From assembly GCF_004376175.1 (NCBI RefSeq), contig NZ_SNUY01000038.1, positions 7,206-39,205 of the forward strand: 32,000 bases of DNA. The letters run 5' to 3'. Under the pieces are notes generated by a model. That model worked only from the letters and a program-made list of their open reading frames with translations. It did not search any database and was not told the DNA's origin. This document shows positions 1 through 32,000 of the stretch, one piece after another; the stretch's first letter is position 1; each line of letters starts with the position of its first letter. The translations under genes were made by a program, and so were the position numbers. The stretch comes from Halalkalibacterium halodurans. GTDB taxonomy: Bacteria; Bacillota; Bacilli; Bacillales; Bacillaceae_D.

Positions 1-532
1 CTAAAAGTAGCGTGTCAACATTCTCAGCCATAATGTGCATTCCATTCGTACATTGCTCCACAAGGTCCACCGGATCTATCTGTGAAGTGAGAACCTTTTT
101 TTTTAACGCATCTTTTTGGAGCATCTCTAAAATATCTTCTGATAAATGACAAAAATACTGTTCGTTCCACCTTCTTAACAACGATACAAAGTACGTTTGA
201 ATCTGGATCATATCCTTAGATATTTGCTGCACCCATGGCACAAGTAATTCATAAACTTTTTCGGACGGAAGCTGTTCAAGCCAATATAAAAAACCCGTAA
301 TGGTCTCCTTGTGTGGACATTGCCATACAAGCAAACTTAAGCGATGCAACACTTCTAATTTTTGATCTTTCAACTCGTTTGCAAAGTCAGCGTTAATGCT
401 TTTTTCCACTTGTTTCACCCACTTTGTCCCAAGCTCAGAAATTTGCCTGTTAGAAGAATCTAAATAAGTGTACAGGCTTGTAATAAGTTCATAAGCAGGG
501 GAATAATCTATTTCGATTTTATACAAAAGCAC
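1..532 (-). CDS. hypothetical protein, N-terminal ~177 codons; CDS runs off the left edge
   Basis: Absent from the ORF track because it is edge-truncated. Hand translation of the minus strand from GTG 532 (or TTG 526, 9 nt after AAAGGGG) stays open to position 1: (V)LLYKIEIDYSPAYELITSLYTYLDSSNRQISELGTKWVKQVEK...GMHIMAENVDTLLL. No family recognised with certainty. Confidence 0.5.
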   Translation of the reverse strand, partial: MLLYKIEIDYSPAYELITSLYTYLDSSNRQISELGTKWVKQVEKSINADFANELKDQKLEVLHRLSLLVWQCPHKETITGFLYWLEQLPSEKVYELLVPWVQQISKDMIQIQTYFVSLLRRWNEQYFCHLSEDILEMLQKDALKKKVLTSQIDPVDLVEQCTNGMHIMAENVDTLLL

Positions 533-607
533 CAGCCCCTTTGTTCAATATTTTCAAAACTTAATGTTGTTATAATTTTATTAAACAAATAAAGTACTGT
601 CAAACAA

Positions 608-646
608 AAACCATTCGCCCCCGCCTTTGGCGGAAACGAATGGTTT
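608..646 (-). terminator. intrinsic terminator (nested hairpin plus U-run)
   Basis: AAACCATTCG (608-617) pairs with CGAATGGTTT (637-646), with an inner CCGCC/GGCGG stem. On the minus strand it is followed by TTTTTGTTTG. Confidence 0.6.
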
Positions 647-648
647 CA

Positions 649-741
649 TTAATTAGAACGAATTTCTTGTCGCATGAATAAAACATAAGCAATGGCAAAG
701 CAAACAAGGATCGCCGCAATTAAGCCTGTTAGTGTGGCCAA
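649..741 (-). CDS. possible 30-aa hydrophobic peptide
   Basis: Hand-translated (below the ORF-track cutoff): (TTG)MATLTGLIAAILVCFAIAYVLFMRQEIRSN, with its stop 2 nt before the 608-646 terminator. GGAAAG lies 12 nt upstream, which is long spacing. The non-ATG start makes this weak. Confidence 0.25.
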   Translation of the reverse strand: MATLTGLIAAILVCFAIAYVLFMRQEIRSN

Positions 742-945
742 ATGAACAATAAGCTTTCCTTTAAAACAAGCGGACTTACGATTTTACCGACAACAATATT
801 CAAGGAGCGATCCTCCCGATTCAAGAAGGTTCATCTAGTTTTTATTGAAGGATGGATGTGAAGACACTTACATTTCAAAGCGCGATAGCCACATCCCTAC
901 AGGCCCAGAGACATTTATAGTCGAGATTAAAAACGAGTAAACTAC

Positions 946-976
946 GAAAAGCCTCCCTGTTACTGCTAGGGAGGCT
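946..976 (-). terminator. intrinsic terminator after the GyrI-like gene (end of the sigma/VOC operon)
   Basis: Perfect 9-bp stem AGCCTCCCT (950-958) / AGGGAGGCT (968-976), followed on the minus strand by TTTTCG. Confidence 0.6.
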
Positions 977-992
977 AGATTCATCATGACAA

Positions 993-1472
993 TCAACGAA
1001 TAGCCACATACACGTCAATTTCGTTCGTCGCTTCGTCAGGCTTGTACCGTTCATCCCACACTTCAAAATCATAGCCAGCTGGTTGGTATGGCTGTTTTCC
1101 CATCCATGTTCCATAGAGTGCATCATACGTTTTGTAAAGTTCAGCTTCCAGCCCTCGGTGGGTCGCCATTACATATTGGTGGCTTGGAACCGTATGTACG
1201 ATCATTTCCGCTGGTACATCTTTCGGTTCTGCCACTTTATAGCCGATCACTTGCGTAAAACGATCCACATTCGGATTAAAGTTTGGCTTCATGTCATAAA
1301 GCTGAATCAAATAGATTTCTTCCCCTACCCTTTTCTGAACCAATGATTGATTTTCAAGCAATCGGTGTAACGTCTTTTTCCCGAGCTGCTGTTCCTCAAT
1401 TTCTTGTAAATTAGCTTTCAATTGATATCCTATAACCGTAAAAGCATCGATTGATTTTAGTTGAGGGTTCAT
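993..1472 (-). CDS. GyrI-like (SbmC / AraC-effector-binding type) small-molecule-binding protein
   Basis: 159-aa ORF of typical GyrI-like size and pattern (..FTVIGYQLK.., ..THRGLEAELYKTYDALYGTWM.., YDFEVWDERY). Its start overlaps the upstream stop (ATGA at 1469-1472), implying translational coupling. Confidence 0.75.
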   Translation of the reverse strand: MNPQLKSIDAFTVIGYQLKANLQEIEEQQLGKKTLHRLLENQSLVQKRVGEEIYLIQLYDMKPNFNPNVDRFTQVIGYKVAEPKDVPAEMIVHTVPSHQYVMATHRGLEAELYKTYDALYGTWMGKQPYQPAGYDFEVWDERYKPDEATNEIDVYVAIR

Positions 1473-1855
1473 CCTTCTCCCACCTTTACATCACATTGAA
1501 CATTAAATAAATTCCCATCTAGATCGTAAAAATCTAAAAAAGCATTCCCTTCCCCATCTTCATGAATCTCTTCCACTTGAACATCATGCTTCTTTAAGTG
1601 ACCGTATAGCTTATAAATGTCATCCGTTTGAAAGCCAATCACCCCATGAGGCTTGTAGTTATAGGAAAAAGTAGCGGTCGTGTCATGGCTTGTTTCGCGC
1701 AAAAAGACCATTTGCCCAGAAGGGAGGTTCATTTGAGCCAAGTCCTCATCTTCACTATGCCAAATGAATTCCATACCTAGCACATCCGTATACCAACGAA
1801 TCGCCCGATCCATCGACTTGACTGGGACGATCCCATAGATGATCTGTTGTAGCAT
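1469..1855 (-). CDS. VOC (glyoxalase/bleomycin-resistance/dioxygenase) family protein, paralog 4 of 4
   Basis: 128 aa. N-terminal motif VPVKSMDRAIRWYTDVLGMEF and C-terminal FLDFYDLDGNLFNV are typical of the VOC beta-alpha-beta-beta-beta fold. Confidence 0.8.
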   Translation of the reverse strand: MLQQIIYGIVPVKSMDRAIRWYTDVLGMEFIWHSEDEDLAQMNLPSGQMVFLRETSHDTTATFSYNYKPHGVIGFQTDDIYKLYGHLKKHDVQVEEIHEDGEGNAFLDFYDLDGNLFNVQCDVKVGEG

Positions 1856-1873
1856 AGAACTTCCCCCTTCGGA

Positions 1874-2243
1874 TCACTTATCGACGATCACCCCAAACCG
1901 ATTGCCATCCACATCGAAAAAATCAAAGCCTTCAATCGGCCCATGCTCATATATGTCAGTGACCTCAACACCTTTGTCCTTTAAGGATTAAATGATAAGC
2001 TACTAAATCGTCCGTAGTAAAATTGTAGTAGCTGTTTTTGTACGTATCCGTTACCGTAAATTCAAGTGGTTGTTTCTCTTTCACCGTCACTAAACTTACA
2101 TATTGCTTATGCTCCTCAAAATAAAAGTCTGCTCCCATCTCCTCTGGCCAAGTTCCCACATGATTTAACTCGAGCACATCTCGATAAAACGCAATCGACT
2201 TTTGCAAATGAACGACCGGTACGAACACAGCACCAATTCTCAT
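1874..2243 (-). pseudogene. VOC family paralog 3 of 4, interrupted by a 1-nt frameshift
   Basis: The track ORF 1965-2306 ends ...DDLVAYHLILKGQRC*. Shifting one frame at the GG at 1985-1986 continues LKDKGVEVTDIYEHGPIEGFDFFDVDGNRFGVIVDK* (stop 1874-1876), which matches the C-termini of the three neighbouring paralogs. The likely start is ATG 2243, after GGAGAGGTG. Confidence 0.65.
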
Positions 2244-2262
2244 CAGCAGCACCTCTCCTTTT

Positions 2263-2658
2263 TTATTCCTTCGGCCAGCCTTCCCAAATATAAGACCGAT
2301 GTCCATCTAAATCTTTCACGATAAAGCTATAACCTCCCCCTTCTTTATAAACCATTTCCCCAACGGGTACGCCTTTATCTTTTAGGTCCGTATAAAAAGC
2401 ATGAATGTCGTCGACGCGAAACGTTAACACCGCCTTCAGTTCCCCATTCTTATTTCGAAACGACAGATTGGGGACGTCGTCGCAACGAATTAACCCTAGC
2501 CCAATGCTACCATTCACGTTCAACCATGCTTCATCGTCGCCTTCTTGAAATGGAAAAGTAAACGCCAAACCAAGCATCGATTGATACCATTCGACTGCTT
2601 TTTCAAGATTGGAAACAGGCAATTGGATCACTGGAATGTCTAGTGCTTTTCTTGACAT
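2263..2658 (-). CDS. VOC family protein, paralog 2 of 4
   Basis: Motifs VIQLPVSNLEKAVEWYQSMLGLAF and GGGYSFIVKDLDGHRSYIW. Start moved to ATG 2658 (RBS GAAAGGGGA) rather than the track's 2712. Confidence 0.8.
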   Translation of the reverse strand: MSRKALDIPVIQLPVSNLEKAVEWYQSMLGLAFTFPFQEGDDEAWLNVNGSIGLGLIRCDDVPNLSFRNKNGELKAVLTFRVDDIHAFYTDLKDKGVPVGEMVYKEGGGYSFIVKDLDGHRSYIWEGWPKE

Positions 2659-2683
2659 CTTTTTTCGTGTCCCCTTTCTTCGA

Positions 2684-3058
2684 TCATGTGACGACCCCAA
2701 AATGATTTCCATCTAAATCGATTAGATCGAAGCCGCGAACCTTTCCATAATCGTGAATCTCGCCAACATTGGCACCTTTTGAGGAAAGAAGTTGGTGAGC
2801 CTTTCCTACATCATTCGTATGAAAGTTAAAATAGACATTCACCTCATAATCGTTCTGCGGAAACTTAGGTTGTTCGATGTCTTCACATGTCACGAGACAA
2901 AACGTCACCGTCCCATCGCCCACTTTTAACACATTGGCAGCTGGGCTATCATCGTGAATCATTTCAAAGCCTAGCATCTCTTTGTACCAATCCGTTGCTT
3001 TTGCTAAGTGACGCACAGGTATGAAAATGCCGACACCGTAAAGTAAGTCTATGTTCAT
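2684..3058 (-). CDS. VOC family protein, paralog 1 of 4
   Basis: 124 aa with IFIPVRHLAKATDWYKEMLGFEM and RGFDLIDLDGNHFGVV. RBS AAAAAGGAGGGG upstream. Confidence 0.8.
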   Translation of the reverse strand: MNIDLLYGVGIFIPVRHLAKATDWYKEMLGFEMIHDDSPAANVLKVGDGTVTFCLVTCEDIEQPKFPQNDYEVNVYFNFHTNDVGKAHQLLSSKGANVGEIHDYGKVRGFDLIDLDGNHFGVVT

Positions 3059-3090
3059 AAGCCCCTCCTTTTTTCCGTTCTACTCATATA

Positions 3091-3117
3091 AACGAAGGGA
3101 TGAAGCAATACCTTACA
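3091..3117 (-). promoter_or_regulatory. possible ECF-type promoter in front of the VOC genes
   Basis: Minus strand reads TGTAAG-N17-CGTT in the 75-nt gap between the sigma gene and the first VOC gene. It resembles the B. subtilis ECF pattern (tGnAAC-N16-17-CGTx). Motif match only. Confidence 0.25.
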
Positions 3118-3133
3118 CCACATGGTAAAAAAA

Positions 3134-3862
3134 TTATGTACAAATCATTAGCACATGACCGTCTGGATCAATCACTTGAAAACAAAGGGTGTAACCAATC
3201 GAACGCCCTTTTCTTACTTCAATCCCCGCCCGGCTTAGGGCGCAATAGGATTCATAGATAAGTCTCGGGTTTTTTGTACGAAACCCTTTGAGGAATTGTT
3301 CGAACATCGTGGAATCGATTTTTTCAGCACGAACCGATGGACCGATCTGCGGTTCCATATCTGAATAAGAGCGAACTTGTAAATAACGCTGGAGCTTTTT
3401 CTTCGCACGATGCAACGTCGTATACACGTTCGACTCAGATTCATTCATTAAGGTCGCCGTCTCTTTCGCGGTAAAAGCAAATACGTTAGATAGTAAAAGA
3501 GCAACGAATTGTTTTATTGTTAAATACTCCGCGAGCACTTCTAAAAGCTCTCGACTCTCATATTCTTCGTGAAAGTGTAGCTCCTGCATCACATCGTCTA
3601 TTGGTTCAACCTGTAGCTGCCTTTTACGTTTTCTATCAATCCACGTATGTTTAATGATTCGATAGAAGAAGGTTTTCGTCATTTTTCGATCAGGTTGCTG
3701 TTTCATCGCTAGGTAGATTTTTATAAGGCTATCCTGAAATAAGTCCTCAGACTCCCATTTATTATGAGTTAACCGCTTACAATACCATTTCATCTCATAA
3801 AAAAATGGGGAGACTTTTTTCTCAAACTTCGACTCATCAAGAGGCTCCTGTTCATCTCTCAT
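3134..3862 (-). CDS. ECF-type sigma-70 family factor with a ~65-aa C-terminal extension resembling half a VOC domain
   Basis: Region 2-like EDLFQDSLIKIY...TFFYRIIKHTWIDRKRKR. Region 4-like LTIKQFVALLLSNVFAFTAKETATLMNESESNVYTTLHRAKKKL. The extension is described under the 3134-3346 finding. Start ATG 3862 (GTGAGG, 5-nt spacing). Confidence 0.8.
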   Translation of the reverse strand: MRDEQEPLDESKFEKKVSPFFYEMKWYCKRLTHNKWESEDLFQDSLIKIYLAMKQQPDRKMTKTFFYRIIKHTWIDRKRKRQLQVEPIDDVMQELHFHEEYESRELLEVLAEYLTIKQFVALLLSNVFAFTAKETATLMNESESNVYTTLHRAKKKLQRYLQVRSYSDMEPQIGPSVRAEKIDSTMFEQFLKGFRTKNPRLIYESYCALSRAGIEVRKGRSIGYTLCFQVIDPDGHVLMICT

Positions 3863-3899
3863 TTCTGCCTCACCCATTCCATCATTTTTTTAAAGGCAC

Positions 3900-4094
3900 T
3901 TATTCTTTGTTTTTTGATTTTCTAAATTGTATGACACACTCTCTACAAATGCATGATTTCCCTACATGCTCTGGTGGAACTAAAAGAAAGATTCCATTCG
4001 GAAACACTTCGTCATTGCACCAGCAATCACCATATCCGCAGTTGTTTCCTTTGCCACAAATCGGGCAATGCTTGTTTTGTTCGCTCTTGGGCAT
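3900..4094 (-). CDS. small cysteine-rich protein (CWC-motif type)
   Basis: MPKSEQNKHCPICGKGNNCGYGDCWCNDEVF...GKSCICRECV carries 8 Cys including CxxC, CWC and CxC..C. Start taken as ATG 4094 because the track's ATG 4130 overlaps the TATAAT box. Confidence 0.6.
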   Translation of the reverse strand: MPKSEQNKHCPICGKGNNCGYGDCWCNDEVFPNGIFLLVPPEHVGKSCICRECVIQFRKSKNKE

Positions 4095-4177
4095 GAGATT
4101 TCCCTGCTTTCTGTTCGAATCTTCTCTCATTATAAGAAATAAAGTGGTTGTAATCTATATGGAGCTTCTAGTAAATG

Positions 4178-4208
4178 AAAAACCAGGTAAAAGATCCACC
4201 TGGTTTTT
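4178..4208. terminator. bidirectional-looking hairpin terminator
   Basis: AAAAACCAGGT (4178-4188) / ACCTGGTTTTT (4198-4208), a 7-bp core stem flanked by an A-run and a T-run. Confidence 0.6.
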
Positions 4209-4211
4209 GAT

Positions 4212-4370
4212 TCAATATAAGAAATCACTAACAACATACCCAATATGAAATAAAAGGACGAAAATGAGCAGTGGTCCAAGGACGGATACGTACAGTGCCA
4301 TCTGGCCATACCGAATGTTTTTATCTCTCCCGTACATCTTGCTTATGAGCACAATGGCTAGTGTTATCAC
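4212..4370 (-). CDS. possible 52-aa two-TM membrane protein
   Basis: Hand-translated (below the track cutoff): (GTG)MITLAIVLISKMYGRDKNIRYGQMALYVSVLGPLLIFVLLFHIGYVVSDFLY*. It sits between the mgtE terminator and the 4178-4208 terminator. The RBS is weak. An ATG at 4413 in another frame (MKKQYLHQMGLL...) hints at a possible frameshift. Confidence 0.3.
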   Translation of the reverse strand: MITLAIVLISKMYGRDKNIRYGQMALYVSVLGPLLIFVLLFHIGYVVSDFLY

Positions 4371-4416
4371 GGCAACATAACAATCCCATCTGATGTAAAT
4401 ATTGTTTTTTCATATA

Positions 4417-4448
4417 AACGAACAAGAGGGGATTCCCCGTTGTTCGTT
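4417..4448 (-). terminator. terminator of mgtE
   Basis: Perfect 9-bp stem AACGAACAA / TTGTTCGTT with an inner GGGGA/TCCCC stem, directly after the mgtE stop. The U-tract is short (TTTAT). Confidence 0.55.
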
Positions 4449-5813
4449 CTATAGATAGGTTGCTAGCGATGAAGCAATCGCAAAATAGAGGAGTAGACCG
4501 ACTATGTCATTAATCGTTGTAATGAATGGGCCTGAAGCAACGGTAGGATCTATACGTAATTTATGAATAATGATCGGGATGATTGTGCCCGTCATTGTTG
4601 AGATGACGACCGTGCCAAAAAGCGCTGTTCCAACGATCAGCCCAAGAGCCATGTTGCCAAAGCCATAAAATTGAGCTAGCAACGCGGCAAAGAGTCCGCA
4701 CACGATCCCCATAATAAGCCCGGTCAACAGCTCTCGTTTAATCATTCGTCGACACGTTGGATGTTTCAGCTTTTCTAAGGTTAACTGCCTGACGACAACC
4801 GCTAATGACTGCGTCCCTGTATTCCCTCCCATATCGGTTATGAGTGGGATGAAAATGGCAAGTAACGCAAGCTGGGCAAGTGTGTCTTCAAAGTGTTGAA
4901 CGACGCTTGCAGTCGCCATCCCAAAAACCATTAATAGAAGAAGCCAAGGTAAACGTTTCATTGCTGCTTTGATTGGATGAACTTCTAGATTGATCGAACC
5001 CTTTGCCCCTGCCAGTTCCTCAAAATCTCCGGTTACTTCATCCTCCACAACGTCCATGACATCATCTACTGTCACGATCCCGATCATTTGATTGGTCTCT
5101 GTTGTGACGGGGATCGCGACAATGTCATAGTCACGTATCAGTTGTACAACCTCCCGCTGATCTGTATGGGGAAAAACAGAGATCACGTGCTTTTTCATTA
5201 GCTGTCGGACCGTTTCATGTAATGAAGAGGTTAAGACATCTTTTAACGAGAGGACACCCATCAGTTGATTGTTCTCGTTTACAACATAAAGGTAGTAGAT
5301 CATTTCGGCATCTTTGCCCTCGGCGCGAAGCGTTTCGAATACATCTGCCACCGTTTTTTCTTGCTGAATGGTCAAATATTCAGTCGTCATCAAGGAACCA
5401 GCTGTCTTTTTCTCATAAGACATTAAACGCTTGATGGCATGGGCCTCCTGTTCATCCATACGATCTAAAAAATAGCCGGTCAAATGATTAGGAATCTCCT
5501 CAAAAAAGTCGGTCATATCGTCTGGTGCCATTTCTTCGAACATTTTAATCGTGTAAGACTCTTTCAGCTCTGTGACAATCTGTTTTTGTTGGTTCCGTTC
5601 CATCCCTCTAAATATAGGAGCAAACTCTTTCGGCCCAATCCATTCATACACTCGCTTCCGCTTTTGAACGTTCAACTCCGAGAAAATCTCCACTTGATCA
5701 ATAGGATGTAATGCAAGAAAATCATCGCGAAATTTTTCTCGTTCTTGTTCTTTTAAATACATGTGTAAGTAAAAGGTATACTCTTCTCTGTTTTTGAAGT
5801 CCAGCATCATCAT
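4449..5813 (-). CDS. mgtE: magnesium transporter MgtE
   Basis: N-domain, a CBS pair (..LMGVLSLKDVL.., ..MIGIVTVDDVMDV..) and a C-terminal 5-TM MgtE domain (ITDMGGNTGTQS, GPFITTINDIVGL). Start ATG 5813, after AAAGGAGGA. Confidence 0.9.
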   Translation of the reverse strand: MMMLDFKNREEYTFYLHMYLKEQEREKFRDDFLALHPIDQVEIFSELNVQKRKRVYEWIGPKEFAPIFRGMERNQQKQIVTELKESYTIKMFEEMAPDDMTDFFEEIPNHLTGYFLDRMDEQEAHAIKRLMSYEKKTAGSLMTTEYLTIQQEKTVADVFETLRAEGKDAEMIYYLYVVNENNQLMGVLSLKDVLTSSLHETVRQLMKKHVISVFPHTDQREVVQLIRDYDIVAIPVTTETNQMIGIVTVDDVMDVVEDEVTGDFEELAGAKGSINLEVHPIKAAMKRLPWLLLLMVFGMATASVVQHFEDTLAQLALLAIFIPLITDMGGNTGTQSLAVVVRQLTLEKLKHPTCRRMIKRELLTGLIMGIVCGLFAALLAQFYGFGNMALGLIVGTALFGTVVISTMTGTIIPIIIHKLRIDPTVASGPFITTINDIVGLLLYFAIASSLATYL

Positions 5814-5832
5814 GAGAAATCCTCCTTTCCTT

Positions 5833-6540
5833 TTACAAATGTTCCACATCAACGGTGAGAACATGGTCGATCTTTTTGATGAGGTAATAAATTTCCGTCG
5901 TATATTGTTTTTCTGGAGCCGATAAAATCAGTTCCACTTGCTGATTACCGTTCTCTAAATCTTTTAATTTCAGATGGCGAATGCGGATGTCGCTCCCTTT
6001 TTTAGCCATGCTCGTTTTTCGTTCAATCGATTGGATTAGTTCCGTCATTCTCATATTCGGCTCCATGACCATCTTGACCGCCACATCTCGTTGCCGAAGA
6101 GAAGAAGGCCCCACTTTTTTCACGAGTTGAGGAAAGACATTTATCGCTAGCATTAAAAGGACTACCATATACCCTGCTTCAATGTAGAAGCCTGCGCCAA
6201 CAGCAATTCCTAATCCTGACGCTGCCCAAATCATTGCAGCTGTCGTCAGACCGGAAATGACATCATTTCGTTTTCTTAAAATAACTCCCGCCCCTAAAAA
6301 ACCGACACCGCTCACAATTTGCGCCGCTAAGCGCATTGGATCCATATTATTAAACATCGGGGTCGCAAACCTGTGAAACGATTCGACCGACACGATCGTT
6401 ACTAGACAGCTGGCAACACAAATGACCATGCTCGTCTTTAATCCTAAAGGTTTGTGCTTTAACTGACGGTCAATACCAATCAATAATCCGAAAAATAATG
6501 CGATGCTTAATTTCATTAACAGTTCTGTCATTTCGTTCAC
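5833..6540 (-). CDS. mgtC: MgtC/SapB family membrane protein
   Basis: LSIALFFGLLIGIDRQ...GLKTSMVICV...GVGFLGAGVILR...GLTTAAMIWASAGLGIAVGAG is a classic MgtC N-domain, followed by a soluble ACT-like C-domain. The start may be ATG 6531 instead of GTG 6540. Confidence 0.85.
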   Translation of the reverse strand: MNEMTELLMKLSIALFFGLLIGIDRQLKHKPLGLKTSMVICVASCLVTIVSVESFHRFATPMFNNMDPMRLAAQIVSGVGFLGAGVILRKRNDVISGLTTAAMIWAASGLGIAVGAGFYIEAGYMVVLLMLAINVFPQLVKKVGPSSLRQRDVAVKMVMEPNMRMTELIQSIERKTSMAKKGSDIRIRHLKLKDLENGNQQVELILSAPEKQYTTEIYYLIKKIDHVLTVDVEHL

Positions 6541-6621
6541 CTGCTTTCCTCACTTATGGTTAGAAAAATGTTTTATAGCAAAAACCGTTGTTCGTCACAA
6601 AAGCTAAACTTCCTTAAAGTG

Positions 6622-6842
6622 CAAAAAGCCTACCTTCTACAAATAAAGGTAGGCTCCCCAAACACACTCATGTTCTATGAGCGAGATTCCCTTCATTCGT
6701 AGAGCTTTAGCACTGTATGGCATAGGACATTGCCAGCTACATTAAAAATCACCTTATGTCGATGATTTCTGTTGACCCATTGGCGTCTCTGGACGTTTTT
6801 GGGCAGCAGCATATCTCCATACAGGAGCCTCACCTAACGAAG
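6622..6842 (-). promoter_or_regulatory. M-box (ykoK/mgtE-type Mg2+) riboswitch, copy A: aptamer ~6691-6842 plus terminator 6622-6655
   Basis: The minus strand reads CUUCGUUAGGUGAGGCUCCUGUAUGGAGAUAUGCUGCUGCCCAAAAACGUCCAGAGACGCCAAUGGGUCAACAGAAAUCAUCGACAUAAGGUGAUUUUUAAUGUAGCUGG...CCAUACAGUGCUAAAGCUCUACGAAUGAAGG. This is close to the B. subtilis mgtE M-box as I recall it. A 10-bp terminator (AGCCUACCUU/AAGGUAGGCU) plus UUUUU follows. Confidence 0.85.
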
Positions 6843-6855
6843 TGGTTGTACGTAT

Positions 6856-6948
6856 TTACTTGTCCGCTATCATCGAAAAGGCAGCGATGGTTACCGTTGC
6901 GCCAATTGAGATAAACATGTTCCCTTGATCATGTGACTCACTGTCCAT
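6856..6948 (-). CDS. 30-aa single-TM peptide ORF between the two M-boxes
   Basis: GGAGGTGG, then 6 nt, then the ATG at 6948: MDSESHDQGNMFISIGATVTIAAFSMIADK*. The stop (6856-6858) lies ~13 nt before the copy A aptamer. Confidence 0.4.
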   Translation of the reverse strand: MDSESHDQGNMFISIGATVTIAAFSMIADK

Positions 6949-6987
6949 CTCTTACCACCTCCACTGCTTCTAAGAAAGGGATAGCTC

Positions 6988-7292
6988 AAAAAAAATCACC
7001 CTCATACGAATGAAGGTGATTACGTCATGTTTCCATTGTTCAAAAAACGAAAGCCTGATGCCAAGACGATCATAAGAAACGCACACTATAATCGTAAAGA
7101 TGCCCCTTTATCGGGCATAGCGATGGCAATGGCCACTGTTGTCCCCCATTCGTAGAGCTTTAGCACTGTATGGCATAGGACGTTGCCAGCTACATTAAAA
7201 ATCACCTTATGTCGATGATTTCTGTTGACCCATTGGCGTCTTTGGACGAGCAGCAGCATATCTCCATACAGGAGCCTCACCTAACGAAGACA
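6988..7292 (-). promoter_or_regulatory. M-box riboswitch, copy B: aptamer ~7141-7292 plus terminator 6988-7021
   Basis: A second near-identical M-box core. The terminator AAUCACCUUC...GAGGGUGAUU plus U8 lies ~110 nt downstream. Its 5' arm (CUUCAUUCG) is complementary to the aptamer 3' P1 strand (CGAAUGGGG), as expected for an antiterminator switch. Confidence 0.8.
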
Positions 7293-7316
7293 TTTATGAA
7301 ATTTTTTACAACTCAT

Positions 7317-7345
7317 AGACTACATGAAGATATTTTACCTGTCAA
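7317..7345 (-). promoter_or_regulatory. candidate sigma-A promoter for the M-box/mgtCE transcript
   Basis: TTGACA (7345-7340), 17 nt, TAGTCT (7322-7317). Good -35, poor -10. Confidence 0.35.
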
Positions 7346-7351
7346 TAGGCG

Positions 7352-7379
7352 AAAAGCCGGAGGATTGCATTCCTCCAGC
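7352..7379 (-). terminator. terminator of the DAACS transporter gene
   Basis: GCUGGAGGA-AUGCAA-UCCUCCGGC followed by UUUUCG on the minus strand. Confidence 0.6.
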
Positions 7380-7384
7380 TCTCT

Positions 7385-8527
7385 TTACCCTTTATTGGAT
7401 ATTTTATCGATAAACAAGGCGATCGCGCCATCTCCTGTCACATTGGTTGCTGTGCCAAAGCTATCTTGGGCCATATAAAGAGCAATCATTAAACCGATAG
7501 CTGCCTCACTAAAGCCGAGCATCGAGGCTAACACTCCCGTGGCGGCCATTACAGCTCCTCCAGGAACGCCTGGTGCTGCGATCATGATGACTCCTAGCAT
7601 TGCGATGACGGGGAGCATTGTGAAATAAGTTGGTGTCGCAAGCCCCTCCATCACCATCATGACTGCTAATGAGCAGCTGACGATCGTAATCGTACTCCCT
7701 GATAAATGAATCGTTGCACATAACGGGATCGAGAAGTTGGCAATATCTTCTTTGATCCCATTTTGTTTTGCTTGCCTTAATGTAACTGGAATCGTAGCCG
7801 CACTACTCATCGTACCTAAGCCGGTAAAATAAGCTGGGAGCATTGTTTTCAACAGAGCGAATGGATTTCGGCCAATATAGGAACCAGCCGCGACATATTG
7901 AATCGTAATCCAGACCCAATGGGTGAGAATCGCGACCACTAACACGACGCCAAATACTTGCAATGTGGCGAAGACGGTTCCTTCTGCCGCAATCCCTGCA
8001 AAAATACCAGCGATGTAAAAAGGCAATAACGGAATGATCGCTTTCACAATGATTAACTCAACAACTGCTTTTCCTTCATCAAAAAAACGGATCAAGGTAT
8101 CGCTTTTCAACATCGTCATACTTATACCGAAAGCAAATGCTAAAACTAATGCAGTCACTACACCCATGATCGGTGCAATTTCAAAATCAATAAAACTTGC
8201 CAGACTAGCCCCTTCCTCTGGAACGCCTCCATCTTTTGCGACATACGGCATGACAAATGAGGCCACAAAGAATGCTAACGTGCCCGCTAGTAGTGTAGAT
8301 ACATAAGCTGTTCCTACCGTAAGACCAACCATCTTCCCTGAACCATTTCCTAGCTTCGTCACCCCTGAAGCAATAAAAAACAAAATAATGAGCGGGATCA
8401 TAAAGCGAATAAACTGACCGAGAATCACCTCAACGGTTAAAAAGATCCGTGTGATCCAATCAACACCTAGGAGACCGACGATAATTCCGACAATGATTCC
8501 TGCAAGTAACTTGAGAATAAGCTTCAT
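7385..8527 (-). CDS. dicarboxylate/amino acid:cation symporter (DAACS) family transporter, SstT-like
   Basis: 380-aa polytopic protein with SSAATIPV, IPLCATIHLSGSTITI and MAQDSFGTATNVTGDG motifs typical of the family. RBS GAGGAGGGA. Confidence 0.8.
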   Translation of the reverse strand: MKLILKLLAGIIVGIIVGLLGVDWITRIFLTVEVILGQFIRFMIPLIILFFIASGVTKLGNGSGKMVGLTVGTAYVSTLLAGTLAFFVASFVMPYVAKDGGVPEEGASLASFIDFEIAPIMGVVTALVLAFAFGISMTMLKSDTLIRFFDEGKAVVELIIVKAIIPLLPFYIAGIFAGIAAEGTVFATLQVFGVVLVVAILTHWVWITIQYVAAGSYIGRNPFALLKTMLPAYFTGLGTMSSAATIPVTLRQAKQNGIKEDIANFSIPLCATIHLSGSTITIVSCSLAVMMVMEGLATPTYFTMLPVIAMLGVIMIAAPGVPGGAVMAATGVLASMLGFSEAAIGLMIALYMAQDSFGTATNVTGDGAIALFIDKISNKG

Positions 8528-8710
8528 GCTCCATTCCCTCCTCTATTGATTAAGCGAAAAACGTTTCTCTTCCCCTGTCCCTTACCATAGCGTAAGCTTT
8601 TCTGCCTCTCTCGATGAAAGGCTTTTCTATTTCTATATTTTCCACTTACCAAAAACATTCATATTGTTCTGACATCGGTAGAAGAAGGGAAGCAAATGTC
8701 CCCTTTCTTT

Positions 8711-9949
8711 TTACCGAACAAGCTTTTTAAATTTCCGTTTGCCCACTTGTACGATGAGGCCATCCTCTATTTCCACTTGTAACTGGACGTCTTCGATTTT
8801 TTCACCGTTAAGCTTCACTCCGCCATTTTGCACCATTCGCCGTGCTTCACCTTTTGATGGCAATAAATCGAGGGTCACAAGCAAGTCCACAATCCAAACA
8901 GAGGATTCGCCATCCCACTTCACTTCTGGAATGTCCGTTGGCAAATCTCGCTTTTGGAAGACCGTTTTAAAGTAATTTACGGCTTCTTCAGCTTCGTTTT
9001 CGCCATGATACATTCGAACAAGCGTAGCGCCAAGCTTCATTTTCGCATCGCGTGGATGGACACTTCCATCTTCTAGGCCTTTTGCGATCGCTTTTACTTC
9101 ATCCATTGATAAATCGGTCGCTAACTCATAGTATTTCACCATGAGCTCATCTGGAATCGACATGGCCTTTCCAAAAATCTCATTTGGCGCCTCATCAATA
9201 CCAATGTAATTGTTTAAGGATTTAGACATTTTTCGTTCTCCATCCAATCCTTCGATTAACGGCATCGTGATCGCAACTTGCTTATCGTTTCCATAAGCTT
9301 CTTGAAGCATGCGCCCCATCAGCAGGTTGAACTTTTGATCCGTTCCGCCTATTTCAATATCCGACTCTAACGCTACCGAGTCATACCCTTGCATGAGCGG
9401 GTAGAAAAACTCATGGATGGAAATAGGCTGACCTGACTTGTATCGCTTTTCAAAGTCATCCCGTTCAAGCATCCGAGCGACGGTCATTTGACTCGCAAGC
9501 TTAATGACATCTTCAAAGTTAAGCGCGCTTAACCATTTTGAATTATAATGTAACGTTGCTTTTTCCATATCTAAAATTTTTCCGTACTGCTCCACATACG
9601 TCCGAGCATTCGCTTTCACTTGCTCATCGGTTAGCTGCTTTCTCGTCTCAGATTTACCAGATGGATCCCCAATTCGCCCGGTAAAATCCCCGATCAACAT
9701 TTGCACCTCATGGCCAAGATCTTGGAATTGTCGCAGCTTATGAAGGACAACCGTATGACCGATATGAACATCAGGGGCTGACGGGTCCATCCCTAGCTTT
9801 ACTTTTAACGGCTTACCTGTCCGAACCGACTTTTCAATTTTTTCTCGTAAAGCTTCTTCAGGGACAATTTCCACTACCCCACGCTTTAGAATTTCAAGCT
9901 GTCGCTCCACCTCTTGGGTTTGCTCTGGCGTTAACGCTTTTTCCTCCAC
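8711..9949 (-). CDS. tyrS: tyrosine--tRNA ligase
   Basis: HIGH (DVHIGHTV) and KMSKS motifs, a C-terminal S4 domain, a GTG start after AGGAGGA, and a Tyr T-box upstream. Confidence 0.95.
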
Positions 9950-9993
9950 GGTACATTCCTCCTGTATTGAATGTTAGATCGTTTATAAAAAAA

Positions 9994-10237
9994 TAAAAAA
10001 ACCCCTCCCACATAAGGGACGAGCTTACTCGCGGTACCACCCTTTTTGGAGAAATAGTAGCATTTCTCCCAACTCCAACATGATAACGGCATGCCCCGTT
10101 TCTTCACCAAAATAGCAAAGAAAAAGCTCCAAGCTGTACTTCACGAGTCGCCTTTGTACTGATTTGCACCAACCACCAGCTCTCTTTTTACAGGGAGACG
10201 TTCGCTACTGTCACTCTTCAACGCTCAATATTGATTC
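9994..10237 (-). promoter_or_regulatory. T-box leader, tyrosine specifier (UAC)
   Basis: The minus strand has the T-box sequence AAAGGGUGGUACCGCGAG (about 10030-10047), then a terminator stem plus a U7 run (9994-10024). It also has an AGAGA/GA-motif region and GAAG-UAC-A in the specifier position (UAC = complement of 10136-10138). Candidate promoter TTGACT (10272-10267)-17-TAAAAA. Confidence 0.85.
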
Positions 10238-10323
10238 CATTCGTTTTTATCATACTGCCTCATAAAAGTCAAGAATCGCCTTTAGACAAGCTTTACGAAA
10301 TCATATCGACATTCGACAGTTTG

Positions 10324-10332
10324 TGCTATAAT
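10324..10332 (+). promoter_or_regulatory. extended -10 element (TGcTATAAT) upstream of the PBP gene
   Basis: TGCTATAAT lies 45 nt before the ATG at 10378. No good -35 at 17-nt spacing. Confidence 0.4.
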
Positions 10333-10377
10333 GACTCATGATATTATCCCTTCTTCGTTCACAAAAGGAGGCTGAAC

Positions 10378-13317
10378 ATGAAGAACGCCCTTTCGCAAAT
10401 CCGTTCTCGCATTCAAACGATTATTACCATATTGCGAGAGAAGAAGATCTTTCGAGGGATTGGCGTAACCTATTTAGTTGCTTGGAACTTAACCCTTGTC
10501 TTTCTCGTTGGCGCCCTTGTCCTTTTCGTGTTTATCGGAAGTGCAGGCGCTGGCTATTTTGCTTCTCTCGTCCGGGATGAGCCTCTCCGCTCGGCAGATG
10601 AGATGAGGCAGGATATTTTTGATTATGAAGAAACGAGTCAAGTGTTCTTTGCAAACAATGTCTATCTCGGGGAACTTCCCGCAGAAGTAGAACGCCATTA
10701 CGTTGCCCTCGACGACATCTCAGAACATCTCATACACGCGATTATCGCCACCGAGGATGAATACTTCTACGAGCATGATGGCATCGTTCCAAAAGCCATC
10801 CTACGCGCAACCTATCAAGAATTTGCTGGCTCTTCTGTCCAAACGGGAGGAAGCACGCTTACTCAACAGTTGATCAAAAACCAAATTCTAACGAGTGACG
10901 TTTCTTTTGACCGAAAAGCGACTGAAATTCTTCTCGCCATGCGCCTTGAACATTTTCTCGAAAAAGAAGAAATTCTTGAAGCTTACTTAAATGTTGTACC
11001 ATTTGGACGGAACGCCTCAGGCAGGCAGGTCGCAGGTGCTCAAGCAGCGGCAAAAGGCATTTTCGGCGTTGACGCCAAAGATTTAAACCTGCCGCAAGCT
11101 GCTTTTATTGCTGGTCTTCCGCAAAGCCCATTCGGCTATACACCGTTTACGAGCACAGGGGAAGTAAAGGAAGATCTAGAGCCTGGACTTAGACGGATGA
11201 AAACCGTTTTAAACCGTCTTTACACCAATGGATACATTACAGAAAGTGAGCTAGAGGAAGCGCTAGACTATGACATACGTGAAAACTTAACAAACCGTAA
11301 AAAATCGCCTATTGAAAAGTATCCATACTTAACCTATGAAGTGATGAAACGTGGAGAAGAAGTCCTCTACAACTTAAAATTAAAAGAGCTTGACGTTGAT
11401 TTAGATGAGTTAGAGGAAGAAGAACGGCAATCACTTTTAAACAATCTTAGAGAAGAAGCGAAACATGAATTACGCCATAATGGCTACCGCATTCATACGA
11501 CCATTGACAAAAACATTTATGAAGCGATGAATAATGCAGTCAAGGACGACTCCCTTTTCGGACCGACGATTGCAGGGGAACAAGAACAAGTCGGTGCTCT
11601 CTTACTGGAAAATTCGACAGGGGCGATCAAAGGGTTCGTTGCTGGTCGCGATGAAGGAAGTGCAGAAGACCAATACAACCACGCGACGCAAGCGTATCGT
11701 CCAAACGGATCAACGATGAAGCCGCTTTTAGCTTACGGTCCAGCGATGGAGATTGGTGCCGCTCAACCAGGTTTCGTCATTCCTGATACACCTGCAACGT
11801 ATCCAGGCACTTCAACACCTATTAACAACTTTGATCGTACGCATATGGGACTCATCTCTGTTCGTGAATCGCTTGCCCGCTCTCGTAACGTTCCTGCCGT
11901 GCGTGCCTTTTTACAGGTGCCACATGAACAATCACGGGAAACGATGCGTAAGCTTGGTTTTCAGCTAAACGACGGAGAACCGTACCCTGCAGCAGCGTTA
12001 GGAGCAACCGATCACAACGTCACAGTAGAGCAAAACACGAACGCATTTGCTACGTTTGCAAACGGTGGTCAATACGTCGAATCCTATATGATCGAAAAAA
12101 TTGAAACAGCAGACGGAACCGTAATTTATGAGCATAAATCAAAGTCAGTTGACGTGTTCACCCCACAGACATCGTACTTAATGATCGATATGATGCGCGA
12201 CGTGCTCCGCGGTGTCGGAACAGCGAATTCTTTACCAGGACGAATGAAATTTTCTGCCGATTGGGCAGGAAAAACAGGAACATCAAGTGAGGTTAAGGAT
12301 TCTTGGTTCGTTGGACTAAATCCGAACGTCACCTTGGGCGTATGGATCGGTTATGATACACCGAAAACGATTCAAAGCCCATGGAATGGCTTACGCTACG
12401 GGCCGCGTACGCAACAAATTTGGGCGCGAATTGCCAATGCTGCTTATGATGAAAATCCTGAGCTGATGGCACCGAATCAGTCGTTCGAAATGCCTGAAGG
12501 AATCGTCCGTCGATCCGTTTGTAGCATCACAGGAACCGCACCATCAAAAGCGTGTGAGCAAGCAGGGCTTGTGACATCCGATTTGTTCAACGCAAAGTTC
12601 TTGCCGAAATCTGGAGATGATGGTTTAGAATCTGCTCGTTACGTCACGATTAATGGAAAAAACTATTTAGCTCTTGATTCTACGCCACAAGAGTTCACAG
12701 AAGCTGGGCTACGGCTATCATCAGGGGCTTGGAACATGGACAACATAGGTAAATATTTGCCAGATAACCTAAAAGGATTAATTCCTGACAAAAAAGCACC
12801 GAATAACGGAAAAACGCCTGGTCCTGTCTCAAATATCCGCTTAAACGGCACGACGCTTCAATGGGATAAACATACAGCAGGTGACATTGTCGGGTATCGA
12901 ATCTATCGAGTGAATGGTGGCTCGACAGAACGGGTTGGCTCTGTTAAAGGAAACGAAACGACATCTTATAACGTCAGCAACGGTAACCATTCTTATTATG
13001 TAACAGCCGTTGATTCGGTTGGTCGTGAATCTAGCCGCTCCTCAGCCGTTGATTCGGTTGGTCGTGAATCTAGCCGCTCCTCAGCCGTTCAAGGAAAAAC
13101 TGCGAGCGTCTCATCAAAGAGTAGCCAGACATCCTCAGATGAAAAGAAAGAGGAGAAGAAAAAAGAAGAGAAGAAGGAAGAAAAGAAAGAGGAAAAGAAA
13201 GACGATAAGAAGAAGCAGGAGAACGAGCAAAACAACAAACGCGAAGACGATAAACCAGATGACGACGGAGGATCCGACGATGGGGATGATGATTCTTCTT
13301 CTGACGATGACCGTTAG
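10378..13317 (+). CDS. class A (bifunctional GT51 transglycosylase/transpeptidase) penicillin-binding protein with C-terminal FN3-like domain and low-complexity tail
   Basis: N-terminal TM. GT51 motifs EDEYFYEHDG, GGSTLTQQL and RKATEILLAMRLE. Transpeptidase motifs STMK, SRN and KTGT. FN3-like LQWDKHTAGDIVGYRIYRV...YYVTAVDSVGRES. RBS AAGGAGG. Confidence 0.9.
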   Translation: MKNALSQIRSRIQTIITILREKKIFRGIGVTYLVAWNLTLVFLVGALVLFVFIGSAGAGYFASLVRDEPLRSADEMRQDIFDYEETSQVFFANNVYLGELPAEVERHYVALDDISEHLIHAIIATEDEYFYEHDGIVPKAILRATYQEFAGSSVQTGGSTLTQQLIKNQILTSDVSFDRKATEILLAMRLEHFLEKEEILEAYLNVVPFGRNASGRQVAGAQAAAKGIFGVDAKDLNLPQAAFIAGLPQSPFGYTPFTSTGEVKEDLEPGLRRMKTVLNRLYTNGYITESELEEALDYDIRENLTNRKKSPIEKYPYLTYEVMKRGEEVLYNLKLKELDVDLDELEEEERQSLLNNLREEAKHELRHNGYRIHTTIDKNIYEAMNNAVKDDSLFGPTIAGEQEQVGALLLENSTGAIKGFVAGRDEGSAEDQYNHATQAYRPNGSTMKPLLAYGPAMEIGAAQPGFVIPDTPATYPGTSTPINNFDRTHMGLISVRESLARSRNVPAVRAFLQVPHEQSRETMRKLGFQLNDGEPYPAAALGATDHNVTVEQNTNAFATFANGGQYVESYMIEKIETADGTVIYEHKSKSVDVFTPQTSYLMIDMMRDVLRGVGTANSLPGRMKFSADWAGKTGTSSEVKDSWFVGLNPNVTLGVWIGYDTPKTIQSPWNGLRYGPRTQQIWARIANAAYDENPELMAPNQSFEMPEGIVRRSVCSITGTAPSKACEQAGLVTSDLFNAKFLPKSGDDGLESARYVTINGKNYLALDSTPQEFTEAGLRLSSGAWNMDNIGKYLPDNLKGLIPDKKAPNNGKTPGPVSNIRLNGTTLQWDKHTAGDIVGYRIYRVNGGSTERVGSVKGNETTSYNVSNGNHSYYVTAVDSVGRESSRSSAVDSVGRESSRSSAVQGKTASVSSKSSQTSSDEKKEEKKKEEKKEEKKEEKKDDKKKQENEQNNKREDDKPDDDGGSDDGDDDSSSDDDR
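13006..13083 (+). repeat. perfect 39-bp tandem direct repeat (2 copies plus 6 nt of a third), in frame within the PBP gene
   Basis: GCCGTTGATTCGGTTGGTCGTGAATCTAGCCGCTCCTCA occurs at 13006-13044 and again at 13045-13083, encoding AVDSVGRESSRSS twice. Confidence 0.95.
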
Positions 13318-13346
13318 GAATACGATAGGGACCCTTAATTAATATG

Positions 13347-13398
13347 ATACCTATAGATAGGACACTTGAAAAAGAGTGTTCATCTATAGGTATTTTTA
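13347..13398 (+). terminator. terminator of the PBP gene
   Basis: 12-bp stem ATACCTATAGAT / ATCTATAGGTAT with an inner ACACT/AGTGT stem, followed by TTTTT. Confidence 0.75.
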
Positions 13399-13677
13399 TA
13401 CACTTACATTTAGAGGGGCATGGGTAGAAGATCATTTTCAACGCGGTCTCTTAGGCGTAAACCTAACCTTTAGAATGCATTTTCCCCTTTTTCCTAGAGC
13501 CTGTGACAAAGTTAAAAATCAACCTTTTTCAGACTCTTTTTCTCCATAGGATGCTTTTTACGGTTTTGCTAGAATCATCTGTCTGTTATAAAACGCTCAC
13601 TCACTTCTAAAAGACATATCTCCTTTACAAGAGGCCGCTTTATCCAATAATCTATTTCACGATTATCATCTCTATCT

Positions 13678-14543
13678 TCAAAACTTGCCTTGAATCCTTT
13701 TGCACGACCCTCTATTGATTAAAGTCGCATTTATTTTTTCTACAATACCAAGCTGTTCTTTTCCTTCTATCGATTTAATTAAAAGTGTTGTTGCTCTCTT
13801 TGCTATGTCTACAAATGAAATATCTATCGTTGTCAAAAGAGGGGATAAATATGAGGCAAAAAACGAATTATCAAAACCTACAATCGAAATGTCCTCTGGA
13901 ATATTCAATCCTAACTCTGCAATGGCTTTGTAAGCTCCAATAGCCATTGTGTCGTTACTGATAAAATGGCCGTGGGCTTATTTGACCCATTGAGTATAGA
14001 CTTTATCCCTTCGTACCCGCTATCCTCAGTGAAATCTCCTTGAAAAATGTGGTCTTCACTAAGCTTTAATCCATGATAACTTAATGTCTCTTTAAATCCA
14101 TCTAGTCTTTCTTTAGCAGATACTTTATTTAGATTCCCTGTTATAATCCCAATTTTTTTATGTCCGAGTTCAACTAAATGATTGACTGCTTTCGCACTAC
14201 CCTCATAGTTATCTGGATTAATATAAATAGCATTATGTTCTTTACTATATACTTCGCTTGTATCAATCATGGCTATCTTATATCCTTGTTTAATGAGCTT
14301 AAAAATAAACTCATTTTCATCTTCTTGTGTTCCAACAAAAATGGCACCTTCAATCATTTTTTGATTGAAAATACTCTCGACCTTCTTTAAGTCCTCTTTC
14401 GAATAAACAATCGATATGATGACATAATAATCTAATTTGTTGGCTTGATCACTTACTGCATTAATAACGGGAGCAAAAAAGGGGTTGTTGTAGATTAATG
14501 TATCGTCAGTCGTTTTGAGATGATGTGTGCCATCGTTCTTCAC
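13678..14543 (-). pseudogene. LacI-family regulator remnant: no HTH domain, 1-nt frameshift
   Basis: ORFs 13911-14543 and 13678-13947 are consecutive parts of one LacI ligand-binding domain (..NPFFAPVINAV.., ..KKIGIITG.., then NDTMAIGAYKAIAELGLNIPEDISIVGFDN..LTTI). The frames join if one T is added to the T4 run (complement of 13963-13966). Only ~45 nt (MVKSKYLVFISVFSL*) lies where the ~60-aa HTH should be. Confidence 0.7.
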
Positions 14544-14704
14544 AAAGAAAAAACAGAAATGAAAACTAAATATTTACTTTTTACCATCTTCCATCCTCCT
14601 TATAGGGATCATTTTGTTACTATCCGTTAACTAACGCGTGTTAGTAAACAGCGAAAAATTTGTTGTTACTTTTTCGGTAACAACTTTAAAAAATTCGGAA
14701 TTTT

Positions 14705-14718
14705 CGAAAGCGCTTTCA
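14705..14718. promoter_or_regulatory. cre-like / LacI-type operator palindrome
   Basis: cGAAAGCGCTTTCa has a perfect 12-bp palindromic core and matches TGAAAGCGCTTTCA at 13/14 positions. It lies ~160 nt upstream of the LacI pseudogene. Confidence 0.3.
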
Positions 14719-14960
14719 ATCCTATTATAAATGAATCTTAAATAAATTCAATCTTTTTCACTACTTTTTCTATTAACTGCAAAAAGTCAGGTTATCATAC
14801 AGCGCGTAGAAAAAATATTATTTTCCGAGGGTAAAATCCCCCAAAATCAACTGAAATAGCTAAATATCGGAGAATTCGATTTATGCTACTTTTTGTAACG
14901 ATTCTTTTCTCAATAAACAATTTTGCCTCATTCACTACCTCAACATTTGATTAAGTGCTA

Positions 14961-14996
14961 AAATAAAGCCCCTACAGGATTGGTTCCATAGGGGCT
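14961..14996 (-). terminator. terminator of acsA
   Basis: AGCCCCTA (14967-14974) / TAGGGGCT (14989-14996), followed on the minus strand by UUAUUUU. Confidence 0.7.
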
Positions 14997-15004
14997 GGAT
15001 GCTT

Positions 15005-16720
15005 TTAATCTTCCATTGTCGAAAGGTCTCCCGTAGGTAAGTCTAGCTCCCATGCTTTTAACACACGACGCATAATTTTACCGCTGCGTGTTTTTGGTAG
15101 CTTATCCTTAAACTCGATCTCTCTTGGAGCGGCATGGGCAGCAAGACCTTCCTTCACAAATGTGCGAATATCTTCTTTTAACTCGTCGGTGAGTTCATAT
15201 CCATCGCGAAGGGAGACAAATGCCTTGATAATTTCGCCACGAACTGGATCAGGCTTTCCGATAACTCCCGCTTCAGCTACAGCAGGATGCTCTACTAGCT
15301 TGCTTTCTACCTCAAATGGACCGACTCGTTCCCCTGAGGTCATAATGACATCATCAATTCGGCCTTGGAACCAGAAATAGCCATCTTCATCCATATAAGC
15401 CGAATCACCAGAAACGTACCAGCCATCAATTTCAAAATAGCTGTTATACTTTTCTTCATTTTTCCATATGGCACGCATCATCGAAGGCCAGCCTTTGCGG
15501 ATCGCTAAATTCCCCATCCGATTCGGTGGTAGCTCATTCCCTTGATCATCGATGATGGCCGCTTTAATTCCTGGCAACGGTTTTCCCATTGAGCCTGGGC
15601 GAATGTCCATTGATGGATAGTTACAAATTAATTGCGCTCCTGTTTCTGTCATCCACCACGTATCATGAATACGCAAATCAAACACTTTCATCCCCCAGCG
15701 GACAACTTCTGGATTTAATGGTTCACCCACGCTTAAGATGTGGCGCAAAGACGATAGATCGTACTTTTTCACGAGCTCATCCCCGGCGCTCATTAACATT
15801 CGGAATGCGGTTGGTGCACTGTACCATACGGTTGCCTTATATTTTTGCAATGTCTCATACCAATCTGCTGGGCTAAAGCGACCACCGCGAATTACATTTG
15901 TCGCTCCACATAACCACGGGGCAAAAATCCCGTACGACGTCCCTGTTACCCAGCCAGGATCAGCAGTACACCAATAGACGTCATCCTCTTTTAAATCTAA
16001 CACCCATTTTCCTGTTTGGTAGTGTTGAATCATCGCATTGTGGACGTGTAATACTCCTTTTGGCTTCCCGGTAGATCCTGAAGTATAGTGTAAAATCAAG
16101 CCGTCTTCACGGTCCACCCATTCAATTTCTAAGTCATCCGATGCTTGAGTTAACTTAGAGAGAAAATCACGATAAGGCCCTTCTTCTTCAACATGATCAC
16201 CGACGATAAATACCGTTTCCAAATGTGGCAATTGGTCGACTGGTACACGTTGTAACAGATCTGGAGTTGTGATGAGAACTTTTGCTTCACTATCTTCTAA
16301 GCGATCTCTGACTGCCCCTTCCATAAAGGCTTCAAAAAGAGGTCCAACGATCGCACCAACCTTCACTGCGCCAAGCAATGCAAAATAAAGTTCAGGTGAG
16401 CGTGGCATGAAAATAAAGACCCGATCCCCTTTGCTGACTCCAGCATCGCGAAGAACGTTGCCAGCTTTATCTGTATACTTCTTCATATCAGCAAATGTAT
16501 ACTGCTCATCCCTTGTTGCGTCACTATAATAAAGAGCCACTTTATCTTGTCTGTTTGATTCTGCATGACGGTCAATGGCTTCATAGGCGAGATTCACTTT
16601 CCCTGTCTCATACCATGAAAACTGTTTTTCAACAGAAGACCAATCAAAGGTAGAGACAGCTTCATTGTAATCTTTTAGATTATGGTTCCCCTCTTTTGTT
16701 GGAAGCGCTTGCAAGTTCAT
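15005..16720 (-). CDS. acsA: acetyl-CoA synthetase
   Basis: AMP-binding motif YTSGSTGKPKG and the C-terminal acetylatable-lysine context PKTRSGKIMRR. N-terminus MNLQALPTKEGNHNLKDY parallels B. subtilis AcsA, so the start is set at ATG 16720. Divergent from acuABC. Confidence 0.95.
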   Translation of the reverse strand: MNLQALPTKEGNHNLKDYNEAVSTFDWSSVEKQFSWYETGKVNLAYEAIDRHAESNRQDKVALYYSDATRDEQYTFADMKKYTDKAGNVLRDAGVSKGDRVFIFMPRSPELYFALLGAVKVGAIVGPLFEAFMEGAVRDRLEDSEAKVLITTPDLLQRVPVDQLPHLETVFIVGDHVEEEGPYRDFLSKLTQASDDLEIEWVDREDGLILHYTSGSTGKPKGVLHVHNAMIQHYQTGKWVLDLKEDDVYWCTADPGWVTGTSYGIFAPWLCGATNVIRGGRFSPADWYETLQKYKATVWYSAPTAFRMLMSAGDELVKKYDLSSLRHILSVGEPLNPEVVRWGMKVFDLRIHDTWWMTETGAQLICNYPSMDIRPGSMGKPLPGIKAAIIDDQGNELPPNRMGNLAIRKGWPSMMRAIWKNEEKYNSYFEIDGWYVSGDSAYMDEDGYFWFQGRIDDVIMTSGERVGPFEVESKLVEHPAVAEAGVIGKPDPVRGEIIKAFVSLRDGYELTDELKEDIRTFVKEGLAAHAAPREIEFKDKLPKTRSGKIMRRVLKAWELDLPTGDLSTMED

Positions 16721-16759
16721 CAACCTCATCTCCCTCTCTTATTTTCAAATTCTCGTACT

Positions 16760-16788
16760 ATTATAGTACAGTTAGAAAATTTTTTCAA
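16760..16788 (-). promoter_or_regulatory. sigma-A promoter of acsA
   Basis: Minus strand: TTGAAA (16788-16783), 17 nt, TATAAT (16765-16760), ~40 nt upstream of the acsA start. Confidence 0.65.
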
Positions 16789-16961
16789 TTTCAAATTGTG
16801 TATTGGTTTTACTTATGAGAAAATTATCATGTGGCAATCCGCAGAACAAACAACAATTTGGGGCAACATCATGTATACTATGAATAGATATACAACCAAG
16901 GAAACAGAAAAAAGCGCGAGCGTAAATACGAGCGCTTCGATCATTAAAGGTGGTTCAAGTG

Positions 16962-17594
16962 ATGATTCATAAAAAAACGTACTATGCGGTAAAGCACGAA
17001 GCCAACGGATTTTCCCTCGTCCTTGAAGGTCCTTTATCAGGAAAACAGCTTTCGGAGCTCGACTTTCATGAAGGGCTCGTCGCTTTTCGTCCACCTAAGG
17101 AACAGAGAAAGGCCTTAATTGAAATAGCCGATTTACCCGAGGGCCGAGTGAATATTGTCCGTCATGAGCAAATGATCGTCGGCTATGTGACCTTTGTGTA
17201 CCCAGATCCGCTGGAACGTTGGTCACAAGGACAAATTGAAAATTTAATTGAGCTTGGTGCGATCGAAATTGCCCCTGAATATCGCGGAGCTCAGGTTGGA
17301 AAAAACCTTCTTAGACTATCGATGAAAGACGATGCAATGGAGGATTACATCATTATTACAACGGAGTATTACTGGCATTGGGACTTAAAAGGGAGTGGTC
17401 TCAATGTATGGGAATACCGAAAAGTGATGGAAAAAATGATGAACGCTGGCGGTCTGGAATGGTATGCGACAGATGACCCTGAAATATGCTCCCATCCGGC
17501 TAACTGCTTGATGGCCCGAATCGGGAAAAGAGTGGCCCCAGAGTCGATTCAGGCGTTCGATCAGCTGCGCTTCCAAAACCGGTTTATGTACTAA
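16962..17594 (+). CDS. acuA: acetoin utilization protein AcuA (GNAT acetyltransferase acting on AcsA)
   Basis: HKKTYY...LIEIADLPEGR...VGYVTFVYPDPLERWS closely parallels B. subtilis AcuA. RBS AAAGGTGG, 8 nt before ATG 16962. Confidence 0.9.
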   Translation: MIHKKTYYAVKHEANGFSLVLEGPLSGKQLSELDFHEGLVAFRPPKEQRKALIEIADLPEGRVNIVRHEQMIVGYVTFVYPDPLERWSQGQIENLIELGAIEIAPEYRGAQVGKNLLRLSMKDDAMEDYIIITTEYYWHWDLKGSGLNVWEYRKVMEKMMNAGGLEWYATDDPEICSHPANCLMARIGKRVAPESIQAFDQLRFQNRFMY

Positions 17595-17633
17595 TTCTAC
17601 TCTATAAGACACTCAAAAGAGGTGATCGTTTTC

Positions 17634-18281
17634 ATGCTCATCGAAGAGATTATGAAACGTAACGTCGTCACAATCCATGAACAAACAACGATCAAAGAAG
17701 CTTATCAGACGATGATTCTAGAAAAATTCCGCCACCTCCCTGTCATTACCAAATCAAAGGACGTTATCGGCATCGTAACAGATCAAGATATACGTGATGC
17801 TAGCCCGTCCATATTCCATCGTGATGAACATCAAGAGGACTTGCAGAAACCCGTATCTTCCATCATGACAAAGGATGTGATTACCGTCCATCCTCTAAAT
17901 TCAGTCGCAGAGACCGCGAGACTTCTTTATGAAAATCGCATTAGTTGTCTGCCAGTGACAGAAGGGGAGCAGCTTGTCGGGATCGTAACAGACACGGATG
18001 TTCTGCATACGCTCGTAGAATTGATGGGAGCTCACCAGCCGAGTTCACAAATTTATGTGCGCGTGGAAAATAAAGCTGGCCAATTAGCAGATGTAGCAGC
18101 AATTATGAAACAGCGGCAAATGAATATCGCAAGCGTCCTCGTCTACCCAGATAGGGAAGATGAACGTTATAAAATTTTAGCTTTTCGCATTCAATCGATG
18201 GATCCAAGGGGAACAATTAGTGACCTCCAATCAAAAGGGTATCACGTGCTGTGGCCCAACATTCCAGGGATCGCCACATGA
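17634..18281 (+). CDS. acuB: AcuB (CBS-pair plus ACT domain protein)
   Basis: MLIEEIMKRNVVT... with two CBS motifs (GIVTDQDI, GIVTDTDVL) and an ACT-like tail. RBS AAGAGGTGA. Confidence 0.9.
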   Translation: MLIEEIMKRNVVTIHEQTTIKEAYQTMILEKFRHLPVITKSKDVIGIVTDQDIRDASPSIFHRDEHQEDLQKPVSSIMTKDVITVHPLNSVAETARLLYENRISCLPVTEGEQLVGIVTDTDVLHTLVELMGAHQPSSQIYVRVENKAGQLADVAAIMKQRQMNIASVLVYPDREDERYKILAFRIQSMDPRGTISDLQSKGYHVLWPNIPGIAT

Positions 18282-19447
18282 AAAAAGCAAGCTTTGTCTA
18301 CTCAGAAAACCAGCTGTCGTATCAATTTCATTCGACCCACCCCTTTAACCATCAACGTTTGCGATTAACTTATGATCTGTTAAAAAGCATGGACGCTTTG
18401 GATGATTCAGAAATTGTAGCCCCTCGTGTAGCCACAGAGGCTGAACTCCGCCTCATTCACGATCAAGCGTTTATCGATGCAGTGAAGGCTGCCGGTAATG
18501 GAACGTTAAGCGATGGGGTCGCATTGAACTATGGTCTCGGAACGGAAGACACTCCGATATTTAAAAACATGCATGAAGCCGCAGCCCTTCTTGTCGGGGG
18601 CACGCTAACTGCTGTCGATCAAGTGATGGAAGGTCATGCCGAGCACTCCTGCCACCTAGGCGGCGGCTTACATCACGGGTTTCGTGGGAAAGCTTCAGGC
18701 TTCTGCGTTTACAATGATAGCTCAATCGCGATCGAATATATGAGACGCAAATTTGGTGCACGTGTTCTTTACATTGATACAGATGCCCATCATGGTGATG
18801 GTGTCCAATGGGCGTTTTATGAGGAGGACGATGTTTGTACATTGAGCATTCACGAAACCGGTCGCTACCTTTTCCCAGGAACAGGGAACTTTAATGAAAA
18901 AGGGCAAGGCGAAGGATATGGTTATTCGATTAACATTCCTCTCGATGCGTTTACGGAGGATGACTCCTTTTTATTCGCCTACGAACAGGCCGTTACAAAC
19001 GTCGTGAAATTTTTTAAACCAGACGTCATTTTAACGCAAAACGGGGCTGACGCTCACTTCCATGATCCGTTAACACACCTTTGCGCCTCAATGCGAACGT
19101 TCCGCTACATCCCTCAGCTTGCTCACGCCCTTGCCCATGAATATTGTGAGGGCCGATGGATTGCTGTCGGTGGTGGCGGCTATGATATTTGGCGAGTGGT
19201 TCCACGGGCATGGGCTATGATATGGCTTGAGATGACCGATCAATTGCAAAAAGCTAACGGGCCGTTACCTGAGCGATGGCTCAGTAAATGGACCACATAT
19301 GCTCAGCATCCTTTGCCTTCACATTGGGAAGATGAAAATGAAGAGTTACCTACCATTCCGCGCCGTGATGAAATTACAGAGAAAAACAAGAAAATTGTCG
19401 AGAAGGCATTGTATCACATTTACACAGAATTGAAAACGCAAACATAG
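18278..19447 (+). CDS. acuC: AcuC (class I HDAC-family deacetylase)
   Basis: HPFNHQRL, GGLHHG and DTDAHHGDG motifs. The start ATG overlaps the acuB stop (ATGA). Confidence 0.9.
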   Translation: MKKASFVYSENQLSYQFHSTHPFNHQRLRLTYDLLKSMDALDDSEIVAPRVATEAELRLIHDQAFIDAVKAAGNGTLSDGVALNYGLGTEDTPIFKNMHEAAALLVGGTLTAVDQVMEGHAEHSCHLGGGLHHGFRGKASGFCVYNDSSIAIEYMRRKFGARVLYIDTDAHHGDGVQWAFYEEDDVCTLSIHETGRYLFPGTGNFNEKGQGEGYGYSINIPLDAFTEDDSFLFAYEQAVTNVVKFFKPDVILTQNGADAHFHDPLTHLCASMRTFRYIPQLAHALAHEYCEGRWIAVGGGGYDIWRVVPRAWAMIWLEMTDQLQKANGPLPERWLSKWTTYAQHPLPSHWEDENEELPTIPRRDEITEKNKKIVEKALYHIYTELKTQT

Positions 19448-19485
19448 ACAGTTTATGAAAACATGTCTAGTTGTCGTATATGTGC

Positions 19486-19523
19486 CGAGAGACTGGAGAT
19501 AAACTTGGCATTCCAGTCTCTCG
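19486..19523. terminator. 12-bp hairpin between the convergent acuC and mtnN genes
   Basis: CGAGAGACTGGA / TCCAGTCTCTCG is a perfect stem. U-tracts are weak in both directions. Confidence 0.5.
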
Positions 19524-19526
19524 TTC

Positions 19527-20228
19527 CTATGTAAGCTTTTTGAGCATCCCACTTACAATTAATTGTGATTGCTCACTGGCGATTTTCGTAAATTCAGCAA
19601 AGGATATATTCGCTTCCTCGTTCGCTTTATCAGAAATCGAACGAATTACGACAAACGGAATCTGATTCAGCGCTGCCACTTGAGCAACAGCTGCCCCTTC
19701 CATCTCAACACAAACAGCATCAAATTTCTCAGCAAGCTCTCTCACCCTATGGCGATCAGCAATAAATTGGTCACCGCTCACAATTCGTCCCTTAACAACC
19801 TTTCGTCCCGTCTCGTTTGTCGCTACATCATAAGCTACAGATGCAAGCCATTCATCTGCTAAAAAGTCAGATGATCGTTCAAACATCGGAATTTCTCCTC
19901 GCTTGAATCCAAGAGGGGTACCATCCATGTCATGATGCTGAAGTGATGTAGAGATGACAAGGTCTGCAACTTCAAGTGAAGGAGATAAAGCTCCAGCAAC
20001 CCCAGTAAAAATGATGGCGTCTACATGAAAGTGGTCAATTAATAATTGGGTTGTCATCGCGGCGTTCACTTTACCCACACCTGATTTAACGAGTACGACT
20101 CGTGCCCCATGAATGGTCCCTTCATAAAAACAAACGGTCGCTAAAGTCGACTCGCTGATGACATCCATTTGCTCTTTTATTAATGCTAGTTCTTCCTTCA
20201 TTGCGCCAATGAGACCAATTGTTTTCAT
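19527..20228 (-). CDS. mtnN: 5'-methylthioadenosine/S-adenosylhomocysteine nucleosidase
   Basis: MKTIGLIGAMKEEL...KSGVGKVNAA...VEMEGAAVAQV...IRSISD is the typical MtnN/Pfs pattern. Start ATG 20228. Confidence 0.85.
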   Translation of the reverse strand: MKTIGLIGAMKEELALIKEQMDVISESTLATVCFYEGTIHGARVVLVKSGVGKVNAAMTTQLLIDHFHVDAIIFTGVAGALSPSLEVADLVISTSLQHHDMDGTPLGFKRGEIPMFERSSDFLADEWLASVAYDVATNETGRKVVKGRIVSGDQFIADRHRVRELAEKFDAVCVEMEGAAVAQVAALNQIPFVVIRSISDKANEEANISFAEFTKIASEQSQLIVSGMLKKLT

Positions 20229-20346
20229 GGTCTTTTCTTCCCCCTTTGGAAAATAAGTAATCATTTCTTTGTCAAACAACAGATTGCCACCGTTAGTATG
20301 TCACAAGTCAATCCTCTGCCATTATCCATGTGCTTCCTAGATTGTA

Positions 20347-20378
20347 GAAAAAAACAACCCTCATGCAAGAGGATTGTT
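20347..20378 (-). terminator. terminator of motS
   Basis: AACAAUCCUC-UUGCAU-GAGGGUUGUU followed by UUUUUUC on the minus strand. Confidence 0.7.
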
Positions 20379-20389
20379 AAGTTGCTGCA

Positions 20390-21142
20390 TTAAAACGTAT
20401 CATCTGGATTTGTGGTAGGGTCTGAGATAACGATAATAACCCTACGGTTTTGCTGCAGATTTTCTTCTGTTGTGTTCGGGACAACAGGCCTTGTATCACC
20501 GAAGCCTGTAGCGATAAACCTACTAGGGTCAACATTATGATGATCGATAATATAACGAATGACACTGCTCGCTCTCGCACCTGATAATTCCCAATTTGAA
20601 GGGTAACGGTACGTCGAGATCGGCCGGTTATCGGTATGACCTTCCACTTTGACGATATTCGGAATTAATTCTACTAAGGTTCCGACCTTATCAAGAAATG
20701 GTCTTGCTCCTGGTAAAACCTCAGCTTCTCCTGTCTCAAAGAGAGCTTGTTCTTGCAAAATGAGAACAACCCCTCGATCATCCCGGGTGGCAGAAATTTG
20801 TTCTGTCAATTCATTCTCTTCTAAGAACTCTTCCACCTCAGCTAGCAGTTCATCAAGATCCACTTCATCCTTTTGCTCATCGCCATACTCTCCTTCATCG
20901 AACGGTTCTTTCCGCTCTTCTCCCCGATCTTCTTTTGGACTTTCAAAATCGATTGCAGAGGGAAGGAATTCAAATACTTGTCGCTGTTGAAACGACTCTG
21001 CAATGGCTCGAAACTTTTGCGCATCAACTACAGACATGGAGAACAAGAGGATGAAAAAGACGAGAATGAGCGTCATCAAATCAGAAAAAGTAACCATCCA
21101 TCTTGGTGCTCCTTTTTCTGGCTGACGTTTTCTACGCTTCAT
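20390..21142 (-). CDS. motS: MotB-family flagellar stator protein (MotS-like)
   Basis: N-terminal MotB plug/TM (WMVTFSDLMTLILVFF) and a C-terminal OmpA-like domain (GHTDN...NRRV). Overlaps motP by 11 nt. Lies downstream of ccpA, as motPS does in B. subtilis. Confidence 0.8.
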   Translation of the reverse strand: MKRRKRQPEKGAPRWMVTFSDLMTLILVFFILLFSMSVVDAQKFRAIAESFQQRQVFEFLPSAIDFESPKEDRGEERKEPFDEGEYGDEQKDEVDLDELLAEVEEFLEENELTEQISATRDDRGVVLILQEQALFETGEAEVLPGARPFLDKVGTLVELIPNIVKVEGHTDNRPISTYRYPSNWELSGARASSVIRYIIDHHNVDPSRFIATGFGDTRPVVPNTTEENLQQNRRVIIVISDPTTNPDDTF

Positions 21143-21941
21143 TCGCTTCGTCCCCCGTTTCTTCGTCTGCTTCCTTATCTTTCTTCGTAATAAATGCGCT
21201 TAGTTTCTCTTCAAGGATTTTCGGGTTCTGACCTGACTGAACACCGATTACTCCTTCAATAATAATCTGCTTCACAAACACTTCGCTGTCTGTTTTGTTC
21301 ATGAGCTTGGTGGACATCGGTAAGAAGACAAGGTTTGCTAACACCGTTCCATAGAGAGTTGTCAACAAAGCCACCGCCATGTTTGGTCCAAGAGTTGATG
21401 GATCATTTAAGTTTTGCAACATTAACACGAGTCCGATTAATGTACCGATCATTCCCCAGGCTGGCGCATACTCTGCCGCCTTATCAATCAGCGCTCGGCT
21501 CTTTGTATGCCGCTCTTCCATCGCGGTCACTTCAGCCATCATAATGTCTTTAATCACATCTGGTTCAATACCATCGACAGCAAGAAGGATCCCTTTCCGA
21601 ATAAACGGATCTTCCACCTCTTCATCAAGACCGGCTTCTAATGCTAGTAGCCCTTCTCTTCTTGCCTTTCCTGACAGATTCACGAATGTCTGTACAAGTT
21701 TCCCCAAATCGTGATCTTGCGTTCGAAAGGCCTCCATTAGTACTCTTGGCACTTGTTTTAACTCGGTAAAAGAAAAGGTAATAACGAGTGCCGATACGAT
21801 TCCTCCAATAACGATAAGAACGGAGGAAATCTGGATGAAGAAGACGATTCCTGAAGGACCAGAGTTTGAGAACACAGCTAATAATAGAACTGTAATTCCA
21901 AGAAAAAGACCCACAGGTGTTAAAATATCAAATTTTTTCAT
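21132..21941 (-). CDS. motP: MotA-family flagellar stator protein (MotP-like)
   Basis: MotA/TolQ/ExbB channel pattern (..AWGMIGTLIGLV..ALLTTLYG..). Only 26 nt separates it from the ccpA stop, implying cotranscription. Confidence 0.8.
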   Translation of the reverse strand: MKKFDILTPVGLFLGITVLLLAVFSNSGPSGIVFFIQISSVLIVIGGIVSALVITFSFTELKQVPRVLMEAFRTQDHDLGKLVQTFVNLSGKARREGLLALEAGLDEEVEDPFIRKGILLAVDGIEPDVIKDIMMAEVTAMEERHTKSRALIDKAAEYAPAWGMIGTLIGLVLMLQNLNDPSTLGPNMAVALLTTLYGTVLANLVFLPMSTKLMNKTDSEVFVKQIIIEGVIGVQSGQNPKILEEKLSAFITKKDKEADEETGDEANEA

Positions 21942-21988
21942 ATCCCTCTCCCTGCCTATCACGTGATGAATCTAGATGTCACGGAGAG

Positions 21989-22990
21989 CTAGGGTCTTGT
22001 CGATTGGCGAAACTCAATGCGGTGCGGAAGTTCGACGATATGCTCACTTACCTCTTCTTTGTTCATATACTTAGTCAATAACCGCATGGAAACAGCCCCT
22101 ATATCATAAATAGGCTGGACTACTGTTGAAAGGGTTGGGCGAACCATTGTCGCTAGGCGGGTATTGTCAAAACCGATGACTTCAATATCATCCGGGATAT
22201 TAAGTCCATGATCCTGAGCCCCATGAATAATACCTAACGCCATTTCATCGGTTGCTACAAAGATCGCGGTCGGTCTTTTCTCTAGCTTCGTAAAGACGTT
22301 CATCGCATCAATCCCTGAATCATATGTATAATCGCCGATGACGACCATCGATTCATCGAATGCAACGCCTCTCTCTTCCAACGCTTCCCGGTAGCCTGCA
22401 TATTTTTGATAGCCATTTACAGGATCCTCTAACGACCCAGAAACCATGCCAATGGAAGTATGTCCTTTTTCAATTAAATAGGTGACAGCATCGAAAGCAG
22501 CTTGTTTGTAATCGATGTTTACAGATGGGATTTCTTTTTCTGCATCTAAAGTTGCTGCTAATACAACTGGAACATGCGCCCGCTTGAATTCTTCTGCATG
22601 CTCATTTGTAATTTCTCCACCCATGAAGACAATACCATCCACTTGTTTCTCTAAAAGAGTGTTGATGAGATGGATTTCCTTTTCTTTGTTTTGATCAGAG
22701 TTACAAAGAATGATGTTATACTTGTACATCGTCGCGATATCTTCAATCCCCCGTGCAAGTTCTGCAAAGAAGATACTTGAGATATCTGGAATAACCACCC
22801 CAACTGTCGTCGTCCGCTTACTCGCCAATCCTCTTGCTACAGCATTTGGTCTATACCCAAGTCGTTCGATGGCTTCCAGCACCTTTTTTCGCGTCGCTGG
22901 TTTTACATTTGGATTGCCATTGACCACTCGGGATACCGTTGCCATAGATACCCCTGCTTCACGTGCAACATCATAAATCGTAGTATTCAA
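21989..22990 (-). CDS. ccpA: catabolite control protein A
   Basis: [54 protein letters not shown]...[14 protein letters not shown] is near-identical to B. subtilis CcpA as recalled. Confidence 0.95.
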
Positions 22991-23123
22991 TGTGATCCTC
23001 CTCTATCTAAAGGAATAATTTTTCATATGAATGTATTGTTATCATACGATACTATGAGGAGGTCCGCAATGTCTTACTCTACTTATATCGACATTAATGA
23101 AAAAACTTTCAACATTTTTTCAT

Positions 23124-23155
23124 AAAAGGCGAGTTCTTTTTGATCGTAACTCGCC
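23124..23155 (-). terminator. second hairpin terminator between aroA and ccpA
   Basis: GGCGAGTT (23128-23135) / AACTCGCC (23148-23155), followed on the minus strand by UUUUAUG. Confidence 0.5.
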
Positions 23156-23263
23156 CTATTTCAACACGAACCTACTCCTATTTATACCTTTCCCATTTTT
23201 TAGCTTATCCACTCTATGTAGATGTATTTTTTGGCCATAGCCGATCGTTATCAGATAACAGCG

Positions 23264-23290
23264 AAAAACTCCTCATTATTGAGGAGTTTT
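23264..23290 (-). terminator. aroA terminator, overlapping the stop codon
   Basis: AAAACTCCTCA-ttat-TGAGGAGTTTT. The aroA stop (23276-23278) lies in the loop. The minus strand continues UUUUUCG. Confidence 0.65.
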
Positions 23291-24370
23291 CGTTGCATCT
23301 TTGTATAGTCCTGATGCAATAAGATCATCGACAAATGCATGGAATTGCCCGATGTCCATTTGTTGTGCTGAGTCTGACAAAGCAACAGCAGGATCTGGAT
23401 GCACTTCAGCCATTACCGCATCGGCGCCGATAGCAAGAGCTGCCTTTGCTGTCGGGAGAAGCAGATCACGTCGGCCAGTAGAGTGAGTCACATCTACTAG
23501 AACCGGTAAATGCGTTTCTTGCTTCAAGATTGGTACCGCTGAAATATCGAGTGTGTTTCTCGTTGCTTTTTCGTAAGTGCGAATGCCACGCTCACATAGC
23601 ATGATCTGCCCATTTCCTTTTGAAACGATATACTCTGCCGCGTGAATGAATTCAGAAATCGTTGCTGATAGACCTCGTTTTAATAGAACAGGTTTGTTCA
23701 CAGACCCGGCAGCTTTCAACAGTTCAAAGTTTTGCATGTTACGGGCTCCAATTTGAATCACATCGATATAATCGATTGCTTCTTCAAGGTCCGCTGGCGT
23801 TACAATTTCACTAATGACCGCTAAGTCGAACTCATCTGCCACACGTTTTAAAATTTTTAACCCTTCAAGTCCTAATCCTTGGAAGTCGTAAGGCGATGTT
23901 CTTGGCTTGTATGCACCACCACGCAATAGTTTAAGTCCTCTTGCTTTTACTTCCTTTGCTACAGCCGCTACTTGCTCGTAGCTTTCAACTGCACAAGGTC
24001 CCATAATAAGACGTTGCTCGCCATCGCCAACTGTTTCCCCTTTCACGTTGACAATCGTGTTCTCAGGGTGTTTTTTCCGTGAAACAAGTAGCGCTTTACG
24101 GTTATCATCTTCTTGAAGTTCGAGGCTTGCTTTGAAAATTTCCTTAAAAATATGTTGGAGGGTCGATGTTTCAAACGGCCCTTTATTGTTTTCTGCGATA
24201 TGGTTCAACATATTTCGCTCGCGAACAGGGTCAAAACGATTAACGCCTTGCTTGCTCTTTAGCTGACCGATTTCCTGCACGAGTTGCGCGCGCTCATTAA
24301 TCAATTCAAGAAGCTTTAAGTTTACCTCATCTAACTTATCTCTTAACAAATCTAGCTGCTCATTGCTCAC
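23276..24370 (-). CDS. aroA: bifunctional chorismate mutase / 3-deoxy-7-phosphoheptulonate (DAHP) synthase
   Basis: Collinear with B. subtilis AroA(G): N-terminal CM domain ([20 protein letters not shown]), then a KDSA-type DAHPS domain (GPCAVES...[18 protein letters not shown]). GTG start after AAGGAG. Confidence 0.95.
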
Positions 24371-24416
24371 TATTCTCCACTCCTTCGTTTTGCTTGGCTT
24401 CTATCGATTACGGACT

Positions 24417-24445
24417 ATTATAAACGATCCTTTTTCAAATGTCAC
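24417..24445 (-). promoter_or_regulatory. candidate sigma-A promoter of aroA
   Basis: GTGACA (24445-24440), 17 nt, TATAAT (24422-24417). Confidence 0.5.
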
Positions 24446-24588
24446 GAACTTTTTCTTTATTAATTAGACGCTTTTAAGCACTAAAGTAAAAATAGTACGA
24501 AAGGATGACGCCCAAGGTAAATTTCGCTAAAATAGAAGAAGCGGTATACGTTTGCCGCCTTTATTTTGAACAAGTAGGTGATCGATCC

Positions 24589-26751
24589 ATGACACAGAAT
24601 ACCGCTTCGCCTGTTTTCGCTCTTGATATTGGAACGCGTACAGTCGTTGGTCTTCTATTAAAAGAGGAGAACAACGGCTATGAATTGCTCGATATGGAAG
24701 TCATGGAGCATGCGGAACGCTCCATGCTTGACGGTCAAATCCATAACGTGCCTGCCGTCGCCCAAGTCATTGGTAAAGTCAAGTCAACGTTAGAAGAACG
24801 GCATGGACCCTTATCAAAAGTATGTGTTGCAGCTGCTGGTCGTTCATTACGAACCCAAAAAGCTGCCTTTGATATGAACATTGACGGAAAGCCCATGCTA
24901 ACGAGAGACGATCTGCTCCATCTCGAGTTGAGTGCTGTGCAAAAAGCCCAGTTTGCCCTCGCTCAGGATAAGAAAGATGAGGCTTCTAGGAACTATTATT
25001 GCGTTGGCTATTCAGTATTGCATTATAAGCTAGATGATGAAGAGATCGGAAGCCTTCTCGATCAGACAGGACAAACGGCCGCTGTAGAGGTCATTGCCAC
25101 CTTTTTGCCAAAAGTCGTTGTGGAATCATTAATGGCCGCATTATCCAGAACTGACTTGTCACTCGAAGCGCTGACGCTGGAGCCTATCGCAGCCATTAAC
25201 GTCCTCATTCCTCCTTCTATGCGACGGTTAAATGTGGCTCTTGTCGATATTGGAGCAGGCACATCCGATATTGCGATTACAGAGGAAGGAACTGTTACCG
25301 CTTATGGGATGGTCCCGGTGGCTGGAGATGAAATGACAGAGGCTTTAAGCGATCAGTTTCTTCTTGATTTTCCCGATGCCGAGCGAATGAAACGAGAGAT
25401 AACGGTTCATGATGAGGTCACCATTCAAGATATATTAGGGATGGAAACCACTTTAGCAAAAGAAGATGTGCTAAGTGCTATACGGCCATCGGTTCAAACG
25501 TTAGCCCATGCGATTGCCAATGAAATTCTCAACTTAAATGGTAAAGCACCAAAGGCCGTAATGCTCGTTGGAGGGGGAAGCTTAACACCAGAGCTCCCGC
25601 AACATTTAGCCCGTTGTCTCCAGCTTCCAGACAATCGAGTCGCTGTTCGAGGCATCGATGCCATTAAAGATTTAAAACAAGTATCTGAAGAATATAAAGG
25701 TCCAGAATTGGTGACACCGATCGGCATTGCCATTGCAGCGAAAGAAAATCCGATTGAATATATAAGCATCACGGTAAACGGCCGAACACTACGGTTGTTT
25801 GATGTGAAAACGTTAACGGTTGGAGATGGATTAATCGCTGCTGGGATCGACATTGCGAAATTATATGGAAAACCAGGTTTAGCTGTCATGATGACTCTCC
25901 AAGGTCGACTCATTACGATCCCAGGAGAGCATGGGGAACCTCCGATGCTTATGAAAAATGGAGAAGCAACGAGCCTTGATGAACCGTTAAAAGCAGAGGA
26001 TCGAATCGAAGTAATACCTGGGCAGGATGGAAAAAAGGCTTCACCCAAAATAAGCGATTTGATTGATGAGGTGCCTACTTTATCGATTGAAATTAACGGA
26101 GAAGCAAAGCAAATAACAGGAGTAATTACAAAAAACGGAAAACCTACTTCTTTAGAGGCGGCCGTTGAAGAACGGGATGTTATCGATGTCATGCTCCCAC
26201 AAACGATTGCTGAAGCGTTTGATCAGTTAGGGATTTCCTTTTCTGAGCCAAAACCATTCACTGTTTTTGTAGATGGCCAAAAGATAGAATGGACAGATGA
26301 AGAAGGAAGGTTGCTAAAGAATGGCATCCCGGTAACAGGGGAGACACCTTTGAAGGCTTTCGACAAAATTGATTACATTCATAAAGTGACAAAGCCATAT
26401 ACAATTAATTCATTATGGGAAAAGCTGAACCTTCAACCTACAATGACGATCACGGTCACCGTTAATGGACAACCCGTAACATTGGAAAAAACGACGATGG
26501 CGTTTTGGGAGAACGACAGGTGCTTAGATCCTAACGAGCCGCTTCGATCCCATCAGTCGATCATTCTAAAGAAAAAGGAAATACAGCCATTTACATTTCA
26601 AGATCTCTTTTCTGTCATCGATATTGACCTCTCCCCTTCCCGTTACCGTTCGGTACGTTTGCTGCGAAATGATCATGAAATTGAATTGCAAACGCAGATT
26701 AGAGATGGCGATCAATTATACATTCAATTAGAAGAACGAGCAAAAAGCTAA
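24589..26751 (+). CDS. FtsA/PilM-like actin-fold ATPase (~390 aa) fused to ~330 aa of ThiS/MoaD-like repeats
   Basis: Phosphate-1 FALDIGTRTVVG, phosphate-2 ALVDIGAGTSDIA, adenosine motif VMLVGGGSLTPEL. The C-terminal half carries repeated h-x-h-x-VNG ... KNG ... D-x-I units. Start ATG 24589 (AGGTGA, 7-nt spacing) is preferred to the track's 24505. Confidence 0.8.
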   Translation: MTQNTASPVFALDIGTRTVVGLLLKEENNGYELLDMEVMEHAERSMLDGQIHNVPAVAQVIGKVKSTLEERHGPLSKVCVAAAGRSLRTQKAAFDMNIDGKPMLTRDDLLHLELSAVQKAQFALAQDKKDEASRNYYCVGYSVLHYKLDDEEIGSLLDQTGQTAAVEVIATFLPKVVVESLMAALSRTDLSLEALTLEPIAAINVLIPPSMRRLNVALVDIGAGTSDIAITEEGTVTAYGMVPVAGDEMTEALSDQFLLDFPDAERMKREITVHDEVTIQDILGMETTLAKEDVLSAIRPSVQTLAHAIANEILNLNGKAPKAVMLVGGGSLTPELPQHLARCLQLPDNRVAVRGIDAIKDLKQVSEEYKGPELVTPIGIAIAAKENPIEYISITVNGRTLRLFDVKTLTVGDGLIAAGIDIAKLYGKPGLAVMMTLQGRLITIPGEHGEPPMLMKNGEATSLDEPLKAEDRIEVIPGQDGKKASPKISDLIDEVPTLSIEINGEAKQITGVITKNGKPTSLEAAVEERDVIDVMLPQTIAEAFDQLGISFSEPKPFTVFVDGQKIEWTDEEGRLLKNGIPVTGETPLKAFDKIDYIHKVTKPYTINSLWEKLNLQPTMTITVTVNGQPVTLEKTTMAFWENDRCLDPNEPLRSHQSIILKKKEIQPFTFQDLFSVIDIDLSPSRYRSVRLLRNDHEIELQTQIRDGDQLYIQLEERAKS

Positions 26752-26762
26752 GCCATGAAGGC

Positions 26763-27185
26763 TTAGCTTTTAAGTTCTTCCTCGACTTTCTGTTCGAGGT
26801 CTGCTGCTTCTTTTTTCGCTTCCTCAGTTACCACTTCAACCGATTGCTGCACTTCCGATGTCAATTCATCGGTAAGCTGTTTCGCTTCATCGTATCCTTT
26901 GTTCGTAAGCTCCTTCACCTTATCCATGACTTGGTTCGATTGATCACTAACCGTTTTTGCTAAATTTGTTGATTTTTCTTTTGCAATCGACGCCCACTCA
27001 TTTCCTTTTTCGTAGGCTGAAGATGTAAACTGGCTTGTTTTTTCACGGGCGATTTGTGCTTGATCACTTATATCGCTTCGAAGTTCTTTTCCCGACTTAG
27101 GTGCTAATAATAGAGCGGCGGAAGCTCCAACAATTCCACCGATCAGCGTACCGATTAGAAAGTCCTTCGTGTTCATTTCTGCCAT
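26763..27185 (-). CDS. ytxH: YtxH-family general stress protein
   Basis: DFLIGTLIGGIVGASAALLLAPKSGKELR N-terminal signature, then a K/E-rich helical region. The start overlaps the ytxG stop (TAATG). Confidence 0.8.
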   Translation of the reverse strand: MAEMNTKDFLIGTLIGGIVGASAALLLAPKSGKELRSDISDQAQIAREKTSQFTSSAYEKGNEWASIAKEKSTNLAKTVSDQSNQVMDKVKELTNKGYDEAKQLTDELTSEVQQSVEVVTEEAKKEAADLEQKVEEELKS

Positions 27186-27631
27186 TATAACTCCTCCTTG
27201 GTTTGGTTTACATCTTTCACTTTCGTTCTTTCTTTAAAGCGTTTGTATAGATCAATGGCAACATTGCCCCATTGAACCACTTGTGCAATCTGACCTGATT
27301 GTCGTTCAGTTTCTGTAGCGACCCGGTCAGCGACATGACGAACGGATTGATTCACCTGTTGGACGGCTTGTCCCATATCCTTAACAGAATCGAAAACCGT
27401 ATTTAACGACTCTGATTTTTGCTGGAGGTCATCAGCCAACTGATTGGTCCGATGCAGCAATTGTTCCGTTTCTTTCGTAATCCCTGTCATTTGCTTTTCG
27501 AGCCCTGCCATTGTGTTTGCAACATGATCCAACGTCTTTGTCGCGGAACGGAGCGTACGAATAACGAAAATCACTAAAATTGCAAAAGCAAGGGCAACGA
27601 TCATGGCGCTTATGTATAATAAGCCTTCCAT
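27185..27631 (-). CDS. ytxG: DUF948/YtxG-family general stress protein
   Basis: N-terminal TM (LLYISAMIVALAFAILVIFVI) plus coiled-coil repeats. AGGAGGTG lies 4 nt before ATG 27631. Confidence 0.8.
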   Translation of the reverse strand: MEGLLYISAMIVALAFAILVIFVIRTLRSATKTLDHVANTMAGLEKQMTGITKETEQLLHRTNQLADDLQQKSESLNTVFDSVKDMGQAVQQVNQSVRHVADRVATETERQSGQIAQVVQWGNVAIDLYKRFKERTKVKDVNQTKEEL

Positions 27632-27656
27632 ATGACACCTCCTTACATAGATGGGT

Positions 27657-27682
27657 GTACCCAATTTGGCCATTCATTAAAC
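27657..27682 (-). promoter_or_regulatory. sigma-B-type promoter of ytxGH
   Basis: GTTTAA (27682-27677), 14 nt, GGGTAC (27662-27657), compared with the consensus GTTTAA-N12-15-GGGWAW. It lies ~25 nt upstream of the ytxG start. Confidence 0.55.
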
Positions 27683-27811
27683 TAGCGTTACCCTTCATTA
27701 TAAACGTTTTCGCAGTTTTTTTCTAATCTCCTTCAACTTTTTTCAAGTAACTAGGAACTAAACGGCATATCGTTTACAATAAGGTAGTGACGATAAAAGG
27801 AGGGACCGTGA

Positions 27812-28927
27812 ATGAGAGATCCAAGAATAACAGAGCTAGCAGATAACCTAATTAACTACTCGATTAGGCTTCAACCAGGCGAAAAAGTATTAATCGAAAA
27901 TTTTGGCTTACAGCGTGATTTAGTAACAGCCCTTGTGGAAAAGGCCTATGAAGCAGGTGGTTACCCATTTGTCCTATTAAAAGATTACCAAGTGGATCGC
28001 TCACTTCTTCTAGGAGCACAGGAAGAGCAATTAGAACTGATAGCCCATGTAGAAGCGACGATGATGGAGAAAGTGGACGCATACATCGGCTTGCGCTCTG
28101 GAGATAACATCTCTGAGCTTTCCGATGTCCCTGGAGATAAGTTGGCTTTATGGGGTAAAACTGTTGGTACAAAGGTTCATCGAGAAATCCGTGTACCTAA
28201 GAAGAAGTGGGTTGTCCTTCGGTACCCGAACCATTCTATGGCCCAGCTCGCAAACATGAGCACAGCAGGCTTCGAGGATTTTTATTTTAACGTCTGTAAT
28301 CTAGACTATGGAAAAATGAGTCACGCGATGGATGCCCTTGTTGCGCTCATGAACCGGACAGACAAAGTTCAGATTAAAGGTCCTGGTACTGATTTAACCT
28401 TCTCGATTAAAGGGATCCCTGCAGTCAAGTGCGCAGGAGAAATGAACATTCCAGATGGTGAGGTATATACCGCCCCTGTTCGAGATTCGGTGAATGGAAC
28501 GATCAGCTATAATACACCTACCCCATATCAAGGGTTCACCTTTGAACAAGTATCCTTTACTTTTAAAGATGGAAAGATTATCGAAGCGACTGCCAACGAT
28601 ACTGAGCGAATCAACCGAATTCTTGACTCGGATGAAGGCGCTCGATACATTGGAGAATTTGCCATCGGTGTAAATCCATACATTCTTCACCCGATGAAAG
28701 ACATCCTCTTCGACGAAAAAATCGATGGGAGTTTTCATTTTACACCGGGACAATGCTATGACGATGCCTTCAATGGAAACCACTCCACCATCCATTGGGA
28801 TATTGTCATGATTCAACGCCCTGAATACGGCGGGGGAGAAATTTATTTTGATGATCAGCTTATCCGGAAAGATGGCCGATTTGTCATTGACGAACTACAA
28901 GGACTTAATCCAGAAAACTTAAAATAA
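27812..28927 (+). CDS. ampS: M29-family aminopeptidase (AmpS/PepS type)
   Basis: 371 aa. N-terminus MRDPRITELADNLINYSIRLQPGEKVLI and GEFAIGVNP...H.DIV are typical of aminopeptidase II. RBS GGAGGG. Confidence 0.85.
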   Translation: MRDPRITELADNLINYSIRLQPGEKVLIENFGLQRDLVTALVEKAYEAGGYPFVLLKDYQVDRSLLLGAQEEQLELIAHVEATMMEKVDAYIGLRSGDNISELSDVPGDKLALWGKTVGTKVHREIRVPKKKWVVLRYPNHSMAQLANMSTAGFEDFYFNVCNLDYGKMSHAMDALVALMNRTDKVQIKGPGTDLTFSIKGIPAVKCAGEMNIPDGEVYTAPVRDSVNGTISYNTPTPYQGFTFEQVSFTFKDGKIIEATANDTERINRILDSDEGARYIGEFAIGVNPYILHPMKDILFDEKIDGSFHFTPGQCYDDAFNGNHSTIHWDIVMIQRPEYGGGEIYFDDQLIRKDGRFVIDELQGLNPENLK

Positions 28928-28947
28928 CGACAGGAGCGTATGATTTA

Positions 28948-28985
28948 GCTACCGCAGAGTGTTAAATGGCGGTAGCGTCGTTTTT
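28948..28985 (+). terminator. terminator of ampS
   Basis: GCTACCGC / GCGGTAGC stem, then GTCGTTTTT. Confidence 0.7.
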
Positions 28986-28997
28986 CTATAAAAAGTA

Positions 28998-29039
28998 TAA
29001 AAAGCAGCTTCCTCATTTTGAGGAGTAGCTGCTTTTTTA
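28998..29039. terminator. bidirectional terminator (serves murC)
   Basis: AAAAAGCAGCT...AGCTGCTTTTTT with an inner CCTCA/TGAGG stem. Confidence 0.75.
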
Positions 29040-29047
29040 TTTTTCCG

Positions 29048-30349
29048 TTACGTTGTTAAGACGTGCTCATACGCCTGTTGAAACTTTTGAATGTCCCCGG
29101 CTCCCATAAAAAGAAGAACACCGCTTCGATGATCTTGCAACGGAGCTAGGTCATTTTCTGACAACAAGTGAGCACCAGGAATTAACGCTTGCAAATCTTC
29201 AATCGACAACGAGCCTTTGTTTTCCCTAGCCGATCCAAAAATATCACAAAGGTAGACGTGATCGGCTTGCTTTAAAGCTTCCGCAAACTCATGTAAAAAC
29301 GCTTTTGTCCGTGAAAATGTGTGGGGCTGAAAAATCGCAACTACCGGCCGATCTGGGTATTTTTGCTTTGCGGCCTCAATCGTTGCGGAAATTTCTGTCG
29401 GATGGTGGGCATAGTCATCAATAAGGATTTGACCGCCCAGCGTTTTTTCCGTAAAGCGCCGTTTCACACCTTCAAACGTTTTCAGTTCGCGCGCTAATAC
29501 CTCAACCGGAATGTTTTCATAATGGCAAAGAGCGATAACCGCTAACGAATTCAGGACGTTGTGTTTCCCGAATCTAGGAATTGTAAAATCCCCATAATGA
29601 TTGTTGCGAACGAACACTTGAAAATGCGTACCCTCAGATGTAACTTCGATGTTTCGGGCTTGAAAATCGTTGTCTTCATTGAATCCATAATAAACCACTG
29701 GTACATTCGCATGAATGCCTTGGAGCTGCTCGTCATCCCCGCAAGCGACAATTGCTTTTTTCACTTGCATCGCCATCTCTTGAAAAGCCGAAAAAACATC
29801 GTTAATATCGTCAAAATAATCAGGATGGTCAAAATCAATGTTCGTCATAATACAGTAGTCTGGTCGGTAGTTTAGGAAGTGACGACGATATTCGCAAGCT
29901 TCAAATACAAAGTAATGACTATCTGCCGCTCCTTTACCAGTTCCATCACCGATTAAAAAGGATGTTGGGCAATGAGAGCCTAGCACGTGAGAAAGTAAAC
30001 CAGTCGTAGACGTTTTTCCATGGGAACCCGTAACAGCAATGCTTGTAAACCGCTGGATAAATTCACCTAAAAACGTTGGATAGGACTGGATCTCTAAGCC
30101 TTGCTCTTTCGCTGCTACCACTTCTTCATGTTCGTCTGAGTAAGCAGCAGAAACAACTACCTGTTGTCCTTCTTTTATGTTTTCTTTCTGAAAAGGAAAA
30201 ATAGGAATCCCTTTTTCCTCTAAGGGCTTTTGTGTAAAAAACCGTTTTTCGACATCGGAACCTTGGACCTGATAGTTCATGTCATGTAGGACTTGTGCCA
30301 AAGCACTCATACCCGATCCTTTAATTCCGATAAAATGAAAAGTTGTCAT
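29048..30349 (-). CDS. murC: UDP-N-acetylmuramate--L-alanine ligase
   Basis: [22 protein letters not shown] and DDYAHHP motifs. Start ATG 30349, after GGAGG. Confidence 0.95.
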
Positions 30350-30426
30350 GGGGGAACCTCCATATGTTTGTGGTTTCAACCGCGTCCATAATAAAGGTAT
30401 CATCTGTATCCAATAATTATTGAATT

Positions 30427-30455
30427 ATTATAACAAACTTTAACCTTAACACCAA
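30427..30455 (-). promoter_or_regulatory. candidate sigma-A promoter of murC with extended -10
   Basis: TTGGTG (30455-30450), 17 nt, TGtTATAAT (-10 at 30432-27). Confidence 0.5.
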
Positions 30456-30656
30456 TCGACCGAGTGAACATTCTTTTCCAGTACCACACATCATAGAAAC
30501 ATGCCATTTCCACTTTAAACATTTATCCTTGATACAATATAATCAATTCAATATACATGTGTGAGTAACAGGAAAAGCACAGATTTCCCCTCCATTCCAG
30601 AGGGACCTTAAGCATATAGTAGCCTGTCGCAAAGCGGCAGGCTAAAGATACGTTCT

Positions 30657-31760
30657 TTATTCTACAACTTCAAGGCGAGGGTTGTCGCGATATTTTCGTC
30701 CTGCTTTTGCTTGCTCTTTTCCGTTCAGAATTACGTTGTCACCAGTAAATCCGATATGTATTTTTAACAGACTACTACCAACACCGTAAATATCTACCGG
30801 CACTTGTTGTTTTTCATATGCTGCAATTCTCTCCGCATTGAATCCTCCAGTTGCGATGATTTTCACATGTTGAAAACCTTCTTTGTCCAACGCCTCACGA
30901 AGAGCGAAAAGTAGTGGAGGATTCACCCCTCGAGGGTCGAACGACCCCATTACTTGTGGATTGCGACAAAAGTACTGATCGACCATCGTCCGTGACGTAT
31001 CGACTCGAACTCCTTTTAACTTCTCGCCAAAAGCTCTAGCCACCTTTAATGAGTCGGTAATCACATCATTATTATAGTCTACAAGTGCTGTTAATTCATC
31101 CGTAGGGTACGTTTCATAATAGGCTTGAGTTGCTGCGACAACATCGCCTTCAAACAGCTGAATTAAGGCATGCGGCATCGTCCCCATCCCTTTTTTCCCC
31201 CACCATTCGTTCATCGCATGGGTCGCTTGTGCCGTTGATCCACCGATGTAAGCAGCGTATCCATCACCAGACTGTTGGGTAAAATGGTCGTCACGATCCC
31301 CCATAAAAATGACTGGCTTTTGTTTACCAGAGAGACGCGCTGCTTTTACGACATTGTATACGTTCGTCGCAACCGATGTTCGCCTCGCAAAAATGCCATC
31401 AATAATTCCTTCTAAATAGCCAAAATTTTGATATGGGCCTGTTACGGTTAGTACTGTTTCGAACGGGGTTATTTTGTCCCCATCTTTCAGTGAACGAATC
31501 TCAAGCTCGTCCGGATTTTTTGCGAATGTCTTAATGAGAGCAATGACCTCATCCGTTCCGCACAAAATCGCATGCTCTTTTTGAAAAAATTGCATCGTCA
31601 CCGTATTGTTCGAACGATATTTTTCAACAATGTTTCTCGTTTTCAAAAAATAGACAGCGGAAAACCATCCGTCCCGCACCCGCTCATCAAATTTGAAGGT
31701 TTTATTGGTCAAGCGTTTAATCTTACCTTGCATTTTTTGTTCGATTTCTTTCATAACCAA
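30657..31760 (-). CDS. nicotinate phosphoribosyltransferase-family (type II PRTase) protein
   Basis: 367 aa with the short NAPRTase/QAPRTase-fold pattern (GTMPHALIQ, VRVDTS, IIATGGF, YGVGSSL). The start is TTG 31760 or ATG 31754, after GGGAG. Confidence 0.75.
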   Translation of the reverse strand: MVMKEIEQKMQGKIKRLTNKTFKFDERVRDGWFSAVYFLKTRNIVEKYRSNNTVTMQFFQKEHAILCGTDEVIALIKTFAKNPDELEIRSLKDGDKITPFETVLTVTGPYQNFGYLEGIIDGIFARRTSVATNVYNVVKAARLSGKQKPVIFMGDRDDHFTQQSGDGYAAYIGGSTAQATHAMNEWWGKKGMGTMPHALIQLFEGDVVAATQAYYETYPTDELTALVDYNNDVITDSLKVARAFGEKLKGVRVDTSRTMVDQYFCRNPQVMGSFDPRGVNPPLLFALREALDKEGFQHVKIIATGGFNAERIAAYEKQQVPVDIYGVGSSLLKIHIGFTGDNVILNGKEQAKAGRKYRDNPRLEVVE

Positions 31761-31861
31761 TTTAACTCCCTTGCCATCATCCCTTGTGTCTTCTCCTCTC
31801 AGGAGACCGGAACGAGCTCTTTTTCTCTAGGTCTATGTGATCATTTGACAATCTACCATCT

Positions 31862-31890
31862 ATCATATAAAACCTTTGCTTGGAAAACAA
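31862..31890 (-). promoter_or_regulatory. candidate promoter of the NAPRTase-like gene
   Basis: TTGTTT (31890-31885), 17 nt, TATGAT (31867-31862). Leaves a ~100-nt leader. Confidence 0.35.
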
Positions 31891-31913
31891 GCGTCACAAT
31901 ACCCGTGATTGTG

Positions 31914-32000
31914 TCAACCTTTTGTGGGAGGAGTATTTTCCATCCTCATATGTGTAAGCGAATTCAGGATTTTAGGGTTCTCCTCGTTGAGAATCTTATG
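31914..32000 (-). CDS. 3' end of an unidentified CDS entering from the right edge
   Basis: Open frame from the window edge, ...HKILNEENPKILNSLTHMRMENTPPTKG*, with stop TGA at 31916-31914. Too short to classify. Confidence 0.3.
   Translation of the reverse strand, partial: HKILNEENPKILNSLTHMRMENTPPTKG

Follow-up and report, generated by a model that had tools for sequence, protein, structure and literature searches.

The window analysed here is a 32,000-nucleotide stretch of the Halalkalibacterium halodurans genome. Its minus strand carries seven co-directional ORFs, which encode, in order of transcription, a CWC protein, an ECF sigma factor, four VOC proteins (VOC1 to VOC4) and a GyrI-like protein. 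The sigma protein, an exact match to BAB06942.1, is H. halodurans BH3223. The intergenic gaps are 37, 75, 25, 19 and 20 nt in order of transcription, and the VOC4 and GyrI-like genes overlap by 4 nt. A previous sequence-only reading had described these seven closely packed genes and their gaps, all of which are confirmed by the ORFs and their Pfam domains. The features of the locus are as follows.

4172 to 4214, minus strand: intrinsic-terminator-like hairpin with U-run (folds at -18.3 kcal/mol, z = -3.9; 0 of 200 shuffles as good)
4129 to 4134, minus strand: candidate housekeeping -10 box TATAAT (perfect match; weak -35 TAGATT, 18-nt spacer)
3900 to 4094 (maximal ORF to 4130), minus strand: CWC protein, 64 aa (PF14375, 34.3 bits)
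3134 to 3862 (maximal ORF to 3877), minus strand: ECF sigma factor BH3223, 242 aa (Pfam Sigma70_r2 and r4_2)
3266 to 3355, minus strand: part A of the BH3223 extension, residues 170-199 (hhalign to SnoaL-type extensions)
3137 to 3265, minus strand: part B of the extension, residues 200-242 (hhalign to the neighbouring VOCs)
3088 to 3133, minus strand: predicted ECF-type promoter of the VOC-GyrI operon (motif conservation at related loci)
2684 to 3058, minus strand: VOC1 (BH3222), 124 aa (PF00903, 32.4 bits)
2263 to 2658, minus strand: VOC2, 131 aa (PF00903, 37.9 bits)
1876 to 2243, minus strand: VOC3, frameshifted in the present strain (PF00903, 19.3 bits in the frameshifted copy)
1469 to 1855, minus strand: VOC4, 128 aa (PF00903, 54.1 bits)
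993 to 1472, minus strand: GyrI-like/Cass2 effector-binding protein (BH3218), 159 aa (PF06445 and PF14526, 65.5 bits each)
947 to 976, minus strand: intrinsic terminator closing the VOC-GyrI operon (hairpin and U-run, fold -19 kcal/mol, z = -2.5)

The hairpin at 4172-4214 terminates the mgtC-mgtE transcript that comes from upstream, and so shields the CWC-sigma unit. At the other end of the cluster, the terminator that had been proposed downstream of the GyrI-like gene was found again at 947-976. The proposal that all seven genes form a single operon read from the TATAAT box is not supported, since a conserved ECF-type promoter lies directly upstream of VOC1. Lying in the 75-nt sigma-VOC1 gap, it consists of a T-tract (3133-3127), a -35 element TGTAAGG (3117-3111), a 16-nt spacer and a -10 element CGTTTAT (3094-3088). 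The cluster therefore comprises at least two transcription units. The sigma gene and VOC1 have no terminator between them, suggesting that part of the VOC expression comes from read-through, which counts against the mechanism proposed below.

The same motif is present on the same strand, 7-59 nt past the sigma stop codon, at 32 loci including the window. The pattern gave 51 matches versus 22 in shuffled sequence, most of them at the post-sigma position, and the 32-kb window contains only one high-scoring site (23.7; next best 10.6). Other subclades carry variants of the motif upstream of VOC-sigma or sigma-VOC operons. BH3223 is predicted to use the TGTAAGG-N16-CGTTTAT promoter. The -35 element of this promoter differs from both the ATC of ECF115 and the TGTCACA of ECF41, which counts against the reading of BH3223 as an ECF115-like factor on the ECF41 pattern.

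Apart from its C-terminal extension, BH3223 is made up of sigma2 and sigma4 regions, with no sigma1 or sigma3, as is the criterion for ECF (group 4) sigma factors. PF04542 (42.9 bits) and PF08281 (40.3 bits) both score above their cut-offs, as does TIGR02937 (62.7 versus a cut-off of 42.9). The structural matches of BH3223 include SigH, SigW and RpoE, and its AF2 model has a pLDDT of 72.8. C28 in sigma2 is invariant. No anti-sigma gene was found at the BH3223 locus, and the neighbouring genes confirm the earlier statement that no transmembrane anti-sigma gene is adjacent. The combination of genes had not been recognised as a described regulon. For the sigma factor this has to be corrected, since by its published features it fits a catalogued group, ECF115, which has no characterised member (Casas-Pastor et al. 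2021). Members of ECF115 come from Firmicutes and have an extension of ~70 aa, a Cys in sigma2 and no anti-sigma; one subgroup has a SnoaL_2 extension of ~130 aa, and the predicted promoter has ATC at -35 and CGT at -10 (Casas-Pastor et al. 2021). Judged by this description, the BH3223 family fits ECF115 in its Bacillales origin, its 73-aa extension, the sigma2 Cys, the missing anti-sigma, the -10 CGT and a sister subgroup with a SnoaL_2 extension. The two differ in the -35 element (TGTWWGG versus ATC; an ATC variant, CGTATC, occurs in one subclade only) and in the conserved neighbour, which is a VOC gene for BH3223 and a Clp protease for ECF115, where it is the only conserved neighbour and subgroup s3 is exempted (Casas-Pastor et al. 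2021). The ECF115 description does not mention a VOC-like nature of the extension.

The C-terminal extension of BH3223 is ~73 aa long and is conserved over ~60 species, with F, D and G residues that are invariant. Part A, consisting of the linker and the first helix ('FEQFLKGFRTKNP'), matches the SnoaL-type extensions of sister sigma factors in hhalign comparisons (P = 1.7e-7, versus 0.56 for VOC), and the extension profile, in its N-terminal portion, also picks up PDB entries of NTF2 designs. The pattern is reversed in part B (~43 residues), a helix and three strands ending in '...CFQVIDPDGHVLMICT', with P = 2.5e-13 versus the neighbouring VOCs and 0.23 versus SnoaL. Reversed-profile controls reached a best P of 0.025, and the cross-comparisons were non-significant. 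In a PDB search with the whole-extension profile the top matches were VOC proteins, over part B (3EY7, E = 4.5e-4), and 23 of 49 whole extensions match PF00903 on their own. By these profile comparisons the extension is a chimera of a SnoaL-like proximal helix and the C-terminal alpha-beta-beta-beta module of a VOC protein. Foldseek, given the model of the extension by itself, found no match at E < 1e-3, so the half-VOC assignment rests on sequence profiles. Counting against it, AF2 predicts a helix for the segment before the VOC-like helix, where a complete VOC module would have a beta-strand.

Sister-clade sigma factors, 311-337 aa in length, have SnoaL_2-like extensions and also adjoin VOC genes. 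The sigma factors with half-VOC tails form one clade in a neighbour-joining tree of the sigma2-sigma4 cores, built without bootstrap support. The half-VOC tail most likely arose once, through an in-frame fusion of an ancestral SnoaL-extended sigma gene with the adjoining VOC gene. Neither the tail nor the VOC regulon seems to have been described in the literature. The extension of ~73 aa had been overlooked in the sequence-only reading, as had the promoter in the sigma-VOC1 gap.

Directly after the sigma gene, the gene conserved most widely is VOC1, with orthologues adjoining the sigma gene at E values down to 6e-50 and homologues that are 51-65% identical; its PDB search returned no relative better than E = 0.5. 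VOC2 is weakly similar to FosB but lacks the metal ligands, and VOC4 has weak similarity to glyoxalase I with His->Tyr and His->Val changes at two ligand positions. The position of the first metal-ligand His is occupied by F, Q/V, F and Y in VOC1 to VOC4, in agreement with the earlier statement that this His is missing from all four. Proteins of the VOC superfamily are built from paired beta-alpha-beta-beta-beta modules. VOC1, VOC2 and VOC4 score above the PF00903 gathering cut-off of 20.6 bits, while the frameshifted VOC3 copy reaches 19.3. The earlier count of four VOC genes is right as to family, but in the present strain VOC3 has a 1-nt insertion near 1991 that leads to a stop at 1965; in strain C-125 and other strains it is intact, with 122 aa and a PF00903 domain. 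The Ble-like N-terminal domain PF22677 scores 22.7 bits in VOC1 and 14 in VOC2, both below the cut-off of 24.5. The earlier suggestion that the VOCs might sequester bleomycin-type drugs is a tentative one, VOC1 having no close relative of solved structure. The GyrI-like gene, whose start overlaps the VOC4 stop, encodes a protein matched by PF06445/PF14526 over residues 1-158. Its place in the sigma/VOC cluster is upheld, with orthologues in the same clusters at several other loci (L001, L020 and others) from several genera.

Across the Bacillaceae, Paenibacillus and Cohnella, 54 of 62 loci have a VOC gene no more than 300 nt from the sigma gene, and the VOC paralogue at the +1 position differs between lineages. 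The conservation of the neighbourhood thus holds for the VOC genes and, in several genera, for the GyrI-like gene, but not for the CWC gene (0 of 80 related loci). The conserved sigma-VOC linkage supports the suggestion, already made from the window, of an ECF sigma factor putatively dedicated to a regulon of VOC and GyrI-like small-molecule-binding proteins.

The closest described control system is ECF41, which includes Ecf41Bli of B. licheniformis and SigJ of M. tuberculosis (Wecke et al. 2012, PMC3426412). There, the sigma factor's only target is the gene next to it, read from a TGTCACA-n16-CGTC promoter; the proximal part of the extension is required for activity and the distal part is inhibitory; and the product of the neighbouring gene has no role in signalling (PMC3426412). 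BH3223 shares with ECF41 the lack of an anti-sigma, a fused C-terminal regulatory extension with the proximal helix retained, an adjacent small enzyme-like gene as (predicted) target, and a promoter of the form TGT....-N16-CGT., sometimes placed before a target-sigma operon. Spacing and logic are the same, although the BH3223-type promoter reads TGTWWGG-N16-CGTT. ECF41 extensions are ~100-120 aa long with a SnoaL_2 fold, whereas the ~73 aa of BH3223 have no SnoaL_2 Pfam match, only the first helix (~30 residues) being SnoaL-like and the rest VOC-like. The ECF41 WLPEP motif of the sigma2-sigma4 linker is absent from BH3223, whose linker reads '...KRQLQVEPIDDVMQE...', and the ECF41 neighbour is a carboxymuconolactone decarboxylase, oxidoreductase or epimerase (COE) rather than a VOC protein. 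Membership of BH3223 in ECF41 was rejected on these grounds: no SnoaL Pfam match, no WLPEP, no COE neighbour and another -35. Two other systems connect VOC proteins with ECF sigma factors. M. tuberculosis SigG (ECF56, SnoaL_2 extension) is described as having a regulon of glyoxalase, bleomycin-resistance and dioxygenase-family detoxification genes; like BH3223 it is an ECF sigma factor with an extension and a regulon that includes VOC-type genes, but it is actinobacterial, has a full SnoaL_2 extension with no VOC-derived part, and its targets do not form a tandem array beside it. VOC-bearing anti-sigma proteins likewise tie a VOC domain physically to ECF regulation, but carry it on a separate protein with an N-terminal anti-sigma domain, while in BH3223 the half-VOC is on the sigma factor itself.

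We consider it probable (roughly 0.65) that BH3223 is regulated by its own extension, as a member of an ECF115-like clade that follows the ECF41 pattern. The CWC and sigma genes would be transcribed together from a housekeeping-type promoter. BH3223 would then recognise a single cognate promoter, TGTAAGG-N16-CGTTTAT, past its own stop codon, from which VOC1-VOC2-VOC3-VOC4-GyrI would be transcribed as one operon, stopping at the terminator at 947-976. No anti-sigma would take part; by analogy with ECF41, we infer that the fused extension gates the sigma factor's activity, which would explain why an anti-sigma is lacking. The metal-ligand-poor VOCs and the GyrI-like protein probably act on a small toxic molecule, either by binding it or by modifying it. 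We infer the nature of this ligand, like the fusion origin of the tail.

Among ECF sigma factors, a fused regulatory extension is the second most frequent design, and to our knowledge few extension types have been studied (SnoaL, TPR and Cys-rich). The locus gives ECF115-like sigma factors a concrete candidate regulon of VOC and GyrI-like binders, and the precise predicted target promoter could serve as reporter or orthogonal genetic part. It may also illustrate how a regulatory domain comes about when a regulator recombines with its own target gene, and for the ~60 species with such orphan VOC arrays it offers a route to the ligands.

A different mechanism is suggested by the fact that the tail is homologous to exactly one part of the adjoining VOCs, their C-terminal module. 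In the dimers of small VOC proteins, modules pair between the subunits, and a lone half-module is not known to make a VOC pocket by itself. The half-VOC tail might pair with the complementary module of an encoded VOC, which would serve as a soluble anti-sigma or co-sensor; once ligand bound to the VOC, the equilibrium would move so that the sigma factor is released or activated, closing a product-feedback sensing loop. The near-universal sigma-VOC adjacency is in favour of such target mimicry, as are the ECF42 neighbours (YCII), which also occur fused to sigma factors. However, the neighbouring gene product had no signalling role in ECF41, the +1 VOC paralogue changes from lineage to lineage, and tails are only marginally closer to their own VOC than to those of other loci (18.2 versus 15.3, median rank 22 of 45). 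We regard target mimicry as rather unlikely. The same holds for the tentative idea that the tail is a decoy half of the target, completing a VOC fold with the free module of a VOC from the operon or with a second sigma tail. If it were true, the resistance protein itself would be the small-molecule receptor and the sigma factor would directly read how much of the VOC pool has ligand bound. ECF control would then have a new class, a target-mimic partner-completion switch that came from fusing a regulator with its neighbouring target gene. Docking of the tail onto VOCs would also explain how a cytoplasmic sigma factor senses xenobiotics without an anti-sigma.

For ECF115, Casas-Pastor et al. proposed that the extension is inhibitory and is removed by Clp protease, so that proteolysis and not binding of a ligand or partner would activate the sigma factor. 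We find this improbable for BH3223. In its favour, clpP lies immediately downstream in two basal relatives (L067 and L075), the only loci with the gene. These two carry unrelated tails, however, and no Clp gene is found within ~6 kb of any half-VOC locus or in the window. The proximal extension is moreover conserved, as expected if it is required for activity as in ECF41.

The CWC protein had been put forward as the partner of the sigma factor. Its gene precedes the sigma gene by 37 nt, no terminator separating the two, encodes eight cysteines and was found in all H. halodurans strains examined, but it is missing from all 80 related loci, whereas the sigma factor, extension, promoter and VOC genes are conserved. 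The H-x3-C-x2-C motif of zinc-binding anti-sigma (ZAS) proteins is absent from its sequence 'KHCPICGKGNNCGYGDCWC', and CWC as a ZAS was rejected on these two grounds. A single seven-gene operon, with CWC in the role of a soluble anti-sigma (zinc or redox), is thus a very improbable arrangement, largely refuted by the comparative data, which include the conserved ECF-type promoter before VOC1. Judged from gene neighbourhoods, CWC at its present position is specific to H. halodurans and is not a conserved sigma partner. The TATAAT box itself, which had been placed near 4130, is a perfect match at 4134-4129; its role as a promoter is less certain, with no promoter called there by the promoter scan. 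PGAP annotates CWC in both a 64-aa and a 76-aa form, the latter starting at 4130. Because the box overlaps the ATG at 4130, the -35 matches at only 3 of 6 positions and the scan made no call, the CWC start is probably at 4094.

An exact-sequence look-up identifies the species as Halalkalibacterium (Bacillus) halodurans and the upstream magnesium transporter as BH3224. All seven minus-strand genes of the sequence-only reading are present, run in one direction with the spacing it gave, and end at a terminator as it had proposed. The features are listed below, with VOC1-VOC4 denoting the four VOC-superfamily genes 3' of the sigma gene.

Features of the cluster in the window
4172-4214, minus strand: hairpin 5' of the CWC gene, stronger than that at 947-976; closes the mgtC-mgtE unit
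3900-4094 (maximal ORF to 4130), minus strand: CWC, Cys-rich protein gene
3134-3862, minus strand: ECF sigma factor BH3223
3117-3088, minus strand: motif TGTAAGG-tattgcttcatccctt-CGTTTAT, the sole high-scoring site in the 32 kb
2684-3058, minus strand: VOC1 (BH3222)
2263-2658, minus strand: VOC2
1876-2243, minus strand: VOC3, frameshifted in the window
1469-1855, minus strand: VOC4
993-1472, minus strand: GyrI-like/Cass2 gene (BH3218)
947-976, minus strand: hairpin with U-run 3' of the GyrI-like gene, -19 kcal/mol

The VOC3 frameshift is caused by a 1-nt insertion near 1991; in C-125 and other strains the gene is intact and encodes 122 aa. An insertion and a substitution at about 1991 distinguish the window (TCATTTAATCC) from the sequence found elsewhere (TCA-TCAATCC), and the truncation, confined to the window strain, may reflect either genuine pseudogenisation or a fault in the assembly. 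At 4134-4129, the TATAAT shares bases with the ATG at 4130, and its -35 element is poor, so the CWC gene most likely starts at 4094 and TATAAT is simply a candidate promoter.

The proposal of a dedicated sigma-VOC/GyrI module is upheld by the related loci. Of the 62 loci whose ECF sigma factor carries a short C-terminal extension like that of BH3223 (half-VOC loci), 54 have a VOC ORF no more than 300 nt from the sigma gene; on the same strand it follows the sigma gene in 39 and precedes it in 14, and in one locus it is divergent. Clusters from Evansella, Salinibacillus, Cohnella and Paenibacillus members also contain GyrI-like genes, which are therefore a frequent, not universal, part of the regulon.

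A bipartite motif, TGT(A/T)(A/T)GG-N16-CGTT(T/A), in most cases with a T-tract ahead of it, is strongly conserved in the gap 3' of the sigma stop codon. The strict pattern is found in 32 loci, 7-59 nt past the stop and on the coding strand every time. The motif tracks the VOC gene where gene order changes: it lies upstream of sigma-VOC1-GyrI in one related locus (L002) and beside a distant VOC gene in another (L031), and the variants CGTATC...CGTTAAT and CGTAAGG...CGTTATA stand in front of VOC-sigma or sigma-VOC-VOC operons in other subclades. The window motif is as expected of the cognate promoter of BH3223, a putative assignment. A conserved ECF-type promoter between the sigma gene and VOC1 contradicts the single seven-gene operon first envisaged and divides the cluster into a CWC-sigma unit and a putative sigma-dependent VOC1-4-GyrI operon; read-through from the former into the latter is possible, since the gap contains no terminator.

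After its sigma2 and sigma4 domains, BH3223 continues for a further ~73 residues, and this fused extension accounts for the missing anti-sigma gene. The tail is kept in all full-length homologues found and in about 60 loci of Bacillaceae, Paenibacillus and Cohnella from the genome collection, with the consensus F-x-A-x-V-x-A-F-R-R-R-D-P-x-A-I-x-x-A-Y ... G-x-L-x-F-x-F-x-D-P-D-G-N. AlphaFold models it as two helices followed by three strands, with pLDDT ~80-83 whether full-length or isolated (isolated, 83.2). When the single tail sequence was searched against 1.84 billion representatives, 14 proteins matched, including about ten of sigma size (208-259 aa) with the tail at the C-terminus and three shorter ones (97-181 aa) that are probably fragments. 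A single tail sequence does not reach VOC proteins, and profiles are therefore needed. Also among the 14 is a 1456-aa protein, P0056, a presumed multi-VOC repeat protein in which six separate stretches resemble the distal half of the sigma tail.

Judged from profiles, the BH3223 extension is a chimera of a SnoaL-type proximal helix and a VOC C-terminal half-module. Distant relatives (L055, L062 and L064-L077; 311-337 aa) have a longer extension with weak SnoaL_2 matches. We split the short extension at its conserved 'NP/DP' and compared the halves by profile-profile alignment. The proximal part (residues 170-199; linker and helix 1) matches the start of the SnoaL-type extension with P = 1.7e-7 and the neighbouring VOC genes with P = 0.56, while the distal part (residues 200-242; helix 2 and three strands) gives P = 0.23 and P = 2.5e-13, respectively; the best P in reversed-sequence controls is 0.025. 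On the VOC proteins, the distal part matches the C-terminal alpha-beta-beta-beta module. Against PDB sequences, a profile of 49 extensions places VOC proteins on top (3EY7, E = 4.5e-4, with glyoxalase, STM3117, FosA and mitomycin-binding protein among them); VOC proteins align to the distal part and designed NTF2 proteins to the proximal part. Individually, 23 of the 49 extensions match Pfam Glyoxalase. Foldseek with the isolated model finds nothing at E < 1e-3, its list at E >= 1e-3 mixing Rossmann fragments, NTF2-like proteins and one VOC, and with the full-length model it returns ECF sigma structures only. The half-VOC assignment therefore rests on the sequence profiles.

In a neighbour-joining tree of sigma2-sigma4 cores, built without bootstrap, all 61 half-VOC-tailed sigma factors fall into one clade apart from the SnoaL-type one, in keeping with the tail having arisen once. 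VOC genes lie directly 3' of the sigma gene in the SnoaL-type relatives too, so the simplest history is fusion with the adjoining VOC gene; we infer an in-frame fusion, by deletion, of a SnoaL-extended sigma gene with its VOC neighbour.

As the sequence-only reading had noted, the first metal-ligand His is absent from all four VOC proteins, and alignment to FosB and glyoxalase I shows VOC2 and VOC4 to be missing other ligand positions as well. No solved structure is related to VOC1 at better than E = 0.5, and the Ble-like_N matches of the VOC proteins score below the Pfam cut-off. It is reasonable to suppose that these proteins bind, or modify metal-independently, a small molecule; a compound of bleomycin or mitomycin type, as suggested by the sequence-only reading, is a hypothetical ligand.

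ECF41 sigma factors have no anti-sigma factor and carry a fused regulatory extension, the proximal part of which is needed for activity and the distal part inhibitory; their sole target is the adjacent gene, with the promoter TGTCACA-n16-CGTC (Wecke et al. 2012, PMC3426412). BH3223 shares this overall logic of fused extension, no anti-sigma gene and adjacent putative target. However, it has neither a SnoaL_2 domain nor the WLPEP motif, and none of its neighbours encodes a carboxymuconolactone decarboxylase, oxidoreductase or epimerase, which rules out membership of ECF41. ECF264, ECF265, ECF288 and ECF295 were dropped as home groups on extension type and context. BH3223 probably belongs to ECF115, by its fit to the published description. 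The supplementary descriptions to the ECF re-classification assign this group to Firmicutes/Bacillales, with a ~70-aa extension 'with several possible domains', SnoaL_2 in one subgroup, a Cys in sigma2, no anti-sigma factor, a -10 of CGT, a -35 of ATC and no conserved neighbour other than a Clp protease. Neither a VOC context nor a VOC-like tail is mentioned in that description or in the non-canonical ECF review, and a literature search for BH3223, BH3222 or ECFs with glyoxalase/VOC found nothing on this system. M. tuberculosis SigG (ECF56, SnoaL extension) is reported to control glyoxalase/VOC genes, and in actinobacterial ECF125 the anti-sigma factor is soluble and bears glyoxalase domains. 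The system is probably one of the extension-regulated ECFs, a catalogued but unstudied kind, likely ECF115; new within that kind would be the VOC regulon, the defined promoter and the chimeric tail with half a VOC module.

The best-supported model, to which we assign a probability of about 0.65, is that BH3223 is an ECF sigma factor gated by its extension and that it transcribes the neighbouring VOC-GyrI operon from the 3117-3088 promoter. In this model, the SnoaL-type helix kept in the proximal part would have the role that is essential for activity in ECF41, and regulation would fall to the distal VOC half-module. An unlikely though still credible alternative is that the half-module and one of the operon's VOC proteins form a pair, the resistance protein doubling as receptor; a co-evolution test of the tail with its own neighbouring VOC against other VOCs gave a weak signal, a hint of co-variation. 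Both remaining models are less likely than this pairing. Proteolytic activation by Clp is improbable, since clpP adjoins the sigma gene in two basal relatives only and the tails there are unrelated. In these relatives a clpP paralogue lies directly 3' of the sigma gene (L067 6660-7247, L075 5994-6608), as in the published ECF115 context; their tails were checked for ClpP mimicry and are neither ClpP-like nor half-VOC-like. Least probable of all is the CWC protein, earlier named as a possible sigma partner, acting as an anti-sigma factor, because a CWC-like ORF occurs in 0 of 80 related loci and the protein has no ZAS motif. The CWC gene, also found in other H. halodurans strains, is a passenger or modifier peculiar to this species, not a conserved partner. 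Of the earlier interpretation, therefore, the dedicated module survives the comparison of sigma orthologue neighbourhoods, with GyrI as a frequent member, and the CWC partnership and the operon structure do not.

Directly 3' of the operon terminator, strains differ (window 1-990 versus related loci L083 6922-8218 and L081 7338-8234). In C-125 and most strains this place is taken by a second, convergent ECF sigma factor and its zf-HC2 anti-sigma factor, probably BH3216/BH3217 from gene-number adjacency alone; the window and assembly GCA_034259345.1 have an HTH/ArsR-like regulator and an MFS transporter instead. In a metagenome-derived H. halodurans-like contig (L084 3496-4001), ABC-transporter genes replace mgtC-mgtE upstream. 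Its likeness to the window begins only at ~4151, so that the conserved block has its left edge a short way upstream of the CWC gene.

On the minus strand, upstream of mgtC (5833-6540) and mgtE (4449-5813), there are two complete M-box (magnesium) riboswitch aptamers (6685-6848 and 7137-7295), ~290 nt apart; either they are arranged in tandem or the more distal one governs something unannotated between them. A T-box leader at 10012-10230 (minus strand, 123 bits) precedes a 412-aa ORF at 8711-9949. GC content falls locally to 0.32 at 14001-15000, around the ORF at 13911-14543, compared with ~0.43 elsewhere, and this segment may be a recent acquisition.

What the first reader, a model, noticed from the sequence alone, without database searches (positions are those of the whole stretch)
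3134..3346. The sigma factor's C-terminal extension looks like a single VOC half-module
After region 4 (ends about ...HRAKKKLQ), the protein continues for ~65 aa: FRTKNPRLIYESYCALSRAGIEVRKGRSIGYTLCFQVIDPDGHVLMICT. This aligns by eye with the second beta-alpha-beta-beta-beta module of the VOC gene two positions downstream: FRVDDIHAFYTDLKDKGVPVGEMVYKEGGGYSFIVKDLDGHRSYIW. A VOC ligand pocket needs two paired modules, so a lone module on a sigma factor could pair with another sigma copy or with one of the co-encoded VOC proteins. That would give ligand- or partner-dependent control, analogous to the in-cis C-terminal regulatory domains of ECF41/42-type sigmas but with a different fold.
Basis: inference. 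Interest (0 to 1): 0.7.

Follow-up and report, generated by a model that had tools for sequence, protein, structure and literature searches.

The report
Sigma factor tail: SnoaL helix + half-VOC
An alternative sigma factor of a Bacillus-like bacterium carries a conserved 60-residue tail stitched together from the first helix of an older sensor domain and the last half of a glyoxalase-type (VOC) protein. That VOC type is the same kind of protein its neighbouring target genes encode, so this is a previously undescribed type of built-in sigma-factor appendage.

Summary
ORF 3134..3877 (-) is a 247-aa ECF sigma factor (sigma2 + sigma4) with a conserved C-terminal domain, residues 187-247.

Its last ~40 residues are homologous to the C-terminal alpha-beta-beta-beta of VOC/glyoxalase proteins:
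- hhalign 98%, E 1e-13.
- 38 of 68 family members hit Pfam PF00903 on their own.
- The top PDB hits are all VOCs.

- The piece is not a full beta-alpha-beta-beta-beta module, because the first strand is missing.
- The first ~20 residues are homologous to helix 1 of the SnoaL/NTF2-like extension of a sister sigma clade (97%, E 4e-10) and not to VOC (0.1%). The tail is therefore a mosaic.

The family covers 61 species-level loci (Paenibacillus, Cohnella, Bacillaceae) and looks monophyletic. No anti-sigma gene stands out among the varying neighbours. In 82% of loci a VOC gene lies directly adjacent, preceded by a conserved ECF-type promoter (window: TGTAAGG-N16-CGTT, 3091-3117).

The architecture parallels ECF41: fused extension, one adjacent target, own promoter. 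Regulation in cis is the likeliest mechanism. Pairing with a VOC protein remains possible and untested.

I found no description of a VOC-derived sigma extension in the literature I could search. I rate it a new variant of a known kind.

The parts
3134..3877 (-). ECF-type sigma factor gene, 247 aa including the C-terminal extension. The stop codon is 3134-3136. A near-identical database protein (P0001, 242 aa) suggests the start may be at Met6.
   Evidence: ORF list. Pfam Sigma70_r2 and Sigma70_r4_2, NCBIfam sigma70-ECF TIGR02937 above its cut-off. Homologs.
3617..3790 (-). Sigma region 2 (residues 30-87).
   Evidence: Pfam PF04542, E 4e-11.
3392..3550 (-). Sigma region 4 (residues 110-162).
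   Evidence: Pfam PF08281, E 2.5e-10.
3326..3373 (-). Poorly conserved linker between sigma4 and the extension, predicted flexible (residues 169-184).
   Evidence: AlphaFold2 pLDDT below 50 for 169-184. Variable in alignment A1.
3257..3313 (-). Extension part 1 (residues 189-207, MFEQFLKGFRTKNPRLIY). An amphipathic helix plus turn, homologous to helix 1 of the SnoaL/NTF2-like extension of sister-clade sigma factors.
   Evidence: hhalign of extension 1-21 against the sister extension: 96.7%, E 3.9e-10. Against VOC1: 0.1%. Predicted helix. De novo NTF2 hits at extension 4-22.
3137..3256 (-). Extension part 2 (residues 208-247, ESYCALSRAGIEVRKGRSIGYTLCFQVIDPDGHVLMICT). Alpha-beta-beta-beta, equivalent to the C-terminal VOC module minus its first strand, running to the last residue.
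   Evidence: hhalign of extension 22-61 against VOC1: 98.2%, E 3.9e-14. Against the SnoaL-like extension: 0.6%. Pfam PF00903 in 38 of 68 members. PDB VOC hits. AlphaFold2 H204-216, E220-227, E230-236, E242-246.
3091..3117 (-). Predicted ECF-type promoter TGTAAGG-N16-CGTT, in the 75-bp gap between the sigma stop codon and the first VOC gene.
   Evidence: Present at the same place in L001, L002 and L004, once per locus. The motif class lies upstream of the adjacent VOC in 40 of 50 loci (about 37 after removing 3 in-CDS matches): 4.6/kb against 0.10/kb elsewhere.
2684..3058 (-). VOC/glyoxalase-family gene (124 aa). This is the conserved immediate neighbour and the predicted direct target.
   Evidence: Pfam PF00903. 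Orthologous neighbour in E. clarkii, S. cohnii and B. carboniphilus.
2263..2712 (-). The real start is probably Met19 at 2658, behind a GAAAGGGGA ribosome-binding site.
   Evidence: Pfam PF00903, E 2.6e-9. Start analysis.
1874..2243 (-). Third VOC gene, interrupted by a frameshift near 1975-1990.
   Evidence: Three-frame translation. The C-terminal half ...KDKGVEVTDIYEHGPIEGFDFFDVDGNRFGVIVDK continues in another frame.
1469..1855 (-). Fourth VOC gene (128 aa).
   Evidence: Pfam PF00903, E 2.5e-14.
993..1472 (-). GyrI-like/Cass2 small-molecule-binding protein. It overlaps the stop of the fourth VOC gene by 4 nt, so it is probably the last gene of the same operon.
   Evidence: Pfam PF06445 and PF14526, E 8e-18. 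The same pairing occurs in the E. clarkii locus.

Best explanation
The gene encodes an ECF sigma factor of a Bacillales-specific clade with a ~60-residue fused C-terminal domain. That domain is an evolutionary mosaic. A proximal amphipathic helix comes from a SnoaL/NTF2-type extension, still complete in the sister clade. It is joined to the C-terminal alpha-beta-beta-beta of a VOC protein of the type encoded immediately downstream of those sister sigma genes. The most economical origin is a single recombination or in-frame deletion that fused the start of the old extension to the 3' half of a target VOC gene (inferred). Functionally the system is predicted to work like ECF41-type 'one-component' sigma factors. 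There is no anti-sigma factor. The sigma factor recognises a family-specific promoter (here TGTAAGG-N16-CGTT) directly in front of the adjacent VOC gene(s), here an operon of four VOC genes plus a GyrI-like binder. The fused tail modulates sigma activity in cis: the retained proximal helix would supply the part that ECF41 needs for RNA polymerase binding and activity, and the VOC-derived sheet would replace the inhibitory/sensory SnoaL core. Shown here: domain homologies, mosaic boundary, family distribution, synteny, promoter conservation. Inferred: that the promoter is used by this sigma factor, that the tail regulates activity, and the direction and signal of that regulation.
For: VOC homology of residues ~205-247. 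SnoaL-type homology of residues ~189-207. The sister extension is NTF2/SnoaL-like. Compact, confident fold (helix-helix-strand-strand-strand, pLDDT 91.6). The VOC match runs to the last residue in both proteins (...DPDGHVLMICT* against ...DPDGHIIMICTG*). The short-extension clade is monophyletic and sister to the long-extension clade in a sigma-core NJ tree. The extension is strongly conserved across 68 sequences (F13, Y25, F47, D51, P52 nearly invariant, G54 invariant), which argues for selection. Apart from the VOC, the called neighbours differ between the six loci with gene tables and none carries a recognised anti-sigma Pfam family. A VOC lies immediately adjacent on the same strand in 50 of 61 loci, and 10 of 10 sampled pass the Pfam threshold. 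A promoter motif lies in front of the VOC gene with ~47-fold local enrichment. The sister clade has the same motif class. ECF41 precedent (PMC3426412): one adjacent target, TGTCACA-N16-CGTC, proximal extension required, distal part inhibitory, adjacent enzyme not a regulator.
Against: There are no experimental data for any member. The relaxed promoter pattern was derived from the same loci on which it was counted, although the background rate was measured. Membership of the sigma core in the ECF41/56 neighbourhood rests only on sub-threshold NCBIfam and Pfam hits. By sequence the closest solved sigma factors are SigH and SigW, not SigJ. The full-length AlphaFold2 model is mediocre (pLDDT 69, pTM 0.44) and gave no usable information on whether the tail docks on sigma2/sigma4. 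Foldseek on the isolated tail was not significant (best E 0.12), although several VOCs matched at 1.9-3.1 A. The NJ tree has no support values. A simple deletion model does not by itself explain how a promoter came to lie between the fused gene and the next VOC.
Confidence: 0.6

Rival explanations
1. Pairing in trans. The half-VOC tail docks onto a VOC protein from its own regulon, or onto a VOC half-site exposed in a dimer, by sheet complementation. The enzyme or binder then acts as a ligand-dependent anti-sigma or co-factor, which gives product feedback.
For: VOC pockets are built from paired modules, and small VOCs dimerise through module pairing (established knowledge of the superfamily). 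The tail derives from the same protein type that the sigma factor regulates. Sigma and VOC genes are often separated by 0-25 nt or overlap, as sigma/anti-sigma pairs do. One metagenomic protein, P0028, carries sigma4, the tail and a complete VOC in a single chain.
Against: The adjacent VOCs are complete two-module proteins with no missing half to be complemented. The tail lacks the first strand and instead has an extra helix packed on the sheet, and it folds confidently as a monomer. The adjacent VOC subtype varies across the family while the tail stays constant. In ECF41 the adjacent enzyme had no effect on signalling (PMC3426412). P0028 is a single N-terminally truncated sequence whose contig could not be retrieved. 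No complex prediction could be run.
Confidence: 0.2
2. Homodimerisation. Two sigma molecules pair their half-VOC tails into a pseudo-VOC domain, with or without a ligand, and this switches the sigma factor between inactive dimer and active monomer.
For: A lone partial VOC sheet normally needs a partner module. Wecke et al. discussed inter- or intramolecular interactions as a possibility for ECF41 extensions (PMC3426412).
Against: There is no direct evidence. The monomer model is compact and confident. The missing first strand makes canonical module pairing doubtful.
Confidence: 0.08
3. Evolutionary relic. The tail is a leftover of a deletion or fusion accident with no regulatory role, and the sigma factor is controlled only at the level of its own transcription.
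For: The mosaic structure looks like a recombination product. An ECF41 truncated after the proximal part is already highly active (PMC3426412), so a sigma factor with only the proximal helix could function.
Against: The VOC-derived part is conserved over 61 or more species-level lineages, with one invariant and several nearly invariant residues and no truncated variants other than obvious frameshifts. It has a confident predicted fold. A neutral relic would be expected to decay or be lost.
Confidence: 0.1
4. The tail is simply a shortened SnoaL/NTF2 domain, and the VOC resemblance is a convergent beta-hairpin motif (DPDG).
For: Helix 1 is SnoaL-like. NTF2 domains also end in a D-G hairpin. The helix-helix-strand-strand-strand order superficially resembles half an NTF2 cone.
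Against: Extension 22-61 against the SnoaL-like sister extension gives probability 0.6%, against 98.2% for VOC1. 0 of 68 members hit any SnoaL/NTF2 Pfam family, while 38 hit Glyoxalase. The VOC match covers the helix and all three strands, not only the hairpin. Foldseek NTF2 matches have rmsd 8-11 A.
Confidence: 0.02

Closest known systems
ECF41 sigma factors (e.g. Ecf41Bli of B. licheniformis, SigJ of M. tuberculosis) with a fused SnoaL_2 C-terminal extension
   Same: No anti-sigma factor. A fused C-terminal domain after a flexible linker. One directly adjacent, often co-transcribed target gene for a small enzyme. A group-specific -35 element plus a CGT(C/T) -10 with a 16-nt spacer (TGTCACA-N16-CGTC there, TGTAAGG-N16-CGTT here). 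The proximal helix of the tail is homologous to the start of a SnoaL-type extension.
   Different: The tail is ~60 aa rather than ~100-150 aa. All but its first helix is VOC-derived, not NTF2-like. The targets are VOC genes rather than carboxymuconolactone decarboxylase, oxidoreductase or epimerase genes. The -35 sequence differs. Group membership of the core was not established.
ECF56 (SigG of M. tuberculosis, SVEN_4562, SigG1) with a SnoaL_2 extension
   Same: A fused extension, and a regulon that includes glyoxalase-domain proteins (bioRxiv 10.1101/2020.01.30.927608).
   Different: ECF56 is actinobacterial, has a full NTF2-like extension and a different promoter (CGATGAGTT-N14-GGTC), and SigG1 has a partner, RsfG. 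In the present family the glyoxalase-like element is inside the sigma factor itself.
Sister clade found here: ~311-337-aa Bacillaceae sigma factors (Pseudalkalibacillus, B. infantis, Peribacillus, Amphibacillus) with a ~130-aa SnoaL/NTF2-like extension
   Same: Closest sigma core (up to 42% identity). The same first helix of the extension. The same promoter class. In the 8 of 13 loci where one was detected, a downstream VOC1-type gene whose C-terminus nearly matches the window's tail.
   Different: These proteins keep the whole NTF2-like domain and have no VOC segment in the sigma protein.
VOC (vicinal oxygen chelate) superfamily: glyoxalase I, FosA/FosB, bleomycin- and mitomycin-binding proteins
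   Same: The helix and three strands of the C-terminal module, including the ...F.F.DPDGN.... motif that ends the domain.
   Different: Only three-quarters of one module is present, with no first strand, no paired module and no metal-ligand positions to speak of. It is fused to a transcription factor, so it cannot form a VOC pocket alone.

Membership tests
ECF (group 4) sigma-70 family | Only regions sigma2 and sigma4 are present, with no regions 1.1 or 3. | tested here: met
   Pfam Sigma70_r2 (30-87) and Sigma70_r4_2 (110-162) only. TIGR02937 sigma70-ECF scores 62.7 bits against a cut-off of 42.9. The top Foldseek and PDB hits are ECF sigma factors.
VOC / Glyoxalase superfamily (PF00903) | Significant sequence-profile similarity to the family. 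| tested here: met
   38 of 68 extension sequences hit PF00903 (best 5.5e-5). The window's own copy gave no hit. Family profile against VOC1: 98.1%, E 1.1e-13. PDB VOCs from E 8.8e-5.
VOC / Glyoxalase superfamily (PF00903) | At least one complete beta-alpha-beta-beta-beta module, paired with a second module to form the pocket. | tested here: not met
   The match covers only alpha-beta-beta-beta (extension 19-61 to VOC1 76-119). The segment where strand 1 should lie is a helix of SnoaL-type origin. There is no second module in the protein.
VOC / Glyoxalase superfamily (PF00903) | Metal-ligand or substrate-binding residues that form an active site. | not testable with these tools
   A partial module has no defined site. 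The neighbouring VOCs also lack the usual His/Glu ligands in strands 1 and 8 by inspection. This is inspection only.
ECF41 group | C-terminal SnoaL_2/NTF2-like extension of ~100 aa or more. | tested here: not met
   Only the first helix is SnoaL-type. No SnoaL Pfam hit in 68 members. The sister clade does have one, but sub-threshold.
ECF41 group | Absence of an anti-sigma factor, and a conserved adjacent single target gene. | tested here: met
   The only conserved neighbour is a VOC gene, immediately adjacent on the same strand in 50 of 61 loci. The gene type (VOC) differs from the ECF41 COE genes.
ECF41 group | Group-specific promoter TGTCACA-N16-CGTC. | tested here: not met
   The motif here is TGTAAGG / TGTTTGG / TGTATGG / CGTATCT-N16-CGTT. 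The layout is similar but the -35 sequence differs.
ECF41 group | Placement of the sigma2/sigma4 core in the ECF41 clade by the ECF classification HMMs. | not testable with these tools
   The ECF Hub group models are not available. NCBIfam PRK08241 and TIGR02960 hits are partial and far below cut-off (62.9 against 240 bits).
SnoaL/NTF2-like fold | Alpha+beta cone: three helices followed by a curved sheet of 4-6 strands. | tested here: not met
   The model has two helices and three strands. NTF2 Foldseek matches have rmsd 8-11 A. Extension 22-61 against the SnoaL-like sister extension: 0.6%.

The most novel reading that the evidence does not exclude
The sigma factor has captured half of its own target protein and uses it as a docking handle. 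The half-VOC tail and a VOC protein of the regulon, or two tails, complement each other into a pseudo-VOC domain whose formation depends on the ligand. The abundance or ligand state of the detoxifying or binding protein would then feed back directly on its own sigma factor. That would be a new principle of sigma-factor control, arising by fusion of a regulator with a fragment of its regulated gene.
Probability: 0.2. Interest if true: 0.85.

Novelty: new variant of a known kind. Interest (0 to 1): 0.6.

Why it matters
ECF sigma factors with fused C-terminal domains are the 'one-component systems' of the sigma world. The signals they sense are unknown even for the best-studied groups, ECF41, ECF42 and ECF56. 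This family adds a new kind of extension with a traceable origin. The proximal helix of a SnoaL-type extension was kept, and it corresponds to the region shown in ECF41 to be needed for activity. The sensory or inhibitory core was replaced by half of a VOC protein of the type the sigma factor regulates. That gives a natural domain-swap experiment for asking what each part of such extensions does. It also gives a small, well-defined system (sigma factor, one promoter, VOC operon) in genetically tractable Bacillales. Finally, it links the regulator to a class of small-molecule-binding and detoxifying proteins (VOC, GyrI-like), which narrows the search for the inducing signal. If the half-domain pairs with VOC proteins, this would be a new mechanism of sigma-factor control.

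Tried and rejected
- Pfam on the window's extension alone gave no hit at E<=10. The homology only became visible with family profiles.
- Foldseek with the full-length model returned only sigma factors. With the isolated tail nothing was significant (best E 0.12). The top hits were Rossmann-type fragments of flavoenzymes with poor rmsd, and VOCs appeared lower in the list at 1.9-3.1 A. This is consistent with VOC but not discriminating.
- The truncated-NTF2 reading was considered because of the helix-1 motif and the NCBIfam PRK08241 overlap. It was rejected for residues 208-247 by the split hhalign test and the Pfam counts.
- Giant proteins (2,000-6,000 aa) in the representative search match only the DPDG hairpin many times. 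I treated them as spurious repeat matches.
- A strict motif, TGTA-N18-20-CGT[TC], was found upstream of the VOC in only 8 of 50 loci. The -35 element varies by subclade, so I used a relaxed pattern with a measured background. Three of its 40 hits lie inside coding sequence and are discounted.
- The second window match to the strict motif (13929-13956, +) lies antisense inside a LacI-type gene with no downstream gene. I treated it as chance.
- The search for related loci with the 51-sequence alignment failed because no stretch was conserved enough. It was repeated with A1.
- Contigs for P0028 (the fusion protein) and P0005 could not be retrieved.
- The supplements of the ECF classification paper are not held, so I could not check whether this family already has a group number.
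- The sigma core could not be tied to SigJ/ECF41 through PDB sequence search.
Full report
**1. The observation**

ORF 3134..3877 on the minus strand encodes 247 aa.
- Pfam finds Sigma70_r2 (30-87) and Sigma70_r4_2 (110-162) and nothing after residue ~165. NCBIfam places it in the ECF superfamily model, above that model's cut-off.
- Four VOC/glyoxalase ORFs follow on the same strand: 2684..3058, 2263..2712, a frameshifted one at 1874..2243, and 1469..1855. A GyrI-like/Cass2 gene (993..1472) comes after them.
The window's extension has no Pfam hit of its own.

**2. The tail is a conserved domain of a real family**

- A word-indexed search found only 12 relatives. In all full-length ones the tail is conserved, with consensus FExFLxGFRxxNPxxIYExY...G.xV...LCFxxKDPDGNVLMICT.
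- A profile of the tail searched against 1.84 billion representative proteins gave 95 hits. Most are 225-260-aa proteins with the domain at the extreme C-terminus, and they come from Paenibacillus, Cohnella, Evansella and Bacillus species.
- A scan of one genome per GTDB species returned 80 loci, 61 of them with sigma factor plus tail. The window's own species is not among them; the best match is Evansella clarkii at 55%.
- AlphaFold2 on the tail alone, with ten sequences, gives a confident compact fold: pLDDT 91.6, helix 3-14, helix 18-30, strands 34-41, 44-50 and 56-60. In the full-length model (pLDDT 69) the tail follows a disordered linker at 169-184.

**3. Residues ~205-247 are VOC-derived**

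- The tail profile against the window's four VOC paralogs gives 94%, E 1.3e-7, and aligns to the helix and last three strands of VOC module 2.
- Six non-sigma hits of the big profile search that I scanned (P0056, P0072, P0077, P0099, P0102, P0103) are bona fide VOC proteins. They are matched within their Pfam Glyoxalase domains, mostly over the C-terminal half, at whole-library E-values of 8e-9 to 6e-4.
- When 68 tails are scanned one by one against Pfam, 38 hit PF00903, a few hit other glyoxalase families, and none hits SnoaL/NTF2.
- With the 68-sequence profile the seven best PDB hits are all VOCs: 3ey8/3ey7 at 9e-5, STM3117, FosA, 9u42 and 4hc5. FosB chains follow at E 0.07-0.17, just below two de novo NTF2 chains.
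- Foldseek on the isolated model is not significant. It does list VOCs at 1.9-3.1 A over 36-44 columns, while NTF2 proteins fit badly.

**4. The first ~20 residues are not VOC**

The first element is an amphipathic helix, not the strand a beta-alpha-beta-beta-beta module would start with. While examining sigma relatives that lacked the tail, I found a sister clade of 311-337-aa sigma factors (Pseudalkalibacillus, Alkalihalobacillus, B. infantis, Peribacillus, Amphibacillus).
- Its ~130-aa extension is SnoaL/NTF2-like. SnoaL_2 is sub-threshold at E 1e-4, the PDB hits are SnoaL-like cyclases 3i0y, 3f8h and 3f7x, and de novo NTF2 proteins match over their full length.
- That extension begins with the same motif: MLEGFRRKDPDMIASLL against FLKGFRTKNPRLIYESY.
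- In eight of the thirteen such loci, a 'VOC1'-type gene follows the sigma gene. That protein ends ...FSFFNVKDPDGHIIMICTG* or ...SFFNFKDPDGNVLMICEEH. The window's tail ends ...LCFQVIDPDGHVLMICT*. In the Pseudalkalibacillus-type loci a second VOC follows, ending IWGGEWKED like the window's second VOC.

A split profile-profile test is clean:

| Tail segment | vs SnoaL-like sister extension | vs VOC1 |
|---|---|---|
| Tail 1-21 | 96.7%, E 3.9e-10 | 0.1% |
| Tail 22-61 | 0.6% | 98.2%, E 3.9e-14, running to the C-terminus of both |

- The whole-tail comparisons agree.
- The tail is therefore a mosaic with a junction near ...NPRLIY...: SnoaL-type helix 1 followed by VOC alpha-beta-beta-beta.
- In a rough neighbour-joining tree of the sigma core, the long-extension clade is monophyletic. 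It is sister to a short-extension clade that is monophyletic apart from one frameshifted member. This fits a single origin.
- The simplest scenario is a recombination or in-frame deletion joining the start of the old extension to the 3' half of a downstream VOC gene. This is inference.

**5. Context and predicted regulon**

- No anti-sigma gene is conserved, and the flanks differ between species.
- The constant neighbour is a VOC gene. It lies immediately downstream on the same strand in 39 of 61 loci, immediately upstream in 11, and within 1.5 kb in 3.
- All ten sampled neighbours pass Pfam's Glyoxalase threshold.
- In the 75-bp gap after the window's sigma stop codon lies TGTAAGG-N16-CGTT (3091-3117). 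The same motif sits at the same place in E. clarkii, S. cohnii and B. carboniphilus, once per locus.
- Across the family the -35 element varies by subclade: TGTAAGG, TGTTTGG, TGTATGG, and CGTATCT in VOC-then-sigma operons. The 16-nt spacer and CGTT are kept.
- A pattern covering these variants is found in front of the VOC gene in 40 of 50 loci. Three of those are in-CDS false positives. The rate is 4.6 per kb against 0.10 per kb elsewhere in the same loci. The pattern was derived from these loci, so the enrichment is somewhat optimistic.
- The sister clade carries the same motif class.

**6. How it most likely works**

The layout parallels ECF41: a fused C-terminal domain, no anti-sigma factor, one adjacent target gene, and a group-specific -35 with a CGT(C/T) -10 at 16 nt. 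For ECF41, Wecke et al. (PMC3426412) showed four things.
- The adjacent enzyme gene is the only detectable target.
- That enzyme does not act in signalling.
- Removing the distal extension makes the sigma factor 20-120-fold more active.
- Removing the whole extension abolishes activity and RNA polymerase binding.

By analogy, the retained proximal helix here is the part needed for activity, and the VOC-derived sheet has replaced the inhibitory or sensory core. I therefore favour cis regulation by the tail, driving the VOC/GyrI-like operon (confidence ~0.6 for the package). The homology and mosaic statements alone are ~0.9.

It is mildly supported by tight gene coupling and by one sigma-tail-VOC fusion protein, P0028. 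Several points count against it.
- The neighbouring VOCs are complete two-module proteins.
- Their subtype varies while the tail stays constant.
- The tail lacks strand 1 and is capped by an extra helix.
- The ECF41 precedent is negative.

I give it ~0.2. No multimer prediction was possible.

**7. Comparison with the known, and novelty**

- The main text of the ECF re-classification lists 19 groups with C-terminal extensions. It names SnoaL-like, TPR, Cys-rich, DUF1835 and multi-TM types plus a short RCE/D motif, and mentions nothing glyoxalase- or VOC-like. Its supplements were not available.
- Full-text searches for ECF or sigma factor together with glyoxalase or VOC extension returned only ECF56 work, where glyoxalases are targets and not part of the sigma factor.
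- All database names for family members are the generic 'RNA polymerase sigma factor'.
- I rate it a new variant of a known kind: an ECF sigma factor with a fused regulatory extension, with a new and chimeric extension type.
- It is not a member of the VOC family in the structural sense, because there is no complete module. Membership in ECF41 fails on extension type and promoter and could not be tested on core phylogeny.

**8. Caveats**

- Nothing here is experimental.
- The tree lacks support values.
- The promoter assignment is by conservation only.
- The deletion scenario does not explain the origin of the promoter now lying between the fused gene and the next VOC.
- The family may already carry an ECF group number that I could not look up.

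Noticed in passing
window 1874-2243 (-): The third VOC gene of the operon is interrupted by a frameshift near 1975-1990. The ORF ends at ...LILKGQRC*, and the C-terminal half (...KDKGVEVTDIYEHGPIEGFDFFDVDGNRFGVIVDK*) continues in another frame. It is either a pseudogene or a sequencing error.
   Followed up: partly
window 6685-6848 (-) and 7137-7295 (-): Two full-length M-box (Mg2+) riboswitch aptamers lie ~290 nt apart on the same strand (149 and 124 bits). They are upstream of an MgtC-family gene (5833-6540) and an MgtE transporter gene (4449-5864). This could be a tandem arrangement, or the second aptamer may control a small unannotated ORF.
   Followed up: no
window 10012-10230 (-): A T-box leader (123 bits) lies upstream of the tyrosyl-tRNA synthetase gene (8711-9949). 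A class A penicillin-binding protein gene (10378-13317, +) lies on the other side. The same PBP-tyrS-sigma-VOC neighbourhood occurs around the second family member of Bacillus carboniphilus (L005).
   Followed up: no
window 3900-4130 (-): A 76-aa Cys_rich_CWC (PF14375) protein is encoded 22 nt upstream of the sigma gene on the same strand and may be co-transcribed with it. This neighbour is not conserved in the other loci, and no family promoter motif was seen upstream of the sigma gene itself.
   Followed up: partly
window 993-1472 (-): A GyrI-like/Cass2 effector-binding protein gene overlaps the stop of the last VOC gene by 4 nt. The E. clarkii locus also has VOC genes followed by a GyrI-like gene, which points to a small-molecule-binding or detoxification operon.
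   Followed up: partly
window 2263-2712 (-): The longest ORF of the second VOC overlaps the first VOC by 29 nt. An internal ATG at 2658, preceded by GAAAGGGGA, is the more likely start and would give ~131 aa.
   Followed up: yes
P0028 (metagenomic protein, 307 aa, N-terminally truncated): A single polypeptide holds sigma region 4, the half-VOC tail and then a complete VOC domain after a ~9-residue linker. It may be a natural sigma-tail-VOC fusion or a read-through artefact. Its contig could not be retrieved.
   Followed up: partly
L079:2510-3908 and L073:2405-3747: More distant relatives of the sigma core (Alkalicoccobacillus porphyridii, Aneurinibacillus aneurinilyticus) have yet another ~80-100-aa C-terminal extension. 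By sequence inspection only (not scanned against Pfam), the gene immediately after them looks like a ClpP-type protease gene rather than a VOC.
   Followed up: no
L061:3376-4192, L070, L071: In the sister clade the operon is sigma(SnoaL-like)-VOC1-VOC2 with overlapping stop and start codons. The family promoter motif (CGTAAGG-N16-ACGTT) lies upstream of the sigma gene, which implies autoregulation there. In the window the motif lies downstream of the sigma gene.
   Followed up: partly
L077:2510-3125: Cohnella sp. CFH 77786 has the sigma core (163 aa) and the tail (60-aa ORF) in different frames. This is a frameshifted copy of a short-extension sigma gene.
   Followed up: no
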